Shown here: positions 1-64,000 of the stretch, one piece after another | Numbering within the stretch: position 1 is the stretch's first letter | Layout: the number at the start of each line of letters is the position of its first letter | From: Burkholderiales bacterium | GTDB taxonomy: Bacteria > Bacillota > Clostridia > Christensenellales > SZUA-584 | DNA length: 64,000 nt | NCBI GenBank assembly: GCA_050260375.1 | Contig: JBLNCA010000007.1 | Coordinates: 1,597-65,596 of the forward strand | Direction of reading: 5' to 3' | Made by a program: the position numbers and the translations under genes | Notes under the pieces: generated by a model | The model's database searches: none | What the model saw: only the letters and a program-made list of their open reading frames with translations | What the model was told of the DNA's origin: nothing

Positions 1-912
1 GAAGTCCTCGGCGGTGTGCCTGCGCCCCAAACGCTCAAGCGTCGTTTCTTTAAGCGTCTGCGGATTGACGCTGATGCGCCCAGCACCCGCGGCTTTTATC
101 AGCCCGAGCTTTTCTTCGGTTATCGTGTCGGGACGGCCCGCCTCTACGGTGAATTCACGGGCGCCCGAGGCAATCTCCGATGCCTTTTTAAGCACGGCTT
201 CAAGGCTGTCCGCGCCGAGCGCCGTAGGCGTGCCGCCGCCTATATACACTGAGCGCACATGCCTGCCCGCAAACCGCCGCTCTATATGCGAAAGCTCGTT
301 AAGCAGCGCCGCCACGTATTTTTGCTCAGCGCCTTTAAACACTCCGGGAACGTTGGAAGCAAACGAGCAGTATGCGCATCTTGTAGTGCAAAAAGGTATG
401 CCTATGTATACGTCTACGTCGTTATCCGCCGGGAAACAGGGCTTTTGTACGTCCACTATGCTTTTGGCGAAATCGTATTTCTCTTCGGTTACGTCAAACT
501 CGTTTAAAAACAGCGCTCTCGCGCCTTCACTTCCCAGCCTGGCCTCGCTGTCGCGCAGCAGCTTGGTAGGGCGCACGCCCGTAAGCGAGCCCCACGGCAT
601 CGACACCCCGAAGTACGTTGAAAGCGCCCGGTATGCGCTTATCTTTGCGGCCCGCTTTTGGTTGCGCTTCTGCTCAAGCGCGCCCTGACCCAGCGGGCAG
701 CGGTACTCGTATTCCGAAACGGGAGCGCCGCCCATGAATACGGAAGTAAAGCTTGCGGCCTCTCCCCCGGCTTCGCACGAGTGGTGCAGCACGCACAGGC
801 CTTCTGGCAAAGGCGCAGCTTCCTTAAGGCGCTCAATTTTCCTCGTGTCTATGAAAAGACGTATCTCTTCGCATATGTCGCCGAAGAATGTTTCCGTAAA
901 CAGCGCCGTCAT
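1..912 (-). CDS. hemZ: Radical SAM coproporphyrinogen dehydrogenase-like protein (HemZ/HemN family); C-terminus lies outside the window
   Basis: Absent from the ORF track because it runs off the window edge. My minus-strand translation from ATG (912-910) reads MTALFTETFFGD...PWGSLTGVRPTKLL...DVYIGIPFCTTRCAYCSF (CxxxCxxC radical-SAM motif)...RSVYIGGGTPTAL...ISVNPQT. The start overlaps the stop of the upstream gene (ATGA). Confidence 0.75.
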   Translation of the reverse strand, partial: MTALFTETFFGDICEEIRLFIDTRKIERLKEAAPLPEGLCVLHHSCEAGGEAASFTSVFMGGAPVSEYEYRCPLGQGALEQKRNQKRAAKISAYRALSTYFGVSMPWGSLTGVRPTKLLRDSEARLGSEGARALFLNEFDVTEEKYDFAKSIVDVQKPCFPADNDVDVYIGIPFCTTRCAYCSFASNVPGVFKGAEQKYVAALLNELSHIERRFAGRHVRSVYIGGGTPTALGADSLEAVLKKASEIASGAREFTVEAGRPDTITEEKLGLIKAAGAGRISVNPQTLKETTLERLGRRHTAEDF

Positions 913-1541
913 CTCGGCCTCTTAAGGAACGGGTTATGGCGCAGCTCGATGAACAATGTCGTATCGGGGCCGTGGCCTGTATATACGGTATAGTCGATTT
1001 TAAGCCCGCCTATCGTTTTATGCAATGTGTCGTAATACTCCGCAGGGTCGCCGCCCGGCAGGTCGGTGCGGCCGCACGACATATAGAACAGCGAATCTCC
1101 CGAGAACATGGCGTTTTCCGCTATATAGCACACGCTGCCGCCCGAATGACCCGGAGTATGCAGCACATAAACGTCCATATCCGCAGCGTCAAGCGTCTCT
1201 CCGCCCTTAAGCATGACATCCGCCTCGCAGGGCTGTACGCGCATGCCCGCCATGAGAGCCAGGCTGTCCCGCGAGCTTTTAAGCATATGCGCGTCGCGCT
1301 CGTGTATGCACACCTTAGCGCCCGTGGCGCGCCGCAACTCCGCCGCCGCGCCTATATGGTCGAAATGTCCGTGCGTCAGCAGTATATGCGTTACGTCCTC
1401 TATGCCGTTTTCTTCAAGCCTGGAAAGTATCAGCGCTTCGTCTCCGCCCGGATCGACTACGAAAGCCCTATCCGAACCTTCTTTATATGCTATATACGCG
1501 TTGGCTTCAAGTGCTCCCACCGTAATCTTTATAACTTTCAT
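909..1541 (-). CDS. MBL-fold metallo-hydrolase (hydroxyacylglutathione hydrolase-like)
   Basis: 210-aa ORF. HxHxDH metal motif in THILLTHGHFDHIG, later HTPGHSGG. SD GGAGAAAG lies before the ATG. Confidence 0.85.
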   Translation of the reverse strand: MKVIKITVGALEANAYIAYKEGSDRAFVVDPGGDEALILSRLEENGIEDVTHILLTHGHFDHIGAAAELRRATGAKVCIHERDAHMLKSSRDSLALMAGMRVQPCEADVMLKGGETLDAADMDVYVLHTPGHSGGSVCYIAENAMFSGDSLFYMSCGRTDLPGGDPAEYYDTLHKTIGGLKIDYTVYTGHGPDTTLFIELRHNPFLKRPR

Positions 1542-1633
1542 ACACTTTCTCCTTTTGAACCGGCGGCAGGCCCCTCGGGGGCCCTTACGCCTCCAAACGC
1601 CGCGCCGCTGCTGACAAATGCATGAAGTATAAG

Positions 1634-2080
1634 TCAGTATATCCGCTTGGAGTTCAGCAGTATCGTCACCGGGCCGTCGCCCGCCGAATTAACCGTCATA
1701 TGCGCGCCGAACTCGCCTTCTTCAGTTATTATGCCCATAGCGCGGAAAGCGCGGACGCATTTATCGTACATGATTTTTGCTTCCATCGCTTCCGCCGCCC
1801 TCGTAAAATCGGGCCGCCTGCCCTTTCGAGCATCGCCCGCGAGCGTGAACTGCGATACTACGAGTATCGAAGCGCCCACGTCGGCAACGCTTAAATCCAT
1901 CTTACCGCCTTTCTCGAATATCCTTAAGCCCGCCGTTTTGCGGACAATGTAGTCAAGGTCTTCTTCGGTGTCGCCCTTCTCGACGCCCAGCAGCACCAGC
2001 AGCCCTTTATTTATGCTGCCCGTTACCCTGCATTCCACAGTAACCGACGCCGAACTTACGCGCTGCACTACAGCTATCAT
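1634..2080 (-). CDS. dtd: D-aminoacyl-tRNA deacylase
   Basis: 148 aa. MIAVVQRVSSASV...VVSQFTLAGDARKGRRP is typical of Dtd. SD AAGGAGAA. Sits directly downstream of relA, as in many Bacillota. Confidence 0.9.
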   Translation of the reverse strand: MIAVVQRVSSASVTVECRVTGSINKGLLVLLGVEKGDTEEDLDYIVRKTAGLRIFEKGGKMDLSVADVGASILVVSQFTLAGDARKGRRPDFTRAAEAMEAKIMYDKCVRAFRAMGIITEEGEFGAHMTVNSAGDGPVTILLNSKRIY

Positions 2081-2102
2081 CGTTTCTCCTTATAACGAGG
2101 GG

Positions 2103-4259
2103 TTATTTGTGTATCCTGAATACCTCATGCACGCCGGGTATTGACTTTAAGCCTTTGAATATTATCTCGAGCTGGCTTATGTCGGATATCTCGAGGCCTA
2201 CTATTATTACCGCCGCGCTGCCCTTGCCGAGCCGCGCGTTAACCGACGTCAGCGGTACTCCCAGGCTGAATATCTTGTTGGAAACTTCGGCAATGAGCCC
2301 GCGCCTGTCGTCCGCGTTTATCTGTACTTCAACACCGTACGACGAGCTTTCGTTCTCCGACCACTTCACCTCTATCATGCGGCCCGACTCAAAATCCGCG
2401 GTCGTTATATTCGAGCAGTCGCTTCTGTGCACCGATACGCCTCTCCCGCGCGTTATGTAACCTACGATGCTGTCTCCGGGCACGGGGTTGCAGCACTTGG
2501 CAAAGCGCACTACCATATCGTCGTAGCCTTTTACTATCACGCCGCTCGAATCGGCCTTGCGCGGCCTTCTCGCCTCCTGCCTTACATCCTGCTCTTTGTT
2601 CTGCCGCGTGTATTCCTGTATCAGCCGCGACAGTATCTGGCCGGTGGCTATGCCTCCGTATCCTACCGCGGCGTACATGTCGTCCACCGACTGCAGCGTG
2701 AATTTCTTGAATATGCCTTTGAGCCACTCGGGACGGAAAAGCGTTTTAAACTCGTATCCGCGGTGCCGCGCTTCCTTTTCGAGCATTTCGCGGCCTTTGG
2801 CTATGTTCTCCTCTTTGAGCTCCTTGCGGAACCAGTTCTTTATCTTGCTCTTCGCCTGAGACGTCTTTACGATTTTCAGCCAGTCGCGCGACGGCCCTTT
2901 TGAAGCCGCCGACGTAATTATCTCGACAATGTCGCCCGTTTTAAGCACGTACCCCAGCGGAACGATTTTGCCGTTTACCTTCGCGCCCGCGCACTTGTGG
3001 CCTATCTCGCTGTGTATCGCGTAAGCGAAATCGAGAGGCGTCGCGCCCTGCACGAACTCCTTTACGTCCCCTTTGGGCGTGAACACGAAAACCCTGTCGC
3101 TGTAGAAGTCTACTTTGAGCGACTCCATGAACTCCTTGGAGTCCCTCATATCCGTCTGCCACTCGAGCAGTTCGCGTAGCCACGCGAGCTTCTTGTCCAT
3201 ATCCTTGTCGGCCGCGCCGCCCTCTTTATAATGCCAGTGCGCCGCGATGCCGTACTCGGCGGTGGAATGCATTTCTCTGGTGCGTATCTGCACTTCGAAC
3301 GGCCTTCCGTCCTTGCCCAGCACAGTGGTGTGTATCGACTGGTACATGTTCTGCTTGGGCACGGCTATATAGTCCTTAAAGCGCCCGGGCAGCGGCTTCC
3401 ACTCGGTATGAATGGTGCCCAGAACCGCGTAGCAGTCCCTTACCGTCTTTACTATAATGCGTATCGCCATGAGGTCGTAGACCTCTTCGAATTCCCTCTG
3501 CTTGTTGTGTATCTTGTTGTAAATGCTGTAGATATGCTTCGGCCTGCCTTCGACGTCGGCCTCTACTTTTATCTTTTTCAGCATCTCTTTTATCTGCTCT
3601 ATTACGCCGTTAATATACTCGTTGCGCTGCGCGCGCGTTTCGTTTATCTTGGAGGCGATTTCAAAGTAGCCCTGTTCGTCAAGGTACTTGAGAGATAAGT
3701 CTTCGAGCTGCCACTTTATCGCGTTGATGCCGAGCCGGTGCGCGAGCGGGGCGTAAATATCGAGCGTCTCCCTCGCTTTTTCTATCTGCTTTTCCTTGCT
3801 CTGGTACTTAAGCGTGCGCATGTTGTGCAGCCGGTCGGCAAGCTTTACGAGTATTACGCGTATATCGCTCGCCATTGCAAGGAACATCTTGCGCAGGTTC
3901 TCGGCCTGGTTTTCCTCCTTCGAAAGGAAATCGACCTGGCCTACTTTAGTCACGCCGTCGACGAGCTTCGCTATCTCGTCGCCGAACTCCTTTCGCAGCT
4001 CGCTTATCGTGACGGTCGTGTCCTCCGCTATGTCGTGAAACAGCCCCGCTATTATCGTGGATATGTCGAGCGAAAGCTCTATGAGTATATTTGCGACCTC
4101 ATAAGGGTGCATGAAAAACGGCTCACCCGAAAGCCGCGTCTGGCCTTCGTGAGCTTTTTCCGCATAGGTATAGGCTTTTTTGAAAAGAGCCTGATCCTCT
4201 TTGCTGTAATTCTTCTGCCTGAGTTTTTCCGTCAGTTCTTCCAAAATACGCTCCTGCAT
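2103..4259 (-). CDS. relA: Bifunctional (p)ppGpp synthetase/hydrolase RelA/SpoT family
   Basis: 718 aa. HD hydrolase region (SGEPFFMHPYEVA, GLFHDIAEDT), synthetase region (RFKDYIAVPKQNMYQSIHTTV, EVQIRT), TGS region (VFVFTPKGDV) and C-terminal ACT-like region. Confidence 0.95.
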   Translation of the reverse strand: MQERILEELTEKLRQKNYSKEDQALFKKAYTYAEKAHEGQTRLSGEPFFMHPYEVANILIELSLDISTIIAGLFHDIAEDTTVTISELRKEFGDEIAKLVDGVTKVGQVDFLSKEENQAENLRKMFLAMASDIRVILVKLADRLHNMRTLKYQSKEKQIEKARETLDIYAPLAHRLGINAIKWQLEDLSLKYLDEQGYFEIASKINETRAQRNEYINGVIEQIKEMLKKIKVEADVEGRPKHIYSIYNKIHNKQREFEEVYDLMAIRIIVKTVRDCYAVLGTIHTEWKPLPGRFKDYIAVPKQNMYQSIHTTVLGKDGRPFEVQIRTREMHSTAEYGIAAHWHYKEGGAADKDMDKKLAWLRELLEWQTDMRDSKEFMESLKVDFYSDRVFVFTPKGDVKEFVQGATPLDFAYAIHSEIGHKCAGAKVNGKIVPLGYVLKTGDIVEIITSAASKGPSRDWLKIVKTSQAKSKIKNWFRKELKEENIAKGREMLEKEARHRGYEFKTLFRPEWLKGIFKKFTLQSVDDMYAAVGYGGIATGQILSRLIQEYTRQNKEQDVRQEARRPRKADSSGVIVKGYDDMVVRFAKCCNPVPGDSIVGYITRGRGVSVHRSDCSNITTADFESGRMIEVKWSENESSSYGVEVQINADDRRGLIAEVSNKIFSLGVPLTSVNARLGKGSAAVIIVGLEISDISQLEIIFKGLKSIPGVHEVFRIHK

Positions 4260-6590
4260 CTACCCTAAAAACCCTTTGAAGCCGCAAAAGCAAGCGCTTT
4301 GCATCAAGTCCTTTTTCGGCCTGCCTTTTATTGCATGTATTCTACCACTTTTATCAGTCTCAATCAACTCAAGCTCACGCAGCACCCTTTGCATGAACGC
4401 AAATTTCTCGTGAGCCACGCCCAAGCGCTGCTCCGCCTCGCAAGGCTCCACAGGTCCGCCTGACAGCGCTTCGAAAGCTTTAAGCATCTCTTTCCTCGGC
4501 GCGAAATAACGCCGTGCCTCATCGCGATAGAGCGCAAGCATCTTGCCGTCAAAAAACGAGCCCGCGCCTGCCCCGGCGCGCAGCGTGCGCTGGAACCCTG
4601 CGGGCGCCGACACGGCTACGCAGTTGCAGGCAGTATACGCCTTTGCGTCATAAAGAAAGAGTTCTCCGCTCCGCAGCCCTTCATCCACTGCTTTTATGTT
4701 CAAAAGCCTTTTAAACGCGGGCGCGGTGGGCGCTTCTACGCACAGCCCGAACCTGCTCTTTTTCTGCTCGCTTGCCAACAAAGCGGCAAACTGCTCTTCG
4801 CTCATGCCTTCGGGCATGCCGCATTTACCTATATGCGTAATCTCGTCGAGAAAGTTCTGTATCATTTCCCGCCTGTTTGCGGCGAGGAAGCCCGCTGCCA
4901 GCGCCTCGTCATATTTTACTGCTATTTCGCGCACTATAAGCTGGGGAGCGCCGTTATATTCGTTTATGTCCGCCTCGCAGAGAAAATCGCACGACTGCGA
5001 TATGAATGAATGCGAATCCTTATAGAAGAAATTGACGGCTTCTATAGAGTGCTTTGCCTGCCTCATGCGGAACTTAAGATGCGGCTTTCTTCCGTTGCCC
5101 ACAAACTTTGAATCCGCTATATCCGCGGATACAGCTATCACAGGCTTTTCGTTGCATTGCCCGAACGGCTCGAGCCGCTCGAGGTCTCTTACAAACTCCG
5201 GCGTTATATCACCTACGTTCAAACGCAGGTCGTATGTTCTTTTCCGCTCGAACACGCTCTCGTCGTAATGCGTGTTTATATATTCGCACACGTCGCGCCT
5301 TAAGCCTTCAAGCACGCCGGACGCTATCGTAAGCCCCGCGGCCTGCGCGTGTCCCCCGAACTTTTCGTACTTTTCCGCAAACGCGCCCAGCACCTCAAAC
5401 ATGTTAATGCCTTCAATGCTTCTTGCCGAGCCCACAAGGCTGCCGCCGTTGCCTCCGAAAAGCACGCAAGGCCGCGTGTACTTCTCGGCTATCTTTGCCG
5501 CCGCGATGCCAATTACGCCCGCGTTCCACGACTCGTCCGCGAGCATTATCGCGCTGTCGTTCATATACGCGTTTGCCTGTATCATCTCTTCCGCGCTGTT
5601 TTGTATATCCTCGACTTCCTTCCTGCGGCGCTCGTTGAGCGTGCAAAGCTTCTCCGCGTTTTCCCGCAGCGCGGGCGAAAGCCGCTGCGCGCTTAGTATG
5701 TCTATCGCGAGCTCCGCCGTGTCCATGCGCCCCGCCGCGTTTATCCTCGGCCCGAGGCCGAAGCTTACGCCGAACGACGAGATCTTGGCAAGCTCTATGC
5801 CCGCGCATTCGGCTAGCGCCTCCAAGCCGGCGCAAGGCTCGCTGCGCAGCTTCTTTATGCCGAGGTGCGCTATCGCCCTGTTTTCACCCAGCAGAGGCAC
5901 GATGTCCGTAACCGTGCCTACCGCTATTAAGTCTATGTATTTCATAGCCTCCGAAAGCGACGAGAGCGCGTGTATCAGCTTAAACGCAACTCCGCAGCCC
6001 GCAAGGTAGGGGCAGGGGTAAGAGCTGTCGGGGCGCTTCGGGTTTATAATATACGGCGTGTCGGGAAGCGCGCCGCATTCGTGATGGTCCGTTATTATCA
6101 CATCCACGCCGAGGCTGCGGGCCAGCGCCGTCTCGGCTACGTTCGTTATGCCGCAGTCCACGGTGATTATAAGCGACGCGCCGCCTTGGGCTATCGCCTG
6201 TACAGCTTCAAGCGAGAGCCCGTAGCCCTCGCGGTGGCGGTTGGGCGTCATTATCGACACATCCGCTCCCCGGCTTTTAAGATACAGAAAAAGAGCGCAG
6301 CCTCCGCACGTGCCGTCCGCGTCGTAGTCGCAGAAAACCGTTATCTTTTCGTTCCTTTTAAGCGCCGTCTTTATGCGCCGGGCGCTTTTTTCCATATCGG
6401 GCAGCAGCAGCGGGTCTAAAAGCTGCTCCGGCCCGGGGTACAGAAAGCGCTTCGCTTCTGTCGCCGTAGTAACGCCCCGCTTAAAAAGCAGCCTTGCCGC
6501 AGGTTCGGAAAGCCCGGTTGCCCGCCGCAAGGCTTCCACTGCTTCGGCGTTGAATTCGGTATCGTATTTTTTCTCTACAAACTTTATCAA
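4260..6590 (-). CDS. recJ: Single-stranded-DNA-specific exonuclease RecJ
   Basis: 776 aa. DHH motifs VFCDYDADGTCG, IITVDCG and VIITDHHE; DHHA1 motif GGHAQAAG. TTG start with AAGAGG SD. Confidence 0.9.
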   Translation of the reverse strand: MIKFVEKKYDTEFNAEAVEALRRATGLSEPAARLLFKRGVTTATEAKRFLYPGPEQLLDPLLLPDMEKSARRIKTALKRNEKITVFCDYDADGTCGGCALFLYLKSRGADVSIMTPNRHREGYGLSLEAVQAIAQGGASLIITVDCGITNVAETALARSLGVDVIITDHHECGALPDTPYIINPKRPDSSYPCPYLAGCGVAFKLIHALSSLSEAMKYIDLIAVGTVTDIVPLLGENRAIAHLGIKKLRSEPCAGLEALAECAGIELAKISSFGVSFGLGPRINAAGRMDTAELAIDILSAQRLSPALRENAEKLCTLNERRRKEVEDIQNSAEEMIQANAYMNDSAIMLADESWNAGVIGIAAAKIAEKYTRPCVLFGGNGGSLVGSARSIEGINMFEVLGAFAEKYEKFGGHAQAAGLTIASGVLEGLRRDVCEYINTHYDESVFERKRTYDLRLNVGDITPEFVRDLERLEPFGQCNEKPVIAVSADIADSKFVGNGRKPHLKFRMRQAKHSIEAVNFFYKDSHSFISQSCDFLCEADINEYNGAPQLIVREIAVKYDEALAAGFLAANRREMIQNFLDEITHIGKCGMPEGMSEEQFAALLASEQKKSRFGLCVEAPTAPAFKRLLNIKAVDEGLRSGELFLYDAKAYTACNCVAVSAPAGFQRTLRAGAGAGSFFDGKMLALYRDEARRYFAPRKEMLKAFEALSGGPVEPCEAEQRLGVAHEKFAFMQRVLRELELIETDKSGRIHAIKGRPKKDLMQSACFCGFKGFLG

Positions 6591-6698
6591 AGCGACCTCT
6601 TAATACCCCTGAAAACACGTTTATACTGTTGCGTTTTCTTTATATTATAACTAAAGCCTTCCTCCCGGGAAAGGCTTCAGCTTTATTAGATAATCAAC

Positions 6699-6788
6699 TT
6701 TTATACCAGCAAGCCTCATGGCTTGCCGAGGAACCCTATTTTCACCCCCCATAAAGCTTTATGCTTTATGGGGACTCCATGTTTACGC
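6699..6788 (+). repeat. Family-1 hairpin repeat, two head-to-tail units (first degenerate) in the secF-recJ spacer
   Basis: ...CCAGCAAGCCTCATGGCTTGCCGAGGAACCCTAT / TTTCACCCCCCATAAAGCTTTATGCTTTATGGGGACTCCATGTTTAC. The secF stop (6783-6785) lies in the unit tail. Confidence 0.8.
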
Positions 6789-7712
6789 TTTAGACTTCTG
6801 AAGCGACGCTTTGTAGCGAAGCCTCTTGTCTTTTCTTTCCTCAAGCCATACCCATATCGGGCTCGCAATGAAAATCGACGAATACGTACCGCTGATAAGT
6901 CCGACAATGATGGGCAGCGCGAACTCCTTTATCGACTGCACGCCCAGTATGTATACTGCCGTTATCGTTATTAGCGTGGTCAGCGACGTGTTTATCGTCC
7001 TCGGCAGCGTTTCTTTTATACTCAAATCCGCCACCTGCATCCTCGGCAGTTCCTTCGCGCCGTATTTTCTGTTGTTCTCCCTTATCCTGTCGAACACTAC
7101 GATGGTATCGTTTATCGAGTAACCCACTATCGTAAGGCAGGCGGCTATGTACGAGCTGTTTATCTGCAGCCGCGTTATTGAAACAAACGCGGTCATTACA
7201 AGCACGTCGTGTATAAGCGCCAATACGCCCGCTATGCCGGAATACAGCGTGAACCTTATCCATATATATACCAGCATCAATGCAGACGCTATTGCAACGG
7301 ACAGAAACGCTTTATTTACTATCTCTCCCGACGTAGTGCCTCCCACGTTCTCTATCTCGCCCGCATACGCGCCCGGATATTTGGCCTCAAGCGAGTTTAC
7401 TATCGATTCGCGCAGGGCCTTCATATCGGTAGTCTCGGGCATAAGCTGCAATCTTATGACCGCCTCGTTGCCTCTTTCACCTCCGTGCACTATCTGGGCG
7501 GTCGCCGGATCGACGCCGTTTTCCTTAAGGGCGTCGGCTACATCCTGGTCGTTAAACGCCGTTTTCAGATCAATAGTGAGTATGCTGCCGCCCGTAAAAT
7601 CTATGCCGAGGTTAAGGCCGCCGTTTATAATCCCCATGATAAGCCCCAGAAGTATTATCGCGCCCGACAGCATCAGAAAGTATTTCGTTTTACTTAAGAA
7701 CATCATCTTCAT
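6783..7712 (-). CDS. secF: Protein translocase subunit SecF
   Basis: 309-aa polytopic protein with SecF-type periplasmic loop and TM bundle. Starts 1 nt after the secD stop. Confidence 0.9.
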   Translation of the reverse strand: MKMMFLSKTKYFLMLSGAIILLGLIMGIINGGLNLGIDFTGGSILTIDLKTAFNDQDVADALKENGVDPATAQIVHGGERGNEAVIRLQLMPETTDMKALRESIVNSLEAKYPGAYAGEIENVGGTTSGEIVNKAFLSVAIASALMLVYIWIRFTLYSGIAGVLALIHDVLVMTAFVSITRLQINSSYIAACLTIVGYSINDTIVVFDRIRENNRKYGAKELPRMQVADLSIKETLPRTINTSLTTLITITAVYILGVQSIKEFALPIIVGLISGTYSSIFIASPIWVWLEERKDKRLRYKASLQKSKA

Positions 7713-7713
7713 G

Positions 7714-9027
7714 TTACTCGCCTCCTTTTACTGCCGATTCGGCAACCGGTTTTCTTGACGAGTACAGCTTCAAGTTCTTCAAATCAAAATCGAGTATTAT
7801 GTTCATCAGCCACCTTGTCACCACAACGGCGGTGAACATCGAAACGACTATGCTAATAATAAGCGTGTATCCGAAGCCTTTTATAGTGCCCACGCCTAAT
7901 GCCGCGATTACTATGCCCGCGATTATCGTCGTTATATTTGAGTCTATTATCGTGCTCATAGCCTTGTGCCAGCCCGCCTTCATAGACGCGCGCAGCGTCT
8001 TGCCGGTGGCTAGCTCGTCCTTGAACCTTTCGAATATTATTACGTTGGCGTCTACCGCCATGCCTATGCCGAGTATTATGCCCGCTATGCCCGGCAGCGT
8101 TAGCTGAATAGCCGGTATCAGCGCCAGCAGCAGCACGATTATATACATATACAGTGCAAGCGCGATGCACGCCACAAAGCCCGGAAGGCGGTAGTAAACG
8201 ACCATGAACAGGAACAACACGCACACGCCTACAAGCCCCGCGAACAGGCTCTTGTCAAGCGCTTCCTGCCCGAGCGTGGCGCTCATCGAGCGGTTTTCCT
8301 TTTCATGCAGCACCAGCGGCAGAGCGCCCGATTCTATCTGCATAGCGAGATCGGAAGCCTCTTCCCTGGTAAAGCCGCCTTCTATCTGTGCTTGTCCTCC
8401 GTATATCGGGCCGCTCTTTACTGTAGCCCTCGATATCTCTTTGCCGTCCAGCGTCATGATTATCGCGGTTCCGTTGTTATAAGCCTCTTCGGTAAGCTTT
8501 CCAAAAAGCTCCGCGCCTTCCGAATTGAACCTTAAAGCAACTACGTATTGGGAAGCTCCTGTCGTCGGATCTGTATTAGTCGTGGGATAAGCCTGGTTTA
8601 CGTGAGCGCCCGTGAGCTTCGTTTCTCCGTCGGCGTTCTTGAACTCCAAAAGCCCCGTCGTGCTTATGAACGAAAGTATCTGATCAGGGTCTTTTATCTG
8701 GCTCGTCTCGTTTATAGGCACCTCTACCCTTATCTGGTTTTTGCCCTGCTGCACTACGGTAGCCTCGGTGTAGCCCTTTTCGTCAAGCCTGTTGCGCAGC
8801 ACGCTTAATGTCGTGTACATCTTTGCGTCGAATTCAGCGTCAGTATATTCGCCCTGATCCGCATTGAACACGGCGTAAACGCCGCCGGTCAGGTCAAGGC
8901 CCAGACTTACCTGCTGCGGCAGAGGATTGAACGTGTATATGTCGACCGAAAAACCGGCCATGGTAAAATACACGATCACGCCGACGACCAGAAGGGCCAC
9001 CAGCGTTATTATCCTGCGTCTTTTCAT
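7714..9027 (-). CDS. secD: Protein translocase subunit SecD
   Basis: 437 aa. N-terminal TM, large extracytoplasmic domain, C-terminal 5-TM bundle (GIAGIILGIGMAVDANVIIFERFKDE). Confidence 0.9.
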   Translation of the reverse strand: MKRRRIITLVALLVVGVIVYFTMAGFSVDIYTFNPLPQQVSLGLDLTGGVYAVFNADQGEYTDAEFDAKMYTTLSVLRNRLDEKGYTEATVVQQGKNQIRVEVPINETSQIKDPDQILSFISTTGLLEFKNADGETKLTGAHVNQAYPTTNTDPTTGASQYVVALRFNSEGAELFGKLTEEAYNNGTAIIMTLDGKEISRATVKSGPIYGGQAQIEGGFTREEASDLAMQIESGALPLVLHEKENRSMSATLGQEALDKSLFAGLVGVCVLFLFMVVYYRLPGFVACIALALYMYIIVLLLALIPAIQLTLPGIAGIILGIGMAVDANVIIFERFKDELATGKTLRASMKAGWHKAMSTIIDSNITTIIAGIVIAALGVGTIKGFGYTLIISIVVSMFTAVVVTRWLMNIILDFDLKNLKLYSSRKPVAESAVKGGE

Positions 9028-9173
9028 GTATTACCGCTTCCTCCTTACGTATTTGCTGATTATCCTTTTATCGGGGCTGCCGCGATAGTATAACTTGCGC
9101 ACGCGCCCTTTAAACGCAAGAAAAGCCGCTTGATGCTCTTCCTGCCAACAAATAATCGCAGAAAACTCACTCC

Positions 9174-9202
9174 ATTATAACCATGCTTTTCTCAATAGTC
9201 AA
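9174..9202 (-). promoter_or_regulatory. Sigma-A type promoter for secDF
   Basis: The minus strand reads TTGACT (9202-9197), a 17-nt spacer, then TATAAT (9179-9174), about 145 nt upstream of the secD start. Confidence 0.55.
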
Positions 9203-9257
9203 CAAAACTAAGGCCATAAAGCGCCATATAATTGCTGCAGCCGGCGCCGGTAAAGAG

Positions 9258-12200
9258 CTAGTCGAAAAGGCTTAGCTGGTTGCTCTTTAAAAGCCCTTTT
9301 AAGCACCCGTGTTCCTCAAGCTTTGCTATTACCGCGCTCGATATCCCCGAGCGCCTTTTCAAATCTTCCACCGAGAGGAACTCGCCCTGCTCGCGGGCGC
9401 TTACTATGCCTCTTGCCGCCGCTTCGCCCGTACCGCCGAGCGCTGTGAACGGGAGCCTTATGCCGCCGTCTTCTATTTTGCAGCGCACTGCGTCCGATTT
9501 ATACAGGTCGCACGGCAGAAAGTCTATGCCGCGTTCCATCATTTCAAGCGCAACCTCGAGTATCGTAAGCTGCGACTGTTCGAGCGCGGAGGCTCCCTTG
9601 CCCATGGCTTCTATCGCGGCTATCCTGGAGCGCACCGTCTCCGCGGATTGCAGGTAAGCGGCGTCGAGGTTATCGGCCCTTACCGAAAAGTACGTCGCGT
9701 AAAAAGCTCTCGGATAGTGCACTTTAAAGTACGCTATGCGCAGCGCCATCATTACATACGCCACAGCGTGGGCTTTGGGGAACATGTACGCAATCTTGTC
9801 GCACGATTCTATGAACCACTCGGGCATGCCCGTTTTTCGCATATCGGCACGCCATTCTTCTTTCAAGCCCTTGCCCTTGCGGACCGACTCCATTATATAG
9901 AACGCCTCCGTCGGGTCCATGCCTTTCGCGACGAGCGAGTTCATTATATCGTCGCGCGTGCATATAACCTCGCGCAGCGTAGCCTTGCCTTCTTTTATGA
10001 TGTCCTGCGCGTTGTTAAGCCACACGTCCGTGCCGTGCGAAAGGCCGCTTATGCGTATAAGCTCGCCTATCGTCGTAGGCTTGGTGTCCATCAGCATCTG
10101 GCGGACGAACTTGGTGCCGAACTCCGGTATTCCGAGGCTGCCTACCTGGCATCCCATTATCTGCTCCGGAGTTATGCCCAGCGCTTTTGTGGACGTAAAC
10201 AGCGACAATGTATCCGGGTCGGAGATAGGCACGTCTATCGGGTCTATCCCTGTAAGCTCTTTCAGCATATGCAATGCCGTCGGATCGTCGTGGCCGAGTA
10301 TGTCGAGCTTTATAAGGCGGTCGTGCAGCGAGCCGAAGTTGTAGTGCGTCGTGATAAAACCCGACTCCGAGTCGTTCGCCGGGTACTGTATCGGCGTGAA
10401 CTCGTGTATGTCCCTGCCGCGCGGCAGTATGACCATGCCGCCCGGGTGCTGTCCCGTTGTGCGCTTGGTGCCCGAAACGCCCTTCGCGAGCCGCTCGATT
10501 TCCGCCCTGCTCGCCGAAATGCCCTTTTCCTCCATATATTTCTTAACGAAACCGTAAGCGGTCTGCTCTTTTATGCTGCTTATTGTGCCCGCGCGGAACA
10601 CGCGGTCCTCTCCGAAATAATCGACTATGAATTTATGCGCATTGGTCTGGTACTCGCCCGAAAAATTGAGGTCTATATCCGGCACCTTGTCGGCGTTTAT
10701 GCCAAGGAACACGGCAAAGGGTATGTCGTAGCCGTCGCGCTTCATCGGAGTGCCGCAATCGGGGCAATCTTTGGGCGGCAGGTCGGGGCCGCACGCTACG
10801 CTGGAGTCGGTAATAAATTCGCTCTTCTTGCAGTTGGGACATACGTAATGAGGCGGCAGCGCGTTGACTTCCGTTATGCCAGCCATCGTGGCGGCGAGCG
10901 AAGAGCCTACGGAGCCCCTAGAGCCCACGAGGTATCCGTCCTGCATCGAGTGGCGCACCAACTCATACGCTATATAGTAAAGCACTCCGTAGCCGTGCTT
11001 TATAATATTGTCAAGCTCGAACTTCAGCCTGTCTTCCACTATAGCGGGCAGCGGGTCGCCGTATATCTCTTTCGCGCGCTTAAAGCACATATCCACAAGC
11101 TTTTCAGGCGCTCCGGGTATCTCGGGCATCGCGGGCTCGTCGGGCAGCAGTTTTATATTCTCGACCTGCTGGGCTATTGCGCGCGTGTTGTCTATTACAA
11201 CTTCTTTCGCCTTGGCCGCTCCAAGGTACGAAAACTCTGCGAGCATCTCGGCAGTCATGCGGAAATAGAGCGGCGCCTGATTGTCGGCGTCCGCAAACCC
11301 CTGGCCGTGCATGAGTATGCGCCTAAAGTACTCGTCCTGCGGCTCTATAAAATGTGCGTCGCATGTGGCGCACACGGGCTTTGAAAGCCGCTCGCCCAAT
11401 TCCACTATCTTGCGGGTGATGTCGCGCACGCCTTCCATGTCGCGGAACCGCCCTTCGCGCACCATAAACGCGTTGTTGCCGTCCGGCTGTATCTCGAGAT
11501 AATCGTAAAAGCCCGCTATCTGTTCCAGCTCGCCTTCGGAGGCATAGCGCAGTATTGCCTGCACGAGCTCTCCCTGCTCGCAGGCCGAGCCTACTATCAG
11601 CCCTTCCCTGTGCTTAATAAGCAGCGAGCGAGGCACGCGCGGCCGCCTGTAGAAGTGCTTCATGTGCGATTCGCTAACGAGCTTATAAAGGTTGAAAAGT
11701 CCCGTTTTATTTTTGCACAACAGTATTACGTGGAAGTTGGGCAATTCCTTTTCGTCAACGGGCTGCTGAGGCTCGGGGTTTGCGGCCTTTTCCATGCATA
11801 TCTGCATTATCTTCACGGTACACATGGCGTCGTCTAGCGCGCGGTGATGGCGCAGCGGTATGTTAAGGTCGGCGGCAAGCTTCCCCAAGCTGTAGGATTT
11901 GCGGCCGGGCAGCCAGCGGCGGAACAGCCATACCGTGTCAAGGCAGCGGTTGTCAAAGCTTATGTCGCAGTCTTTGCCGTGTTTGTATAAAAAACCCATA
12001 TCAAAAGGAGAATTATGCGCCGCAAGGTGCTTATCCCCTATATATTCCTTGAACATCGCGAGCGCTTCGGGTATTGACGGCGCGTCCGCCACCATCTCGT
12101 CGGTGATGCCCGTCATGTCGGTTATCTGGCGGCTGATATGGCAGCCGGGGTTTACGAAAGTGCTGAACGTATCGACGATTTCCCCATGGCGCAGCCTTAC

Positions 12201-13472
12201 AGCGCCTATCTCCGTTATGCCGCAGGTTTCCGGGTTAAAGCCCGTAGTCTCGAGGTCGAACACGATATATTCGTCCTCGAACTTCTCCGTGTAGACCTGC
12301 GGTATGTCGTTTATCATATACGCTTCCATGCCGTATATTACTTTTATGCCCGTCTTCTTGGACGCGTCGAATGCGCCGGGGAAAGCCTGCACCACGCCGT
12401 GGTCGGTTATTGCAACAGCCTCGTGGCCGAACTCCGCCGCGCGCCGTACGACTTCGCCCTCGTCCGCCACCGCGTCGAGCGCGCTCATATTGGTGTGAAG
12501 ATGCAGCTCAACGCGCTTTACCTCCGCGTTGTCCTGACGCCGCGCGACTTCCGTCTCCTCTATTGCCTTTACGGTTATGCACACTTCCTTGGAGTAGCTG
12601 TCGTAAGCCGCCGTGCCCAGCACCTTTACTGCAGCTTTCTCCAGCCGCGACTTTATCTGTTCGCATTTGTCGCGCGAAACGAACGCCTTGCACGTCACCG
12701 TGGACGTGTTGTCCGTTACGCTGAAAACGACTATGGAGCGCTTGCCGCGCGCTTCGTTCCTTATGTCGAACGAATCGACGGACAGCACGTTGCCGCTTAT
12801 TACGCACTGGCCTATGGTCTCGTTTATGTCGCGTATGTTTACCGTGTCGCCCGTTATGCCGCTGCCGTGAATGATTTTTGAGTCCTTCTCCTTTTTCGCG
12901 GGCTTTGTTTTATCTGCTTTCTGTACCGCCGCCTGCGGCTGCTCTTTCACGGTTTCTTTAAGCAGCTCCGTTATATCCGCGAGCCTGCGCGGAGCGGGAG
13001 CGGTCTCGCAGCGCCCCAGTACGATGCGCGCGTCCATGCCGAAGCAGCGCAGGAAATACCCTTCGAGGTACTCTTTAAGCCCCGAGGCGGCGAACAGCTC
13101 TTTGCCGAAGTCGTCGGGGAAGTCTATGCGGAACGCGCCGTCCGCAAAGTGCATCTTCGACTTTGACACAAAAGGAGCAAGCGAACGCTTTAAGCGGCAG
13201 CAAAGCTCCTTAATATGCGTCTCGATATCCTCGGCGTCTATGCTGCCGGGGTTGCGGTATGCGACGAAGACCTTCGTCTTTTCGTTTATTGTCTCTTTAA
13301 TGTAATGTTCAATATTGAGATACGTGTCCGCGGGAAGAAGGTTGCTCGTAAAATGTATGAGAAATTCGCCCTTTTTCACATCGTGCTGGATCTTTTCAAA
13401 GCGTAAATCAAAGCTGTCGTCTATTTCCACGCTTTTTTTGAGCGCGGCAAAAAAATCCGGTTTCTTTTGCAC
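9258..13472 (-). CDS. polC: DNA polymerase III PolC-type
   Basis: 1404 aa. PHP domain (VELHLHTNMSALD), inserted DEDDh exonuclease (YIVFDLETTGF...HNSPFDMGFL) and Pol III alpha core. GTG start 3 nt after the ispG stop. Confidence 0.95.
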   Translation of the reverse strand: MQKKPDFFAALKKSVEIDDSFDLRFEKIQHDVKKGEFLIHFTSNLLPADTYLNIEHYIKETINEKTKVFVAYRNPGSIDAEDIETHIKELCCRLKRSLAPFVSKSKMHFADGAFRIDFPDDFGKELFAASGLKEYLEGYFLRCFGMDARIVLGRCETAPAPRRLADITELLKETVKEQPQAAVQKADKTKPAKKEKDSKIIHGSGITGDTVNIRDINETIGQCVISGNVLSVDSFDIRNEARGKRSIVVFSVTDNTSTVTCKAFVSRDKCEQIKSRLEKAAVKVLGTAAYDSYSKEVCITVKAIEETEVARRQDNAEVKRVELHLHTNMSALDAVADEGEVVRRAAEFGHEAVAITDHGVVQAFPGAFDASKKTGIKVIYGMEAYMINDIPQVYTEKFEDEYIVFDLETTGFNPETCGITEIGAVRLRHGEIVDTFSTFVNPGCHISRQITDMTGITDEMVADAPSIPEALAMFKEYIGDKHLAAHNSPFDMGFLYKHGKDCDISFDNRCLDTVWLFRRWLPGRKSYSLGKLAADLNIPLRHHRALDDAMCTVKIMQICMEKAANPEPQQPVDEKELPNFHVILLCKNKTGLFNLYKLVSESHMKHFYRRPRVPRSLLIKHREGLIVGSACEQGELVQAILRYASEGELEQIAGFYDYLEIQPDGNNAFMVREGRFRDMEGVRDITRKIVELGERLSKPVCATCDAHFIEPQDEYFRRILMHGQGFADADNQAPLYFRMTAEMLAEFSYLGAAKAKEVVIDNTRAIAQQVENIKLLPDEPAMPEIPGAPEKLVDMCFKRAKEIYGDPLPAIVEDRLKFELDNIIKHGYGVLYYIAYELVRHSMQDGYLVGSRGSVGSSLAATMAGITEVNALPPHYVCPNCKKSEFITDSSVACGPDLPPKDCPDCGTPMKRDGYDIPFAVFLGINADKVPDIDLNFSGEYQTNAHKFIVDYFGEDRVFRAGTISSIKEQTAYGFVKKYMEEKGISASRAEIERLAKGVSGTKRTTGQHPGGMVILPRGRDIHEFTPIQYPANDSESGFITTHYNFGSLHDRLIKLDILGHDDPTALHMLKELTGIDPIDVPISDPDTLSLFTSTKALGITPEQIMGCQVGSLGIPEFGTKFVRQMLMDTKPTTIGELIRISGLSHGTDVWLNNAQDIIKEGKATLREVICTRDDIMNSLVAKGMDPTEAFYIMESVRKGKGLKEEWRADMRKTGMPEWFIESCDKIAYMFPKAHAVAYVMMALRIAYFKVHYPRAFYATYFSVRADNLDAAYLQSAETVRSRIAAIEAMGKGASALEQSQLTILEVALEMMERGIDFLPCDLYKSDAVRCKIEDGGIRLPFTALGGTGEAAARGIVSAREQGEFLSVEDLKRRSGISSAVIAKLEEHGCLKGLLKSNQLSLFD

Positions 13473-13475
13473 AAT

Positions 13476-14534
13476 CTAAAATTCCTGTTCTATATAATTC
13501 TTAAAAACATTCAGTATTTCGCTCTCGTCGTATGTGCCGATTAAAGAGCCTTTGGAAAACAGAGCGGCTTTACCCTCGCCGCCCGCTATGCCTATGTCGG
13601 CGTGCTTTGCTTCGCCCGGACCGTTTACCACGCAGCCCATAACGGCAGCTACAATGGGCTTGCCCGATTCTATAAGTATGTTCTCTACGCTGGCTGCCAG
13701 CGCCGCGACGTCTATGCTCGTCCTGCCGCACGTCGGGCAGCTTATCACCTCGGGGTAAAACCGCCTTTCGCCCGCCGCCTGCAGTATGCGCCTCGCGGCC
13801 TCAATTTCCTGCACCGGGTCGCCCGTAATCGAAACGCGTATCGTGTCGCCTATGCCGTCCAAGAGCAGCGCACCTAATCCCACCGCCGATTTTATTATCG
13901 CGTTATTGTATGTGCCGGCTTCGGTAATGCCTATGTGAAGCGGAGCGTCGCAGGCGTCCGAGAACGTGCGGTTCGCAGCTACCGCGGCGGGTACGGACGA
14001 CGCCTTTATCGATACGACGACATCGTAAAACCCGAGGTCGTACACATAGCGTACGGAGTTCATTGCGCTCTCGGCGAGCGCTATCGGCACGGGGCCGCCG
14101 TACTTTTTAAGTAGGTCCTTTTCGAGCGAGCCGGAATTTACGCCTATGCGCACTGCCGCGCCGTTTTGACTCGCGCAGTCTATTATTGCCTTGAGCCTGT
14201 CCATTCCGCCAAGGTTTCCGGGGTTTACCCTTACCTTGTCGGCGCCGCTCTCTATCGCGAGCAGTGCTAGCTTATAGTCGAAATGAACGTCCGCTATCAG
14301 CGGAATGTTTATGCCGTCTTTTATCTTACGGAACGCGGCGGCGCAGGCCTTGCTGTTGAATGTGCACCGCACGGCTTCGCAGCCCGCGTCTTCCAGCCTC
14401 TTTATCTGCGCAAGCGTTTCTTCTACATCGGTGGTGTCGGTGTTCGTCATGGACTGTATCAGCACGGGGCTGCCGCCGCCTATGGTTATGCCACCGAATG
14501 ATACCCGCCTTGTCCTGCTTTCCATGTCATCCAC
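13476..14534 (-). CDS. ispG: 4-hydroxy-3-methylbut-2-en-1-yl diphosphate synthase (flavodoxin)
   Basis: 352 aa, GcpE family. VRVNPGN, ISCPTCGR and VMGCVVNGPGE cluster ligand regions. Confidence 0.9.
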   Translation of the reverse strand: MDDMESRTRRVSFGGITIGGGSPVLIQSMTNTDTTDVEETLAQIKRLEDAGCEAVRCTFNSKACAAAFRKIKDGINIPLIADVHFDYKLALLAIESGADKVRVNPGNLGGMDRLKAIIDCASQNGAAVRIGVNSGSLEKDLLKKYGGPVPIALAESAMNSVRYVYDLGFYDVVVSIKASSVPAAVAANRTFSDACDAPLHIGITEAGTYNNAIIKSAVGLGALLLDGIGDTIRVSITGDPVQEIEAARRILQAAGERRFYPEVISCPTCGRTSIDVAALAASVENILIESGKPIVAAVMGCVVNGPGEAKHADIGIAGGEGKAALFSKGSLIGTYDESEILNVFKNYIEQEF

Positions 14535-15582
14535 CGAATATCCTTGAAATGTCGCGGTATGTCACGAGTATGAACAGCAGAAAGAATGCCGCGAGCCCCA
14601 CGAAATGTATTATGCCTTCCACATTTCTCGGCACGGGCTTTTTGAATATCTTCTCTATTGCGATGAACACGAGCCGCCCTCCGTCGAGTGCGGGCAGCGG
14701 CAGCAGGTTCATTATCGCAAGGCTTACGCTTATCGCGACGCCAAGCTGCAGCACGCTCTGCAGGCTGCTCTTTATCGCGGCCCCCAGGTAATAGACTATG
14801 CCCGCTATGCCTATCGCGTTCTCCGTGCCCTTGCCGGCAAACAAGCCGAGAACCGCGGCTATCGTGCCTTTTACTATGAAGTACATCCACTTGAAAGACA
14901 GCGCTATAGCCTCGAAAAAGCCGTATGTCACAGGCTGCTGGCTGAAACTTATGCCTGCCATCTTGTCCTGGTACGTTTTACCGTTGTTGTCCGTAAGCCC
15001 GGACGCTTTCTGTATCGTTAATGGCACCTCGCGCCCGTCCTTTAATACCGTGATGGAAAGCGTGTCCGTTTGTGAAGCGCCCAGCGCGTCGGTAAGCTCC
15101 ATCGCAAAGTCGATATCCACGCCGTTCATCTCGGTGATAACGTCGCCGGGTTCAAGGCCCGCCGCCTGCGCGGGGCTGCCGTCCCAAACGTCGCCCACTG
15201 TAAGCTGAAAATCGCCGAACACGCACAGCGTGAAAATAACGAGTATAAAAGCGAATATTATGTTGAATACCGGCCCGGCGGCTATCGCCAGAGCCCGCTT
15301 GCCCGCAGGCTGGTTGTTGAAGGAGTCCTTATCCGACGCTTCCTCGTCTTCTCCGTGGAATTTCGTGAATCCTCCCACAAAGAACCATCTTATCGAATAT
15401 TTGATGCCGTTTTTAACCCAGGACTTTATCTTGGGGCCAAACCCTACCGCGAATTCATCTATCTTTAATTTGCAGGCGCGCCCTATGCTGTAATGGCCGA
15501 GCTCGTGCGTCATTATTATCACGCCTACAATGATTATTGCGCCCAGTATGCTGATGGCAGTAACCAGTATATCCAATCGCAT
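14527..15582 (-). CDS. rseP: RIP metalloprotease RseP (site-2 protease)
   Basis: 351 aa. HELGH in TM1, PDZ-like middle part, NLLPLPALDGG near the C-terminus. Overlaps the ispG start by 8 nt. Confidence 0.9.
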   Translation of the reverse strand: MRLDILVTAISILGAIIIVGVIIMTHELGHYSIGRACKLKIDEFAVGFGPKIKSWVKNGIKYSIRWFFVGGFTKFHGEDEEASDKDSFNNQPAGKRALAIAAGPVFNIIFAFILVIFTLCVFGDFQLTVGDVWDGSPAQAAGLEPGDVITEMNGVDIDFAMELTDALGASQTDTLSITVLKDGREVPLTIQKASGLTDNNGKTYQDKMAGISFSQQPVTYGFFEAIALSFKWMYFIVKGTIAAVLGLFAGKGTENAIGIAGIVYYLGAAIKSSLQSVLQLGVAISVSLAIMNLLPLPALDGGRLVFIAIEKIFKKPVPRNVEGIIHFVGLAAFFLLFILVTYRDISRIFGG

Positions 15583-15636
15583 CCTCCTTTCATGCCGTCT
15601 ATTTGCCGATGATTAATTATATAACAGCGCCAGCCC

Positions 15637-16794
15637 TTAAATACGTACTTTAGCAAAATTGTCGTATATATAGTTCTTGACTTCCTTGTCGGTGTTGTAT
15701 ATCTCAAGCAGTGTGTTCCCCTTAAGGTGGGAGAACTTGTTCATTGCGTACGCAACGCTCTTTTCAATATCGCCAAACGATATGCGCCTCTCAAGGAACA
15801 GGTCTACGGCCGCTTCATTTGCGGCGTTCATTATCAGCGGCAATGAACCGCCTTCGCGGATGGCGTCCCTCGCGTGGCGAAGGCACGGGAACTTGTCCAT
15901 ATCCGGCTCTTCAAAAGTAAGGCTCTTTATTTTCGCAAAATCAAGATGCCCCACAACGCTGTTTAGCCTCTCCGGGTGGCCGAAAGCGTACTGTATGGCC
16001 TGGCGCATATCCGTCGGCCCCATCTGCGCTATCACCGCGCCGTCCTTATATTCCACCATGGAATGTATTATGCTCTGGCGGTGTATTACGACGTCTATCA
16101 TATCGGGCGTTAAACCGAAAAGCCACTTCGTCTCTATTACTTCCAGCCCTTTGTTCATGTACGTCGCGCAGTCCACTGTAACCTTCTTGCCCATGCGCCA
16201 GTTCGGATGCCTGAGCGCCTGCTCAACGGTGGCGTTTTCTATCTCTTCCTTGCTCCAGTTTAAGAACGGCCCGCCCGAAGCGGTGAGTATTACGCGCCTT
16301 AAGCCCGTCGTATCGAGCCCTTTAAGGCACTGGTACACGGCGCAGAGCTCGCTGTCCACCGGGAATATCTCCGCCTTAGAAGTCTTGAGGCGCTCGGTAA
16401 CGATATGGCCGCCGCATACGAGCGATTCCTTGTTGGCGAGCGCCACGTTGGTTCCGTTGTCGAGGCACTCAATAAGCGGCGGAAGCCCCGCTATCCCCAC
16501 GACGGCTATAAGCACTATGTCGGGGTCGCCCACGCTGCACGACTCCAACAGCCCCTGTATGCCGAAGCCTAATTTCATGCCCTTGGGGACCTGTTTTTCA
16601 AATTCTATGTCTCCGGCGCAGCCGGTTAAGCCTATATAGCACGCGCCGAATTTCTTTGCCGTTTCCAGCAGCTCCCGGCTGCTTCTGTGCGCCGTTAGCG
16701 CAGTCACCTTGAAGCGCTCCGGGTTCTTCTCGATTATGTCCAGCGCCTGCCGCCCAATAGAGCCCGTCGCGCCTAAGATCGCAATCTTTTTCAT
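15637..16794 (-). CDS. dxr: 1-deoxy-D-xylulose 5-phosphate reductoisomerase
   Basis: 385 aa. N-terminal IAILGATGSIG NADPH motif. Conserved position between cdsA and rseP. Confidence 0.95.
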   Translation of the reverse strand: MKKIAILGATGSIGRQALDIIEKNPERFKVTALTAHRSSRELLETAKKFGACYIGLTGCAGDIEFEKQVPKGMKLGFGIQGLLESCSVGDPDIVLIAVVGIAGLPPLIECLDNGTNVALANKESLVCGGHIVTERLKTSKAEIFPVDSELCAVYQCLKGLDTTGLRRVILTASGGPFLNWSKEEIENATVEQALRHPNWRMGKKVTVDCATYMNKGLEVIETKWLFGLTPDMIDVVIHRQSIIHSMVEYKDGAVIAQMGPTDMRQAIQYAFGHPERLNSVVGHLDFAKIKSLTFEEPDMDKFPCLRHARDAIREGGSLPLIMNAANEAAVDLFLERRISFGDIEKSVAYAMNKFSHLKGNTLLEIYNTDKEVKNYIYDNFAKVRI

Positions 16795-16805
16795 CTGCAG
16801 TCCTT

Positions 16806-17606
16806 CTAAAACAATATAATATAAAATCCGTACACGGCCGGAACTATGAACAGCATCGAATCGAGCCTATCCATAGCGCCTCCGTGCGCTCCCATTATCC
16901 TGCCAAAATCCTTGGCGCCAAAAAACCTTTTTATCTTTGACGCGGCGAGGTCGCCTATCTGCCCTAATACCGTCAGCAGCGCCCCGAGTATGAGGTACCA
17001 GTACTCAGGTATGCTCACTCCGAAAGCTTCCTGCCCGAAATATCCGAACATGTAAACGCCGAGTATGCCGAACACCGCGCCGCCGACAGCGCCCTCCACC
17101 GTCTTTTTCGGGCTGATGCTCTCGGCAAGCTTATGCCTACCTATTAGCCTTCCCGTAAAATACGCAAAAGAATCGGTGATTACAGCCGACCCGAACGCTA
17201 TTATCATAAGAAACCTGTAGGCGTCGATAGCGGGTATGCATACGACGGCCATAAGGAAAAGATAGAACATGCCGGGGTATGCCAGCGAAAACACCGTCAT
17301 AGCGCCGTCCTTTACGCTGCGCCCAATCAATATCAGCGCTATCAATATAGCCATTACCGCGGCGAGAAAAAGCGCGGCCGCTCCCGTAAAACCTCCGAGG
17401 TAATCGTAAGCGGGACAGAGCAGCGCCGCAAACGCGTACGCTATCGCGCGGAAAGGCTTTGAATCCGCGGCAAGCATGCCAAGCATCTCGTGCATGCAAA
17501 GCAAACTCACGGCGGATACGGCTATCTTTGCGAACAGCCCGCCGAAATATATGACCGATATAAGCAGCGCCAGCGCCGGTATAGCGAAAAGCGTCCTCTT
17601 AAGCAA
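16806..17606 (-). CDS. cdsA: Phosphatidate cytidylyltransferase
   Basis: 266-aa polytopic protein. C-terminal signature SKIKRFFGAKDFGRIMGAHGGAMDRLDS. TTG start with GGAGGGG SD. Confidence 0.85.
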   Translation of the reverse strand: MLKRTLFAIPALALLISVIYFGGLFAKIAVSAVSLLCMHEMLGMLAADSKPFRAIAYAFAALLCPAYDYLGGFTGAAALFLAAVMAILIALILIGRSVKDGAMTVFSLAYPGMFYLFLMAVVCIPAIDAYRFLMIIAFGSAVITDSFAYFTGRLIGRHKLAESISPKKTVEGAVGGAVFGILGVYMFGYFGQEAFGVSIPEYWYLILGALLTVLGQIGDLAASKIKRFFGAKDFGRIMGAHGGAMDRLDSMLFIVPAVYGFYIILF

Positions 17607-17688
17607 TAGATCCCCTCCGAACCGCCCTTAACGAATTATATTCCTTTAAAGGCCGCAAAACCACTCCCGCAGCGAATAAACGGTGCTT

Positions 17689-18450
17689 TTATATGCCGCC
17701 GAACCTGCGGTCGCGCGAAGCGAAGGCATCGAGCGCCTTTTTGTATTCAATCTCGTCGAAATCGGGCCACAGCGTATTCGAAAAATAAAGCTCGGCGTAC
17801 GCAAGCTGATACAGCAGAAAATTGCTTAAACGCGATTCCCCGCTCGTGCGTATCATCAGGTCGGGGTCGGGCTGGCCCGCGGTGAAAAGCAGCGAAGATA
17901 TGTATTCCTCCGTTATTTCCTCCGGCTTTCTGCCTTCCGCAACGGCTTTTTTTACGGCGCCTGTTATCTCCTGCCGCCCTCCGTAATTAACCGCCATGTT
18001 GACTGTAAGCCCGGTGTTGTCCTTCGTCGTGCGCTTAGCGCGCTCTATCTCTTCGACTACCTCGCGCGGCAGCCTGGATATATCGCCCAGCGTCAGTATG
18101 CGCACGTTCTTCTTATTAAGCTCATCAAGCTCCTTCTTAAGGTATTCGAGCAGCAGCCCCATGAGAGTGTTTACTTCCTGGTCGGGTCGCTTCCAGTTCT
18201 CGGTGGAGAACGCAAAAAGCGTGAGATACTTTATGCCGATATCCGAGCTCATGCGTATAATAGTCCGCACGCGCTCCACGCCCGCCCGGTGGCCCGCCGC
18301 GCGCGGAAGGCCTCTTTTCTTAGCCCATCGCCCGTTGCCGTCCATTATAACGGCGACATGCACGGGAAGCCGGCTTGGGTCTATGCCGGCGTATACGCTT
18401 TCATCTATTTTCTTTTTTCCGAACAGTACGTCCTTAAATCCTCTCAACAA
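17689..18450 (-). CDS. uppS: Isoprenyl transferase (undecaprenyl diphosphate synthase)
   Basis: 253 aa. VAVIMDGNGRWAKKRG and RTSGESRLSNFLLYQLAYAELYF. Two adjacent TTG codons are possible starts (18450 or 18447). Confidence 0.9.
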   Translation of the reverse strand: MLRGFKDVLFGKKKIDESVYAGIDPSRLPVHVAVIMDGNGRWAKKRGLPRAAGHRAGVERVRTIIRMSSDIGIKYLTLFAFSTENWKRPDQEVNTLMGLLLEYLKKELDELNKKNVRILTLGDISRLPREVVEEIERAKRTTKDNTGLTVNMAVNYGGRQEITGAVKKAVAEGRKPEEITEEYISSLLFTAGQPDPDLMIRTSGESRLSNFLLYQLAYAELYFSNTLWPDFDEIEYKKALDAFASRDRRFGGI

Positions 18451-18542
18451 ATACCTCGATCATTCCCGCAAACTTTCATGCGCACTGTAACCTGGCTTTT
18501 CTTAAAGCGGATAAACCCAAAGCATAGCCCTCGTGCCGCCCG

Positions 18543-18743
18543 CTAAACCCTTGTCTTAAAACGCGATACGGTTATCTCTATTACATTGTTTCCGGCGGCG
18601 CGCACGCGTATAACGCGCTCGGAATCCGCGCATTCCACGCCGCGTTTTGACTCATACTCGCAGCGCACTACTTCATAACCCGCCGAACGCAGCTTTTCTT
18701 CCGCTTCGCCCGCCTCGAGCCCCAGTACGCTTTCAGGCGTCAT
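18543..18743 (-). CDS. Small hypothetical protein, single PASTA-like module by eye
   Basis: 66 codons. The ATG overlaps the frr stop (ATGA), with GGAGG just upstream. Pattern [19 protein letters not shown]...VIEITVSRF. No signal peptide or TM segment. Confidence 0.5.
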
Positions 18744-19303
18744 ACCTCCATGATTTCCTTTTCTTTATCCTTGACAACGCCGTCTATTATCTTAATGTAT
18801 TCGTCCGTCAGCTTCTGTACCTCGTTTTCCAGGTCCTTAAAATCGTCCTCGGTTATTTCGCTTGCCTTCTGGCTTTTCTTAAACGCCTCGTTGGCGTCTC
18901 GCCTTATCACCCTCACGGCTACTTTAGCCTCCTCGCCCTTTTTCTTAACGGTCTTGGCGAGTTCGGCCCTTCTTTCCTGCGTAAGCTCGGGTATAACGAG
19001 CCTTATTACTTTGCCGTCATTGGACGGGTTTATGCCGAGGTCGGACTTCATTATGGCCTTTTCCACTTCGGACAGCATCTTTACATCCCATACCGAAACG
19101 ACTATCATGCGCGGCTCGGGCGCAGAAATGTTGGCCATCTGGTTAATGGGAGTAGGAGTGCCGTAGTAATCGACCATTATGCCGTCGAGCAGCTGAGGAT
19201 TAGCCCTGCCCGCCCGGATATGCGACAGCTCCTTCTTAAGCGCCGCAACCGATTTTTCCATCTTCGCTTTTGCATTGTCCAGCGCTTCGTGTTTAACCTG
19301 CAT
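18740..19303 (-). CDS. frr: Ribosome recycling factor
   Basis: 187 aa. [21 protein letters not shown]. Conserved pyrH-frr order. Confidence 0.95.
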
Positions 19304-19422
19304 AACAAAAACCCTCCTTTTTATCGCCCCGGAATGCGCATTTTACGGGGCTGCGTTTCGCTTTAAAGTATATTTATAAATAATCGCGGGGCGCAGCTCT
19401 TTATTTACCGCCGCGCAGCTGA

Positions 19423-20139
19423 TTAATTGATCCTTGTGCCTATGTTCTCGCCCAATACTACTCTTTTTATACCGTCGTCAATATCAAGCCCGAAGCATAT
19501 TATAGGTATGCTGTTGTCCATACACAGCGACACCGCCGTTGTGTCCATTACTGAAAGCCCCTGGTTTATAACGTCAATGTAGCTTATATAATCGTACTTT
19601 TTCGCATCCTTGTTAAGCTTGGGGTCGCTGTCGTAAACGCCGTCCACGTTCTTTGCGAGCAGTATCAGGTCTGCCTCGATTTCAGCCGCGCGCAGCGCCG
19701 CCGCCGTATCCGTCGAGAAGTACGGATTGCCGGTACCGCACGCGAATATCACTACCCTGCCCTTTTCAAGATGCCTCATTGCTCGCCGCCTTATGTACGG
19801 CTCGGCTATCGCGCGCATCTCTATCGCCGTCTGCACCCTTGTCTGCATGCCCTTGCTTTCCAGCGCGTCCTGCATAGCGAGCGCGTTTATTACGGTTGCG
19901 AGCATGCCCATGTGGTCGGCTGTCGTCCTGTCCATGCCCACGCCTCTGCGGCCGCGCCATATGTTGCCGCCGCCCACTACGATGCCCATCTCTACGCCCA
20001 GCTTCGCTACTTCTATCACCTGGTCTGCGACGGAAGATATGATATCAAAGTCAAAACCCGACTCCTTGCTTCCGGCCAGGGCCTCTCCGCTGATCTTCAG
20101 GACAACGCGTTTATACTTAGGAACAGGCTTTTGCTTCAT
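19423..20139 (-). CDS. pyrH: UMP kinase
   Basis: 238 aa. [21 protein letters not shown]. Confidence 0.95.
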
Positions 20140-20292
20140 TTGGCATCTCCTTTTTTTGATTTATTCTACCATACCTGGGCGCTGAAAAGTTTAAAATTTT
20201 TTGGAACCCGGAACAGCATAGATTTATTAGCGCCCTGAGCGCACAGCGGCGCAGCGCGAATATTCCCGCAATCAGCCGTTTGGGGCGCTTGC

Positions 20293-20325
20293 AAAAAGGG
20301 AGAGTGCGCCCTTTGCCACTCTCCC
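20293..20325 (-). terminator. Intrinsic terminator after tsf
   Basis: The minus RNA reads GGGAGAGUG-gcaaagggc-CACUCUCCC followed by UUUUU, 13 nt after the tsf stop. Confidence 0.8.
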
Positions 20326-20337
20326 TAAAGCATGTCG

Positions 20338-21255
20338 TTATTTGGACGTCTGCTTCATTACCTCTTCCGCGAAGTCGTCCTTGCGTTTTTCGAGGCCTTC
20401 GCCCATCTCATAGCGCACAAAGCGACGTATCTCTATGTTCTCGCCCAGCTTGCCCGACATTTCCTTGACGAGCTGCTTTATCGATTTGTTCTGGTCCTTT
20501 ACGAACACCTGCTCTATGAGGCAGAAATCCTTATAGTATTTCTGTATTCGGCCTTCCACCATCTTGTCTACGATCTTTTCGGGCTTGCCCTCATTGAGCG
20601 CCTGCACGCGCAGTATCTCCTTTTCGCTCGCTATCACATCTTCGGGCACGTCCGAAGGGTTTAAGTATAGCGGATTCGCGGCCGCTATCTGCATTGCGAC
20701 GTCGTGAGCAAAAGCCTTCAGCTCGGCGTTGCCCGCGGCGGCAGCCGACTCGCAGCCAATCTCGACCAGCACGCCTATCTTGCCGCCCATGTGTATATAG
20801 CTGTCCACAAGCCCCGCTCCGCTCAGACCGAAGCGCGTAAAGCGACGAATGTCTATCTTCTCGCCTATCTCGCCTATCTTCTCCTTGACAAGCGTGGATA
20901 CCGTATTCGCTCCGGCGTTCTGTTCCAAAAGCGCCACGACGTCGGAAGGGTCGTTCTCCATTATATGCTTTGCTATACTGCGCACAAAATCGACGAACAC
21001 CGGCGTTTTCGCGACGAAGTCCGTCTCGCAGTTAACCTCTACAAGAACGCCGCCCTCGTCTGAAGTAAAGCTCTCTACCACGCCTTCCGCGGCTATCCTG
21101 TCTGCCTTCTTCGCGGCGGACGCGAGCCCCTTCTCGCGCAGTATCTTTATCGCTTCCTCAAAGTCTCCGTTTGCCTGTGTAAGCGCGTTTTTGCAATCCA
21201 TCATGCCGGCGCCTGTTTTCTCCCTCAACGCCTTAACATCACTCGCAGTGATCAT
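20338..21255 (-). CDS. tsf: Elongation factor Ts
   Basis: 305 aa. [27 protein letters not shown]-like N-terminus. Confidence 0.95.
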
Positions 21256-21354
21256 ATCTTAAAATCTCCTTATATACTTAATACAGTTATTATACCCTTA
21301 AAAGTCATACTTTTGAGGGCTTGCTTTGCCGTACGATTAAAATCCGCTTCCTTC

Positions 21355-22149
21355 TTACTCGGCTTCGGCCTCTTCGGAGACGGGCTCTTCATCGAACGAG
21401 TCCAGCATATCAACGTCTTCCTCGTCCTCTTCCTCTTCGGCGGGCTCGGACGTATCGGTCAGCTGTTCGCCCTGCTTCGCTTCGAGCACCGCGTCCGCTA
21501 TCTTGGACGCCAGCAGCTTCACGGCGCGTATGGCGTCGTCGTTTCCGGGTATCACGTAATCCACTTCGTCGGGGTCGCAGTTCGTATCGACAATTCCCAC
21601 AATAGGTATGCCCAATGAACGCGCCTCAACGATGGCTATATGCTCCTTTCTCGGGTCGACAACGAACAGCACGCCCGGCAGTTCTTTCATGTCCCTTATA
21701 CCGCCGAGGTTCTTTATGAGTTTTTCCTGCTCGTGCTTGAGTTTTATAACTTCCTTCTTGGGGAGCAGCGCGAATTCGCCCGTCTCCTCCATCTTTTCTA
21801 TCTTTTCAAGGCGCCTCACGCGGCTGCGTATCGTTTTGAAGTTTGTGAGCATGCCGCCCAGCCAGCGCTGGCTCACGTAATACATGCCGCAGCGCTTCGC
21901 TTCCTGTTCAACCGATTCCTGCGCCTGTTTCTTCGTGCCTACGAACAGCACCGTCTTTCCTTCCATCACCGCGTCGCGCACAAAAAAATACGCCTGTTCC
22001 ACCATCTTTACTGTTTTCTGCAGGTCGATGATGTAAATGCCGTTGCGCTCCGTGAAGATGTACTTTTTCATCTTGGGGTTCCAACGCCTTGTCTGGTGCC
22101 CGAAATGGACGCCAGCTTCCAAAAGCTGCTTCATTGAAATGACTGACAC
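21355..22149 (-). CDS. rpsB: 30S ribosomal protein S2
   Basis: The track ORF (to 22338) is over-extended. A GTG at 22149-22147 is preceded by AGGAGG (9-nt spacing) and gives (M)[26 protein letters not shown], the usual S2 N-terminus. Acidic C-terminal tail. Confidence 0.9.
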
Positions 22150-22187
22150 TTCTAATTTCCTCCTGTTTATCCTCCCGCCGCTTCGTC

Positions 22188-22246
22188 TTTTTGCGGAACC
22201 TTTGGGCCATGAAAAAAGATTTAACCCAAAGGCACGGCCGCAAAAA
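22188..22246 (-). promoter_or_regulatory. Long bipartite hairpin in the rpsB 5' UTR
   Basis: UUUUUGCGG/CCGCAAAAA (9 bp) stacked on CCUUUGGG/CCCAAAGG (8 bp) with an 18-nt loop, between the promoter and the SD. No U-tract follows. Confidence 0.6.
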
Positions 22247-22273
22247 TCCGCGCCGGTGTGAAATACAGATGGA

Positions 22274-22302
22274 ATTATAACACAGGGGTAATTGAGAATC
22301 AA
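22274..22302 (-). promoter_or_regulatory. Sigma-A type promoter for rpsB-tsf
   Basis: The minus strand reads TTGATT (22302-22297), 17 nt, then TGT-TATAAT (22279-22274), an extended -10. Confidence 0.6.
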
Positions 22303-22522
22303 CAAAAAATGATAGTCTTTGTTTCGATGCCGAGCCATTTTTTCTTCAAATTCAGCATTTGAACCCCCGACGCTTAATTCATATCTGGATAACTATACCC
22401 TAAGCGCTGTTATCGCCGCGCTGCTTTGCGCCTGAACCCGCATGCGCCTTCTTGCCTGCCCGGCGTACTATGTAGCCCTAAGGCGCTTTAGCCGCATAGT
22501 AAATAAGCTTTCTTTGCTTTTC

Positions 22523-22559
22523 ATCCGCCGTATATAATGCAGCACGGCGGATATTTTTT
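22523..22559 (+). terminator. Orphan terminator-like hairpin upstream of the ger operon
   Basis: ATCCGCCGT (22523-22531), 12-nt loop, ACGGCGGAT (22544-22552), then A + TTTTTT (22554-22559). There is no plus-strand gene upstream. It lies 50 nt before the gerB-type start. Confidence 0.5.
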
Positions 22560-22609
22560 CTATATCTGCAAACAATACTTAATAATTCTTTCGCGGCAGG
22601 TAACAGGCG

Positions 22610-23698
22610 TTGATCAATAACAGGCAGCTTGCTCTTCTTATATTCATCATTTTGGTCGGCGAAACGTCGGCGTATATCCCCGGCCTGATGGCATCGGCCG
22701 CAAGGGAAGGAAACTGGCTGCCTATATTGATCAACTCTGTTGTATTCGGTATTGGCGCTTTTATAATGGTCAAGCTCAACAGCATGTACGACGGGAAGAT
22801 GCTTTTTGAGTACTCCGGCGAGATAATAGGAAAAGCAGGGGCTTACATACTGGGAATTCTATTTATCATATATTTCATTATTGTAGCCGCATATCTGCTG
22901 ACTTCGTTTACCAATCTGCTGAGAAACAACTTTCTTTATAATACTCCGGCGTGGTTTGAACTGCTGCTTGGCATACCCATATTCGGATACGCTGCATATA
23001 AAGGGGTGAGGAATATAGCGCGCATGGCCGAAATGACCGGCGTTCTTTTATTTATCACCGCATTTTTAATACACTTGGCGATGCTTATTCAGGGCAAGAT
23101 TCAAAACATTGAACCTCTATTTAACACGTACGCCATAGGAAGATACCTTGCGGCAATAAAAGAAGCGATAATTCCATTTCTCGGATTGGAGATACTCACG
23201 ATAGTTCCGTTCGCGCTTTCGGCAGAAAAGAAAGCGCCCAAAGTCGCGTTTCTGTCCGTTATCGCATGCGGCGTTTTTTTCGTATTCATTATCGAGACGA
23301 GCATAATGATGGTGGGCATGGACGATATAGTAAACTATACCGACTCTTTGATAGCAGCTATGCGCCAGGTAGAGCTCCCCTCCATTGAGTTCCTCTCAAG
23401 GATAGATATATTCTATCTTACGGTAGGCTTTGCCGTTTCCTTTGTCTATATAATAATAGTGTATTGCGCGATAGTCGAGTATATATGCAAGATGTTTCCG
23501 AAGCTGAGCAGGCTCGCTATTGTCGTTGCGGTGGGCGTAATACTCTTCATACTCGGCATATTTGCAAGCGGTATCGACAACCTGCGCAAGGTGTTCAGCC
23601 TTTACGCCGTCTATCTGATACCGGCGGCTTCGATTGTCATTCCTGTATTGCTTTATATTATTGCAAAGGTGAAAAAAAATGCCCGTAAAACGAATTAG
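22610..23698 (+). CDS. Spore germination receptor B subunit (GerAB/GerKB-type permease-like protein)
   Basis: 362 aa, about 10 TM. N-terminus INNRQLALLIFIILVGE is typical of the family. TTG start. First gene of the B-C-A operon. Confidence 0.8.
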   Translation: MINNRQLALLIFIILVGETSAYIPGLMASAAREGNWLPILINSVVFGIGAFIMVKLNSMYDGKMLFEYSGEIIGKAGAYILGILFIIYFIIVAAYLLTSFTNLLRNNFLYNTPAWFELLLGIPIFGYAAYKGVRNIARMAEMTGVLLFITAFLIHLAMLIQGKIQNIEPLFNTYAIGRYLAAIKEAIIPFLGLEILTIVPFALSAEKKAPKVAFLSVIACGVFFVFIIETSIMMVGMDDIVNYTDSLIAAMRQVELPSIEFLSRIDIFYLTVGFAVSFVYIIIVYCAIVEYICKMFPKLSRLAIVVAVGVILFILGIFASGIDNLRKVFSLYAVYLIPAASIVIPVLLYIIAKVKKNARKTN

Positions 23699-24794
23699 GT
23701 TAACAGTACTGATTATACTTATCATCTTTACGGCTGCAGGGTGCTGGGATGCACGGGACGTAGAAGACAAGGACATAGTGATCACAGTGGCCGTGGACAG
23801 GACGGCGGAAGGCGCTCACGCCTTTTACGTAAAAGTCGCGTCCGTCTCTGCCGGCGGGGAGAGCGGCACGCAGAATAAGACAGGCTTTACATCCAGGCTG
23901 GTCACGGGTATGGGCGGCTCGTATATCGAAGCAAGGGAAAATATCGACAGGTCTGCAGACAACCCTATATTTCTTGGATCTGTGCAGACGATAATACTCA
24001 CGGAAAGGCTGGCTTACAGCGGTATCGAGGATTATATGCTCAGGGTACGCCAGACGCCGGAATACAGGAAGACTCTCGACGTAGTGGTTACGCCCACCGA
24101 ACCTGTAACGCTGTTGAATTATGAGCCGGAAAACGAACACACGGCCGGGTTTGCAATAGAATCCGTTATAAAAAGCCTTGTCGATTCCGGCCAGACATTT
24201 GATTTCTCGCTTGGAGATCTGCTTGGAATAATAGCGTCCCGCAACAAATGCTTTCTGCTGCACAATGTCGCCTTGAAAGAGAACATTGCCGTTATCGGTT
24301 ATTCCATTTTTGACAACGGCATTTGCACCGGCTTTATACCCATCGAGGAAAGCAAAGGGGTACTGTTCCTCATGGCGGACGCGCCCCAGCCATATTATAA
24401 CATAGGTTTCAGCATGGGCAACGCGGCGGTAAGGGTGCGCAGCGTCGCCAAAGATATAAGGCCGTATTATAACGACGGAAAAATAAGCTTTGACTTGAGC
24501 TTTGACATAAACGCCCAGGTGCTGTCTTTAAGCGGCAACATAAAGATATCGGAGCAAACGCGGCAGGAAATAGAATCGGGACTCGAGGCAAAGATACTTG
24601 ACGACCTTTCAAAAGCCGTTATGAAATCGCAAAGCTTAGGGTGTGATTACCTAGACTTCCATACTTTTTTCAGGATCAGGTACCCGGAAGAAGCAAACAA
24701 CATGGACTGGAAAGAGGAATATAAACGCGCCGCTTTCAACATAAGCGTAAGCGCCAAGCTGGACCTTGTAAGCACGGTAAACTACAGCGAATAG
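23679..24794 (+). CDS. Spore germination receptor C subunit (Ger(x)C lipoprotein)
   Basis: 371 aa. Lipobox LIIFTAAGC followed by WD. Start overlaps the preceding gene by 20 nt. Confidence 0.8.
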   Translation: MPVKRIRLTVLIILIIFTAAGCWDARDVEDKDIVITVAVDRTAEGAHAFYVKVASVSAGGESGTQNKTGFTSRLVTGMGGSYIEARENIDRSADNPIFLGSVQTIILTERLAYSGIEDYMLRVRQTPEYRKTLDVVVTPTEPVTLLNYEPENEHTAGFAIESVIKSLVDSGQTFDFSLGDLLGIIASRNKCFLLHNVALKENIAVIGYSIFDNGICTGFIPIEESKGVLFLMADAPQPYYNIGFSMGNAAVRVRSVAKDIRPYYNDGKISFDLSFDINAQVLSLSGNIKISEQTRQEIESGLEAKILDDLSKAVMKSQSLGCDYLDFHTFFRIRYPEEANNMDWKEEYKRAAFNISVSAKLDLVSTVNYSE

Positions 24795-24804
24795 AGGTGA
24801 AGCA

Positions 24805-26238
24805 ATGAACAACCAACGGCAATTTGACGAAACCGTAAAGAACCTGGAGATAAAGGACAAGGGCTACAGCGTGAGGACAATCCCCTATAAGGGAGGGTTA
24901 ATAAAGTTATTTTTTATAAAGCAGCTTACTGACGCCGTATCCCTTACCGAGAACGTAATAAAGCCGCTTATTCAGCATATAAACGCATCGCAGAACGCGC
25001 CGAAGGCAAAAAATGTGTTGGAAAACGTTATTTTCGCCGAGGACACCAGGCTGGAAAACGATTACTCTATTGCCGAGCAATATCTGCTCGACGGAATGAC
25101 GGTTATACTTTTCAGCGGCGAACGCGAATATATTACCGTAAATATCAAAAAAGCGGAGCACCGCCAGGTCGCTGCTCCCGAGCTCAGCTACACGCTCCGG
25201 TCACCTCGCGACTGCTTTGTGGAAAATCTCGACACCAACCTTTCGCTGTTGCGCTACAGGGTAAAAGACCCGGACTTTCGGGCAGAGGAAATGACGGTAG
25301 GCAAACGTACGAAGACCCGCGTAGTGCTTTCATATATCGAGAGCATAATCGACCCCAATTTGGTAAAGGATATCCGCAACAGGATAAACAGCATAAACAT
25401 CGATGCAATAGTCGATTCGAGCGAACTGCAGCATTTACTGTCAACCAAAAATTCGATGCTGCCTCAGATGGGAGTAATAGAGAGATCCGACCTGGCCGTG
25501 GAAACGCTTTTAGAAGGAAAGATGGTAATACTCGTGGACGGCAGCAATCTCCCGCTGTCCGTACCGAAGGTGTTTACCGAATTTCTGTATTCGTGCGACG
25601 ACCGGTATGATAACAGGTATTTCGCGTTATTCATCAGGATACTGCGCTATATCGCCTTTTTCATATCTTATACCGGCGCGGCGTTGTATGTAGCCATTGA
25701 GTCCTTTCATAACGACATATTGCCCGCAGACTACGTACTGCTGCTTGCTCAGATGAGAGCAAAAGTTCCTTATACCGCTTTGGTGGGCGCGCTTATACTG
25801 GAGTTCGTCACTGAACTGATACGCGAAGCGCTGCTGCGCGTACCCAAGCAGATAGGCCCGGCGATAGGCATTGTGGGCGCCATAATAATCGGGCAGGCGG
25901 CAATGTCTTCTGGGCTGTTTACATCCGTGCTGCTTATACTTATTTCCATTGAATTTCTGGCGTCCTTTTCGGTGCCGGATTTTACGCTTATGAACCCGTT
26001 TCGCGTCATTAAGCTGCTTATAATATTATTATCGGGACTCGCGGGCTTTTACGGGCTTATACTCGGCCTCACATTCGTGCTTGCCAAGCTTGTTTCCACC
26101 GATTCGTTCGGAGTTCCTTATATGGCGCCGTTCGCTCCATTTAACCGCTATGATTTCAAGCGTGCGTTTTCTTTTAACCGTGCAAACAGCAAACAGCGCC
26201 AGCATTATGTAAAACCGAAGGACGCGAAGAGAGGCTGA
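24805..26238 (+). CDS. Spore germination receptor A subunit (GerA/GerKA family)
   Basis: 477 aa. Soluble N-terminal two-thirds and a C-terminal block of TM helices (GPAIGIVGAIIIGQAAM...), the GerA-family layout. Confidence 0.8.
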   Translation: MNNQRQFDETVKNLEIKDKGYSVRTIPYKGGLIKLFFIKQLTDAVSLTENVIKPLIQHINASQNAPKAKNVLENVIFAEDTRLENDYSIAEQYLLDGMTVILFSGEREYITVNIKKAEHRQVAAPELSYTLRSPRDCFVENLDTNLSLLRYRVKDPDFRAEEMTVGKRTKTRVVLSYIESIIDPNLVKDIRNRINSINIDAIVDSSELQHLLSTKNSMLPQMGVIERSDLAVETLLEGKMVILVDGSNLPLSVPKVFTEFLYSCDDRYDNRYFALFIRILRYIAFFISYTGAALYVAIESFHNDILPADYVLLLAQMRAKVPYTALVGALILEFVTELIREALLRVPKQIGPAIGIVGAIIIGQAAMSSGLFTSVLLILISIEFLASFSVPDFTLMNPFRVIKLLIILLSGLAGFYGLILGLTFVLAKLVSTDSFGVPYMAPFAPFNRYDFKRAFSFNRANSKQRQHYVKPKDAKRG

Positions 26239-26298
26239 GTACCGAATTATTAAGCCCTCCGGTTTTGTGTACCGCAATGCTAGATCTTTATTCCATAC

Positions 26299-26324
26299 AA
26301 AAAGCGCCTTCCGTGAGGCGCTTT
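26299..26324. terminator. Bidirectional terminator between the ger operon and the LCP gene
   Basis: AAAGCGCC-ttccgtga-GGCGCTTT flanked by an A-run and T-run. The U-tract is better on the minus-strand (LCP) side. Confidence 0.65.
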
Positions 26325-26360
26325 GAGTGTTGATGCCTCTTTATTTCCGGATTACCTGAT

Positions 26361-26418
26361 ACACCTCATCCGGCGCTTCGCGCCACCTTCCCCCGAGGGG
26401 GGAAGGCTACACCTCATG
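26361..26418 (+). repeat. Family-2 composite GC-hairpin element
   Basis: CACCTCAT-CC-GGCGCttcGCGCC-A-CCTTCCCCC-ga-GGGGGGAAGG-CTA-CACCTCAT. Two hairpins are bracketed by an 8-bp direct repeat. Related halves occur at 63501-63535 and 63631-63665. Confidence 0.7.
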
Positions 26419-26434
26419 CGTCGCTTTGATGCTA

Positions 26435-27433
26435 CTAATTCTCCAAAAAGTCCTGAAGCTTTTTCATCTCGGTATCGAAATCTTTGGGCTGCACTATTGA
26501 GCCCACTCCCTTTATCATGGAATTATCATACTTCTCGGGGTACCTGAACGTCTTAAGCCCTCCGGTGATGCCCTTGACGGTTTTTGCTATCTCGAGTATA
26601 TCTCCTAAAGGTATATCCGTGCGTACATACTGGTACATCGCGTCTATGAGTCCGGGTATCTCGTCAAGGCTTATATCCTTCGCCTTGCTAAAAAGCTGAG
26701 AAAGCACGGTATGCTGGCGCGCTATCCTCCCATCGTCCCAGTCCGGATGGCGTATCCTCATATACGCCACCGCCTGCCGCCCGTTTAAGTGGTGCTTTCC
26801 GGGTTTATCTATAGTCTTCACCGCATGCTTGCTGTCTTCCTTGTTTATCTCGTTTATGTTGATATTCAGCCATTCGAACTCCTTCCCCTTGTTTATCGTC
26901 ACGTCCACGCCGCCAAACGCGTTTATTATGTCTTCCATGCCGTAGAAGTTGATGATTACATAATGGTCGGGGTTTATGCCGAAGTTTTGCTGAAACGTCT
27001 TTTTCGTAAGGTCTATGCCCTCCATGCTGAACGCTGTATTAAGCTTGTTCATGTTATGGCCTTCTATAGGCACGTATGTATCCCTCATGAACGAAGCAAG
27101 CTTCAATACGTTTTTGTCCTTGTCTATGCGCAATACCATCATCACATCCGAGAGGCCGGTAAATTTCCCTGCGCGCCTGTTGTCCACGCCGATGAGCAGT
27201 ATGTCCATAGTTCCCGCAGTCTCTTCGACCTGCTCCACTTCGCCGCCCCTATACGTAGGCAAACCACTTGTTCCGGGGTCTATCTCCACCGCCAAAGCCG
27301 CGACGGGGTCCACGCCCGGTTTCTCCCATATCTTTGCAACGTTCATATATATGAATACGACGCAGACTATAAAAGACAGTGCAAGCGCGCACAGCGCAAT
27401 CAGCAATATTTTTAATAATTTCCTCCTGCTCAA
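26435..27433 (-). CDS. LCP family protein (LytR-CpsA-Psr cell-envelope polymer ligase)
   Basis: 332 aa. N-terminal TM anchor; DILLIGVDNR...SDVMMVLRID...NGRQAVAYMRIRH. TTG start with GGAGGTG SD. Confidence 0.85.
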   Translation of the reverse strand: MSRRKLLKILLIALCALALSFIVCVVFIYMNVAKIWEKPGVDPVAALAVEIDPGTSGLPTYRGGEVEQVEETAGTMDILLIGVDNRRAGKFTGLSDVMMVLRIDKDKNVLKLASFMRDTYVPIEGHNMNKLNTAFSMEGIDLTKKTFQQNFGINPDHYVIINFYGMEDIINAFGGVDVTINKGKEFEWLNININEINKEDSKHAVKTIDKPGKHHLNGRQAVAYMRIRHPDWDDGRIARQHTVLSQLFSKAKDISLDEIPGLIDAMYQYVRTDIPLGDILEIAKTVKGITGGLKTFRYPEKYDNSMIKGVGSIVQPKDFDTEMKKLQDFLEN

Positions 27434-27494
27434 ACCCCAACACCTCCTGTCAGTACTTTAATAATACGACATTTTTCGGATATTGTACATACTT

Positions 27495-27622
27495 TTTACA
27501 TCACCGCCTCAAATAGCCTCACGTCTTGCCGGGGACCCCGTATTTACACCCCATAAAACTCTTGCTTTATGGGGACCCCGTATTTACACCCCATAAAGCT
27601 TTTGCTTTATGGGGACCCCGTA
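27495..27622 (+). repeat. Family-1 hairpin repeat, array of three units
   Basis: A degenerate unit at 27495-27542, then two 40-bp units: 27543-27582 (TTTACACCCCATAAAACTCTTGCTTTATGGGGACCCCGTA) and 27583-27622 (TTTACACCCCATAAAGCTTTTGCTTTATGGGGACCCCGTA). Confidence 0.9.
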
Positions 27623-27664
27623 AAAAAAGCAGCGGGGCGTTTAATCACCCCACCGCAGTTTTTT
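27622..27664 (-). terminator. Intrinsic terminator after the upstream LCP paralog
   Basis: The minus RNA reads CUGCGGUGGGG-ugauuaaacg-CCCCGCUGC (9 bp including 2 GU) followed by UUUUUUU. An A-run and T-run flank it on both sides. Confidence 0.7.
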
Positions 27665-27686
27665 GAAATATTAAATGAAATTCCGT

Positions 27687-28727
27687 CTAGTTTTCGAGAA
27701 AATCGTGCAGATTCTTTATAGCTGTGTCGAAGTCCTTAGGCTGTACTATCGACATCCCCTTGTAGCCGCCGTTTGCGAAGTCGTCAGGATACATGAATCT
27801 TCCAAGCTCGGTGCCCTCCATGGTTTTTATGGTGTTTGCCAAGTCGAGCATCTTGTCCAAAGGTATATCGGTGCGTACATATTTAATCATAGAGTCGATA
27901 AGCCCGGGTATCTCCGACATGCCTACGTCTTTAGCTTTCTTAAACAGCGCTGAAAGCACCGTCTGCTGGCGCACTATCCTTCCGTTGTCGCCGCCCGGAT
28001 GCCTTATCCTCATATACGCCACTGCCTGGCGCCCGTTGAGGTGGTGCTCGCCCGCCTTGTTGATATTTTCAGCGTCTTTGCCGCTGTCTTCGTTGTTTAT
28101 CTCGTTGATATTTATATTGAGCCATTCAAGCTCGTTTTTTTCAATATTGACATCAACGCCGCCCAGCCCTTCGATTATGTCTTCCATGCCGTAGAAGTTT
28201 ACGATGATGTAGTAATCGGGCGCAAGGCCGAAGCTGTCTTTAAACGTCTTCTTAGTAAGATCGGTGCCGCCGAAGCTGTAAGCGGCGTTAAGCTTGTTTT
28301 TGCCGTGCCCGTCTATCTCCACAAGCGTATCCCTCATGAACGACGCGAGCTTTAATTTGCCGCTGTTTTTATCGACGCGCATATAGATAAGTACGTCCGA
28401 GCGCCCGGAAAACTTTCCGTTTTCCCTGTTGTCCACGCCTATGAGCAATATGTCGGTAGCGCCCGGCTCTTTTTCGATTTCCGGAGCCGTGCCGCCTTGA
28501 AATGAAGCGTCGGGCAGCCCGCTGGCTTCAGGGTCCGTCTCATACACTTCGCCGCCTGCGCCGACTTCGGGCTTGTCCCAAATCTGCGCGATGTTTGCCC
28601 AAATATATACGCCCGTTCCTATAAGCATTACCGCCAATACGCATATCACTATGGCCAGTACTTTTATAGGCTTCTTTTTCTTCTTAGGAACATTGATCCT
28701 AATTGATTTCTCCGCCAACCTGTTCAC
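27687..28727 (-). CDS. LCP family protein, tandem paralog
   Basis: 346 aa. Collinear with the downstream LCP, including an identical-type C-terminus (SIVQPKDFDT...DFLEN). The start is GTG at 28727 or, more likely given SD spacing, TTG at 28718. Confidence 0.85.
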   Translation of the reverse strand: MNRLAEKSIRINVPKKKKKPIKVLAIVICVLAVMLIGTGVYIWANIAQIWDKPEVGAGGEVYETDPEASGLPDASFQGGTAPEIEKEPGATDILLIGVDNRENGKFSGRSDVLIYMRVDKNSGKLKLASFMRDTLVEIDGHGKNKLNAAYSFGGTDLTKKTFKDSFGLAPDYYIIVNFYGMEDIIEGLGGVDVNIEKNELEWLNININEINNEDSGKDAENINKAGEHHLNGRQAVAYMRIRHPGGDNGRIVRQQTVLSALFKKAKDVGMSEIPGLIDSMIKYVRTDIPLDKMLDLANTIKTMEGTELGRFMYPDDFANGGYKGMSIVQPKDFDTAIKNLHDFLEN

Positions 28728-28910
28728 ACTCCTAATAAACTTTTATCTAAAAGCCTTCGCTTTTAAGGATTTCACCACCGGCCCGAACCAAAAAGTTCAA
28801 GCATATATATGCAATCACCATCATACAACATGTTTTTTGATTTGTATATACTTATATAAAACATAATAATATGGTTTTATGCCATATAATGCTTAAGATT
28901 TTTCTCTTTG

Positions 28911-30119
28911 TCACGCGTTCCTTTTGCGAAGCATATCCCCCGGCCGCAAATCGTAAGGGCAGTTTATATAAAGCATCTCCTTGGGGTGGGGCGCGCTTAT
29001 CCTGCTCTCGCCCTCAGGAGTCAAAATATCGGTTACCTCAAACGAGCCGCTAAAACGCGGTGAGAGCGCTTCGAGCTCGTCGCCTTTTGAAAACTTGCCG
29101 CGCTGCTCTATCAGCAAAAGCCCTCTTTCGTCACGCGCCGCCTTCACTTTTGCCACAAAATCGTACGTGCGCCGCGGCGCGCTTAAGTCCGTGTCCTGTC
29201 CGCTCTCGCGCGGGTTGCCGTAGAAAAAGCCAGTGGTAAACGGGCGGCTGCCCGCTTTCAATACTTCGTCAAGCAAAGCGCTGTCAAACGGCTTGCCTTG
29301 AATGCAATCGTCGAGCGCACGGCGGTAAGCGCCCGTCACGCAGGCGACATAGTATTCGGACTTCATCCGGCCTTCTATTTTAAGCGACGTAACGCCCGCG
29401 TCTATAACGTCTTTTAAGTGGGATATCATGCAAAGGTCTTTGGAGTTGAATATGTACGTGCCGCGGTCGTCCTGCTGCACCGGAAAATACTCTCCCGCAT
29501 ACCCGCGTTCGCTCACGTAGTATTCCCAGCGGCAGGGCTGCGCGCATTCCCCCCTGTTGCCGCTCCTGCCCGTCAGGAAATTGGAGAGCAGGCAGCGCCC
29601 GGAATACGATATGCACATAGCGCCGTGCACGAATGCCTCGAATTCAAGCGCAGCGGGAGTGTTTTCTCTCATATACGATATCTCGGCAAGCGAAAGCTCG
29701 CGCGAGAGTATAATGCGCGATACGCCCTCGCTATGCCAGAACTGTGCGCTTTTTGAGTTTGTCGTGTTTGCCTGCGTGGAAAGGTGAATGGGAACATCGG
29801 GCGCTACGCGCCTTGCCGTACACAAAACGCCCGGGTCAGTTACGATAAACGCGTCGACCCCTAAGTCTCTTAACTCTTCCAGATAGCCTTCAAGGCCAGC
29901 AAAGTCGCTGTCGCGGAACACGGCGTTTACCGTAATATACAGGCGTTTATTAAGGCCGTGCAGCAGCGCCGCGGCCTCCTTTATCTCGTCTGTTGTAAAG
30001 TTGCCCGCAAAAGCACGCAGGCCGTACGCCTTGCCGGCCGCGTACACGGCGTCCGCGCCGAAATACGCTGCGGCTTTGAGCGCCTCCATGCTGCCCGCGG
30101 GCGCTAATAGCTCTATCAT
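28911..30119 (-). CDS. Peptidase U32 family protein
   Basis: 402 aa. MIELLAPAGSMEALKAAAYFGADAVY and EAFVHGAMCISYSGRCLLS, the U32 signature region. Confidence 0.85.
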   Translation of the reverse strand: MIELLAPAGSMEALKAAAYFGADAVYAAGKAYGLRAFAGNFTTDEIKEAAALLHGLNKRLYITVNAVFRDSDFAGLEGYLEELRDLGVDAFIVTDPGVLCTARRVAPDVPIHLSTQANTTNSKSAQFWHSEGVSRIILSRELSLAEISYMRENTPAALEFEAFVHGAMCISYSGRCLLSNFLTGRSGNRGECAQPCRWEYYVSERGYAGEYFPVQQDDRGTYIFNSKDLCMISHLKDVIDAGVTSLKIEGRMKSEYYVACVTGAYRRALDDCIQGKPFDSALLDEVLKAGSRPFTTGFFYGNPRESGQDTDLSAPRRTYDFVAKVKAARDERGLLLIEQRGKFSKGDELEALSPRFSGSFEVTDILTPEGESRISAPHPKEMLYINCPYDLRPGDMLRKRNA

Positions 30120-30121
30120 TA

Positions 30122-31408
30122 TTACGTTGTCGGGCTGGGCGACGCGCTCGCCTGCGCCGCCACGGCTTGTTCAAAAGCTTTTACGTTAGCGTGATGTTCG
30201 TCGAGAGTTTTGGCGAACACAAGCTCGCCCGAATCGGGCGCTTTGTTGCAGAAATACAGGTATTTGTCTGCGATGTACCCTTCGTCGGGATACAAAGCGG
30301 CTTCTATCGCCTGCTTGCCCGGGTTGCAGACCGGCCCAATAGGCAACCCTTTGTTTATGTCCGTGTTGTAAGGCGAATCTATAGTATGCTCCTCCGGCAA
30401 GTAGGAGAGCTTCTTTTTTCCTGTTATGTAACGCAATGTGGCGCCCGACTGCAGCGGCATGTCTATATCTTTATTAAGCCTGTTATGGAACACCGCCGAT
30501 ATCCTCTTGAAATCCTGCGGCAGACCTTCCCACTCAATCATCGACGCCAAGGTCATCACCTGGTCCGTAGTCATGCCCAATTCCTGCGCCTTTTCGGAGT
30601 AACCCAGCGTGAATATCTCATTAAACCTGTCAAGCAGCTTCTTTATTATATCCTCGGGCTTGGAATCCAAATACACCTCGTACGTGTCCGGGAACAGATA
30701 ACCTTCAAGTATATACCTGCGCTGTTTCGCGCTTTCCCCGGCTGAGAACGCGGAGATGAAATCATAATCGTTAAACGCTGCGGGGTCTTTGCACAGCCTG
30801 AGGAACTCGGCCTTTTCGGCTGTATCGAATACACCCTTCTGCACTAGCGTCGCCGCCATGTCTTCGACAGTCATGCCTTCGGTGAGCGTTACCCTTGCGG
30901 TCTTGCGGCCTCCGTCGCCCGCCTCGAGTATCGCTATTATCTCGTCCATCGTCATGGCCGGCGAGAGCTTGTACGTCCCCGCCTGCATCGAAGAGCCCTT
31001 GTCGTTGAAATCCGCGTACATCTGGAACACGAATTTATTGCGTATTATACCCGCCTCGTACAGCGTGGACGCTATCTTGGAAAGCGACGAGCCCGTCTTT
31101 ATCTGTATCGTTTGTACTGCGGAAGGGTCGCTGCCCGCGGGGTCGAAGTAGTTTCCCTTTACGTAAGCGAATACGGCCGTGCCCAGCCAGAACACCAGAG
31201 CCGCGCTGATAATGAGCAAAAGCGCGGGCCGGGTAAACTTCCAGATAAGCGCGGGAAGAGTATACTCTCTTATGGAGCTTCTCTCTTCCGCCAGGTCGGC
31301 TGGCTCGCGCGCGCCCGCATTCATAGAGAACTGACGCGTCTCGTTATGCGAGGGCGATATGCTGTTGTCGTCGGCAAAGTAATTATTGCCGCCACGCTTT
31401 CTCATCAT
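30122..31408 (-). CDS. mltG: Endolytic murein transglycosylase MltG (YceG-like)
   Basis: 428 aa. Single N-terminal TM, LysM-like segment, YceG region (TLASMIEWEG...LQSGATLRY...SPYNT). Confidence 0.85.
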   Translation of the reverse strand: MMRKRGGNNYFADDNSISPSHNETRQFSMNAGAREPADLAEERSSIREYTLPALIWKFTRPALLLIISAALVFWLGTAVFAYVKGNYFDPAGSDPSAVQTIQIKTGSSLSKIASTLYEAGIIRNKFVFQMYADFNDKGSSMQAGTYKLSPAMTMDEIIAILEAGDGGRKTARVTLTEGMTVEDMAATLVQKGVFDTAEKAEFLRLCKDPAAFNDYDFISAFSAGESAKQRRYILEGYLFPDTYEVYLDSKPEDIIKKLLDRFNEIFTLGYSEKAQELGMTTDQVMTLASMIEWEGLPQDFKRISAVFHNRLNKDIDMPLQSGATLRYITGKKKLSYLPEEHTIDSPYNTDINKGLPIGPVCNPGKQAIEAALYPDEGYIADKYLYFCNKAPDSGELVFAKTLDEHHANVKAFEQAVAAQASASPSPTT

Positions 31409-31411
31409 TGC

Positions 31412-31759
31412 TTATTCCTTTAAAAAATCGAGCCCCAAGTCGCACGCGCTGTTTAATATGTTGTACACGTCGCCGACAAGCGTCTGGAACTTGTACTCGG
31501 CGGCGAAGAACTCGGTAACGCTGTTGTTGAAAGCGAGCAGCTCGCCCAGCTTCTTTACCTTGTCCATCGTCTCGGTCGGCGGCTCGTTTCCGGCAAGATA
31601 TGCCGCCTGCGCCTCAAACTGCAGCTTCTTGTAGTCCTTAATAAGCGCTTTCGTACTCTCGTCAGCCATAACGACGGCCTTTAAGCGCGCGTATACCTTA
31701 TATTCAGGGCTGTTCTTAATCTCGTTTGCGAGTTCGTGCGCCTTATCGTATACCAGCAT
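31412..31759 (-). CDS. YlbF/YmcA family regulatory protein
   Basis: 115 aa, helical. MLVYDKAHELANEIKNSPEYKVYARLK resembles the N-terminus of this family. Confidence 0.6.
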   Translation of the reverse strand: MLVYDKAHELANEIKNSPEYKVYARLKAVVMADESTKALIKDYKKLQFEAQAAYLAGNEPPTETMDKVKKLGELLAFNNSVTEFFAAEYKFQTLVGDVYNILNSACDLGLDFLKE

Positions 31760-31769
31760 TCCCCACTCC

Positions 31770-33431
31770 TTAGATATCTATTATGATGGGAAGTATCATA
31801 GGGTTGCGCTTTGTGCTGTCATATAGATAGCTGCGCAGCGCTTTCTTTATGCGGCTCTTTATAGTCGTCCATTCCGTTATCTTGTTCTTTTCGCAGTCCT
31901 CTACGACTTCCGTAATAAGCTTTTTAGCGGCTTCGAGTAAATCGCCCGACTCGCGCATATACACGAATCCCCTCGATACTATATCAGGCCCCGCCACGAG
32001 CTCTCCCGTCTCGGATGATATAGTCACCACCACAATAAACAGGCCGTCCTGTGAAAGCTGCTTCCTGTCGCGCAGCACCACGTTGCCTACGTCGCCCACT
32101 CCGAGGCCGTCTATGATTATGCTGCCCGACGGCACCGTTTCAGTAAACCTCGAAAACTTCCTGCCTATTTCTATAACCTTGCCTATCTCGGGTATGAATA
32201 TGTTCTTCTTCTTTACCCCCACGCTCTCGGCAAGCCCCGCGTGCCGGTAGAGATGGCGGTATTCGCCGTGCACCGGTATGAAGTATTTCGGTTTCGTTAT
32301 AGACAGCATCAGCTTAAGCTCTTCTTCGCACGCGTGGCCGGAGACGTGTATGTCCGCCATCGCTTCGTTTATTACGTCGGCGCCCTTGCGGTACAGCATG
32401 TTAATGACGTCGGATATGTACCTCTCGTTGCCGGGTATCGCCGACGCCGAGATTATAACGAGGTCGCCCGGCATCATCTGAAGCTTCTTGTGCTCGCCCG
32501 CAGCCATGCGCACCAGCCCCGACATCGTCTCGCCCTGGCTGCCCGTAGTCAGTATGACTATCTTTGAAGCGGCGAGCTTGTCAAGCTCTTCCGGCTCAAC
32601 AAGCAGGTCTTCATCGTATTCGAGGTAGCCAAGCTCCTTTGCCACCTTTGCTATCTTAAGCATGCTCCTGCCCGAGAGGCAGACCTTCCTGCCAAAGCGC
32701 TTCGATGCGGTTATCACCTGCTGCAGCCTATGTATATTTGAAGCGAAAGTCGCTACAATTATCCTCCCCGTGGCTTTCTTGAAAAAGCTCTCGAACGTCT
32801 CGCCTACCTTGCTCTCCGACATCGTCGAGCCCGGGTTTTCCGCGTTCGTAGAATCGGACATCAGTACGAGCACGCCTTTTTTGCCGAGTTCCGCGAACTT
32901 TGCCAGGTCTATCACCCTGCCGTCAGTCGGCGTGTAATCCACCTTAAAATCGCCCGTGTGCACCAGTATGCCTATCGGCGTGTGTATTGCAAAGCCCAAG
33001 GCCGCGTCTATGCTGTGGTTTACCTGTATCGCTTCTATCTTGAAGAGACCTGCGCTGATTGTGTCTCCCGGCTTTATTATGTTGAAATTTAAGCCCTCGA
33101 TCTTCCTTTCGGCAAGCTTCGTTTCAATAAGCGCCAGCGAAAGGTCCGTTCCGTATACCGGGGCGCCCAGGTCCTGCAGCAGGTAGGGCGTCGCCCCTAT
33201 ATGGTCCTCATGGCCGTGCGTTATAAGCACAGCCTTTATTTTTTCCTTGTTCTTCTTCAGGTACGCCGCGTCGGGTATCACGTAGTCCACGCCCAACATG
33301 TCTTCCCGTGGAAACGACAGCCCGCAGTCAATAACTATTATCTCGTCGCCGTACTCTATAACTGTCATGTTTTTTCCCACTTCGCCTACTCCGCCAAGCG
33401 GGATGATACGCACTGAATTCTGTTTTGCCAA
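31770..33431 (-). CDS. rnj: Ribonuclease J
   Basis: Beta-lactamase/beta-CASP protein: VRIIPLGGVGEVGKNMTVIEY, ITHGHEDHIG. The track ORF starts at a TTG at 33473. A TTG at 33431-33429 preceded by GAGGAA gives (M)AKQNSVRIIPLGG, the usual N-terminus. Confidence 0.9.
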   Translation of the reverse strand: MAKQNSVRIIPLGGVGEVGKNMTVIEYGDEIIVIDCGLSFPREDMLGVDYVIPDAAYLKKNKEKIKAVLITHGHEDHIGATPYLLQDLGAPVYGTDLSLALIETKLAERKIEGLNFNIIKPGDTISAGLFKIEAIQVNHSIDAALGFAIHTPIGILVHTGDFKVDYTPTDGRVIDLAKFAELGKKGVLVLMSDSTNAENPGSTMSESKVGETFESFFKKATGRIIVATFASNIHRLQQVITASKRFGRKVCLSGRSMLKIAKVAKELGYLEYDEDLLVEPEELDKLAASKIVILTTGSQGETMSGLVRMAAGEHKKLQMMPGDLVIISASAIPGNERYISDVINMLYRKGADVINEAMADIHVSGHACEEELKLMLSITKPKYFIPVHGEYRHLYRHAGLAESVGVKKKNIFIPEIGKVIEIGRKFSRFTETVPSGSIIIDGLGVGDVGNVVLRDRKQLSQDGLFIVVVTISSETGELVAGPDIVSRGFVYMRESGDLLEAAKKLITEVVEDCEKNKITEWTTIKSRIKKALRSYLYDSTKRNPMILPIIIDI

Positions 33432-33578
33432 GTATATTCCTCGCTCTCTTCCTGCCCCTATATAATAAATCAATTACATTTTTTGCGCAAGCGCAATGAA
33501 TCCAAACTGTCTTGCCTGTCTGAATTAAACATTTTACAATTAGTAATTATATAAAACGAAGCCGGACTCTTGGTAAGA

Positions 33579-33911
33579 TTATTTTGCCTTATATCTGTCT
33601 TTTTGGTCGAAAAACGTTATATCAGCGTAACCCGCGTATATCCTGCCCGAATGCTTTGCGCCCGCCGGTATGAAATACCTGTCGCCCTTTTGAAACGTGT
33701 GCGGCACGCCTTCTATGTTAAGATCTATCCTGCCCTCGAGCACCACGCCAAATTGTGCCGCGTGGGAATGCTCGGGAAGGTCGGCGTCCTCCCCAAACTC
33801 CATGAATATTATCTGATGGCTGCCGTCCTGCGAAAGGTAGGCGCGCACGCCGCTGATCGGTATGTCCGCCTCGGGAAGGCCGAGTATCGGCTCGGGAAAT
33901 ATCAATTCCAT
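33579..33911 (-). CDS. Cupin domain protein
   Basis: 110 aa. HSHAAQFGVVLEGRI...GDRYFIPAGAKH, a two-motif cupin pattern. Confidence 0.7.
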   Translation of the reverse strand: MELIFPEPILGLPEADIPISGVRAYLSQDGSHQIIFMEFGEDADLPEHSHAAQFGVVLEGRIDLNIEGVPHTFQKGDRYFIPAGAKHSGRIYAGYADITFFDQKDRYKAK

Positions 33912-34102
33912 ATTTGCTTCTCCCGGGTAAATCTATTCCTTACTGCTTTGCTGCAACTCAAATAGTTTAACATCAAAAGTAACTGTAGTAAATATAAAAC
34001 ATTTTTCAGCAGTGTGATATGTGGTAAACCATATTGCTTAATCAAAGCAAGCTCCAGGAGCGGACAGGAGGACTTGAAGGCATAATTACCTGCAATATAT
34101 AA

Positions 34103-34121
34103 GAGGGCTATCAAAGCCCTC
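34103..34121 (-). terminator. Possible terminator after the nucleotidyltransferase fusion gene
   Basis: The minus RNA reads GAGGGCU-uugau-AGCCCUC followed by UUAUAUAUU, a weak U-tract. Confidence 0.4.
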
Positions 34122-34140
34122 CCCTGCAATCAATACAATA

Positions 34141-36528
34141 TTATTTATCGGAAGTATTGTTATCTTTTTTTAGTATCTTCTTCACCATATCGGTGTACTT
34201 CTCGCACAGTTCCTCGGCGTATTCCTCAGTATACCCTTCAGTGCGTATCACTATTTTCGGGTGCGTAGCATGCGGGCAGATATAGCCGTAGCCGTTTTCC
34301 ACGTCGAGCCGCAGGCCTTCCGCCGCAGCGGAGGCGCCCTCGCGGTATACCTCCTTTATCACCCTTCCTATGTCGTCCCAGCTGCAGCTTATCTCGCGCA
34401 CGCGCTTATGCTCCGGCTCTATCATGCCCGCTATTTCTTCCAGCGACAAGCCCGTCCGCGCCATGTGCTCCGCGAGCCGGCACACTGCGTAAGCGCCGTC
34501 GAAAAGCATGCGCCGCGCGTCCGCGCCATACGAGCGCAGCGCTTCCTCTTCGGAGGCGTAGGAGACTTTAAGTCCCATTATCTGCGCGACGGCAACGGTG
34601 CCGCGCGAAGCGCCTGACGGAAGCGTAACGCTGTCTCCGCCCAGGCTGTTGAACATAAGGTAATAAACCATTGTCTCGAACTCGCCCTCGCCTATTACTC
34701 GCCCGTCGGGCAGGTACAGCGAACAAAAAGTAAAGTTGCGCGACATCCTTACCGCAAAGCGCGCGCCCTCCTCGCGCAGCACGCCCGTAATTGGCTCGTC
34801 CAGATCGCTGTGATGCCACACCGCGCGTATGCCGCATTGCCCGAGCGCTTTCGCCGCAAGCCCGTCAATGTCCTTGCCGCCGCGCACTACAACGCTCAGC
34901 CCCGCGCTCTTTATAGAGGCGCTGTCTATGCCGCGGAACGCGGTGCCCAGATAAAGGCTCTCCGCCGCGTCCATAGGTATCTCCCTGCCGCACGCCTTGT
35001 TTGCCGTCTGCTCGCCCTGCGCGAAGTACTTTGCTTCTATCTTCTTTCTCGCGCCTTTGGAAAGTATGAATATGTCGGGCTCGAATATGTCAACAAACAG
35101 CTTTGCGCCCTTATACGACTTAATCGAGGCGCACAGCCCCGCGCCCAAAAGCGAAGCCGCCTGCGCGCACACCGGCTTTGGAACGTTTTTCATGGAGTAT
35201 ACGTCCGCGCCGCTCTGCGTGAATATGCCCGCGGCCTGCTTTAACACTGCGTCCGCGTACGGCGTGCCGTCCGTGCATACGGCGACGCTCCTGCCCGACA
35301 TATATTCCGCCGCAGCGCCGAATATCCTGCCGAGGCGCAGCGGCGTTATATCCGCCCCTATGTCGCCCGCAAAGCCGTTTTTGCATAGGAAATTCGGCCG
35401 TTCGCCAAAGCCCCATATTATGTTCTCGTTGGCGGATGCGCCGTGAGACAGGCACTTGTCGGGCCAGATCTTGACGCGCGGCGAAACGGTGTTGTCGCCC
35501 GACAGCTTGCAGCGCTCGCCTATTACCGCGCCCTCGTTTATTATGCACTTGTCGCCCGCCGTGCTTCCCGCAGCCATTACGCACAAATTGAGCTTCGAGT
35601 ATCTGCCCACGCTTGAGCCACCGAGCAGCACGCTGCGCTTTATGCTGGCGTGCGCCCCTACGCGCGAGCCTGCGCCCACCGACGAAAACCTTCCTATTCT
35701 CGCTCCTTCGCCAATTACCGCGCCGTCGCCCAGAAAACACGGAGACTGCATCAGCGCAGAGCCGCTTATCCGTACGTCTTCGCCCACGCGTATGCCGTCA
35801 AGGTTCCTGCCCTTTATATCCGCTTTGACCTTTCCGTCCAGCAGGTCTTCATGCGCCTTAAGGTAGCTCTCTATGTTGCCCACGTCGCACCAGTAGCCTT
35901 GCGCTATGTAGCCCGATACCCGTATGCCGTTCTTCAGCATAAGCGGAAACAGGTCTTTGGCAAAATCGAACTTCTCGCCTGAGGGTATCATATCGAGCAC
36001 GTCAGGCTCGAGTATGTATATGCCTGTGTTTACGGTATCGCTGAACACGTCCTCCCAGCCCGGCTTTTCGACGAACCGCTCCACGCTGCCGTCGTCGCCC
36101 GAGATTACTACCCCGTACTCGAGCGGCTCGCCCATGCTTTTTAATACCAGCGTAGCTTTGGCGCCCGTGCGCCTGTGGAACACCACGGCGTCCGTTATAT
36201 CTATATCGCACAGCGCGTCTCCGCTTATTACAACGAACGTGCCGTCCACAAAGCCGGAAGCGTTTTTGACGCTGCCCGCGGTGCCCAGCGGCTCGTCCTC
36301 AATGAAATATTCTATATTCGCGTTTTTTGTATCCTGGAAGTAGTCTATGATTACGGACGGGCGGTACATCAGCGTAAACGCCATGTCGCGTATGCCGTGC
36401 CTTAAAAGGTGCTCAACCGTGTACTCCGCGAGCGGTTTATCGAGCAGCTTAACCATGGGTTTTGGCACGTCGCACGTAAGAGGCCTAAGGCGCGTGCCCT
36501 CGCCGCCCGCCATCACTATAGCTTTCAT
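34141..36528 (-). CDS. Sugar-phosphate nucleotidyltransferase fused to left-handed beta-helix and phosphohexomutase-like domains
   Basis: 795 aa. MKAIVMAGGEGTRLRPLT...PKPMV NTP-transferase motif, hexapeptide-repeat middle part, and a C-terminal PGM/PMM-like architecture with non-canonical active-site loops (see findings). Confidence 0.8.
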   Translation of the reverse strand: MKAIVMAGGEGTRLRPLTCDVPKPMVKLLDKPLAEYTVEHLLRHGIRDMAFTLMYRPSVIIDYFQDTKNANIEYFIEDEPLGTAGSVKNASGFVDGTFVVISGDALCDIDITDAVVFHRRTGAKATLVLKSMGEPLEYGVVISGDDGSVERFVEKPGWEDVFSDTVNTGIYILEPDVLDMIPSGEKFDFAKDLFPLMLKNGIRVSGYIAQGYWCDVGNIESYLKAHEDLLDGKVKADIKGRNLDGIRVGEDVRISGSALMQSPCFLGDGAVIGEGARIGRFSSVGAGSRVGAHASIKRSVLLGGSSVGRYSKLNLCVMAAGSTAGDKCIINEGAVIGERCKLSGDNTVSPRVKIWPDKCLSHGASANENIIWGFGERPNFLCKNGFAGDIGADITPLRLGRIFGAAAEYMSGRSVAVCTDGTPYADAVLKQAAGIFTQSGADVYSMKNVPKPVCAQAASLLGAGLCASIKSYKGAKLFVDIFEPDIFILSKGARKKIEAKYFAQGEQTANKACGREIPMDAAESLYLGTAFRGIDSASIKSAGLSVVVRGGKDIDGLAAKALGQCGIRAVWHHSDLDEPITGVLREEGARFAVRMSRNFTFCSLYLPDGRVIGEGEFETMVYYLMFNSLGGDSVTLPSGASRGTVAVAQIMGLKVSYASEEEALRSYGADARRMLFDGAYAVCRLAEHMARTGLSLEEIAGMIEPEHKRVREISCSWDDIGRVIKEVYREGASAAAEGLRLDVENGYGYICPHATHPKIVIRTEGYTEEYAEELCEKYTDMVKKILKKDNNTSDK

Positions 36529-36540
36529 AATAATGCTCTC

Positions 36541-36607
36541 CTTACACCCCGGTGGCTTTCGTTAAAATCACCCCAAAAAGGTGAGCCTTTTTAGGGTGTT
36601 ATAAAAC
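36541..36607 (+). repeat. Family-1-like repeat (partial unit plus variant hairpin) in the hslU-nucleotidyltransferase spacer
   Basis: CTTACACCCCGG... (its tail forms the SD of the downstream gene), then CACCCCAAAAAGG-tgag-CCTTTTTAGGGTG. Confidence 0.65.
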
Positions 36608-36648
36608 AGGGTCTGGCATTATTATGTTTCAGCTTGCTCCGCGATATT

Positions 36649-38028
36649 CTATAGTATGTACTTTTGCAGGTCGTTGTCCTTTATCTGCTCTTTTAGGTGC
36701 TCTTTTACGTAGGCCGCGTCTATCTCAACGTCTATCATCGGGTGGTCGCCGCCCGCGTTGAAGGATATGTCCTCCAGCAGCGATTCCACGACGGTATGCA
36801 GCCTGCGCGCGCCTATGTTTTCCGACGTTTCGTTAACCATTACGGCGTACTTCGCAATCGCGTCTATCGCGTCTTCCTTGAATATGAGGCGTATGTTGTC
36901 CGCTTCAAGCAGCGCCTGATACTGCTTTATAATGGCGTTCTTGGGCTGCGTCAGTATGCGCTTCATATCTTCGGCGGTAAGGCTCTTAAGCTCCACCTTT
37001 ATCGGGAACCTGCCTTGCAGCTCGGGTATGAGGTCGGATATCTTAGACACGTGGAACGCGCCCGCCGCTATGAACAGCATGTAGTCCGTCTTGACAGGCC
37101 CGTATTTCGTTACTACGGTTGAGCCTTCAACAATCGGCAGTATATCCCGCTGCACACCCTCGCGCGATACGTCGGGTCCCTGCCCCATGTTCTTGCCCGC
37201 TATCTTGTCTATCTCATCTAAGAATATTATCCCGTCCTGCTCGGCGCGCTCTATCGCCGTGCTTATCACTTCGTCCATGTCTATAAGTTTGTCGGCTTCC
37301 TCCTGCGTGAATATCTTGCGCGCTTCGGATACCGTCACCCTGCGCCGCTTCGTCTTCTTGGGAAGTATGCCGCCCAGCATATCCTGTATGTTTATGTCGC
37401 TGCCCAGTCCCGCTATCTCTATACCTATCGACGAGTTGTCCTGCACCTCGATTTCTATCATCGTATCCTCGAGTTTTCCCGCGCGCAATTGCGCCAATGT
37501 TTCCTCGCGCTTCGTCATGCGCTTCTGGCGCTCTTCCTGCGTTTCGGGAGGCACGCTCTGCCCCTGTCCCAAAAGCGCCTGGAAAGGGTTCGCAGCCGGA
37601 GCGGGCTTGCGGTGCAACGGCGCGAGTATGTCAACGAGCCTTTCTTCCGCCGCCTTTTCGGCCTTGGAACGCACTGTCTCATGCCGCGACGCCTTTACCA
37701 TCCGTATCGACGCCTCTACAAGGTCTCTCACCATCGATTCCACGTCGCGCCCGACGTATCCCACTTCGGTGAACTTCGTGGCCTCTACCTTTATGAACGG
37801 CGCGTTCATCAGCTTGGCGAGCCGCCTCGCTATTTCCGTCTTGCCTACGCCCGTGGGCCCCACCATTATTATGTTCTTGGGAGTTATCTCATCCCGCATC
37901 TCCTGCTCGACCTTGTTGCGGCGGTAGCGGTTGCGCAGGGCCACAGCCACGGCGCGTTTCGCCTTGTCCTGCCCGATTATATACTTGTCAAGCTCGCTGA
38001 CTATCTCTTTTGGCGTCAGATGGGACAT
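36649..38028 (-). CDS. hslU: ATP-dependent protease ATPase subunit HslU
   Basis: [17 protein letters not shown], Walker [16 protein letters not shown]. The ATG at 38028-38026 lies 1 nt after the hslV stop; the 5-codon upstream extension in the track overlaps hslV. Confidence 0.95.
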
Positions 38029-38029
38029 G

Positions 38030-38560
38030 CTATACCTCCTCAACGGTTATCACGTTGTTTGTAAACACGCATATGCTGCTCGCTATTGCCATAGCTTTTT
38101 TGACTATCTCCAGCGCGGATAAATCGGTATTCTCCTTCAGCGCCTTGGCTGCCGCGAGAGCGTAACTTCCGCCCGAGCCTATGGCCGCTATGTCGTCGTC
38201 GGGCGTTATCACCTCGCCGCTGCCCGATATTACGAGCAGTTCGTCCTTGTCCGCCGCGATAAGCATCGCTTCAAGCTTGCGCAGCACCTTGTCTCCGCGC
38301 CATTCCTGCGCCAGTTCCACCGCGGCGCGCTGCAGGCTGCCGCTGTACTGCTCGAGCTTTGCCTCGAAGCGCTCGGAAAGCGTGAACGCGTCGGCAACCG
38401 AGCCCGCAAACCCTACGACGACCTTGTCGTCAAAAAGCCGCCGCACCTTCTTTGCGTTGTGCTTCATTATAGTATTCTGGCCGAACGTGACCTGCCCGTC
38501 GCCCGCGATGGCGCACTTGCCGTCCCGCCTCACCGCTACTATCGTAGTGCCTTCCATCAT
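38030..38560 (-). CDS. hslV: ATP-dependent protease subunit HslV
   Basis: The track ORF is over-extended into repeat DNA. ATG ATG at 38560-38555 is preceded by GGAGGAAACAGAG and gives [15 protein letters not shown] (catalytic Thr N-terminus). Confidence 0.9.
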
Positions 38561-38613
38561 CTCTGTTTCCTCCAAAACATTCCCGAAACCGCGTTGATTC
38601 CGAAAACCGTTAT

Positions 38614-38689
38614 GGGGACGAGGCAAAGCCTCTCCCCTTATACACACCCCATCAAGTCTTGCGACTTGCCGGGGGCCCCGTATATATAC
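38614..38689 (+). repeat. GC hairpin plus diverged family-1 unit
   Basis: GGGGACGAGGC-aaa-GCCTCTCCCC (38614-38637), then TTATACACACCCCATCAAGTCTTGCGACTTGCCGGGGGCCCCGTATATATAC. Confidence 0.7.
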
Positions 38690-38736
38690 GCGGGAGGGAC
38701 AAACCCCTCCCTGAATGTCCTTCTTTATTATCTTAT

Positions 38737-38900
38737 ATTACCCCATCAAGCCTCACGACTTGCTGGGGACCCCGTATTTACACCCTATTAAGCCTCACGA
38801 CTTTTTGGGGACCCCGTATTTACACCCCATCAGCCTCACGGCTTGCTGGGGACCCCGTATTTACACCCCATCAAGTCTCACGACTTGCTGGGGACCCCAT
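38737..38900 (+). repeat. Family-1 hairpin repeat, array of four head-to-tail units
   Basis: Units at 38737-38776, 38777-38818, 38819-38859 and 38860-38900. Each reads (T)TTACACCCCAT(C/T)AAGYCTCACGRCTTGCTGGGGACCCCGTA. Confidence 0.9.
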
Positions 38901-40200
38901 TAAAAACCCCGTCCCGTATGCGCCTTATCTCACTAAGCGCCCTTTCGGATACGGCTAATTTTACGTCCCGCCTGCGCGCTTTAGATTCCAGCCTGCCCAA
39001 TATGCCAAAAGTAATATTCATTGGCTGGAAATCCGCTCCGCAATAGCCCGAAACGTACGCCGCAAGCGCGCCGCACGCAGTATTCCTGCTAAAATACGGC
39101 CTTTGCTTTCCCGTTATATCGCACGCCGCAAACAGCCCCGCGAGCAGCCCGGACGAGGCGCTCTCAATATACCCTTCCACGCCGGTTATCTGTCCCGCGA
39201 AGAAAAGCCCCGGGCGGCTCTTCATCTCGTAGTATTCGTTTAATACCCCCGGGCTTTTTATGTACGTGTTCCTGTGCATCACGCCGTAGCGCACGAACTC
39301 CGCGTTTTCAAGCCCCGGTATCATAGAAAACACTCTTTTCTGTTCGCCGAACTTCAAATGCGTCTGAAAGCCTACGAGGTTAAAAAGCCGGCACTCGGCG
39401 TCCTCGCGCCGCAGCTGCACCACCGCGTAAGGCTTGCTGCCGTCGGGGCACGTAATCCCAACCGGCTTCAGCGGCCCGAAGCAAAGCGTTTTAAAGCCGC
39501 GCTTCGCCATAGTCTCTATCGGCATGCAGCCCTCAAACACGTTGTCGTCCTCAAAGCCGTGCATATGCGCCGTCTCGGCGTTTATTAGCGCCTCCCAAAA
39601 AGCGCGGTACTGCTCTTCGTTCATCGGGCAGTTCAGATAGTCGCTGCCTTCGCCGTATCTTGACGCCCAGAACGCCTTGCCCATATCCACCGACTCGGCC
39701 GTCACTATCGGCGCCGCCGCGTCGAAAAACGAGAGCATGCCGTTCGTCCTGCGGGCTATGTCGTCCGCAAGCGGCCCGGAAGCAAGGGGCCCCGCCGCCA
39801 CGATAGCGATGCCTTCTTCGGGTATTTTCTCTGCCTGCTCTGTAACAACTTCTATATGCCCGTTCGAGCGCACCGCGTTTGTGACATACTCAGAAAACGC
39901 TTTCCTGTCCACAGCGAGCGCGCCGCCCGCGGGTACCTTCGTCTCGTCCGCAGCCCGCATTATCAGCGAACCAAGCTCCCTCATCTCCTGCTTTAAAAGC
40001 CCCACGGCGTTCGCAAGCCCCTCCGCACGCAGGGAGTTCGAGCACACCAGCTCCGCGAAGCCTTCCTCTCTGTGTGCGGGCGAAAACGCCAGCGGCTTTT
40101 GCTCAACGAGCGTTACATCGACGCCGAAGCGCGCGAGCTGCCAGGCGGCCTCGCAGCCCGCAAGCCCCGCGCCTATTACGACAGCGCTATTCTTCTTCAT
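38878..40200 (-). CDS. trmFO: Methylenetetrahydrofolate--tRNA-(uracil-5-)-methyltransferase TrmFO
   Basis: 440 aa. VIGAGLAGCEAAWQLA FAD motif. Conserved position after topA. The last 7 codons and the stop lie in a repeat unit. Confidence 0.9.
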   Translation of the reverse strand: MKKNSAVVIGAGLAGCEAAWQLARFGVDVTLVEQKPLAFSPAHREEGFAELVCSNSLRAEGLANAVGLLKQEMRELGSLIMRAADETKVPAGGALAVDRKAFSEYVTNAVRSNGHIEVVTEQAEKIPEEGIAIVAAGPLASGPLADDIARRTNGMLSFFDAAAPIVTAESVDMGKAFWASRYGEGSDYLNCPMNEEQYRAFWEALINAETAHMHGFEDDNVFEGCMPIETMAKRGFKTLCFGPLKPVGITCPDGSKPYAVVQLRREDAECRLFNLVGFQTHLKFGEQKRVFSMIPGLENAEFVRYGVMHRNTYIKSPGVLNEYYEMKSRPGLFFAGQITGVEGYIESASSGLLAGLFAACDITGKQRPYFSRNTACGALAAYVSGYCGADFQPMNITFGILGRLESKARRRDVKLAVSERALSEIRRIRDGVFNGVPSKS

Positions 40201-42394
40201 CCGCTTTCTTTCGCTGGTTTTTTGAGCACTCCGGATTGGAGCACTTCTTGTAGCTCTTGCCGTTCGACATGCGGCGCAGCACCATCATGCTCCCGCAAGC
40301 GTCGCATTTATCGGGTATAGGCATATCCCACGACACAAAATCGCATTCGGGGTAGCCTTCGCAGCCATAGAAAGTCTTGCGCGTTTTAGCCGACTTCTTC
40401 TCCACTATCCGCTTGCCGCACTTGGGGCAGGGCGTGTCTATATACTTGACAATAGGCTTGGTGTTGCGGCACTCGGGGTAACCGGGGCACGCGAGGAACT
40501 GCCCGAACCTGCCGTCCTTATACACCATTGTCCTGCCGCACTTCTCGCATACCACGTCGGACTCCTTTACGGGAAGCTCAACGCGCTCCACCGTCTTGTC
40601 CGCCGCCTCCAGCGTCTTTTCAAACGGCGTATAAAAATCTCGCAGCAGCTTCTTCCACTGCTTTCCGCCGTTCTCTATATCGTCGAGTTCGTTCTCGAGC
40701 TCCGCGGTGAATTCCACGTCCACGATGTCCGAGAAGTTCTTTTTCATCAGGTCGTTCACTATCACGCCAAGTTCGGTGGGCTTTAACGCCTTGCCCTCTT
40801 TGGCGATATACTTGCGCTCCTGTATGGTCGATATTATAGGCGCGTACGTGCTCGGCCTGCCAATGCCCTTTTCCTCAAGCGCCTTTACCAGCGTCGCCTC
40901 GGTGTAGCGGCTCGGCGGCTGCGTGAAGTTCTGCTTGGGCGTTATGCTTACCACCGGGCAGACCTCGCCTTCGCGCAGCGCTGGCAGTATGCTGTCCTTT
41001 TGCTCCTCGTCGCCCGAGTACGCCGCGGTATACCCCTTAAATGTAAGCCGCGAGCCTGCCGCCTTGAACACGCAGTCCCCGGCGTTTAACGTCACCGCCA
41101 TGGTCTCGTATTCGGAAGGCTTCATCTGGCTCGCTACGAAACGGCTGTATATTAGCTTATATAGCTTGTACTGGTCCTTTGACAACGTGTCTTTCAGCGC
41201 GTCGGGAGCAAGGTTCATATGCGACGGGCGTATGGCCTCGTGCGCGTCCTGCGCTTTCCTGGATTTTTTAAAGTAATTGGGAGTATCGGGAAGGTACTCT
41301 TTGCCGTACGCCTTTTCTATGTGTTCTCGCACAGCCTTAAGCGCCTCGTCGGACACTCTCGTCGAGTCTGTCCTTATATACGTCACGAGCCCTACCGAGC
41401 CCTCGCCCGGCAGTTCGACGCCTTCGTAAAGCTGCTGTGCAACGAGCATAGTGCGCTTAGCGGTAAAGCCCAGCGCGCTTGCTGCCGCCTGCTGCAGATA
41501 GCTCGTAGTAAAGGGCGGCGGGGCGCTCTTTTTTTTCTCGCCCTTCTTCACGCTCGCGACTACAAAGTCTTTGCCTTTTATCGCTTCGAGTATCTCGTCA
41601 GCCTGCTGTTTGTTTTCAAGCTTCTTGCGGCCGTTATGTTCGGCGAATTTCGCCTCGAACTGCTGCGTCCCGGCCGCGTCGCGGAGCAGCGCGGTTATCG
41701 TCCAGAACTCCTCCGGCTTAAAAGCGTTTATCTCTTCCTCGCGGTCGCATATTATGCGCACTGCCACCGACTGCACCCGCCCTGCCGACAGGCCTTTTTT
41801 CACCTTGCGCCACAGAAGGGGCGAGAGCTTGTATCCCACGAGGCGGTCGAGCACGCGCCGCGCCTGCTGCGCGTCCACCAAATCGAGGTTAATGCTTCTC
41901 GGATTCTTTATTGCGTTCATCACGGCATTCTGCGTTATCTCGTTGAACTCTATGCGGCTGATTTTGTCGTCCTCGCCCAGCAGGTTCGCTATATGCCATG
42001 ATATCGCTTCGCCCTCGCGGTCGGGGTCGGTAGCGAGGTATATCCTTTTTGCGCCCGCTGCGCCCGCCTTGAGGCTTGAAACGACGGCCTTCTTTCCTCT
42101 TATCTGTATATACTTAGGCTCGAAGTCGTTCTCGATATCCACGCCCAGGGAGCTCTTGGGCAGATCTCTTACATGCCCCCCGCTCGCCTGAACCTTGTAG
42201 CCCGAACCAAGAAATTTGCTTATCGTCTTTGCCTTCGCCGGCGACTCCACTATAACGAGATCGTACCTCTTGCCCGGCGCGGCAGCCTTTTTAGTCTCGC
42301 TCTTTTTCGCGGCGGATTTTACCGAGGCCGTTTTTCTCACGGTCGCCTGTTTGGGCTCGGCCTTCTTTGCTGTGGATTTTTGTGCAGATGCCAT
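40187..42394 (-). CDS. topA: DNA topoisomerase I
   Basis: TOPRIM LVIVESPAKAKTI, YIRTDS catalytic Tyr region, C-terminal Cys4 zinc ribbons (CEKCGR...CPGYPEC). The ATG at 42394 is preferred; the TTG 4 codons upstream is part of the GGAGAG SD. Confidence 0.95.
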   Translation of the reverse strand: MASAQKSTAKKAEPKQATVRKTASVKSAAKKSETKKAAAPGKRYDLVIVESPAKAKTISKFLGSGYKVQASGGHVRDLPKSSLGVDIENDFEPKYIQIRGKKAVVSSLKAGAAGAKRIYLATDPDREGEAISWHIANLLGEDDKISRIEFNEITQNAVMNAIKNPRSINLDLVDAQQARRVLDRLVGYKLSPLLWRKVKKGLSAGRVQSVAVRIICDREEEINAFKPEEFWTITALLRDAAGTQQFEAKFAEHNGRKKLENKQQADEILEAIKGKDFVVASVKKGEKKKSAPPPFTTSYLQQAAASALGFTAKRTMLVAQQLYEGVELPGEGSVGLVTYIRTDSTRVSDEALKAVREHIEKAYGKEYLPDTPNYFKKSRKAQDAHEAIRPSHMNLAPDALKDTLSKDQYKLYKLIYSRFVASQMKPSEYETMAVTLNAGDCVFKAAGSRLTFKGYTAAYSGDEEQKDSILPALREGEVCPVVSITPKQNFTQPPSRYTEATLVKALEEKGIGRPSTYAPIISTIQERKYIAKEGKALKPTELGVIVNDLMKKNFSDIVDVEFTAELENELDDIENGGKQWKKLLRDFYTPFEKTLEAADKTVERVELPVKESDVVCEKCGRTMVYKDGRFGQFLACPGYPECRNTKPIVKYIDTPCPKCGKRIVEKKSAKTRKTFYGCEGYPECDFVSWDMPIPDKCDACGSMMVLRRMSNGKSYKKCSNPECSKNQRKKADEEE

Positions 42395-42416
42395 GTTTCT
42401 CTCCAAAATAGTATTC

Positions 42417-42456
42417 TTTACACCCCGTAAGCTTTAAGCTTTTGGGCCCCGTAAAC
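42417..42456 (+). repeat. Family-1 unit (diverged) between dprA and topA
   Basis: TTTACACCCCGTAAGCTTTAAGCTTTTGGGCCCCGTAAAC. Confidence 0.7.
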
Positions 42457-42517
42457 TTTCTTGTTTGATTAAAAGTCCTGGGTCTTTATTCCGCCCGGTA
42501 TTGCAAAATTTATCGGG

Positions 42518-43657
42518 TCAGATTCCGTATTTTCCGCCGGGCAGCCGCTTTATGAGGCCGCCAAGCTCCATCAGCGTAAGCGCCGAATTTATCTCGCTTT
42601 GAGGATATTTTATGCTCAGAGCAATGCTTTCAACACTTGTATCGCCTTGCAGAAGCAAATTATATATTTGGCGCTGTAAAAAATCAAGCTGTATACATTT
42701 TTCACCCCAACAAGCCTTACGTCTTGTTGGGGACCCCATATCCGCTGCGGCGGGCGCTTTTTCGCTTCCCAGCCCGTAAAACTCTAGTATGTCTACCGCG
42801 CTGCACGCTATGCAGGCGCCCTGCTTTATCAGCATATTTGAAAGAGACGCCGTACTAAGATACGGCGGGCCGGGCACAGCGAATACGTCGCGACCCAATG
42901 CGACGGCCATAGAAGCGGTTATCGCCGTGCCGCCCTCTATTTCCGACTCTACAACCAGCGTTCCTTTTGACAGCCCCGCGATTATCCTGTTTCGCACGGG
43001 AAAATTCGCGGCAAGCGGCTGCGTTCCCGGCGGCAGTTCAGAGATTACCGCTCCGTTCTCCACTGTTTTGTAATATATATCGTCACTTTCCGGCGGATAG
43101 ATTACATCAACTCCGCAGCCGAGCACCGCTATTGTCTTTCCGCCGGCTTCGAGCGCGCCCGAATGCGCCGCCGTGTCTATGCCGCGCGCCATGCCCGAAA
43201 CAACGGCCACGCCCGCTTCCGCCAGCTCTTTTGCTATCCGGCGCGCAAGCTCAAAACCTTTTCTTGTGCACCGCCTCGTGCCCACTATGCTTATCGCGTC
43301 AAGCGGCTTTTTTGTGTCGAACACTCCGCTTAACGCTCCTTTAACGAACAACACGGGCGGCGGGAACTGCAGCCCGGCAAGCCTCTCGGGATATTCGCCC
43401 GACAGCCTCGTAACTGCGGTTATGCCTTTTGCGGCGAGCTCCGATATTATTTCGGCTACGCGCTGCTCCGAGCAGTAGGCCCTGGCGGTTTTCGCGGCGT
43501 CTGCGGAGATGCTTTCAAGCGGCTTGCCGCTTTTTACCGCATCAAAAAACGTGCCCGCGTCCCCGAATTCCTTCAATAAATAATAGAACGCCTTCGGGCC
43601 TATCACGGGCATAGACGCCATCCATATCCAGTATTTTTCCTGCTCGGTGTACGCCAA
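42518..43657 (-). CDS. dprA: DNA-processing protein DprA (Smf)
   Basis: 379 aa. Rossmann-like core (IVGTRRCT...VVSGMARGIDTAAH...VLGCGVD) and C-terminal winged-helix-like part. TTG start with GGGAGGTG SD. Contains an in-frame repeat unit (see findings). Confidence 0.85.
   Translation of the reverse strand: MAYTEQEKYWIWMASMPVIGPKAFYYLLKEFGDAGTFFDAVKSGKPLESISADAAKTARAYCSEQRVAEIISELAAKGITAVTRLSGEYPERLAGLQFPPPVLFVKGALSGVFDTKKPLDAISIVGTRRCTRKGFELARRIAKELAEAGVAVVSGMARGIDTAAHSGALEAGGKTIAVLGCGVDVIYPPESDDIYYKTVENGAVISELPPGTQPLAANFPVRNRIIAGLSKGTLVVESEIEGGTAITASMAVALGRDVFAVPGPPYLSTASLSNMLIKQGACIACSAVDILEFYGLGSEKAPAAADMGSPTRRKACWGEKCIQLDFLQRQIYNLLLQGDTSVESIALSIKYPQSEINSALTLMELGGLIKRLPGGKYGI
42698..42740 (+). 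repeat. Family-1 unit inside the dprA coding sequence
   Basis: TTTTTCACCCCAACAAGCCTTACGTCTTGTTGGGGACCCCATA, with a perfect 10-bp stem. Confidence 0.85.
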
Positions 43658-43919
43658 CCGACACCTCCCGCAACGTGCTTGCAGTTTTTATAATTACCCT
43701 GCCGTATACTTTTCTTAAACAGTATACATCTGTTTTAAACAACCGATTAAGCGCGTTTCGCTTCCCGCCGCCGTCGGGATTGAACGCGTCTATTATAACA
43801 CCATCAATACATATTACGTCAATACTAGCATAATAATGAAACTTTAATCGCCCATACGGATAACAAAACACCCGGTTTACGCATACGTTAATAAAAGAAG
43901 CAGGTAAAGGAGCGCTCAT

Positions 43920-44417
43920 ATGCAATATTACGGAAGTTTTTCGGGCACGGTAACGGCGATAGAGGACTTTTGGACGTATAACGAGGAAGAGGGATGCAAC
44001 AAGCTGGTAACGCTGACGGACGGCAGCGGCAATATAGTTAACTTTGTGGCAACCCCGTCTACGTACGTCGTAGGCAGGGAAACGCTTAACGTCGGGGACA
44101 GCGTTACCGGCTTTTACGACGCGACATTGCCGGTTATATTGATATACCCGCCGCAATACCGGGCTGTAGTCATGGCAAAAACATCGTCGTTCCGCAGCGT
44201 AAAGGTAGACCGCTTTGATTCGCAGCTAGTCAGCAGCGACGGCGCGCTGAAACTTAACGTTTCGCCGTCAACACAAATAGTGCTGGAAAACGACCAGCGC
44301 TTTTCCGGCAGCCTCGAAAACCGGGATTTAATCGTTGTATACGGCGCGACGACAAGGAGCATACCCGCGCAGACGACGCCTTACAAGATAATAGTGATTT
44401 GCAGGCGGATGCAATAA
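43920..44417 (+). CDS. Hypothetical protein with internal two-fold repeat
   Basis: 165 aa. SD AAAGGAG 7 nt before the ATG. No family recognised, no signal peptide. The two halves share a DG-x-N-V-x-PST-x-V ... YxAT ... P-x-Y-x-VV pattern. Confidence 0.6.
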   Translation: MQYYGSFSGTVTAIEDFWTYNEEEGCNKLVTLTDGSGNIVNFVATPSTYVVGRETLNVGDSVTGFYDATLPVILIYPPQYRAVVMAKTSSFRSVKVDRFDSQLVSSDGALKLNVSPSTQIVLENDQRFSGSLENRDLIVVYGATTRSIPAQTTPYKIIVICRRMQ

Positions 44418-44423
44418 ACAGCA

Positions 44424-44465
44424 TTTACACCCCAAAAAGCCTCACGTCTTTTTGGGGACCCCGTA
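44424..44465 (+). repeat. Family-1 unit between convergent genes
   Basis: TTTACACCCCAAAAAGCCTCACGTCTTTTTGGGGACCCCGTA, with a perfect 10-bp stem. Confidence 0.9.
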
Positions 44466-44490
44466 TAAAAAACAGAGGGCAGCAGCCCTC
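44466..44490 (-). terminator. Intrinsic terminator after the YdeI-family gene
   Basis: The minus RNA reads GAGGGC-ugcu-GCCCUC followed by UGUUUUUUA. Confidence 0.6.
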
Positions 44491-44512
44491 CGCATATTAA
44501 TGCTTATCATCG

Positions 44513-45034
44513 TTATTTTGAAGGGCTCTTTTTGCCCTGCTCCAGCATATTAATGGCCTTCTCTATGCGGTTTTTCTTCGTTTCTTCCTTTTTGGCGCCG
44601 GCTATCCAGCAAGCGTACTCCCTCCTGTGGCTGAATGAAAGAGCGTCAAAGTTCTTTTTTGCCTGTTCGTTTTCCCCGAGCGCCGCTTCGAGCTCGGCAG
44701 GCAAAGAAACTTCGCGCGGTTCTTCGTCCTTCCACAGCTTAACGTGCACGGTATCGCCCGCTTGCTTGCCCGTCTTATCTCTTATCGACTTGAGCACGCC
44801 TATTATCGGCCCCGTGCCCATGTTGACTATGGAGCCGCGGTAAGGCACGCCGTCAAACTCGCACGCGATCTTTACACGTCCTTTAGCGCCGAACGTTTCC
44901 ATAATATCGTACGGGAAGCGCACGTAAGCGCCTCCGCCGCGCCCGCTCTCATGTATAACTTCGTCGAATTCGTATATATCCATAAACGCTCCGAAATCCC
45001 AGCCCCTTTCGCTCATTGATTCCGCCACTTTCAC
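44513..45034 (-). CDS. DUF1905 / YdeI-OmpD-associated family protein
   Basis: 173 aa. GGGAYVRFPYDIMETFGAKGRVKIACEFDGVPYRGSIVNMG (DUF1905-like barrel) followed by a helical YdeI-type tail (FDALSFSHRREYACWIAGAKKEETKKNRIEKAINML). Confidence 0.7.
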   Translation of the reverse strand: MKVAESMSERGWDFGAFMDIYEFDEVIHESGRGGGAYVRFPYDIMETFGAKGRVKIACEFDGVPYRGSIVNMGTGPIIGVLKSIRDKTGKQAGDTVHVKLWKDEEPREVSLPAELEAALGENEQAKKNFDALSFSHRREYACWIAGAKKEETKKNRIEKAINMLEQGKKSPSK

Positions 45035-45038
45035 CGCT

Positions 45039-45308
45039 TTATCGGCCTTTGGAAGACGGCCGCTGGTACGAGGGCGCGTTCCTCGGAGTGGTCCCCTTCT
45101 TTACGTTTTGATAATAAGCGTACGTGAGCGGCTCCTGTTCGCATATTGTCTCGGCGTCCTCCACCTCCGCTATCAGCATCACGTGGCTGCCAAGGTCAAG
45201 CTTGTCTACAACCCTGCAGCTGAAGCGCGCGGCGGCGTTCTGGGCAATATACGGCATGCCGAGAGAATCGCGCGCAGACTTCTTGTAGAAAGCTTTTGTG
45301 TCCATCAT
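45039..45308 (-). pseudogene. Flavin reductase-like remnant (internal deletion)
   Basis: The 89 codons after SD AAGGAGAA read MMDTKAFYK, then jump to the C-terminal part of the fold (ARFSCRVVDKLDLGSHVMLIAEVEDAE...EPLTYAYYQNVKKGTTPRNAPSY). The FMN-binding core between them is missing. The long upstream extension in the track overlaps comM. Confidence 0.5.
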
Positions 45309-45316
45309 ATTCTCCT

Positions 45317-46834
45317 TCATCCCCAATACTTTACGTCCGTCCTGTACTGTATAGCCTCGGCTATATGCGCCTTGCCTATCTGCTCCTCTCCCGCCAAGTC
45401 CGCAATGGTGCGCGACACCTTCAGCACCCTGCTTACAGCGCGGGCGCTCAATGCGAACCTGTTGTATGCCGCCTCCATCAGGTCCTTGCATTCCTTTGAC
45501 AGCGCGCAGTACCTGTCCGTCATCTCGCCGGTGAGCTCGGCGTTGCTGTGTATGCCCTCCGAAGCGTAACGGCGCCGCTGTATGCTCCTTGCGGCGTTCA
45601 CCCTCGCACGTATTTCTTTGGAAGTTTCTCCTGTGCGCTCGCCGGTAAGCTCGGCGTACGATATCTCTTCCATGCCAATGTGCATGTCTATCCTGTCGAG
45701 CAGCGGCCCGGATATACGCGAAAGGTACTGCTTTATCTCCCTTGGGGTGCAGCGGCACGGTTTGTCGGCGCTGCCGAAATTCCCGCACGGGCAGGGGTTC
45801 ATCGACGCTATAAGCATTACGCCCGCGGGGTAAGTCACCTTTGCGTTTGCCCTTGCAATGCTTATCGTTTTATCCTCGAGCGGCTGGCGCAGCGCCTCAA
45901 GCGACTCGCGCTTAAACTCCGCAAGCTCGTCTAAGAACAGCACTCCTCCGTGAGCGAGGCTCACCTCGCCAGGCATTACGTGGTGCCCGCCTCCCGTGAG
46001 CGCCGCGGTGGAAAGCGTATGGTGCGGGCTGCGGAACGGCCGCACTGACGCGAGCTTTCCTTCGCTCATGCCGCATACCGACTGTATCTTCGATATCTCC
46101 AGCGCCTCTTCAAACGTAAGCGAGGGCAGTATGCCGGGTACGGCCCGCGCGAGCATGGTTTTGCCGGAGCCCGGGGGACCTATGAACAGTATGTTGTGCC
46201 CGCCCGCCGCCGCTATCTCCAGCGCGCGCTTGGCGTGCTGCTGGCCGCGCACGAACGACATGTCGTTTTTGCAGACTTCTCCCTCGTCGGGAAAATACCT
46301 GCGCGTTTTAAGAGGCTTAATGCTCTCCCTGCCCGAGAGGTGCGCCGCTATCTGCGTCAAATCGCGCACCGGGTAAACGCAAAGGCCTTCTATATAGCTC
46401 GCCTCCTGGGCGTTTTGCTCTGAAATAAACAGGTTTTTATACCCCGCCCCGCGCGCTGATATTGCCATCGGCAGCGCGCCCGCTATGCCGCGCAGCGTAC
46501 CGTCCAGCGACAGCTCGCCTAAGAATACGGATTTTTCGTCAGGCGCGTTAATCTGTCCGCTGGCGCTTAAAAGGCCGAGAGCAATCGCAAGGTCGTATAT
46601 AGGCCCCTGTTTTTTTGTGTCCGCGGGCGCAAGGTTTACCGTTATCCTCGTCTGCGGATAATCAAACCGCGAGTTTTTTATCGCCGCGCGCACGCGCTCT
46701 TTAGACTCGCGCACCGCCTCTCCGGGCAGCCCCACCATCTCGTATCCGGGCATGCCGAACGATATGTCCGCCTCGACGAACACCGGAAAGCCCGCAAGGC
46801 CCAACAGTCCAAAGCTCGTTATCTTGGAAAGCAA
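45317..46834 (-). CDS. comM: YifB/ComM family Mg-chelatase-like AAA+ ATPase
   Basis: N-terminal Lon-like domain (SFGLLGLAGFPVFVEADIS), Walker A FIGPPGSGKTMLA, VLFLDELAEF. The start is uncertain: TTG at 46834 gives the usual N-terminus, while the track ORF extends to 46942. Confidence 0.85.
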   Translation of the reverse strand: MLSKITSFGLLGLAGFPVFVEADISFGMPGYEMVGLPGEAVRESKERVRAAIKNSRFDYPQTRITVNLAPADTKKQGPIYDLAIALGLLSASGQINAPDEKSVFLGELSLDGTLRGIAGALPMAISARGAGYKNLFISEQNAQEASYIEGLCVYPVRDLTQIAAHLSGRESIKPLKTRRYFPDEGEVCKNDMSFVRGQQHAKRALEIAAAGGHNILFIGPPGSGKTMLARAVPGILPSLTFEEALEISKIQSVCGMSEGKLASVRPFRSPHHTLSTAALTGGGHHVMPGEVSLAHGGVLFLDELAEFKRESLEALRQPLEDKTISIARANAKVTYPAGVMLIASMNPCPCGNFGSADKPCRCTPREIKQYLSRISGPLLDRIDMHIGMEEISYAELTGERTGETSKEIRARVNAARSIQRRRYASEGIHSNAELTGEMTDRYCALSKECKDLMEAAYNRFALSARAVSRVLKVSRTIADLAGEEQIGKAHIAEAIQYRTDVKYWG

Positions 46835-46972
46835 CCCATAAAACCCCACATCAAATATTAATATACGCTTCTTATACTTTGCGGTAACAACGCTGCTTTG
46901 CGGTATATACCTAATAATATTATTATTTCCAGTAATAATCAATACAGCGGGGAAACCAGCCGTGTTAGGCCA

Positions 46973-47434
46973 TTAAGACGCGGTATCGTCCTTTTCCCTG
47001 AACACCAGCAGCTTGCTTCCCGCGAAGTTGACGACGAACGAGAATACCGTTGCGGCTATCTTGGAAAGCGTGGGATTAAGCGAATAGAGTTCCACAAGCA
47101 CATACATGGCGAGCGTGTTTACGCCCAATGATATGAGGTTCACAAATATGAACTTTAAAAACGCCGCGGACAAAAAATGTATGCTTGTCCCGCCTTTCAG
47201 CGTATATACGGCAAAGAACTTAAGCTTCAGCTTGAAAGTCCAGTACCTGTTCAGTATATAGCTGTTAATAACGCCGCACGAATACGAAACGATATTCGAC
47301 GGTACGACGTGAAGCCCTATTACGCTATGCAGCAGCGTGAGTACCCCCAGGTCCACAAGGAAATTGACTACCCCTACTGCCATGAACTTAATGAAGTGGA
47401 ATATACTCTTTTTATATTTCTGGTAAAGATGCAT
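46973..47434 (-). CDS. GtrA family membrane protein
   Basis: 153 aa, 4 TM. FIKFMAVGVVNFLVDLGVLTLL N-terminus typical of the GtrA-like family. Confidence 0.8.
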   Translation of the reverse strand: MHLYQKYKKSIFHFIKFMAVGVVNFLVDLGVLTLLHSVIGLHVVPSNIVSYSCGVINSYILNRYWTFKLKLKFFAVYTLKGGTSIHFLSAAFLKFIFVNLISLGVNTLAMYVLVELYSLNPTLSKIAATVFSFVVNFAGSKLLVFREKDDTAS

Positions 47435-47443
47435 TTTTTCCTC

Positions 47444-49603
47444 TTAATAGAACGGCCACGACGGCAGCCAGCGTATAACGTTTGCGTAGCTGCGCGGTAT
47501 AACGACGCCGGTAGTTACCGGGTAAAACATCACGAACAGCAGCAAACAGACGCCCAAATATATGAATACCGCCCTCTTGCCGTATTTTGTGCGCTCTATA
47601 AGGTATTTTGCGAGCACTCCCATAAGCAGTATCAAAAACGCTATCGTCTCAAAATAGTGGTATATGAACGTCTCCCTCGATATCAGCATCCACGGCACAT
47701 ACTCCGACGCCGCGGCTATCGCTAAAAAGAACGTGCGCTTGCCGAACTTTCCCTTGCGCAGGCGTATTACGACGAGCGCTATTACGGCGCCCAGCGCCCC
47801 CCACCATACCGCCGGGTTGCCCATAGTGGACAGCGAAGACATGTATTCGTCGGGGTAGCCTTCGCCCTGGAAGAAGAACACGGGGCGTATATTGAGCGGC
47901 CATAAATACCACTGCGAGGAAAACGGATGCGGCCTGTCCGTCTTAAGGTCGGAGTGGTAATTGAACATATACTCCTGATTGCCGAGTATGGCTTTAAAGT
48001 CGTACGGCCTGTCGTCAGTATACAGCACGAACGACTCGTACCATATAAAAGCACACACGGCGGCTATCACGAGCACGCACGCGACCGCTGTCATCAGCAC
48101 TTTTTTGCTGCTCGCGGGCTTCGCGGCAGGCTCGTTGGGCTGCGCGGGAGCAGCGCCCTTCGCTGCGCGCATGTCTTTTATTTTCAGCGCGAACAGCACG
48201 GCTATCAGCGCCGCGGCAAACACGAAGAAGAATGCGCGCACGGCGTACCCCATAGTGTCAGCCGCTTTAGCCATATAAGGCGCGTACGCCATCAGGTATA
48301 TTACCGCCGGCACTATTATGAAAAACACGACGCACCATAAAAGGGTCAAGAGCGTGCGCTTCCTGAACTTTTCGCTTATGTCCTCAAAATACGCGCGCTT
48401 AGCCGGCTCCATCGTTTCGGCCTGTTCCGCATCGGAAAGCGCCAGATTAACGTACGAATACTCGCGTCCGCGCTTTGCCAGCTGTATGAAGAACAATATA
48501 GCCAGCCCGAGGCCTGCGTATATGCACAGCCATTTAGTGGCCGCGCCGAGTCCGAACGAAATACCGCACAGCGCCAGCGGCAGCAGCGTACGGTAAAGCG
48601 GCTCGCGGTTGTAATTGGTTTCGGTGTAGCGGTACATGAAGTAGTACATAAGCATGACGAACAGCAGACTGTAACTGTCTATAGTCGCTATCCTCGTCTG
48701 CGAGAAATGCATGAAATCGACGGCGAGCAGGAACGTCGGTATAAACGCAAAAAGCGGGCGCCTAAACAGCCGCTTTGCGAATATGTACATAAGCGGCAGC
48801 ATCAGTACTCCGACGAGCGTGCCCATAAATCTCCACCCGAACGGGTTCATGCCGAATATCTGTATGCCAATGCTGAGTATCGTCTTGCCGAGCGGAGGAT
48901 GCGTTATCTCGTACGGCGGAACGTGGTTAATATACTCAAACGCAGTCCTCGCGTGATATACCTCGTCAAAGTACATCTCGGTCATGTAATACGTCTGCTG
49001 CGTCACGTGGTTTTGCTCGTCGAACATATGCTGCGCGGGGTGGTTGCCGCCCGGGTGTGTACTGGATACCGAGGCTATCGCCACCGGAAGGCCGTCCTCT
49101 CCGCAGAAGCCCATCTCGAGCATTCTAAGCCCTGTACTCTCAACTTTAATCTTAACGTATTTGGCGGTAAACGGCTCAGGCTTTTTGAACTGCCACTCGT
49201 ACATGTTTATCGCGTCGTGGTCTACCGACATAGGGGCTATCGTCTTTATCGCGTTGCCGTTTTCGTCTTTTTCATCGGTGTCCTGCTCAATCAGCACGGG
49301 AGCGTACGCTTCGCCGTCTTCCGAACAGGAGAACGAAAACTTGCTTTCCCCAAGCGACGCGAAATACTTTATATATCTTATTTCTTCTGGCTTTTCAAAC
49401 TCGACAGTAACCTCTTCGCCCTTATTTTCCATAGCGAAGTACGTTTCGGGTATGTCAAGCGAACCAAGGTTGGTAAATGCGACGGCAGCGTATACAAGCG
49501 TTAACGCGAGCATAACGAGCCAGTCGCGCAATGTCATCTTCGCGCGCTCTTCCTTAAAAAACAGCCGCCTTTTTGCGTTCTTCTGCCAATTCTTCTCTTG
49601 CAT
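47444..49603 (-). CDS. GT39/PMT-family phospholipid-carrier-dependent glycosyltransferase with extra extracytoplasmic domain
   Basis: 719 aa polytopic protein. DEVYHARTAFEYINHVPPYEITHPPLGK first-loop motif typical of the PMT/GT39 family. A ~150-aa beta-rich insert follows TM1. Confidence 0.8.
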   Translation of the reverse strand: MQEKNWQKNAKRRLFFKEERAKMTLRDWLVMLALTLVYAAVAFTNLGSLDIPETYFAMENKGEEVTVEFEKPEEIRYIKYFASLGESKFSFSCSEDGEAYAPVLIEQDTDEKDENGNAIKTIAPMSVDHDAINMYEWQFKKPEPFTAKYVKIKVESTGLRMLEMGFCGEDGLPVAIASVSSTHPGGNHPAQHMFDEQNHVTQQTYYMTEMYFDEVYHARTAFEYINHVPPYEITHPPLGKTILSIGIQIFGMNPFGWRFMGTLVGVLMLPLMYIFAKRLFRRPLFAFIPTFLLAVDFMHFSQTRIATIDSYSLLFVMLMYYFMYRYTETNYNREPLYRTLLPLALCGISFGLGAATKWLCIYAGLGLAILFFIQLAKRGREYSYVNLALSDAEQAETMEPAKRAYFEDISEKFRKRTLLTLLWCVVFFIIVPAVIYLMAYAPYMAKAADTMGYAVRAFFFVFAAALIAVLFALKIKDMRAAKGAAPAQPNEPAAKPASSKKVLMTAVACVLVIAAVCAFIWYESFVLYTDDRPYDFKAILGNQEYMFNYHSDLKTDRPHPFSSQWYLWPLNIRPVFFFQGEGYPDEYMSSLSTMGNPAVWWGALGAVIALVVIRLRKGKFGKRTFFLAIAAASEYVPWMLISRETFIYHYFETIAFLILLMGVLAKYLIERTKYGKRAVFIYLGVCLLLFVMFYPVTTGVVIPRSYANVIRWLPSWPFY

Positions 49604-49621
49604 ATTTCACTGTCAACTTTC

Positions 49622-49664
49622 TTTACGCCCCGAAAAACCGTCGAGCTTTTTGGGGGTATCGTTA
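49622..49664 (+). repeat. Family-1 unit (variant) between the GT-C and GT39 genes
   Basis: TTTACGCCCCGAAAAACCGTCGAGCTTTTTGGGGGTATCGTTA. The GT-C gene stop (49662-49664) lies in its tail. Confidence 0.7.
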
Positions 49665-51095
49665 TCCGAGCAGCGCGGGGCTTTTAATAAGCACCTTGCC
49701 GCTCGAGAGCTTTCTTATCGTTATAACCGCGTACACGAGGTAAAGCGCCAGATTAACCGCCGAGAAAATGAGCAGCGGCGTTTCGGGCGCGGCGGTAGTA
49801 TCGGCGTACAGCGTAACAAGCTGGTTTATCAGCGCCGACACCGAGTACGCGCCGGCGAATACAAGCGTAGTAGTGTCGCGGGAATACACGTACGCAAACA
49901 CGAGCAGCACGCACGCGGGTGCTATATAGCGCTCGTGCACCATATGCATCAGCATGAAAACCGATATTACAAGGAACGCGGCAAGGTCAAAGTACGGCCT
50001 TGAGTCTCTCGTCCTCCATTGCAGGAACACAATGGCCGCGCATATAGCGACGAGGAATATCATGCCCCACGTCTTGTAGTCAAACACCAGAAACGTTTCG
50101 GTTACCTCAACCCAGTTGCCGCCCGAGAGCGCGAACAGATTGAAAGCGTTCAGCGTCGCGTACGGATACGAGCCGACGGTGCTTGCGTACCTGTTTATTA
50201 TCCAGAACGTCGGCTGGTTTCCCTGAAAAGGCAGCGAGCCCAAGAATATGACGCTGGCGATTATTGCAAGGCCTCCGACTATGCCCGCGACGGCTTTGCC
50301 AAACCCGCCCTTTTTAAAAAGCGCGTAGAAATAGGCAAGCCCCACGACGGGCAAAAACATCAGAGCCTGCGGCTTTATAAGCAGCGATACCGCAAAGAAA
50401 AACGCGCCCGCTAAATACCGTTCCTTTTTTAGATGATACAGCGTCAAAACGACAAACAGCGTGAAAAAAGCGTCCATCTGCCCCCACACGGAGCTGTTGA
50501 AGAACATGGCGGGGTTAAACAGCAGCAGCATCGAGCAAAGCAGCGCGAACTTCTTCCCCGCTTCGTGGGAGGCTATTCTGTACACGAACGCCGCAAGTAT
50601 TACTTCCGATATTATCGCGGGCAGCTTGAGCAGTACGGCAAACGCGGCGGAAGAATCGCTTATGCCGAATATGCTGCGAATGAATCCCACCACCCAGAGC
50701 ACGTACATATACCCCGGCGGATAATCTGCGAATTCAAGAGACGAATAAAACCCTGAGGGTCCGTACTCGTATACCGCGAGCGACCACGCCCGAAAGCATC
50801 CCATATCAATAGCGTAACCGGGATATACCGCGGCTATGAACACGCGCAGCGCGACGGCTGCCGCCGCGGCTATCAGAAACAGCGGCCAGAAGTTCTCGCC
50901 GGTCTCCTTCTTGCGCACGGCGAGCAGTACGCACACTGCTATGAACAGCGCCGTGACTATTACCGTGAGCACCGTGGCTGCGGATGTCTGGTCAGGGGTC
51001 GCCAACGAAGGCCTGTTGTCGGCCAAGGCGGTACCGCCGAAAGTCAATATGATCAACGCTGCTGCCAGCAGACATGCAAACCTGCGTACCATCAA
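49662..51095 (-). CDS. Polytopic membrane protein, GT-C-type glycosyltransferase-like
   Basis: 477 aa, more than 10 TM. Loop motif FADYPPGYMYVLW after early TMs resembles GT-C/DUF2029-type enzymes. The family assignment is tentative. Confidence 0.6.
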   Translation of the reverse strand: MMVRRFACLLAAALIILTFGGTALADNRPSLATPDQTSAATVLTVIVTALFIAVCVLLAVRKKETGENFWPLFLIAAAAAVALRVFIAAVYPGYAIDMGCFRAWSLAVYEYGPSGFYSSLEFADYPPGYMYVLWVVGFIRSIFGISDSSAAFAVLLKLPAIISEVILAAFVYRIASHEAGKKFALLCSMLLLFNPAMFFNSSVWGQMDAFFTLFVVLTLYHLKKERYLAGAFFFAVSLLIKPQALMFLPVVGLAYFYALFKKGGFGKAVAGIVGGLAIIASVIFLGSLPFQGNQPTFWIINRYASTVGSYPYATLNAFNLFALSGGNWVEVTETFLVFDYKTWGMIFLVAICAAIVFLQWRTRDSRPYFDLAAFLVISVFMLMHMVHERYIAPACVLLVFAYVYSRDTTTLVFAGAYSVSALINQLVTLYADTTAAPETPLLIFSAVNLALYLVYAVITIRKLSSGKVLIKSPALLG

Positions 51096-51106
51096 AAACA
51101 GCTCCG

Positions 51107-51466
51107 CTAAATCCAGGGCTCAATAAACTCAAATGCATTCTTAATATGGTTTATTCTGCCGTTATTAACCTCTATTATATCAAATCTGTATTTTTCATCA
51201 ACGTTTTTATTGGCTGACGCGTAGTCGAGCGCCGCTTTGCATATGCGCGCTATCTTGCGCCCGCCCACAGCCTCGGCGGGCGTGCCGTAACGGCTCTGGC
51301 TCCGCGTCTTGACCTCGCAGAACACGGTGCTGCCGTTATCGTCGAATATTATGTCGACCTCTCCGCCGCGCACGTAGTAGTTTCGCGCGAGTATCGTATG
51401 GCCGCGCCGCTTAAGATACTCGGCGGCCTGCGCCTCCCCGGCGCTACCTTTAGCCCTGTTGTTCAT
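51107..51466 (-). CDS. yraN: YraN family (UPF0102) endonuclease-like protein
   Basis: 119 aa. GEVDIIFDDNGSTVFCEVKTR motif. Conserved position after rnhB. Confidence 0.8.
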   Translation of the reverse strand: MNNRAKGSAGEAQAAEYLKRRGHTILARNYYVRGGEVDIIFDDNGSTVFCEVKTRSQSRYGTPAEAVGGRKIARICKAALDYASANKNVDEKYRFDIIEVNNGRINHIKNAFEFIEPWI

Positions 51467-52088
51467 ACAGCTTCCGCAGGAACGACACCCTGTGTATCTC
51501 GCACGCGCCGTATTTTACGATGCATTCAAAGTGCTCCTTCGTCGCGTACCCCTTGTGCCTGTCAAACCCGTACTGCGGGTAAAGCACGGCATAATCGCGC
51601 ATTATTGCGTCCCTTGTTTCCTTCGCTATTATCGAAGCCGCGGCTATGCTGTAGCACAGCCGGTCTCCGCCCGTTATCTCCTCGTACGGCAGGCTTACGT
51701 CTATGCCGCCTATCCTGTCGCAGAACACGTAATCCGGCTTTACGCGCAGCGAATTTATTGCCTCGGCAAACGCCTTTTTAGCCGCGTTCAGTATGTTTAT
51801 ACTGTCTATCGTGCCGCTGTCGCAAACGCCCACCGCGAAGCAGACTGCCTGCGCGGTGATGAGCGCATAAAGCTCTCCCCGCTTCTTTTCGGAGAGCTTC
51901 TTTGAATCGTTTACTCCGGGTATGAGCAGACCCGGCGGCATTATTACCGCCGCGGCAACGCACGGCCCCGCGAGCGGACCGCGCCCGGCTTCGTCCACGC
52001 CCGCGACGAGCAGCCCTTTATCCCAGTAAGGCCTTTCATACCGGCTTAATTCTTCGAGCCTTTGCGCTTCTTTTGCTTCGTCAATCAT
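51450..52088 (-). CDS. rnhB: Ribonuclease HII
   Basis: 212 aa. VAGVDEAGRGPLAGPV and DSKKLS motifs. Confidence 0.9.
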   Translation of the reverse strand: MIDEAKEAQRLEELSRYERPYWDKGLLVAGVDEAGRGPLAGPCVAAAVIMPPGLLIPGVNDSKKLSEKKRGELYALITAQAVCFAVGVCDSGTIDSINILNAAKKAFAEAINSLRVKPDYVFCDRIGGIDVSLPYEEITGGDRLCYSIAAASIIAKETRDAIMRDYAVLYPQYGFDRHKGYATKEHFECIVKYGACEIHRVSFLRKLYEQQG

Positions 52089-52918
52089 AGCGGGGGGCTC
52101 TCGAGCGTTATTCTCCCGAGCTTTCCTCCTTTGAATTCGTCGAGCAGCGTTTTAGCGCCTCTCTCGATATCAATTTCGCCTTCCTTAAGCAAAAATCCTC
52201 TTTTTCTGCATATGCTTTCCAGCACCGCGCGGGATTCGCCCTCCTCAGCGCCGTATCTTGCGCTTATTGCACCCGGGGCGGCGGCTTTCAAAAGCTCAAT
52301 CAGTTTTAGCGCCAGCGCCGCCGTATCCGTTATCTCCTGCTTTAAGCAGCCCGTTACCGCTATATTGACGGCGCCCACTTCCGATTCTATCTTAGGCCAA
52401 AGCATGCCGGGAGAATCGAGCAGCTCTATACTGTCCGACAGCCTGAACCACTGAAGGCCTTTCGTAACGCCCGGCTTGTCGCCAGCCTTCGCGGAGCTGC
52501 GGCCAATGAGGCGGTTGATTACTGCGGATTTGCCCGAGTTGGGTATGCCGCACACCAGCACGCGCACCGTTTTGCGCATTCCCCTTTCGGCGTAGCGTTT
52601 GACAACGGGTTCGGCGGCTTTGTTTATCGCTTTGATAAGCACGTCCCTTTTAGAGCTTAACGCGCAGAAAGGCAGCGCAATATAGTCCTTTTCGTAATAC
52701 TTTACCCACTCAGAAGTCTTCCCTTCGTCCGCGAGGTCAGCCTTGTTGAGCAGCACTATGCGCCCCTTGCCCGCAAGCATGCTTAATAGGTCGGGGTTAA
52801 AAGTACTAAGCGGAGCGCGCGCGTCCAGTACTATCACCGCTACGTCAATCAGCTTTAGTTTTTCACCGAGCTGCCTTTTGGCCTTGGCCATATGCCCGGG
52901 GTACCACTGTATATCCAT
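52085..52918 (-). CDS. rbgA: Ribosome biogenesis GTPase A (YlqF/RbgA)
   Basis: 277 aa. IQWYPGHMAKA, circularly permuted GTPase motifs NKADL ... GIPNSGKSAVINRL. Confidence 0.9.
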   Translation of the reverse strand: MDIQWYPGHMAKAKRQLGEKLKLIDVAVIVLDARAPLSTFNPDLLSMLAGKGRIVLLNKADLADEGKTSEWVKYYEKDYIALPFCALSSKRDVLIKAINKAAEPVVKRYAERGMRKTVRVLVCGIPNSGKSAVINRLIGRSSAKAGDKPGVTKGLQWFRLSDSIELLDSPGMLWPKIESEVGAVNIAVTGCLKQEITDTAALALKLIELLKAAAPGAISARYGAEEGESRAVLESICRKRGFLLKEGEIDIERGAKTLLDEFKGGKLGRITLESPPL

Positions 52919-53215
52919 TCCACCTCGAATATATCTACGGGCGGGGATAACCCCTCCTCTGCTATTTGCCTATTATATCATACCGCCCCGAAAAGTCTCA
53001 CTACTTTTTAGTAGCACGATTGCCCCCATAATAAAACGGAAAGGAAGCCGGTTTTGTTCCCACGCGTATAACATTTTACTATCCCGCCGCGGCTTATCAG
53101 TTGGAAAACGGCCATTGGGTTATATTATTCTTCTAACTAGCCTTTGTTTATCGGCGATATGATTTGCTGTGGCGGGAAGCAGTCTTTTGATAAACCTTTG
53201 TTTGTCAGCGAAACT

Positions 53216-53240
53216 AAAAAAGAGCCTTTACGGCTCTTTT
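53216..53240 (-). terminator. Intrinsic terminator after rplS
   Basis: The minus RNA reads AAAAGAGCC-guaaa-GGCUCUUUU followed by UUAGUUU, 6 nt after the rplS stop. Confidence 0.75.
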
Positions 53241-53245
53241 CGTAA

Positions 53246-53590
53246 TTATCTCTTTTCTTTGAGCTTCGCGGCTTTGCCCGCGCGTTCGCGCAGGAAGTAA
53301 AGCTTTGAACGTCTCGTCTTGTTGCGTCTCACTATCTCTATGCCCGCTATCTTGGGCGAGTGTATAGGGAACGTGCGCTCTATGCCGACGCCGAACGAAA
53401 CGCGGCGTACGGTTATCATCTCGCGGATGCCGCCGTTTTTGATGGCGATAACGTATCCTTCGAACGTCTGAATCCTCTCCCTCGTGCCTTCAACGACTTT
53501 GACGAGCACTCTGACGGTGTCGCCCACGCTGACTTTGGGCAGATCGGTGCGCATATGTTCTTTTTCGATAGCCTTAATGACGTTATCCAT
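53246..53590 (-). CDS. rplS: 50S ribosomal protein L19
   Basis: The ATG at 53590 preceded by AAGGAGG gives [28 protein letters not shown]. The upstream extension in the track has no SD. Confidence 0.95.
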
Positions 53591-53712
53591 TTTGCTGATT
53601 CCTCCTTGTCTGCTGAATACCCGAAAAATCATTTCGGGCGGACTCCAGGCGTTCATAATCGATATATCATCCGAAAAATAAGGATGCGAAAAGCGGACCG
53701 CCCTAAATCAAC
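53591..53712 (-). promoter_or_regulatory. Structured rplS 5' leader (candidate L19 autoregulatory element)
   Basis: GGGCGGUCC (53703-53695) pairs with GGA-gu-CCGCCC (53646-53636) and encloses CAUCC-loop-GGAUG. The 3' arm overlaps an alternative hairpin, CCCGAAA-loop-UUUCGGG. Confidence 0.45.
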
Positions 53713-53718
53713 TCTGGA

Positions 53719-53747
53719 ATTATAACACAACGCCAATAACAAGGCAA
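53719..53747 (-). promoter_or_regulatory. Sigma-A type promoter for rplS
   Basis: The minus strand reads TTGCCT (53747-53742), 17 nt, then TGT-TATAAT (53724-53719). The 14-nt core TGTGTTATAATTCC is the same as at rpsB. Confidence 0.6.
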
Positions 53748-53892
53748 GTGTTGATTTTACCGTTTTCTCTGCGGGAAGACATTAATATATTTTGCTAAGT
53801 TGACATTATTTTATGTTTATTGTAATTGGTATTATATAGTGAGCAATTATATTTGCAATACTTTTAGCGCCTATAAATTTTTCATTTTTTCC

Positions 53893-53922
53893 TTGACTTG
53901 CGCCATACAGGATGCATATAAT
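53893..53922 (+). promoter_or_regulatory. Sigma-A type promoter for the aromatic operon leader
   Basis: TTGACT (53893-53898), 18-nt spacer, TATAAT (53917-53922). Divergent from the rplS promoter. Confidence 0.6.
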
Positions 53923-53948
53923 ATTATAAATATATTTGGAGAGGCAAT

Positions 53949-54050
53949 ATGACGGGCATATCTGCAAACAAAAACTTTATGTTTACCGGCCGGAGCTATT
54001 ATGGCTTCGGATATTTTGCGTACGGTAAATATAAATGTTTGCGGATATGA
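53949..54050 (+). CDS. Candidate Phe/Tyr-rich leader peptide of the aromatic amino acid operon
   Basis: Below the track's size cutoff. SD GGAGAGG (53938-53944); ATG...TGA encodes MTGISANKNFMFTGRSYYGFGYFAYGKYKCLRI (4 Phe and 5 Tyr in 33 residues). It lies between a consensus-like promoter and an intrinsic terminator. Confidence 0.45.
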   Translation: MTGISANKNFMFTGRSYYGFGYFAYGKYKCLRI

Positions 54051-54083
54051 GTTGCTGATACTATAGGTAAATACTTGAAACTT

Positions 54084-54116
54084 AAGGGAGCTCATAACCG
54101 GCTCCCTTTTAATTTT
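54084..54116 (+). terminator. Intrinsic terminator (attenuator) between the leader ORF and aroF
   Basis: AAGGGAGC (54084-54091), 9-nt loop, GCTCCCTT (54101-54108), then TTAATTTT. It lies 34 nt after the leader stop and 60 nt before the aroF ATG. Confidence 0.65.
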
Positions 54117-54120
54117 GATA

Positions 54121-54163
54121 ACGGGGCCCCCGGCAAGCCGCGAGGCTTGATGGGGTGCATAAA
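54121..54163 (-). repeat. Family-1 unit, inverted copy, in the aroF leader
   Basis: The plus strand reads ACGGGGCCCCCGGCAAGCCGCGAGGCTTGATGGGGTGCATAAA, the reverse complement of the family consensus. Its end abuts the aroF SD (AAAGGAGG). Confidence 0.8.
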
Positions 54164-54175
54164 AGGAGGCAATAA

Positions 54176-55192
54176 ATGGTAATTGTACTTAAGCCGGAGG
54201 CGGACCAGGGCAAGGTAAAAGAACTAGTCGATATGCTGGAAAGAGAATACAATCTTGAAGTACAGCGCATGGATGGTGTAAACTATTCCATATTGGGACT
54301 TATTGGCGACACATCATCACTCGAGATCGACCCTATCGAAGAGCAGGACGTAGTAAGAAAGGTGCTGCGCGTGCAGGAGCCTTACAAGAAGGTGAACCGC
54401 GCGTTCCACCCTGAAAACACCGTCGTTACAGGCGAAGGTTTTGAGATTGGAGGCGACAGGCTTGCGCTCATCGCGGGGCCGTGCGCCGTAGAAAGCGAAG
54501 AGCAGATAGTTTCCATAGCGAAAAAAGTAAAGAAGGCGGGCGCCAACATGCTGCGCGGAGGCGCTTTCAAGCCGCGCACAAGCCCGTACAGGTTCCAGGG
54601 CCTCGGGCGGGAGGGTCTCGACTTCCTCGTAACGGCAAAAAAGGAAACGGGACTGCCGATAGTCAGCGAGATAACGAGCGTGGACCTTATAGACGTTTTC
54701 GTGGATAAGGTGGACCTGATACAGGTGGGCGCGCGCAACATGCAGAACTTCGCGCTGCTGCAGGAACTCGGCAAATGCCGCAAGCCCGTGATGCTCAAGC
54801 GCGGCATGTCGGCGACGATTGAGGAATGGCTCATGTCGTCCGAATACCTGCTCTCGGGGGGGAACAACAACGTAGTGCTATGCGAACGCGGCATAAGGAC
54901 CTTCGAGACTTTCACGCGCAACACTCTCGATATAAGCGCCGTGCCGGTGGTAAAGAAATTAAGCCATCTGCCGGTAATAGTCGACCCGAGCCACGCGGCA
55001 GGCCTGTGGTGGGCGGTAGAGCCGCTGTCAACGGCGGCGGTATGCGCGGGCGCGGACGGGCTTATAATAGAGGTTCACGATCAGCCGGGCGAGGCGCTGT
55101 CCGACGGACAGCAGTCGCTTTTGCCCGATAATTTCTCCAAAGCCGTTAAAAAGATAAGAGCGGCGGCGGAGCTTATGGGAAAGGCCATCTGA
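54176..55192 (+). CDS. aroF: 3-deoxy-7-phosphoheptulonate synthase, type I-beta with N-terminal ferredoxin-like regulatory domain
   Basis: 338 aa. N-terminus MVIVLKPEADQGKVKELVDML... resembles the Thermotoga-type regulatory domain. Catalytic barrel LIAGPCAVESEEQ...KRG...DPSHA. SD AAAGGAGG. Confidence 0.9.
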   Translation: MVIVLKPEADQGKVKELVDMLEREYNLEVQRMDGVNYSILGLIGDTSSLEIDPIEEQDVVRKVLRVQEPYKKVNRAFHPENTVVTGEGFEIGGDRLALIAGPCAVESEEQIVSIAKKVKKAGANMLRGGAFKPRTSPYRFQGLGREGLDFLVTAKKETGLPIVSEITSVDLIDVFVDKVDLIQVGARNMQNFALLQELGKCRKPVMLKRGMSATIEEWLMSSEYLLSGGNNNVVLCERGIRTFETFTRNTLDISAVPVVKKLSHLPVIVDPSHAAGLWWAVEPLSTAAVCAGADGLIIEVHDQPGEALSDGQQSLLPDNFSKAVKKIRAAAELMGKAI

Positions 55193-55195
55193 TAT

Positions 55196-56056
55196 ATGGA
55201 GGATCGATTTTCCGGGGGTTCCGTGTACAGTGAAGCCCGCATACTGATAGCCGGGCTGGGGCTTATAGGCGGCTCGGCTGCCAAAGCGCTTAAAAAAGCC
55301 GGTTACGATAATCTTTACGGGTTTGACAGCGACAGCAGCGTAATAAGCAGCGCGGTAAACGAAGGCGTGCTGCTCGGCGGGTATACCGATATAAGCAAGC
55401 TGCCCGAATCCGACCTGATTATATGCTGCCTCCCCCCCGCCGCCGCAGCCGGGTTTTGCCGGAGCGCGCAAAGCCGCCTTAGGGACGGAGGCGTATTCGC
55501 GGAGATGGGCGGCATAAAAAGCGGCGTTATAGACGACATGGCTTCCGCGCTCGAAGGAAGCCGCGAGCTGTTATCGCTGCACCCTATGGCGGGCAGGGAG
55601 AAATCGGGGTACGGGCACTCTGACCCGGAGCTAATGCGCGGCTCGGTGCTGATATTCACACCGACAAAGAAGACGCGCATAAGCGCGCTTATGTGGGCGA
55701 GCATACTGCAAAAGGCATTTGGCTGCAGCGACATACGCGAGCTGTCCGCAAGGCGGCACGACGAGGTGATAGCGCGCGTCAGCCACCTGCCGCACATAAT
55801 AGCGCTTGCCATAAAGGCTATGGAGGACGACGACGTTTTGCAGCCGTTCGCGGGCGGCAGCTACAAATCGGCTACGCGCGTTGCGGGCCTTAATCCAGCG
55901 CTGTGGACGGAGCTGTTTTGGAGCAACAGGGACAACATACTGAAAAGCATATCGCAGTTTAAGGAATCGCTCTCGAGGCTTGAAGAAGCGCTGGGAGAAG
56001 GCGACGAATCAGTGCTTAACGCACTTATAAAGGAGACATCAAAAAGCGAGGAATGA
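55196..56056 (+). CDS. tyrA: Prephenate dehydrogenase
   Basis: 286 aa. ILIAGLGLIGGSAAKAL dinucleotide fold and SLHPMAG motif. Confidence 0.85.
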   Translation: MEDRFSGGSVYSEARILIAGLGLIGGSAAKALKKAGYDNLYGFDSDSSVISSAVNEGVLLGGYTDISKLPESDLIICCLPPAAAAGFCRSAQSRLRDGGVFAEMGGIKSGVIDDMASALEGSRELLSLHPMAGREKSGYGHSDPELMRGSVLIFTPTKKTRISALMWASILQKAFGCSDIRELSARRHDEVIARVSHLPHIIALAIKAMEDDDVLQPFAGGSYKSATRVAGLNPALWTELFWSNRDNILKSISQFKESLSRLEEALGEGDESVLNALIKETSKSEE

Positions 56057-56057
56057 C

Positions 56058-57173
56058 ATGGAAATATTGAACATAGATATTGGGCGAAACAACTACAGCG
56101 TGTATATAGAGCGCGGCTTGATCCGGGACGTTCCCGAATTTCTAAAGCTTAAGTATCCGAACAGCCGTTTCGCGGTGATAACGGACACAAACGTACGGGA
56201 TATATACGGCAATAAGCTCTCGGCGGGGCTCGATGCGGCCGGCATAAAGCACAACGTTATAGCGCTGCCTCCCGGCGAGAGTACGAAGAGCTTGAAGAAT
56301 TTTTCGCATATACAAAGCCGCCTTGCGCAGCTTGAGTATACGCGCACCGACCTGATAATCGCATTGGGCGGAGGCGTAGTTGGCGATTTGGCGGGGTTCG
56401 CGGCGTCCGCTTACCTGCGCGGCATACGCTACGTGCAGATACCTACGACGCTGCTTGCGCAGGTAGACAGCTCGGTGGGCGGCAAGACCGCAGTAAACAT
56501 TCCCGAAGGCAAAAACCTCGTGGGCGCGTTCCATCATCCCGACGCGGTATATATAGACCCGGACGTGCTGGCAACGCTCGGCGGAGAGGACTTCGCTGGC
56601 GGCATGGCCGAGGTGATAAAATACGGCTTCATAAAAGACAAGGCGATACTTGAAACTCTCGAAGAGGAGTATATAACCGCGCATTCGCCCGAGCTCGGCG
56701 CGCTCGTTAAGCGCTGTCTCGAGATAAAGCGCGATCTCGTCGAGGCGGACGAAAAGGACAGGGGCGAGCGCATGCTTCTTAACTTCGGCCATACCATAGG
56801 GCACGCTCTAGAGCGCGTATGCGCGAAAGGCGGAAGACGTATTACGCACGGGCAGGCGGTCGCGCGCGGCATGGCGTCGATAACCAAAGCGAGCGAGCGC
56901 ATGGGACAGACGAAGCTGGGCACGGCGGCGTATATCATTCACCTGCTGCACAAGTACGGGCTCCCCTGCTGTCTCGGCGGTTTCGACACGCAGCAGATAC
57001 TCGAGGGCATATTCGTTGACAAGAAAAACATAAACGGCAAGCTGAATCTCGTGCTGCTCCGCGAGCCGGGCGTATCGTTCATCCATCCGATAGACAAAAA
57101 CGGCATGGCCGAATACATTGCCCCAAAAAGCCTCCCGGCTTTTATAGGGGCTGATGTTAGGGACGGCGTATGA
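56058..57173 (+). CDS. aroB: 3-dehydroquinate synthase
   Basis: 371 aa. LGGGVVGDLAGFAA, PTTLLAQVDSSVGGKT, FGHTIGHALE. The C-terminal tail overlaps a repeat-like hairpin. Confidence 0.9.
   Translation: MEILNIDIGRNNYSVYIERGLIRDVPEFLKLKYPNSRFAVITDTNVRDIYGNKLSAGLDAAGIKHNVIALPPGESTKSLKNFSHIQSRLAQLEYTRTDLIIALGGGVVGDLAGFAASAYLRGIRYVQIPTTLLAQVDSSVGGKTAVNIPEGKNLVGAFHHPDAVYIDPDVLATLGGEDFAGGMAEVIKYGFIKDKAILETLEEEYITAHSPELGALVKRCLEIKRDLVEADEKDRGERMLLNFGHTIGHALERVCAKGGRRITHGQAVARGMASITKASERMGQTKLGTAAYIIHLLHKYGLPCCLGGFDTQQILEGIFVDKKNINGKLNLVLLREPGVSFIHPIDKNGMAEYIAPKSLPAFIGADVRDGV
57116..57150 (+). repeat. Family-1-like hairpin inside the aroB 3' end
   Basis: TACATTGCCCCAAAAAGCCTCCCGGCTTTTATAGGGG. Confidence 0.5.
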
Positions 57174-58432
57174 ATATCACCGTATTTCCTTCAACGCTCG
57201 GCGGCGTTTATACCGCTCCCCCGTCCAAGAGCGCGGCGCACCGCGCGGTGATAACCGCGGCGCTCGCCCGGGGCCACAGCGTAATAGAAAACGTCGATAT
57301 GTCGAGCGACATCACGGCTACAGCGGGCGCGTGCGAGGCCCTTGGGTGCTCTGTGAACATAGAGCCGTCGGGCAGGTACAACAAGCTGCATATCGAAGGC
57401 GGCATGAGCATCAAAGGAGAAGCGCATATTGACTGCGCGGAGTCCGGCTCGACGCTGCGCTTTATGATACCCGTTGCGTGTACGCTGGAAGGCCGCAAGG
57501 CTTTCTTTGGGCGCGGGCGGCTGCCCCAAAGGCCGATCGGCGAGTATATACGCATATTTGACGAGCAGGGCCTGCGTTACAGCAAGCCGGAAGACTTAAA
57601 TCTCCCCCTCTCCGTCTCGGGCACATTGAGGAGCGGCGAATACGTAATAGACGGCGGAGTGAGCTCGCAGTATATAACGGGGCTGCTGATGGCGCTGCCT
57701 CTGCTCAGCGGAGCTTCAACGATAACGGTAACGGGCAGCTTCGAATCCAAAGGCTACGTCGACATGACGCTTGCAACGCTGAAAGGGTTCGGCGTGGATA
57801 TAGAACGGCGCGGCAGCACCTATATAATAGAAGGAAACCAGTCGTACAAGCCGCGTTGCATTTCTATAGAGGGCGATTACTCGCAGGCGGCGTTTTTCAT
57901 GGCGGGCGCGGCGCTTTCGGGAGACTTAACGATAGAAGGCTTGGGTGCCCGTTCGTTGCAGCCCGATCGCGCCATAGTCGACATACTGCGGCGCATGGGC
58001 GCGGATATCGAACAGGCGGGCGGCGCGCTCCGCGTAAGGCAGTCAAAGCTTCACGGCGCGGGCATTGACGTGTCGCAGTGCCCCGACCTCGTGCCGCCGA
58101 TAGCTGCAGCAGCGGCGTTCGCGCATGGCGTAACGCACATAACGGGCGCGGCAAGGCTGCGCATAAAGGAATCCGACAGGCTGAGAGCTTTAAGCGTCAA
58201 CCTTAACAATATAGGCGTTGAGACAATCGAGCGCGAGGATTCGCTCGTTATAAACGGAGGCGCGGTGCGCGGCGGAAAAATAGACTCGCTGGGCGACCAC
58301 CGTATAGCGATGGCGTTTGCGATAATGGCGCTGCGCAGCGAAAGCGGAGTGACGATAGAAGGGGCGGAATGCACCGCAAAGTCGTACCCCGCGTTTTTTG
58401 AAGAACTGAAAGCTTTGGGAGGGCGCGTATGA
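57170..58432 (+). CDS. aroA: 3-phosphoshikimate 1-carboxyvinyltransferase (EPSP synthase)
   Basis: 420 aa. PPSKSAAHRA, ESGSTLRF, DHRIAMAFA. ATGA overlap with aroB. Confidence 0.9.
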   Translation: MNITVFPSTLGGVYTAPPSKSAAHRAVITAALARGHSVIENVDMSSDITATAGACEALGCSVNIEPSGRYNKLHIEGGMSIKGEAHIDCAESGSTLRFMIPVACTLEGRKAFFGRGRLPQRPIGEYIRIFDEQGLRYSKPEDLNLPLSVSGTLRSGEYVIDGGVSSQYITGLLMALPLLSGASTITVTGSFESKGYVDMTLATLKGFGVDIERRGSTYIIEGNQSYKPRCISIEGDYSQAAFFMAGAALSGDLTIEGLGARSLQPDRAIVDILRRMGADIEQAGGALRVRQSKLHGAGIDVSQCPDLVPPIAAAAAFAHGVTHITGAARLRIKESDRLRALSVNLNNIGVETIEREDSLVINGGAVRGGKIDSLGDHRIAMAFAIMALRSESGVTIEGAECTAKSYPAFFEELKALGGRV

Positions 58433-59502
58433 GCGTTTGGGGAAGAAGTATAACGGTGGACATATTCGGGGAATCTCACGGCGAGGCGATAGGCGTCGTG
58501 CTTAGCGGCTTAAAGCCCGGCTTTAAGCTCGACATCGAAAAAATACAGGCGATGCTGGATAGGCGCAAGGCGGGAGGCGAAACGTGGTCCACAAAGCGCG
58601 GCGAGGCCGACAGATTCAATATCGTAAGCGGCGTGCTTAACGGACGCACTACGGGCGCTCCGCTGTGCGCATTGTGCGAAAACAAAAACGCGCGTTCCGG
58701 CGACTACCCCGAAGGCCTGAACCGTCCCGGCCACGCCGACTATACCGCATATGCGCGTTACGGCGGCTTTAACGACGCGCGCGGAGGCGGCGCTTTCTCG
58801 GGCAGGCTCACCGCACCGCTCGTTTTCGCGGGCGCGGTAGCGGCGCAGATGCTCGAAGAAAAGGGCGTATACGCCGCGGCGCATATAAAGCGCCTTGCAG
58901 GAGTGGACGATGAGGCGTTCGATCAAACGAATATAACGCGCGAACTGGCGGACGCACTTAAAAGCTCTCGGTTCCCGCTTATAGACGTCTCGAAGCAACA
59001 TGAAATGGAAAGCCGCATAGCGCAGGCCGCGGCGGAAGGCGATTCTGTGGGCGGCGTAGTTGAATGCGCCGTATGCGGCTTGCCCGCGGGGCTGGGCGCG
59101 GAGTATTTCGGAAGCGTCGAGAGCGCGCTTTCCTCTATACTTTTTGCGATACCCGCCGTAAAGGGCGTATCGTTCGGCGCGGGCGCATCAATAGCGGATA
59201 TGCGAGGCAGCGAGGCAAACGACGAATATATAATCAGGGACGGAAATATTGCTGCGGTCACGAACAACAACGGCGGCATACTCGGCGGCATAACGAACGG
59301 CATGCCGGTGGTCTTCGACGTGGTGATAAAGCCTACGCCGTCTATAGCGAAGCCGCAGTGCACCGTCAACCTTAAAACTATGGAGCCGGAGACTATAGAG
59401 ATTAAGGGCAGGCACGACCCGTGTATCGTGCCGCGCGCCGTGCCCGTAGTGGAAGCGGCGGCGCTGCTCGCGATACTCGACATAATGGCCGGAGGTTTAT
59501 GA
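58429..59502 (+). CDS. aroC: Chorismate synthase
   Basis: 357 aa. FGESHGEAIGVVL, RPGHADY, GRHDPC motifs. 4-nt overlap with aroA. Confidence 0.9.
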   Translation: MSVWGRSITVDIFGESHGEAIGVVLSGLKPGFKLDIEKIQAMLDRRKAGGETWSTKRGEADRFNIVSGVLNGRTTGAPLCALCENKNARSGDYPEGLNRPGHADYTAYARYGGFNDARGGGAFSGRLTAPLVFAGAVAAQMLEEKGVYAAAHIKRLAGVDDEAFDQTNITRELADALKSSRFPLIDVSKQHEMESRIAQAAAEGDSVGGVVECAVCGLPAGLGAEYFGSVESALSSILFAIPAVKGVSFGAGASIADMRGSEANDEYIIRDGNIAAVTNNNGGILGGITNGMPVVFDVVIKPTPSIAKPQCTVNLKTMEPETIEIKGRHDPCIVPRAVPVVEAAALLAILDIMAGGL

Positions 59503-60623
59503 TGGGATACGACGAAGAGATAAGCGCACTGCGCTCAAAAATAGACGAGATAGACGCAAAACTTACCGCACTTTTCGAGCAGCGTATGGACGCAGTGGCC
59601 GAAGTTGCGAAAGTTAAGAGCGCCTACGGCAAAGAGATACTGGACAGCGCTCGCGAACGCGAGGTTTTAGAGCGGGCCGTCTCGCGGCTTGACAACAAGG
59701 GATACAGCGAGCAGATAAAAGCTTTTTTCCGTTCTATAATGGATATAAGCAAAATGTCGGAGGCAAGGCTGATGGCTCCCCCGCCCTCTTCCGCGCCCGC
59801 AAAGCGCGTGGGATACCTCGGCATACCGGGCTCGTTCTCGCACACCGCGGCGGAGGAAATGTACGGGCATTGCGAACTTATAAGCTACGATACGTTCGAC
59901 GCGATATTCGAGGGGCTTAAAAAGGACGAGATAAGCATTGCTATGCTTCCCGCCGAGAACACCGAAACTGGCAGCATAACTGCCGTCGTAGACCTGCTCG
60001 CTAAATACGGGTTTTATATAGTCGCGGAAAAGCTGCTCAAAGTGCGGCAGAGCCTGCTGGGCGTTAAAGGCGCAAAGCCGGGCGAGATAAAGGTCGTGTA
60101 TTCGCACTCCGAGCCGTTCGCGCAGTGCAGCGCGTTCCTCGCGGCGCGGCCCGGTATAGAGACTCGCCCCTCGTTAAGCACTGCGCAGGCCGCAAGCACG
60201 GTGGCGCAAACAGGCGACGCAAGCGTTGCGTGCATCGCGTCCTCGAAAGCCGCGCAAATCTATGGCCTTGAAGTGCTGGCAGAGAACATACAGAACAGCG
60301 ACGGCAACTGCACGCGGTTCGTGGCGGTAGCAAAGCAGCCCTGCAAAAGCGAAGAATGCGACAAGACAAGCATAGTGTTCATGGTGGAGCACAGGCCGGG
60401 CTCGCTGTGCGAGATATTAAGCATACTGCAGAAAGGCGGAGTCAACATACTGAAGCTCGAGTCCCGCCCGATAAAGGATAAGCCGTTCGAGTACATGTTT
60501 CACCTCGACTTTGAGGGCAGCATACACGACAAAGGCATAGCGGAGGCGATAGACAACTTAAAGAAAGCCGCCGCGGATTATATTTACCTCGGCAGCTACA
60601 AGCGCGAGACGAGGATGCCATGA
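59499..60623 (+). CDS. pheA: Bifunctional chorismate mutase / prephenate dehydratase
   Basis: The ATG at 59499 overlaps the aroC stop (ATGA). CM helix EEISALRSKIDEIDAKLTALFEQRMD, PDT region VGYLGIPGSFSH, C-terminal ACT region (TSIVFMVEHRPGSL). The upstream extension in the track overlaps aroC. Confidence 0.9.
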   Translation: MMGYDEEISALRSKIDEIDAKLTALFEQRMDAVAEVAKVKSAYGKEILDSAREREVLERAVSRLDNKGYSEQIKAFFRSIMDISKMSEARLMAPPPSSAPAKRVGYLGIPGSFSHTAAEEMYGHCELISYDTFDAIFEGLKKDEISIAMLPAENTETGSITAVVDLLAKYGFYIVAEKLLKVRQSLLGVKGAKPGEIKVVYSHSEPFAQCSAFLAARPGIETRPSLSTAQAASTVAQTGDASVACIASSKAAQIYGLEVLAENIQNSDGNCTRFVAVAKQPCKSEECDKTSIVFMVEHRPGSLCEILSILQKGGVNILKLESRPIKDKPFEYMFHLDFEGSIHDKGIAEAIDNLKKAAADYIYLGSYKRETRMP

Positions 60624-61951
60624 CCACCCCAAAAGCCTCACGGCATTCCCCAAATAGCTATATGAAAGCGGGATTGCTGGGCGAAAAGCTGTCGCACAGC
60701 CTGTCGCCCGCGATACATCAAAAGTTCTGGCGGCTGTCGGGCATCAAAGGAAGCTACGAGCTTTTTGAGTCGCGGCGCGATGGTATTGAGGCGCTTCTAG
60801 GCAGGCTGGAGCGTGAAGGCTATATCGGCATTAACGTAACGATACCTTACAAGACGGAGGTAATGAAGTACCTTAATGAACTGTCCCCCGAAGCCGAGGC
60901 GATAGGCTCGGTAAACACGGTAATGTTCCAAGGCGGCAGGCGGCTGGGGTACAACACCGACTACTTCGGTTTAAAGACGCTGCTCGATTCGTCGGATATC
61001 GCGATAGCAGGAAGAAGCGTCGTAATACTCGGCACGGGCGGCGCGGCGCGGTGCGCGTTGAAGCTTACACGGGATATGGGAGCGCAGAGCGTAATTGCGG
61101 TAAGCCGCTCGCCGGAGAACGCAGGAGTACCAGGAGCGGTAAGCTACGAAGCGCTCGATAAGCTCGACGGCATAGACGTGCTTATAAACACTACGCCCGT
61201 TGGCATGTCGCCCCATACGGACGGCTGCCCCGTTAGCGAGAGCGTGATAGGAAAGTGCGGCAGCGTCGTGGATCTCGTATACAACCCGGCTGAAACGAAG
61301 CTGCTTTCCAACGCGCAGGCTTTTGGCATTAAAGCAGTAAACGGCTTAGGTATGCTGTGCGCACAAGCCGTCAAGGCGCAGGAGATATGGAACGGACAGA
61401 TATACGGAAGCGATATATACGACAGCGTTTACAAGTACATGCTCCGCGTCGTTTATAAGCCGAACATAGTGCTGATAGGCATGCCGGGCAGCGGTAAAAC
61501 GACGGTGGGCAGGCTGCTTGCAGACTGGCTCAACATGGAGTTTATCGACACGGACGCTATGGTGGAAAAGGAGCACGGCCCAATACCCGATATATTCAAT
61601 GCCGAGGGCGAAGAAGCGTTCAGGGCATACGAGCGCGAAGCGGCAAAGAAGGCCGCAGCGGCACACGGCGCCGTGATATCCACAGGCGGGGGCATAATAC
61701 TTGACGGGCGCAATATGTACGCGCTTAAGGAAAAAGGCACCGTAGTGTTTCTCGACCGGCCGCTTGAGGCGCTGCTTAAAGATACTGATACGTCGGGGCG
61801 GCCGCTGCTCGCGGGGGGCAAAGACGCCATCGCCGAGCTTTACAGGCAAAGGCACGGGCTGTATAAAAAGTACGCCGATATAATAACCGACAACTCATAC
61901 GGCGCGGAGGGCTGCGCTCGGGAGATAATTGAAGCTTTGGAGGACATGTGA
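60620..61951 (+). CDS. aroE: Fused shikimate dehydrogenase / shikimate kinase
   Basis: 443 aa. AroE part (LGEKLSHSLSPAIH, ILGTGGAAR) followed by an AroK part (IVLIGMPGSGKTTVGR...DTD). The start is either the ATG at 60620 (ATGA overlap with pheA) or the ATG at 60662. Confidence 0.85.
   Translation: MTTPKASRHSPNSYMKAGLLGEKLSHSLSPAIHQKFWRLSGIKGSYELFESRRDGIEALLGRLEREGYIGINVTIPYKTEVMKYLNELSPEAEAIGSVNTVMFQGGRRLGYNTDYFGLKTLLDSSDIAIAGRSVVILGTGGAARCALKLTRDMGAQSVIAVSRSPENAGVPGAVSYEALDKLDGIDVLINTTPVGMSPHTDGCPVSESVIGKCGSVVDLVYNPAETKLLSNAQAFGIKAVNGLGMLCAQAVKAQEIWNGQIYGSDIYDSVYKYMLRVVYKPNIVLIGMPGSGKTTVGRLLADWLNMEFIDTDAMVEKEHGPIPDIFNAEGEEAFRAYEREAAKKAAAAHGAVISTGGGIILDGRNMYALKEKGTVVFLDRPLEALLKDTDTSGRPLLAGGKDAIAELYRQRHGLYKKYADIITDNSYGAEGCAREIIEALEDM
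60623..60651 (+). repeat. Degenerate family-1-like segment at the pheA/aroE junction
   Basis: ACCACCCCAAAAGCCTCACGGCATTCCCC shares the CACCCCAAAAGCCTCACG left half. The right arm is decayed. Confidence 0.4.
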
Positions 61952-62385
61952 TGAAAATACTCGTGATAAACGGGCCCAACATCAATCTGCTGGGCATAAG
62001 GGAGCCGGAAGTATACGGCAAAAGTGACTATAATGCGCTCGTCGCTTCTCTGGACTCGCTTGCGCGCGAGCTCGGCGTGGCTATAGACGTATGGCAGTCG
62101 AACATAGAAGGCGAAATAGTCACGAAGATACAGCAGGCAAGGGACGAGTACGACGGCATAGTGATAAACCCCGGGGCATACACGCACTACAGCATAGCGC
62201 TGCTCGACGCGCTGAAAGCCGTAAATCTGCCCGCTGTGGAGGTGCATCTATCCAACATCGCCGGGCGCGAGGATTTCCGGCACATGTCCGTGACCGCCGC
62301 GGGCTGCATAGGTCAGATTTCCGGCCTTGGGTTCGATTCATACCGCCTCGCCGTCGAAGGGCTTGTAAGGTATATAGAGCGTTGA
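61948..62385 (+). CDS. aroQ: Type II 3-dehydroquinate dehydratase
   Basis: 145 aa. ILVINGPNINLLGIREPEVYG and INPGAYTHYS motifs. Confidence 0.9.
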   Translation: MMKILVINGPNINLLGIREPEVYGKSDYNALVASLDSLARELGVAIDVWQSNIEGEIVTKIQQARDEYDGIVINPGAYTHYSIALLDALKAVNLPAVEVHLSNIAGREDFRHMSVTAAGCIGQISGLGFDSYRLAVEGLVRYIER

Positions 62386-62388
62386 CGC

Positions 62389-62431
62389 AGAAAGCATAAC
62401 TTTTCCAAATAGAAAGGTTATGCTTCTTTTT
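62389..62431 (+). terminator. Intrinsic terminator after aroQ
   Basis: AGA(A)AGCATAAC ... GTTATGCTTCT stem with one bulge, followed by TTTTT. Starts 4 nt after the aroQ stop. Confidence 0.7.
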
Positions 62432-62498
62432 GAGCAAGGAAATTTTATACTTCCATCGCAACATCCGGCAATGAGTCTTTTTTTCGCATTAACGTCTG

Positions 62499-63143
62499 TT
62501 ATCCATCCCTTCTGCCGGCAGAAAAATACCTTTCCAGTAAAAAGCATATGGGTGCAAAAACGATACACCATGCCAAAAGCGCGAAAGCACCGCCAAGGTT
62601 TGCACTTTGGACGTTCTTCGCCGAACCGAATAACGGCAGCGCTGGAAAAAGAGCGACGGGAATCGCAAGCGCTCCATGAACGATAAGCAGAATCCTTATC
62701 TTCCCCGCCAAACCCTTCCCTCTGAAAAGAAAAGACGCAGCAAGGGTAGACAGCGCCAGGAATGTATACCCCAGCATATCGACCGCGAACAACCATGTCC
62801 CGGGGATAAACTCGATAAGTTGAAGGGATTCCCCTGGAACCAGCCCTAACCGAACAACGGTTAACTGAGAATAATATACCAGGCATATGTAAACCGCGTA
62901 TATGATTGCGAATGAAACGGTAAGCCTCCCCCATAGCTTATGCTTAAGGCCAGCTATGGCGTATAGAGAGTTTGCGACGACCACGAATGAAATAGCAAGT
63001 ATAAAACAGACAACAAACTGAAACATGATGGTCGGAGTTGCGAAATTCAGTATTATTAACAGCCCGAACAGCACCGTGCAAATACCTGCAACCAGGGATG
63101 AAATTTTTCCTGCTTTTGATATGGTTCCAATATCCTCAGACAA
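62499..63143 (-). CDS. Hypothetical polytopic membrane protein
   Basis: About 6 TM helices; no family recognised. The TTG at 63143 is 8 nt after GGAGG. The track start (63158) is a TTG that is itself part of that SD. Confidence 0.6.
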   Translation of the reverse strand: MSEDIGTISKAGKISSLVAGICTVLFGLLIILNFATPTIMFQFVVCFILAISFVVVANSLYAIAGLKHKLWGRLTVSFAIIYAVYICLVYYSQLTVVRLGLVPGESLQLIEFIPGTWLFAVDMLGYTFLALSTLAASFLFRGKGLAGKIRILLIVHGALAIPVALFPALPLFGSAKNVQSANLGGAFALLAWCIVFAPICFLLERYFSAGRRDG

Positions 63144-63487
63144 GTAAAGCGCCTCCAATCATTATATAAAGTAACATTATGTGCCTATTGTAGCATATCA
63201 GTTAACTTTTTCCAATAGATAAGAAATTTCCGTGTGACCGCAGCGGCAGAGGAATACGCAAGGAAAGTATATGCTTCCAGAATTGTGCGCGGAAAAATAT
63301 GTGGTTACATAAGCGGATTACCGGGTGGGCAATCTCCATAAAAATGATGTGATTTCAGAAAAGTTATACTTCCATTAACGGAAATTTTATGAGTTCTGCC
63401 ACAAGCGTAGCAGCGAAGAATAATGCTCCCCCGGCTTTCATATGAAGACTAAGCCCTTTAATACTGGCATCGCCTCAAGGCGTACGT

Positions 63488-63770
63488 TATAGGCTTCACC
63501 TTTACACACCCCTCATTCGCTTTGCGCCACCTTCCTCTGTTCATAATAGTCGTCTGCCGTCACTATCGTTCGGCATTCTCCTTTATTCACAGAGCCTCCG
63601 GCTCGCTTCATCGCTCACTGAGCGCGCTTGCCTTCGGCTCCCCCGAGGGAAGGCTTACTTTCATCAATTTTACGCGCTCTTATAGGCTTCTCCTTTACCC
63701 ACCCCAACGAACTTTGTTCGCCGGGGGTCCCTGAAGGAGAAGCTGTCGCCGATAGGCGACTGATGAGGTG
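63488..63770 (+). repeat. Composite repeat region (family 2 halves, nested family-1-like unit, direct repeats)
   Basis: Direct repeat TATAGGCTTC[A/T]CCTTTAC[A/C]CACCCC at 63488 and 63680. Nested hairpin GCTTCTCCTT (63686-63695)/AAGGAGAAGC (63734-63743) around CCCCAACGAAC-ttt-GTTCGCCGGGG. GTCGCC-gata-GGCGAC (63745-63760), then TGATGAGGTG. Confidence 0.7.
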
Positions 63771-63847
63771 TTAATAAAATCAACGAATACCCCTCAGAGC
63801 TTAGGCTCTTTAGAGCCCTCGGTACTATCGGGGGACATATGCAATAA

Positions 63848-63870
63848 GAGGGCGGCTAAAAACCGCCCCC
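63848..63870 (-). terminator. Possible terminator after the partial gene at the window end
   Basis: The minus RNA reads GGGCGG-uuuuuag-CCGCCC followed by UCUUAUU. It lies 20 nt after the TAA TAG stops. Confidence 0.4.
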
Positions 63871-63890
63871 TGCACCCTGCAACAATTCTA

Positions 63891-64000
63891 TTACCCCTTG
63901 TATACGCTGATATTGCCCGAATCGACGGACAGCTTTACAAGCTCTCCCCCGCCGTTGCAGCTGCCTTTTAAGCTGCCGCGGTCTATGCCGCCGCTCACCA
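63891..64000 (-). CDS. 3' end of a gene whose start is outside the window (Gly/Ser-rich beta-repeat-like tail)
   Basis: My minus-strand translation reads ...VSGGIDRGSLKGSCNGGGELVKLSVDSGNISVYKG then TAA TAG, followed by a GC hairpin. Only 36 codons are visible, so no family call. Confidence 0.4.
   Translation of the reverse strand, partial: VSGGIDRGSLKGSCNGGGELVKLSVDSGNISVYKG

Follow-up and report, generated by a model that had tools for sequence, protein, structure and literature searches.

A polar family of 42-nt hairpin repeats in a Bacillota lineage and its likeness to REP-type elements

We confirmed that a family of 42-base hairpin repeats is present at very high density in the Bacillota lineage represented by the 64-kb stretch of DNA analyzed here (referred to in the following as the window). 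In our best reading of the data, the units of this family belong with the REP-type elements, yet they fail two of the features by which REP/BIME sequences are defined, namely the GTAG foot and the pairing of units in inverted orientation. We favor, with modest confidence, the view that the units represent a non-autonomous, mobile hairpin element of the REP type whose expansion in this clade of Bacillota is recent.

The repeat unit and its copies in the window

We built a covariance model (R1) with a 12-bp helix from 17 aligned units of the window (alignment A2) and searched the window with the filters turned off. This search recovered 17 units with scores of 33 to 61 bits and one weak copy (21 bits), while approximately zero were predicted by chance. 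The units on the plus strand start at positions 6698, 6741, 27501, 27543, 27583, 38641, 38735, 38777, 38819, 38860, 42417, 42699, 44424, 49622, 57115, and 63696; on the minus strand, the model detected a strong unit at 54120 and the weak copy at 36563-36602. Together with a half-unit at 60623-60651, which was recognized by sequence and not detected by the covariance model, these data match the roughly 20 units at 12 loci that a first-pass annotation had counted by eye. Fourteen of the 18 copies found by the model in the 64 kb are intergenic; the units reside mostly in gene spacers, and two or three genes have been entered as well. Single units occur at eight separate loci. Tandem Repeats Finder (TRF) detected two arrays, one at 38740-38898 with a period of 42 nt (3.8 copies, 88% matches) and one at 27531-27622 with a period of 40 nt. 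The sequence GGGGACCCCGTA is present 10 times in the window when at most one mismatch is allowed (0.17 expected), and the clamp pattern CACCCCA-N12-30-TGGGG six times (0.02 expected).

On the plus strand, the 42-nt consensus reads TTTACA-CCCC-A-arm-(TCAC)-arm'-T-GGGG-ACCCCGTA. The complementary strand reads 5'-TACGGGGT-CCCCA…TGGGG-TGTAAAT-3' or, when written by its ends, TACGGGGTCCCC…GGGGTGTAAAT. The most invariant segment of the unit in every lineage examined is GGGGACCCC, a 9-bp palindrome, and the aligned units bear out the previous description of a hairpin family in which clamp and linker are constant while the arms vary. Neighboring units abut in the arrays without any spacer. Each of the arrays that we inspected in the window, in metagenome-assembled genomes (MAGs), in the syntenic relative L136 and in metagenomic loci is organized head-to-tail, and inverted pairs were never seen.

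The family matched neither Rfam nor two published REP catalogues. Rfam yielded 0 matches for the whole window at the gathering score, and a search of the trmFO-hslV spacer with E-values up to 10 returned noise of at most 18 bits only. The supplements of the two REP catalogues (PMC3733652, PMC6006769) contain no GGGGACCCC or GGGTCCC entry. A full-text literature search with the motif strings brought up no bacterial paper, literature searches with the MAG accessions and for REP-like repeats of Firmicutes found nothing, and viral contigs gave 0 unit matches.

The genes of the window were named by NCBIfam (recJ, secF, two LCP genes, hslU, hslV, trmFO, topA, dprA, rplS, a DAHP synthase gene, aroB, and aroA). 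Relative to these genes, the units and the structures next to them are located as follows; the method of detection is given in parentheses (CM, covariance model).

6698-6739 and 6741-6781, plus strand: two units, the first degenerate, beginning 2 nt past the stop codon of secF and preceding recJ (CM)
27501-27622, plus strand: three tandem units, that at 27501 degenerate, between two minus-strand LCP-family genes (TRF, CM)
27629-27656, minus strand: canonical intrinsic terminator belonging to the upstream LCP gene, with a T-tract that leads straight into the first unit (…GCTGCTTTTTT|TACGGGGTCCCC)
36563-36602, minus strand: degenerate inverted unit without tail, between hslU and the next gene, downstream of hslU; an exception to the polarity (CM, 21 bits)
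38558-38877: trmFO-hslV spacer; it contains five units (four in tandem and one diverged) together with two GC hairpins
38614-38637: GC hairpin GGGGACGAGGCAAAGCCTCTCCCC, not a unit, conserved in L136
38641-38682, plus strand: single diverged unit with a GGGGGCCCC tail, occupying the second insertion site within the spacer (CM, 54 bits)
38692-38711: GC hairpin GGGAGGGACAAACCCCTCCC, not a unit, conserved in L136 and there immediately downstream of trmFO
38735-38776, 38777-38818, 38819-38859, and 38860-38901, plus strand: four head-to-tail units (TRF; CM, 52-58 bits each)
42417-42453, plus strand: shortened unit between dprA and topA, closely preceding the ribosome-binding site of topA (CM)
42699-42740, plus strand: in-frame unit of 14 codons (MGSPTRRKACWGEK) in the interdomain linker of the minus-strand dprA gene (CM)
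44424-44465, plus strand: single unit, identical at 42 of 42 positions to a unit of MAG locus L002 (CM)
44472-44493, minus strand: canonical intrinsic terminator; its T-tract abuts the unit (…CTCTGTTTTTTA|TACGGGG)
49622-49663, plus strand: unit filling an intercistronic spacer, overlapping the stop codon of the upstream gene (49662-49664) and upstream of a PMT-family gene (CM); its ortholog is L136 860-901
54120-54161, minus strand: inverted unit in the aro operon leader, 15 nt ahead of the start codon (ATG) of the DAHP synthase gene on the plus strand (CM)
57115-57156, plus strand: degenerate unit without tail, encoding the C-terminal tail of AroB (plus strand); an exception to the polarity (CM)
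60623-60651, plus strand: remnant of a left half-unit (CACCCCAAAAGCCTCACGGC) at the start of a plus-strand ORF of the aro operon (by sequence)
63696-63734, plus strand: unit enclosed by an outer inverted repeat (GCTTCTCCTT…AAGGAGAAGC), in a region where no ORF is present (CM)

The make-up of the trmFO-hslV spacer is that described in the first-pass annotation. Its boundary needs to be amended: the unit at the trmFO end of the main array (38860-38901) reaches into, and overlaps, the final eight codons of the minus-strand trmFO gene. The insert in dprA occupies the linker that connects the Rossmann domain to the C-terminal winged helix.

Orientation, insertion sites and turnover

Of 16 well-preserved insertion sites, 15 have the complement of the unit on the gene-sense strand; this tally leaves out 63696 and L004 and counts the weak, tail-less copies at 36563 and 60623 apart. 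The agreeing sites comprise nine in the window (6.7k, 27.5k, both sites of the 38.6-38.9k spacer, 42.4k, 42.7k, 44.4k, 49.6k, and 54.1k), those of the MAG loci L001, L002, L003, and, twice, L006 (all with flanking genes checked by Pfam), and the unit found downstream of hslU in the relatives L137 and L138. The lone exception among the 16 is the degenerate copy at 57115 in aroB; the two weak, tail-less copies also run against the polarity. The element had been proposed to possess one polarity relative to transcription, a proposal that the well-preserved sites uphold and the degenerate copies at 36563, 57115, and 60623 do not. Since those at 57115 and 60623 are plus-oriented inside plus-strand genes, the polarity is not absolute. 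Likewise, copies associated with minus-strand genes are plus-oriented at most sites, but not at all of them as had been stated, the tail-less copy downstream of hslU being inverted. The copy in the aro operon leader (54120) is indeed inverted; it lies on the minus strand in front of the plus-strand DAHP synthase gene.

At three or more of the agreeing sites, the unit is flipped together with local plus-strand genes. Within one 8-kb stretch of L006, units on the plus strand (1183-1308) accompany minus-strand genes while that on the minus strand (6551) accompanies plus-strand genes. The orientation of the units changes with gene direction inside single contigs (the window with 54120, L006, and L001), from which we conclude that the polarity follows the genes and not the replication arm. 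GC skew within the window tracks the coding strand and does not separate a polarity relative to replication from one relative to transcription. Among the metagenomic matches listed (see below), orientation was mixed relative to crude gene calls.

When read in gene sense, the arrays start just after A/T-rich sequence. Two arrays of the window begin where a canonical terminator has its T-tract (27656-27629 and 44493-44472), and arrays likewise follow the hslU terminator in L137 and L138 and terminator-like hairpins in L006. The last 8 nt before an array contain on average 3.2 T residues compared with 2.2 in the intergenic background, a preference that comes from approximately 20 junctions in intergenic DNA that is A/T-rich anyway. 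It is possible that the polarity stems from strand-specific insertion by T-rich gene-sense sequence, often the T-tract of a terminator. Judged from these approximately 20 junctions, the end of each unit (TAAAT) recreates a site resembling that of insertion, which would explain growth of the arrays in a head-to-tail fashion. The units themselves are not canonical terminators, as was noted before: in mRNA sense, the hairpin is followed by GUGUAAAU and not by a U-tract, and a scan with a terminator consensus called only the separate terminators located upstream of two arrays.

Through a search for TrmFO homologs, we obtained four syntenic relatives whose TrmFO proteins are 93% (L136), 90% (L137), 82% (L138), and 71% (L139) identical to that of the window. 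The syntenic 21-kb region contains about 10 units in the window, about 10 in L136, three in L137, one in L138 and none in L139, in which the spacers of this region are just 20-58 nt long. At the site that harbors four units in the window, L136 is empty and reads …GTTTTTAAT|ATATGATAATAAAG…, whereas the window, with its four units inside the trmFO 3' end, reads …GTTTTTAAT|GGGGTCCCC…GGGGTAAT|ATAAGATAATAAAG… at this junction. As a result, the TrmFO C-terminus is …GVFNI* in L136 and …GVFNGVPSKS* in the window. Four short-read Logan contigs carrying the exact TrmFO of the window stop within about 30 nt of the gene, as is expected at a high-copy repeat. At the second site of the spacer, which follows a conserved GC hairpin, a single unit in the window contrasts with five in L136: four near-identical units of the subtype found at 38641 in the window and one of another subtype. 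The 42-nt insert in dprA is intact in the window, decayed in L136 and absent from the DprA proteins of L137 and L138. L136 shares the decayed inverted copy at 36563, while L137 and L138 instead possess a unit in canonical orientation after the hslU terminator. The unit at 42417 between dprA and topA is present in L136 and L137 and absent in L138.

Turnover among such close relatives is far too fast for the units to be conserved regulatory sites. Judged from these comparisons, the element appears both to insert at new sites and to multiply locally. Of the roles put forward in the first-pass annotation, that of a mobilized REP-like element fits best with orthologous sites that differ in presence or absence and in copy number.

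Spread, candidate mobilizers and competing explanations

The linker GGGGACCCCGTATTTACACCCC was found in just three GTDB representative genomes, all of them MAGs designated 'Bacillota bacterium'. The flanks of the units in these MAGs have no detectable similarity to the window, and none of the MAG unit loci is orthologous to a locus of the window. Identical or near-identical copies are nevertheless present across the MAGs in unrelated flanks, among them the unit that equals window unit 44424 at all 42 positions. Units occur in the leader of a DAHP synthase gene in both the window and L006; we rejected this position as an orthologous one, the two enzymes being 23% identical.

A metagenome scan with the pattern CACCCCA-N16-24-GGGGACCCCGTA identified at least 120 loci. 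In nearly every one of the matches listed, the inner arms are complementary, although the pattern did not demand this; among these listed matches, the GC content of the contigs lies between 39% and 74%, units often form head-to-tail arrays (L036, L063, L068, L083, and L119), and copies in the same contigs that were not forced by the pattern retain GGGGACCCC(G). A tandem CCCC-hairpin-GGGGACCCCG architecture is also present in Acidobacteriota-like and in many metagenome contigs. We found no family of neighboring genes, beyond duplicate contigs, that is shared around the units of the 120 loci among the matches listed.

In L088, a Y1_Tnp gene (Pfam E = 3e-9) lies 41 nt from a unit and has units on both of its sides; its product has homologs annotated as RAYT or transposase in Edaphobacter, Granulicella, and Acidobacteriaceae. 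A RAYT 88% identical to it (L134) has a unit nested in the loop of the gene-flanking GGGTGCCCCACAT…ATGTGGG REP, and three plus four tandem units lie upstream of one that is 68% identical (L135). At the RAYT loci L131-133, where RAYT is a syntenic single-copy gene beside ffh and xerC/D, no units are present within 20 kb, and the immediate flanks of the Acidobacteriaceae RAYT gene are formed by a different hairpin (GGGTGCCCCACATCTC…). Because of this other hairpin and the unit-free loci L131-133, the link between RAYT and the units is circumstantial and no more than suggestive. REPtrons possess a cognate RAYT; in about 240 kb of DNA from the lineage of the window, we found no Y1 transposase other than the ordinary IS200 tnpA of L003. 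The L003 enzyme was rejected as a partner, since its end structures are unrelated to the unit, and so was the Y1 protein of L082, which is flanked by other hairpins.

The mobile-element reading that we favor can be spelled out as follows. The active form would be the complement strand, 5'-TA-CGGGGT-[CCCCA-arm-loop-arm-TGGGG]-TGTAAAT-3', whose G-rich foot beside an imperfect hairpin would match the way in which REPs and IS200/IS605 ends are built. Insertion would be strand-specific and occur by A/T-rich gene-sense sequence, very often the T-tract of an intrinsic terminator; with the target recreated by the TAAAT end of the unit, more units could join head-to-tail, and arrays would grow both by insertion of units of another subtype and by local tandem duplication. 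The polarity relative to transcription would then result from where and how the units insert, and selection against gene-damaging copies may strengthen it. A single-strand HUH/Y1 transposase of the RAYT/TnpA(REP) kind that acts in trans is a plausible mobilizer. Once inserted, the units would be co-transcribed and form stable hairpins (about -15 kcal/mol) in 3'-UTRs, between cistrons or in 5' leaders, and as a side effect they probably influence mRNA decay and translation locally. Besides turnover and junctions, the strand asymmetry of folding and of stem mismatches described below also counts in favor of this reading. Speaking against a mobile element are the lack of a transposase in the lineage DNA searched, the absence of GTAG, the direct arrays, and the possibility that tandem growth reflects slippage alone.

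An alternative that we regard as unlikely views the units as cis-acting RNA elements under selection; as 3'-UTR or intercistronic hairpins, they would block exonucleases or guide RNase processing and thereby set the relative expression of cistrons (trmFO versus hslVU, secF versus recJ), the polarity arising from the fact that only one RNA strand is functional. The orientation of the units, which tracks gene direction even in the flipped cases, agrees with this, as does their placement: at secF, trmFO, and the 49662 gene, a unit lies 0-2 nt from the stop codon, and at aroF and topA it precedes the ribosome-binding site by 8-15 nt. A preprint reports E. coli REPs as 3'-UTR regulators (bioRxiv 10.64898/2026.03.23.713779). 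To evaluate the pairing, we used an alignment (A3) of 29 units from the window and three MAGs. In the 12-bp stem, 83.7% of the cells of these 29 units are paired, compared with 77.6 ± 1.1% in shuffles, and at most 54% of the stem cells pair when the 3' partner is slid. Columns 13/28 changed in concert (CG in 14 units, AU in 11), and so did columns 12/29 (AU in nine units, UA in four, GC in one). When folded as RNA, the complement strand, which is the mRNA-sense strand, is the more stable one in 23 of the 29 units (mean -15.5 versus -13.5 kcal/mol); non-Watson-Crick stem cells are A.C (21) more often than G.T (6), and the A.C cells turn into G.U or G.T wobbles on the complement strand. The claim that the arms differ between copies while staying complementary thus stands with regard to overall pairing and to covariation at these two pairs, but the commonest variant (ATCAAG/CTTGCT) carries a T.C mismatch at columns 12/29.

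Several findings do not fit with an RNA element. The two covarying pairs mark subfamilies, and the double changes need not be independent events; with covariation concentrated in two pairs of this kind, it may have been inherited and not repeatedly compensated. RNAalifold predicted just eight pairs on either strand with nearly no covariation term; on the unit strand it favored an alternative GGG/CCC mini-hairpin within the GGGGACCCC palindrome, while the clamp and the inner helix were recovered on the complement strand. The unpaired flanks (ACCCCGTA and TTTACA) are strongly conserved, and not the helix alone. Units are present inside coding sequences (dprA, trmFO, aroB), and several are preceded by a canonical terminator, beyond which few read-through transcripts should be made. 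Sites are mostly or wholly missing in relatives with 71-90% TrmFO identity, and copy number at a single site differs between one and five in relatives at 93%. Hence, the earlier verdict that the arms display what selection on a hairpin looks like is not sustained as a statement on RNA function, given two subfamily pairs, a partial RNAalifold helix, and fast turnover. Such turnover, as deduced from the comparison of syntenic regions, argues against an effect at the RNA level as the reason for the existence of these elements.

It is improbable, in our assessment, that the arrays arose purely from local tandem duplication through slippage or recombination, with no transposition machinery and with the single units being ancient relics. 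TRF treats the arrays as ordinary 40-42-nt tandem repeats, four of the five units at the second site of L136 are near-identical, and no transposase was found in the approximately 240 kb of lineage DNA, all of which is compatible with slippage. However, slippage does not account for a new array in the window where the 93% relative is empty, for single units at eight separate loci, for the insertion into dprA, for neighboring units of different subtypes, for a constant junction sequence, or for identical units in unrelated genomic contexts of other species. We attach very little credence to the idea that the units are DNA binding sites at which a chromosomal protein (nucleoid-associated, a topoisomerase or gyrase, or a recombinase) recognizes the GGGGACCCC palindrome or a cruciform, with the hairpin being incidental: the invariance of this palindrome and the binding of gyrase, IHF, and Pol I by E. 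coli REP/BIMEs (cited as background in PMC6006769 and PMC8266576) speak for it, but binding to double-stranded DNA needs neither a fixed gene orientation nor a strand-asymmetric hairpin, and we saw neither a co-occurring gene family at the 120 loci among the matches listed nor a tie of the units to chromosome landmarks.

Returning to the REP-type mobile element, a wider proposal is more tentative. The CGGGGT/ACCCCG hairpin might constitute a third cross-phylum superfamily of tagged palindromes beside those with GTAG and CGTC tags, one that would be mobilized strand-specifically by a HUH-type enzyme and would target terminator T-tracts on the gene-sense strand, giving rise to head-to-tail arrays of fixed polarity. 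If confirmed, the data would extend REP-type elements to the Bacillota, with a new tag common to Acidobacteriota, and would offer a naturally occurring case for reading insertion junctions, array growth, and polarity directly off close relatives. The spread and placement of REPs are still debated. To our knowledge, a head-to-tail organization with fixed polarity has not been described for REPs, and we know of essentially no charting of REP systems in Bacillota. In practical terms, short-read assemblies break at the units, which also alter the ends of proteins (TrmFO, AroB) and the DprA linker and place stable hairpins at operon junctions of housekeeping genes; annotation and expression models of uncultured gut or environmental Bacillota are affected.

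Relation to known repeat systems

The first-pass annotation had called the family REP/BIME-like. The likeness to REPs holds: as in GTAG REPs, a short imperfect hairpin of about 30 nt adjoins a conserved unpaired foot, copy number is very high, the copies lie mostly between co-directional genes or downstream of genes, and there are lineage-specific subfamilies, a conserved stem mismatch, and occasional intragenic copies. With 18 copies, 14 of them intergenic, the units also correspond to the description of REPs as imperfect palindromes of 20-65 nt in many, mostly extragenic copies. The likeness to BIMEs does not hold, since BIMEs and REPINs consist of alternating inverted pairs and the units are arranged only head-to-tail, without a GTAG tag. 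The foot of the unit is CGGGGT (the tail ACCCCG on the other strand) and not GT[AG]G, for which there is no counterpart; the GTA of the unit is found at the far end of the other strand, and ACCCC separates it from the stem. A second conserved flank (TGTAAAT), unlike in GTAG REPs, the orientation fixed relative to genes, and the Bacillota host further set the units apart from proteobacterial REPs.

Other systems share individual traits with the units. Rickettsia palindromic elements (RPEs) resemble them through in-frame insertion into genes that stay open (the dprA linker, the C-termini of TrmFO and AroB), but the units lack the CGTC tag and are much shorter and mostly intergenic in comparison with CGTC-tagged repeats and RPEs. 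MITEs and PATEs have two distinct ends around a non-coding body, whereas the unit is a single hairpin without terminal inverted repeats. CRISPR arrays hold unique spacers between their direct repeats, whereas the units abut, and intrinsic terminators have a U-tract where the unit hairpin is followed by GUGUAAAU. Processing of REPs and of IS200/IS605 elements is single-stranded and strand-specific, is directed by a guide tetranucleotide 5' of the hairpin, and can require a stem mismatch (PMC8266576). IS200/IS605 elements, which transpose as single strands by 'peel and paste', are similar to the units in their strand specificity, subterminal hairpin, and adjacent guide-like motif, in insertion 3' of a short A/T-rich target with no obvious duplication, and in an end that resembles the target. 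A comparable mechanism may apply to the units, which differ in having one hairpin per 42 nt and no internal transposase gene, while IS200/IS605 elements possess distinct left and right ends.

Two REP catalogues define the GTAG and CGTC tags (PMC3733652, PMC6006769). In the REPs of RAYT subclasses 2.1/2.2 from Acidobacteria, a CCCCA…TGGGG hairpin comes after a foot of GGTG or GGGTG (PMC6006769 Table S1), which closely resembles the complement strand of the unit (CGGGGT plus CCCCA…TGGGG). The feet differ (GGGGT in the units versus GGTG(C) in these REPs), and the Acidobacterial RAYT genes that we examined have the GGGTGCCCCACAT type as their direct neighbor; in L088 and L134, the present unit is nested in the loop of that hairpin. 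With the REPs of subclasses 2.1/2.2 ('TIRYT' of PMC3733652), the units share the CCCCA opening, the TGGGG close, and a G-rich 5' foot; with one REP of A. capsulatum they share the arm TCAAGCC, and in L088, L134, and L135 they lie beside such RAYT genes.

Unit insertions and remnants in the window

Unit insertions have rewritten the C-termini of proteins encoded in the window (38878-38901; 57115-57173). TrmFO terminates in …GVFNGVPSKS* (38878-38901), as compared with …GVFNI* in the relative whose TrmFO is 93% identical, while a decayed unit encodes the last ~20 residues of AroB, the end of which overlaps the start of aroA (57115-57173). The array following trmFO breaks assemblies: all four Logan short-read contigs encoding the exact TrmFO of the window (L007-L010) end no more than ~30 nt past the gene.

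Remnants of units are present as well. A stray head adjoins an inverted decayed unit downstream of hslU and is also kept at the syntenic locus of the 93% relative (L136). A region of ~800 nt at 63160-64000, devoid of a convincing ORF in all frames, harbors a unit enclosed by an inverted repeat (GCTTCTCCTT…AAGGAGAAGC); near position 63470 it also has another unit head, a partial one (CCTTTACACACCCC).

Window 36541-36562: stray unit head CCTTACACCCCGGTGGCTTTCG

Spread of the unit architecture in metagenomes

The CCCC-hairpin-GGGGACCCCG architecture was found at no fewer than 120 loci on metagenome contigs (L011-L130) from peat, soil and sediment, with GC contents ranging from 39 to 74%; this number is a lower bound, and the real distribution is wider. 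Among the matches listed, the stems are lineage-specific and the head-to-tail arrays have a period of 37-43 nt, as exemplified by the following arrays:

L083 3258-3445
L036 660-788
L119 2629-2787
L063 13822-13947
L135 2860-2970 and 3570-3720

On one metagenome contig, a unit precedes a 16S rRNA gene, lying ~150 nt before its 5' end:

L082 1-70 and 226-268, reverse complement: unit and 16S rRNA gene neighborhood

In one group of contigs of ~45-51% GC (L095, L061, L094, L052 and L029), the units are accompanied by another dense family of hairpins, CCCCCTCTCC/CCCCCTTCCC…GGGAAGGGGG:

L095 408-439, 530-556, 3066-3092, 3247-3271, 5180-5205, 7863-7889, 8054-8078: hairpins of this family

In two species, a DAHP synthase gene carries units in its 5' leader (window 54120-54161; MAG locus L006 1183-1308), and in L006 a TATAAT resembling a promoter element and a terminator-like hairpin of the leader precede the array. 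The two DAHP synthases are of different types and only 23% identical; the shared location is probably a coincidence.

Transposase-like genes and their hairpins

In the MAG OH_PFB_25 (L003), a pair of units is separated by 1.3 kb from an IS200-type tnpA gene, which seems to have no proper start codon and whose flanking structures are unrelated to the unit.

L003 3880-4293, minus strand: IS200-type tnpA (Pfam Y1_Tnp, E = 5e-37)

A composite REP-within-REP arrangement, in which a second hairpin repeat (GGGTGCCCCACATACGCG…CAAGCTTATGTGGG) holds the unit in its loop, adjoins an Acidobacteriaceae-type RAYT gene on two contigs:

L088 900-1025 and 1545-1605: nested unit
L134 3790-4050: nested unit

In three genomes (L131, L132, L133), the Acidobacteriaceae RAYT occurs as one gene at a syntenic place, downstream of ffh and with a xerC/xerD-like pair nearby; GGGTGCCCCACATCTC…GAGATGTGGG hairpins flank the gene. 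Its behavior in these genomes looks like vertical inheritance.

L131, L132 and L133, 10001-10468 in each: Acidobacteriaceae RAYT

Follow-up and report, generated by a model that had tools for sequence, protein, structure and literature searches.

A candidate ribosome-mediated attenuator with Phe and Tyr codons upstream of the shikimate operon in an uncultured Bacillota lineage

Attenuation of transcription through translation of a short leader peptide is, in the textbook view, mainly a proteobacterial strategy, exemplified by trpL, pheL-pheA, pheM-pheST and hisL with their 1:2 / 2:3 / 3:4 pairing logic and their kinetic switch, whereas the amino-acid operons of Bacillota are held to be under T-box control. 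In Firmicutes, the his genes were the first for which regular leader peptides came to notice, and these were called unexpected (PMC2965389). For aroF, attenuation through Phe and Tyr codons is already known from Corynebacterium glutamicum and has been proposed for Acholeplasma. In the C. glutamicum aroR-aroF attenuator (Neshat et al., 2014), an F-Y-F leader peptide precedes the aroF operon, stalling at its Phe/Tyr codons raises transcription, and a response to Phe limitation is reported (as summarised in PMC11802643). The candidate attenuation uORF uORFC-13-1 (Brewer et al., 2021), with 24 representatives in Acholeplasma and environmental sequences only, also lies upstream of aroF, and consists of a uORF whose U-run encodes one or more Phe, an extra stem and then a terminator (PMC8632094). 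Finally, transcription has been reported to terminate prematurely in the aroF 5′ UTR of Clostridioides difficile, at a site to which no known riboregulator is assigned (Fuchs et al., 2021, PMC8237595).

Here we describe a leader upstream of aroF in a window of 64,000 nucleotides, the whole stretch of DNA that was analysed, which we consider likely, from comparison of related sequences and from folding models, to act as a ribosome-mediated (leader-peptide) transcription attenuator of a shikimate/Phe/Tyr operon. It shares with C. glutamicum aroR the placing of Phe/Tyr codons in a leader before the DAHP synthase gene aroF. Compared by description, it differs from this actinobacterial single F-Y-F motif: its nine aromatic codons fall into two clusters, its long hairpin has Tyr codons in the loop, and tyrA and pheA are among the eight genes of its operon. 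Set beside uORFC-13-1, likewise by description, it has in common the promoter, the ribosome-binding site, Phe codon(s) just before an intrinsic terminator, the aroF context and a Bacillota-related lineage; the taxon differs, and the Acholeplasmataceae locus in our own collection (L066) carries a distinct short Tyr leader, MSLVQRAVYAYTYD. Like the proteobacterial attenuators, the leader combines a short ORF that bears the putative regulatory codons with a stop codon at which a ribosome would block the antiterminator, and with an intrinsic terminator. Unlike them, it matches no Rfam leader family by sequence or structure, it would sense two amino acids (three in some relatives) through codons that are interspersed and not grouped as a run for a single residue, and its 1:2 element would be a hairpin of ~90 nt enclosing almost the whole ORF. 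T-box leaders at aroF resemble it in position, gene, terminator/antiterminator read-out and the tRNA-charging signal, but they sense uncharged tRNA directly and do not need translation.

Leader ORF, promoter and operon

The aroF product of the window was scanned against one genome per species, which yielded 80 loci, and is closest to those of Christensenellaceae MAGs (95% identity in L001, 84% in L015); the window is that of an uncultured, Clostridia-like Bacillota lineage near these MAGs. The preliminary description, made from the sequence alone, had proposed a near-consensus promoter, a Shine-Dalgarno (SD) sequence with a 33-codon ORF rich in Phe and Tyr, an intrinsic terminator and then the aroF SD, ahead of an operon with pheA and tyrA and without trp genes, and every one of these elements was recovered at the expected place (Table 1). 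The promoter matches the consensus at 11 of 12 positions, 9 of the 33 leader codons specify Phe (4) or Tyr (5), with 7 aromatic residues among codons 17-28, and none of the genes of the operon is a trp gene. The aroF product is a DAHP synthase with the N-terminal domain also foreseen, a ferredoxin-like one (FXD, PF18152); pheA encodes a CM-PDT-ACT protein, and aroE-aroK is a fusion. Since rplS, the upstream neighbour, is divergent and on the minus strand, the terminator is not that gene's own. Taken together, these parts are far beyond chance. A second copy of the leader was not found elsewhere in the 64-kb window.

Table 1. Coordinates of the leader and its surroundings, counted from the first nucleotide of the window.
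Feature	Position	Strand	Details
rplS	53246-53656	-	upstream neighbour, divergent
Sigma-70-type promoter	53893-53922	+	-35 TTGACT 53893-53898, 18-nt spacer, -10 TATAAT 53917-53922
Leader SD	53938-53944	+	GGAGAGG
Leader ORF	53949-54050	+	MTGISANKNFMFTGRSYYGFGYFAYGKYKCLRI; ATG 53949, 33 codons plus UGA (54048-54050)
Long imperfect hairpin	53957-54049	+	codons 4-33; dG -42.4, z -6.9 (ORF alone)
First aromatic cluster	53976-53984	+	F10 (53976-53978), F12 (53982-53984); Y-F-x-F in relatives; within the 5′ strand of the long hairpin
Apical hairpin P1	53990-54010	+	CCGGAGCUA / UGGCUUCGG, loop UUA
Second aromatic cluster	53997-54032	+	Y17, Y18, F20, Y22, F23, Y25, Y28
Segment 2 (putative antiterminator 5′ strand)	54042-54057	+	CGGAUAUGAGUUGCUG; 16 nt, contains stop UGA 54048-54050
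Intrinsic terminator	54084-54116	+	stem 54084-54092 / 54100-54108, loop CAUAACC, then UUUUAAUUUU; dG -13.2 kcal/mol
Segment 3 (putative antiterminator 3′ strand)	54085-54099	+	AGGGAGCUCAUAACC; terminator 5′ arm plus loop
aroF SD	54163-54169	+	aroF ATG at 54176
Regulated operon	54176-62385	+	aroF, tyrA, aroB, aroA, aroC, pheA, aroE-aroK, aroQ

Base composition does not account for the aromatic richness of the ORF: when the ORF body was shuffled 5000 times with dinucleotides preserved, just 0.6% of the shuffles held at least nine in-frame aromatic codons (shuffle mean 4.2), and the other two frames of the ORF hold 2 and 5. Aromatic codons are frame-specific (27% versus 7% and 14%). The leader uses mostly TAT and TTT, as opposed to the TAC and TTC preferred by the operon, a usage that may sharpen its sensitivity or may merely reflect the requirement for an AU-rich loop.

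Conservation of the leader was followed in a close clade of 19 members, made up of the 15 closest loci (aroF product 72-95% identical) and four new leaders from a pattern scan of metagenomes, which also returned one duplicate and one false match (L083). Promoter, SD, ATG, an open frame of 31-43 codons and terminator were all present in 14 of the 15 closest loci, the window's nearest relative, L001, offering just 158 nt upstream of aroF, so that the 3′ part of its leader alone is visible. In the relatives the promoter (CTTGAC...GCATATAAT) lies in the same position as in the window, a GGAG-type SD stands directly 5′ of the leader ATG where the start of the ORF was identified, and the ORF has the core ..Y-F-S-F-x3-4-Y-Y-(Y)-G-F-G-Y-F... 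None of the relatives loses the open frame, their 3-nt indels, such as an extra TAT, being in frame, and the aromatic positions vary within the clade only by Y<->F swaps or synonymously (TAT/TAC, TTT/TTC). The terminator, which in the window has the arms AAGGGAGCU and GGCUCCCUU followed by TTTTAATTTT to 54116, was found in all family members examined and is nearly invariant within the clade (AAGGGAGCUC-loop-GGGCUCCCUUUUU). Leader ORF, aromatic codons and terminator, the three features whose conservation the preliminary description had proposed to check, are kept throughout the close clade and recur in distant Bacillota; the apical hairpin and the aroF operon are likewise conserved in the clade. 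A point against the attenuator reading is that the stop codon of the window differs in frame position from that of its relatives, whose conserved GCUUGA stop comes 8 nt further downstream.

Hairpins of the leader RNA and readings that place the signal elsewhere

The hairpin CCGGAGC(UA)/(UG)GCUUCGG, whose arms 53990-53996 and 54004-54010 had been noticed at the outset, carries the two Tyr codons (53997-54002) at its apex. Folding revealed that this hairpin, P1, is merely the tip of the long hairpin that spans the ORF; the leader RNA as a whole has a fold z of -4.9. Across 24 family members, 88% of the cells in the P1 arms pair, and two-sided changes occur in three of the eight pairs (for example CCGGAGC/GCUUCGG versus CCAAAGC/GCUUUGG), with a covariation score equalled by 2 of 500 shuffles; the covariation is modest, the sequence being so conserved. 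Because the residues encoded by the arm codons vary (RS, PG, QS, WG, LS on one side and GFG, SFG, SAG, AP on the other) while pairing is kept, the comparison points to RNA constraint on the arms of P1 and to codon constraint on the aromatic positions. Equivalent long hairpins, with basal stems of differing sequence, are predicted in the relatives, and among 42 leaders folded most are predicted to form a long hairpin with two to four aromatic codons in its apical loop (median fold z -2.7, below -2 in 30 of 42).

Such strong fold scores over 42 leaders, a hairpin tip of very highly conserved nucleotide sequence and the exposure of aromatic codons in an apical loop, which recalls a specifier loop, would also suit a long hairpin that senses a trans-acting factor and not the translating ribosome, be it a small molecule, a protein that binds RNA or an uncharged tRNA recognised by the loop codons, with the ORF incidental. 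We regard this as very unlikely. At the gathering score, Rfam gave no family anywhere in the window, and at E<=10 none of 4227 families matched the leader in the interval 53650-54250, including the Phe, Trp, His, Thr, Leu and leu/phe leaders. The T-box model (RF00230) had no match in the window leader at either threshold, in agreement with the initial remark that no T-box motif was to be seen, and as a positive control the same model, with scores of 95-131 bits, did find T-boxes immediately 5′ of aroF homologues in 7 of the 80 loci (L032, L047, L049, L072, L074, L077 and L078). On these Rfam results, T-box, riboswitch and sRNA readings of the window leader were rejected. A sensor RNA would moreover leave aside that the SD and AUG are conserved, that the frame is kept through indels and the aromatic codons are frame-specific, that the stem-encoded residues vary and the aromatic codons do not, and that the stop codon sits on the putative antiterminator, and the conserved internal loops or junctions typical of aptamers were not seen in the hairpin.

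The peptide itself (..YF.F..GYYYFSAGYF..) is strikingly conserved across orders, beyond many classical leaders, as might be expected of a TnaC-like arrest peptide that senses free aromatic amino acids from within the ribosome exit tunnel, or of a functional small hydrophobic protein, the codons in either case not serving to report the supply of charged tRNA. This reading appears to us the most improbable of those considered: Y, F and W swap freely at the aromatic positions, the conserved non-aromatic residues (S, G, A, W, R) are those of hairpin-arm codons and change when pairing allows, and neither the N- nor the C-termini are conserved. TnaC-type logic, in which amino-acid excess induces, would also have the wrong sign for a biosynthetic operon.

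The placing of Tyr/Phe codons in the apical loop, and a motif of the type F-S-W-G-Y-F-Y-F-S-A-G-Y-F common to several orders, form the basis of a further idea, namely that the leader is a hybrid sensor in which exposed loop codons or the nascent peptide aid sensing, via tRNA-loop contact or amino-acid-dependent arrest. We consider such a hybrid quite unlikely; if true, it would be distinct both from T-boxes and from classical leaders.

Antiterminator and position of the ribosome

RNAalifold on a MAFFT alignment of whole leaders recovered P1 and the terminator only. As the variable middle was misaligned, the antiterminator was searched for sequence by sequence. The best-supported candidate in these models pairs segment 2, which contains the leader stop codon, with segment 3, in a duplex of -13.9 kcal/mol. 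In the relatives, segment 2 reads CGGUYAUGGGUUGCUUG, is 16-17 nt long and ends at or overlaps the stop codon (-15 to +1). The end of the terminator loop covaries with the 5′ end of segment 2: the pair is GGU:ACC in most members, GGC:GCC in L008, L009, L011 and L082 and GGA:UCC in L014, with G-U intermediates in L010 and L084 and mismatches in L012 and L013. Pairing of the loop with segment 2 would explain why the loop is conserved. The stop-codon segment is the partner of the terminator in 15 of the 19 clade members. A set of 17 lineage representatives, the window included, have terminators that are for the most part not related; in nine of the 17, the stretch from -25 to +13 around the stop codon holds the best complement to the terminator 5′ half (P = 0.0025).

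The other 8 of the 17 have their best complement outside this stretch, several of them within the P1 region. This bears on the wiring put forward in the preliminary description, in which the 3′ arm of P1 (about 54000-54010) pairs with the terminator 5′ arm and so serves as segment 2; a ribosome stalled at F10/F12 would free this arm. Such pairing is feasible, with a duplex of -10.1 kcal/mol between 54000-54016 and the terminator 5′ half; the best terminator complement falls in the P1 region in L022, L031/L035 and L058 and just 5′ of P1 in L007 and L013, and the P1 3′ arm (UAUGGCUUC) resembles segment 2 (UAUGAGUUGC), so that both could be used. However, the duplex is weaker than that of segment 2, which is also the conserved partner, the P1 3′ arm would be covered by a ribosome that stalls on the apical Tyr codons, and this wiring would leave unexplained both the conserved terminator loop, with its covariation with the stop-codon segment, and the fact that the complement repeatedly overlaps the leader stop codon. 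An attenuator wired through P1 is, in our estimate, unlikely. Folding, which had been suggested as a check, moves the antiterminator of the proposed switch to the segment at the stop codon.

The basal 3′ strand of the long hairpin (54036-54049) overlaps the antiterminator 5′ strand and shares 8 nt with segment 2; in relatives, either the base of the long hairpin or the SD-AUG region pairs with segment 2. The long hairpin may therefore act as an anti-antiterminator (1:2).

When the full leader was folded at equilibrium with a sliding ribosome mask, the terminator won nearly everywhere, and in the relatives its probability (Pterm) exceeded 0.9 save at isolated positions and in one leader, L012. 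Given this dominance in almost every modelled state, the switch, if the models are correct, must be kinetic, like that of classical attenuators. Transcripts were also folded truncated, cut just before the terminator 3′ arm and masked to 11 nt past the A-site codon. With the modelled ribosome upstream, the terminator 5′ arm was ~80% paired, and pairing dropped to about 10-50% in most of 15 clade leaders when the ribosome reached the last codons or the stop codon, the drop coming with the A site at the last ~4-7 codons, depending on the leader, or at the stop codon. In the window it dropped to 30-50% across the last four codons; in L014 there was no drop at any modelled position.

The mechanism that we infer, in which the leader ORF is translated, ribosomes stall, folding follows a kinetic order and the outcome depends on Tyr/Phe supply, would run as follows. 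Transcription would start a few bases past the -10 box, and a ribosome would then load on the 33-codon leader. With Tyr- and Phe-tRNA plentiful, it would run to the UGA at 54048 and cover segment 2 (54042-57), the terminator stem (54084-54108) would form and RNA polymerase would stop before aroF. With charged Tyr- or Phe-tRNA scarce, the ribosome would stall at F10/F12 or at Y17-Y28, holding the long hairpin open and leaving segment 2 free to pair with 54085-99 ahead of synthesis of the terminator 3′ arm, and polymerase would read through into aroF-tyrA-...-pheA-...-aroQ. In the absence of translation, the long hairpin (53957-54049) would tie up part of segment 2 and favour termination. This last branch appears weak for the window sequence, since in its truncated transcript the antiterminator is still predicted with P = 0.71 when no ribosome is present.

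Most relatives have a Trp codon close to the C-terminus (..WVA*), which was considered as a sensor of Trp and rejected: it lies inside segment 2, and stalling there would favour termination, which makes it implausible as an inducing codon. More likely, this codon is a by-product of the AUGGG pairing sequence.

Distribution across Bacillota

In the 450 nt upstream of more distant aroF homologues (51-64% identity), a scan for small ORFs holding 6 or more aromatic residues in 12 returned aromatic-rich ORFs in about 25 further loci, each followed by a GC-rich hairpin and a U-run. They come from Alkalibacter, Haloimpatiens, Vallitalea, Alkaliphilus, Oscillospiraceae, Peptostreptococcaceae, Acidaminococcus, Dialister, Tissierellia and one spirochaete MAG, and so span Clostridia and Negativicutes; the frame statistics of these distant leaders are partly circular, the leaders having been picked by aromatic richness. 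Homology at the nucleotide level reaches Negativicutes and Peptostreptococcaceae, and a profile built from the window clade picks up many of these distant leaders. The initial expectation had been that Bacillota usually employ T-boxes or protein-mediated control for such genes. T-boxes occur in seven of the 80 loci, whereas aromatic leader ORFs are common: an aromatic-rich ATG-ORF is present upstream of aroF in 40 of the 80 regions, the expectation from other parts of these loci being 0.027 per 450 nt, and the order ORF, terminator, aroF recurs in about half of the 80. Ribosome-mediated attenuation accordingly looks like a major form of control of the shikimate pathway in the Bacillota lineages surveyed.

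One Sporomusaceae genome has two paralogous leaders, before aroF-aroB and before aroA-aroC-aroK, and in Hydrogenoanaerobacterium a leader precedes aroF-tyrA-aroB-aroA. Because leaders front several aro operons in this way, the gene order suggests that their association is with the whole shikimate pathway, beyond aroF alone.

From these searches, the leaders seem to form a widespread Bacillota family that has no annotation in Rfam, Pfam or NCBIfam. The Pfam and NCBIfam HMMs gave no meaningful match to five family peptides at E<=10, and a Clostridia-wide aromatic leader family was not found in the literature searched, which misses most subscription journals. The family reveals no new principle, the mechanism being classical; a family model would improve the annotation of gut and environmental Clostridia, and so compact a sensor for two or three amino acids could serve engineering.

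Peptostreptococcaceae MAGs have an aromatic leader ORF (MREQNRNVQSTYSYLFFSWGYYYAP...) with a terminator, to be set beside the terminated short transcript detected experimentally upstream of aroF in C. difficile; compared by description, the aromatic leader family may explain that premature termination, and we offer this as a lead.

A profile search of 5.8 billion proteins, with a 43-aa relative as first sequence, returned 35 predicted peptides, all of them without a name or called ‘hypothetical protein’, which carry motifs such as FFSWGYFYFSAGYF. Other Tyr-rich leaders also occur at aroF, with NYSYIYP in L019 and L033 and MQNYARIYAYCLYYEY.. in L040.

T-boxes and several leader types at aroF

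In seven of the loci compared with the window (L032, L047, L049, L072, L074, L077 and L078), a T-box leader scoring 95-131 bits lies immediately 5' of aroF, at the position that the leader ORF occupies in the window. The aroF gene family is a clear case of alternation between two sensors of tRNA charge, the T-box and the proposed leader-ORF attenuator. Four other loci (L019, L033, L040 and L066) carry Tyr-rich leader ORFs, followed by hairpins and U-runs, about 150-250 nt 5' of aroF. These leaders (listed in the table) are apparently unrelated and suggest that aromatic leaders have been invented repeatedly. Two paralogous aromatic leader ORFs are present in a single genome, that of Sporomusaceae bacterium BoRhaA (loci L087 and L088), one ahead of aroF-aroB and the other ahead of aroA-aroC-aroK, and the leader type therefore moves with different shikimate-pathway operons.

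Features in the window and in the compared loci
Feature	Location	Strand	Remark
GC-rich hairpin element	54121-54158	+	copy ahead of aroF SD
GC-rich hairpin element, further copies	38647-38674, 38741-38768, 38783-38810, 38866-38893	-	within window
GC-rich hairpin element, further copies	42705-42732 and about 27504-27539	-	within window
Longest pheA ORF	59421-60623		GTG start
Fused aroE-aroK ORF	60620-61951		Shikimate_dh_N plus SKI
Tyr-rich leader ..NYSYIYP..	L019, L033		
Tyr-rich leader MQNYARIYAYCLYYEYCNAGCLRCA	L040		Christensenella sp.
Tyr-rich leader MSLVQRAVYAYTYD	L066		Acholeplasmataceae
Aromatic leader ORF, BoRhaA	L087, 4001-4144		
Aromatic leader ORF, BoRhaA	L088, 4001-4135		

Codon content of the leaders

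TAT accounts for 4/5 Tyr codons and TTT for 3/4 Phe codons in the window leader (53949-54050), while the eight aro genes behind it (54176-62385) favour TAC (57:27 over TAT) and TTC (52:30 over TTT). Over 42 leaders, the totals were 167 TAT and 55 TAC, and 159 TTT and 37 TTC. Most members of the clade of close relatives (L003-L007, L010, L012, L013, L081, L082, L084 and L086) have leaders ending in ..W-(V/A)-A-stop, and the UGG, within the last four codons, forms part of the antiterminator 5' strand, AUGGGUUGCUUGA. No Trp codon is present in the window leader, which stops earlier and in a different frame.

Hairpins between attenuator and aroF, and gene calls

A GC-rich hairpin element of ~38 nt, ACGGGGYCCCCGGCAAGYCGYRAGRCTTGATGGGGTG (dG -22.6), separates the attenuator terminator from the aroF SD; the window contains at least six copies of it, versus none expected. 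Because the relative L001 (95% identical aroF product) lacks it at the corresponding spot before aroF, the copy ahead of aroF has the look of a REP-like element that was inserted recently. In L003-L006 and L081, a second terminator-like hairpin, GGGGAGC...CUCCCUUUG, was seen ~20-60 nt 3' of the attenuator terminator, followed by a GGACGGAAGGACGGA repeat, both of them before aroF; this hairpin could be a further regulatory layer, or else an extended RBS region.

Within the operon, aroE and aroK form a single fused ORF of 443 aa. As its GTG would overlap aroC by 82 nt, the longest pheA ORF probably begins too early, the real start lying further 3'.
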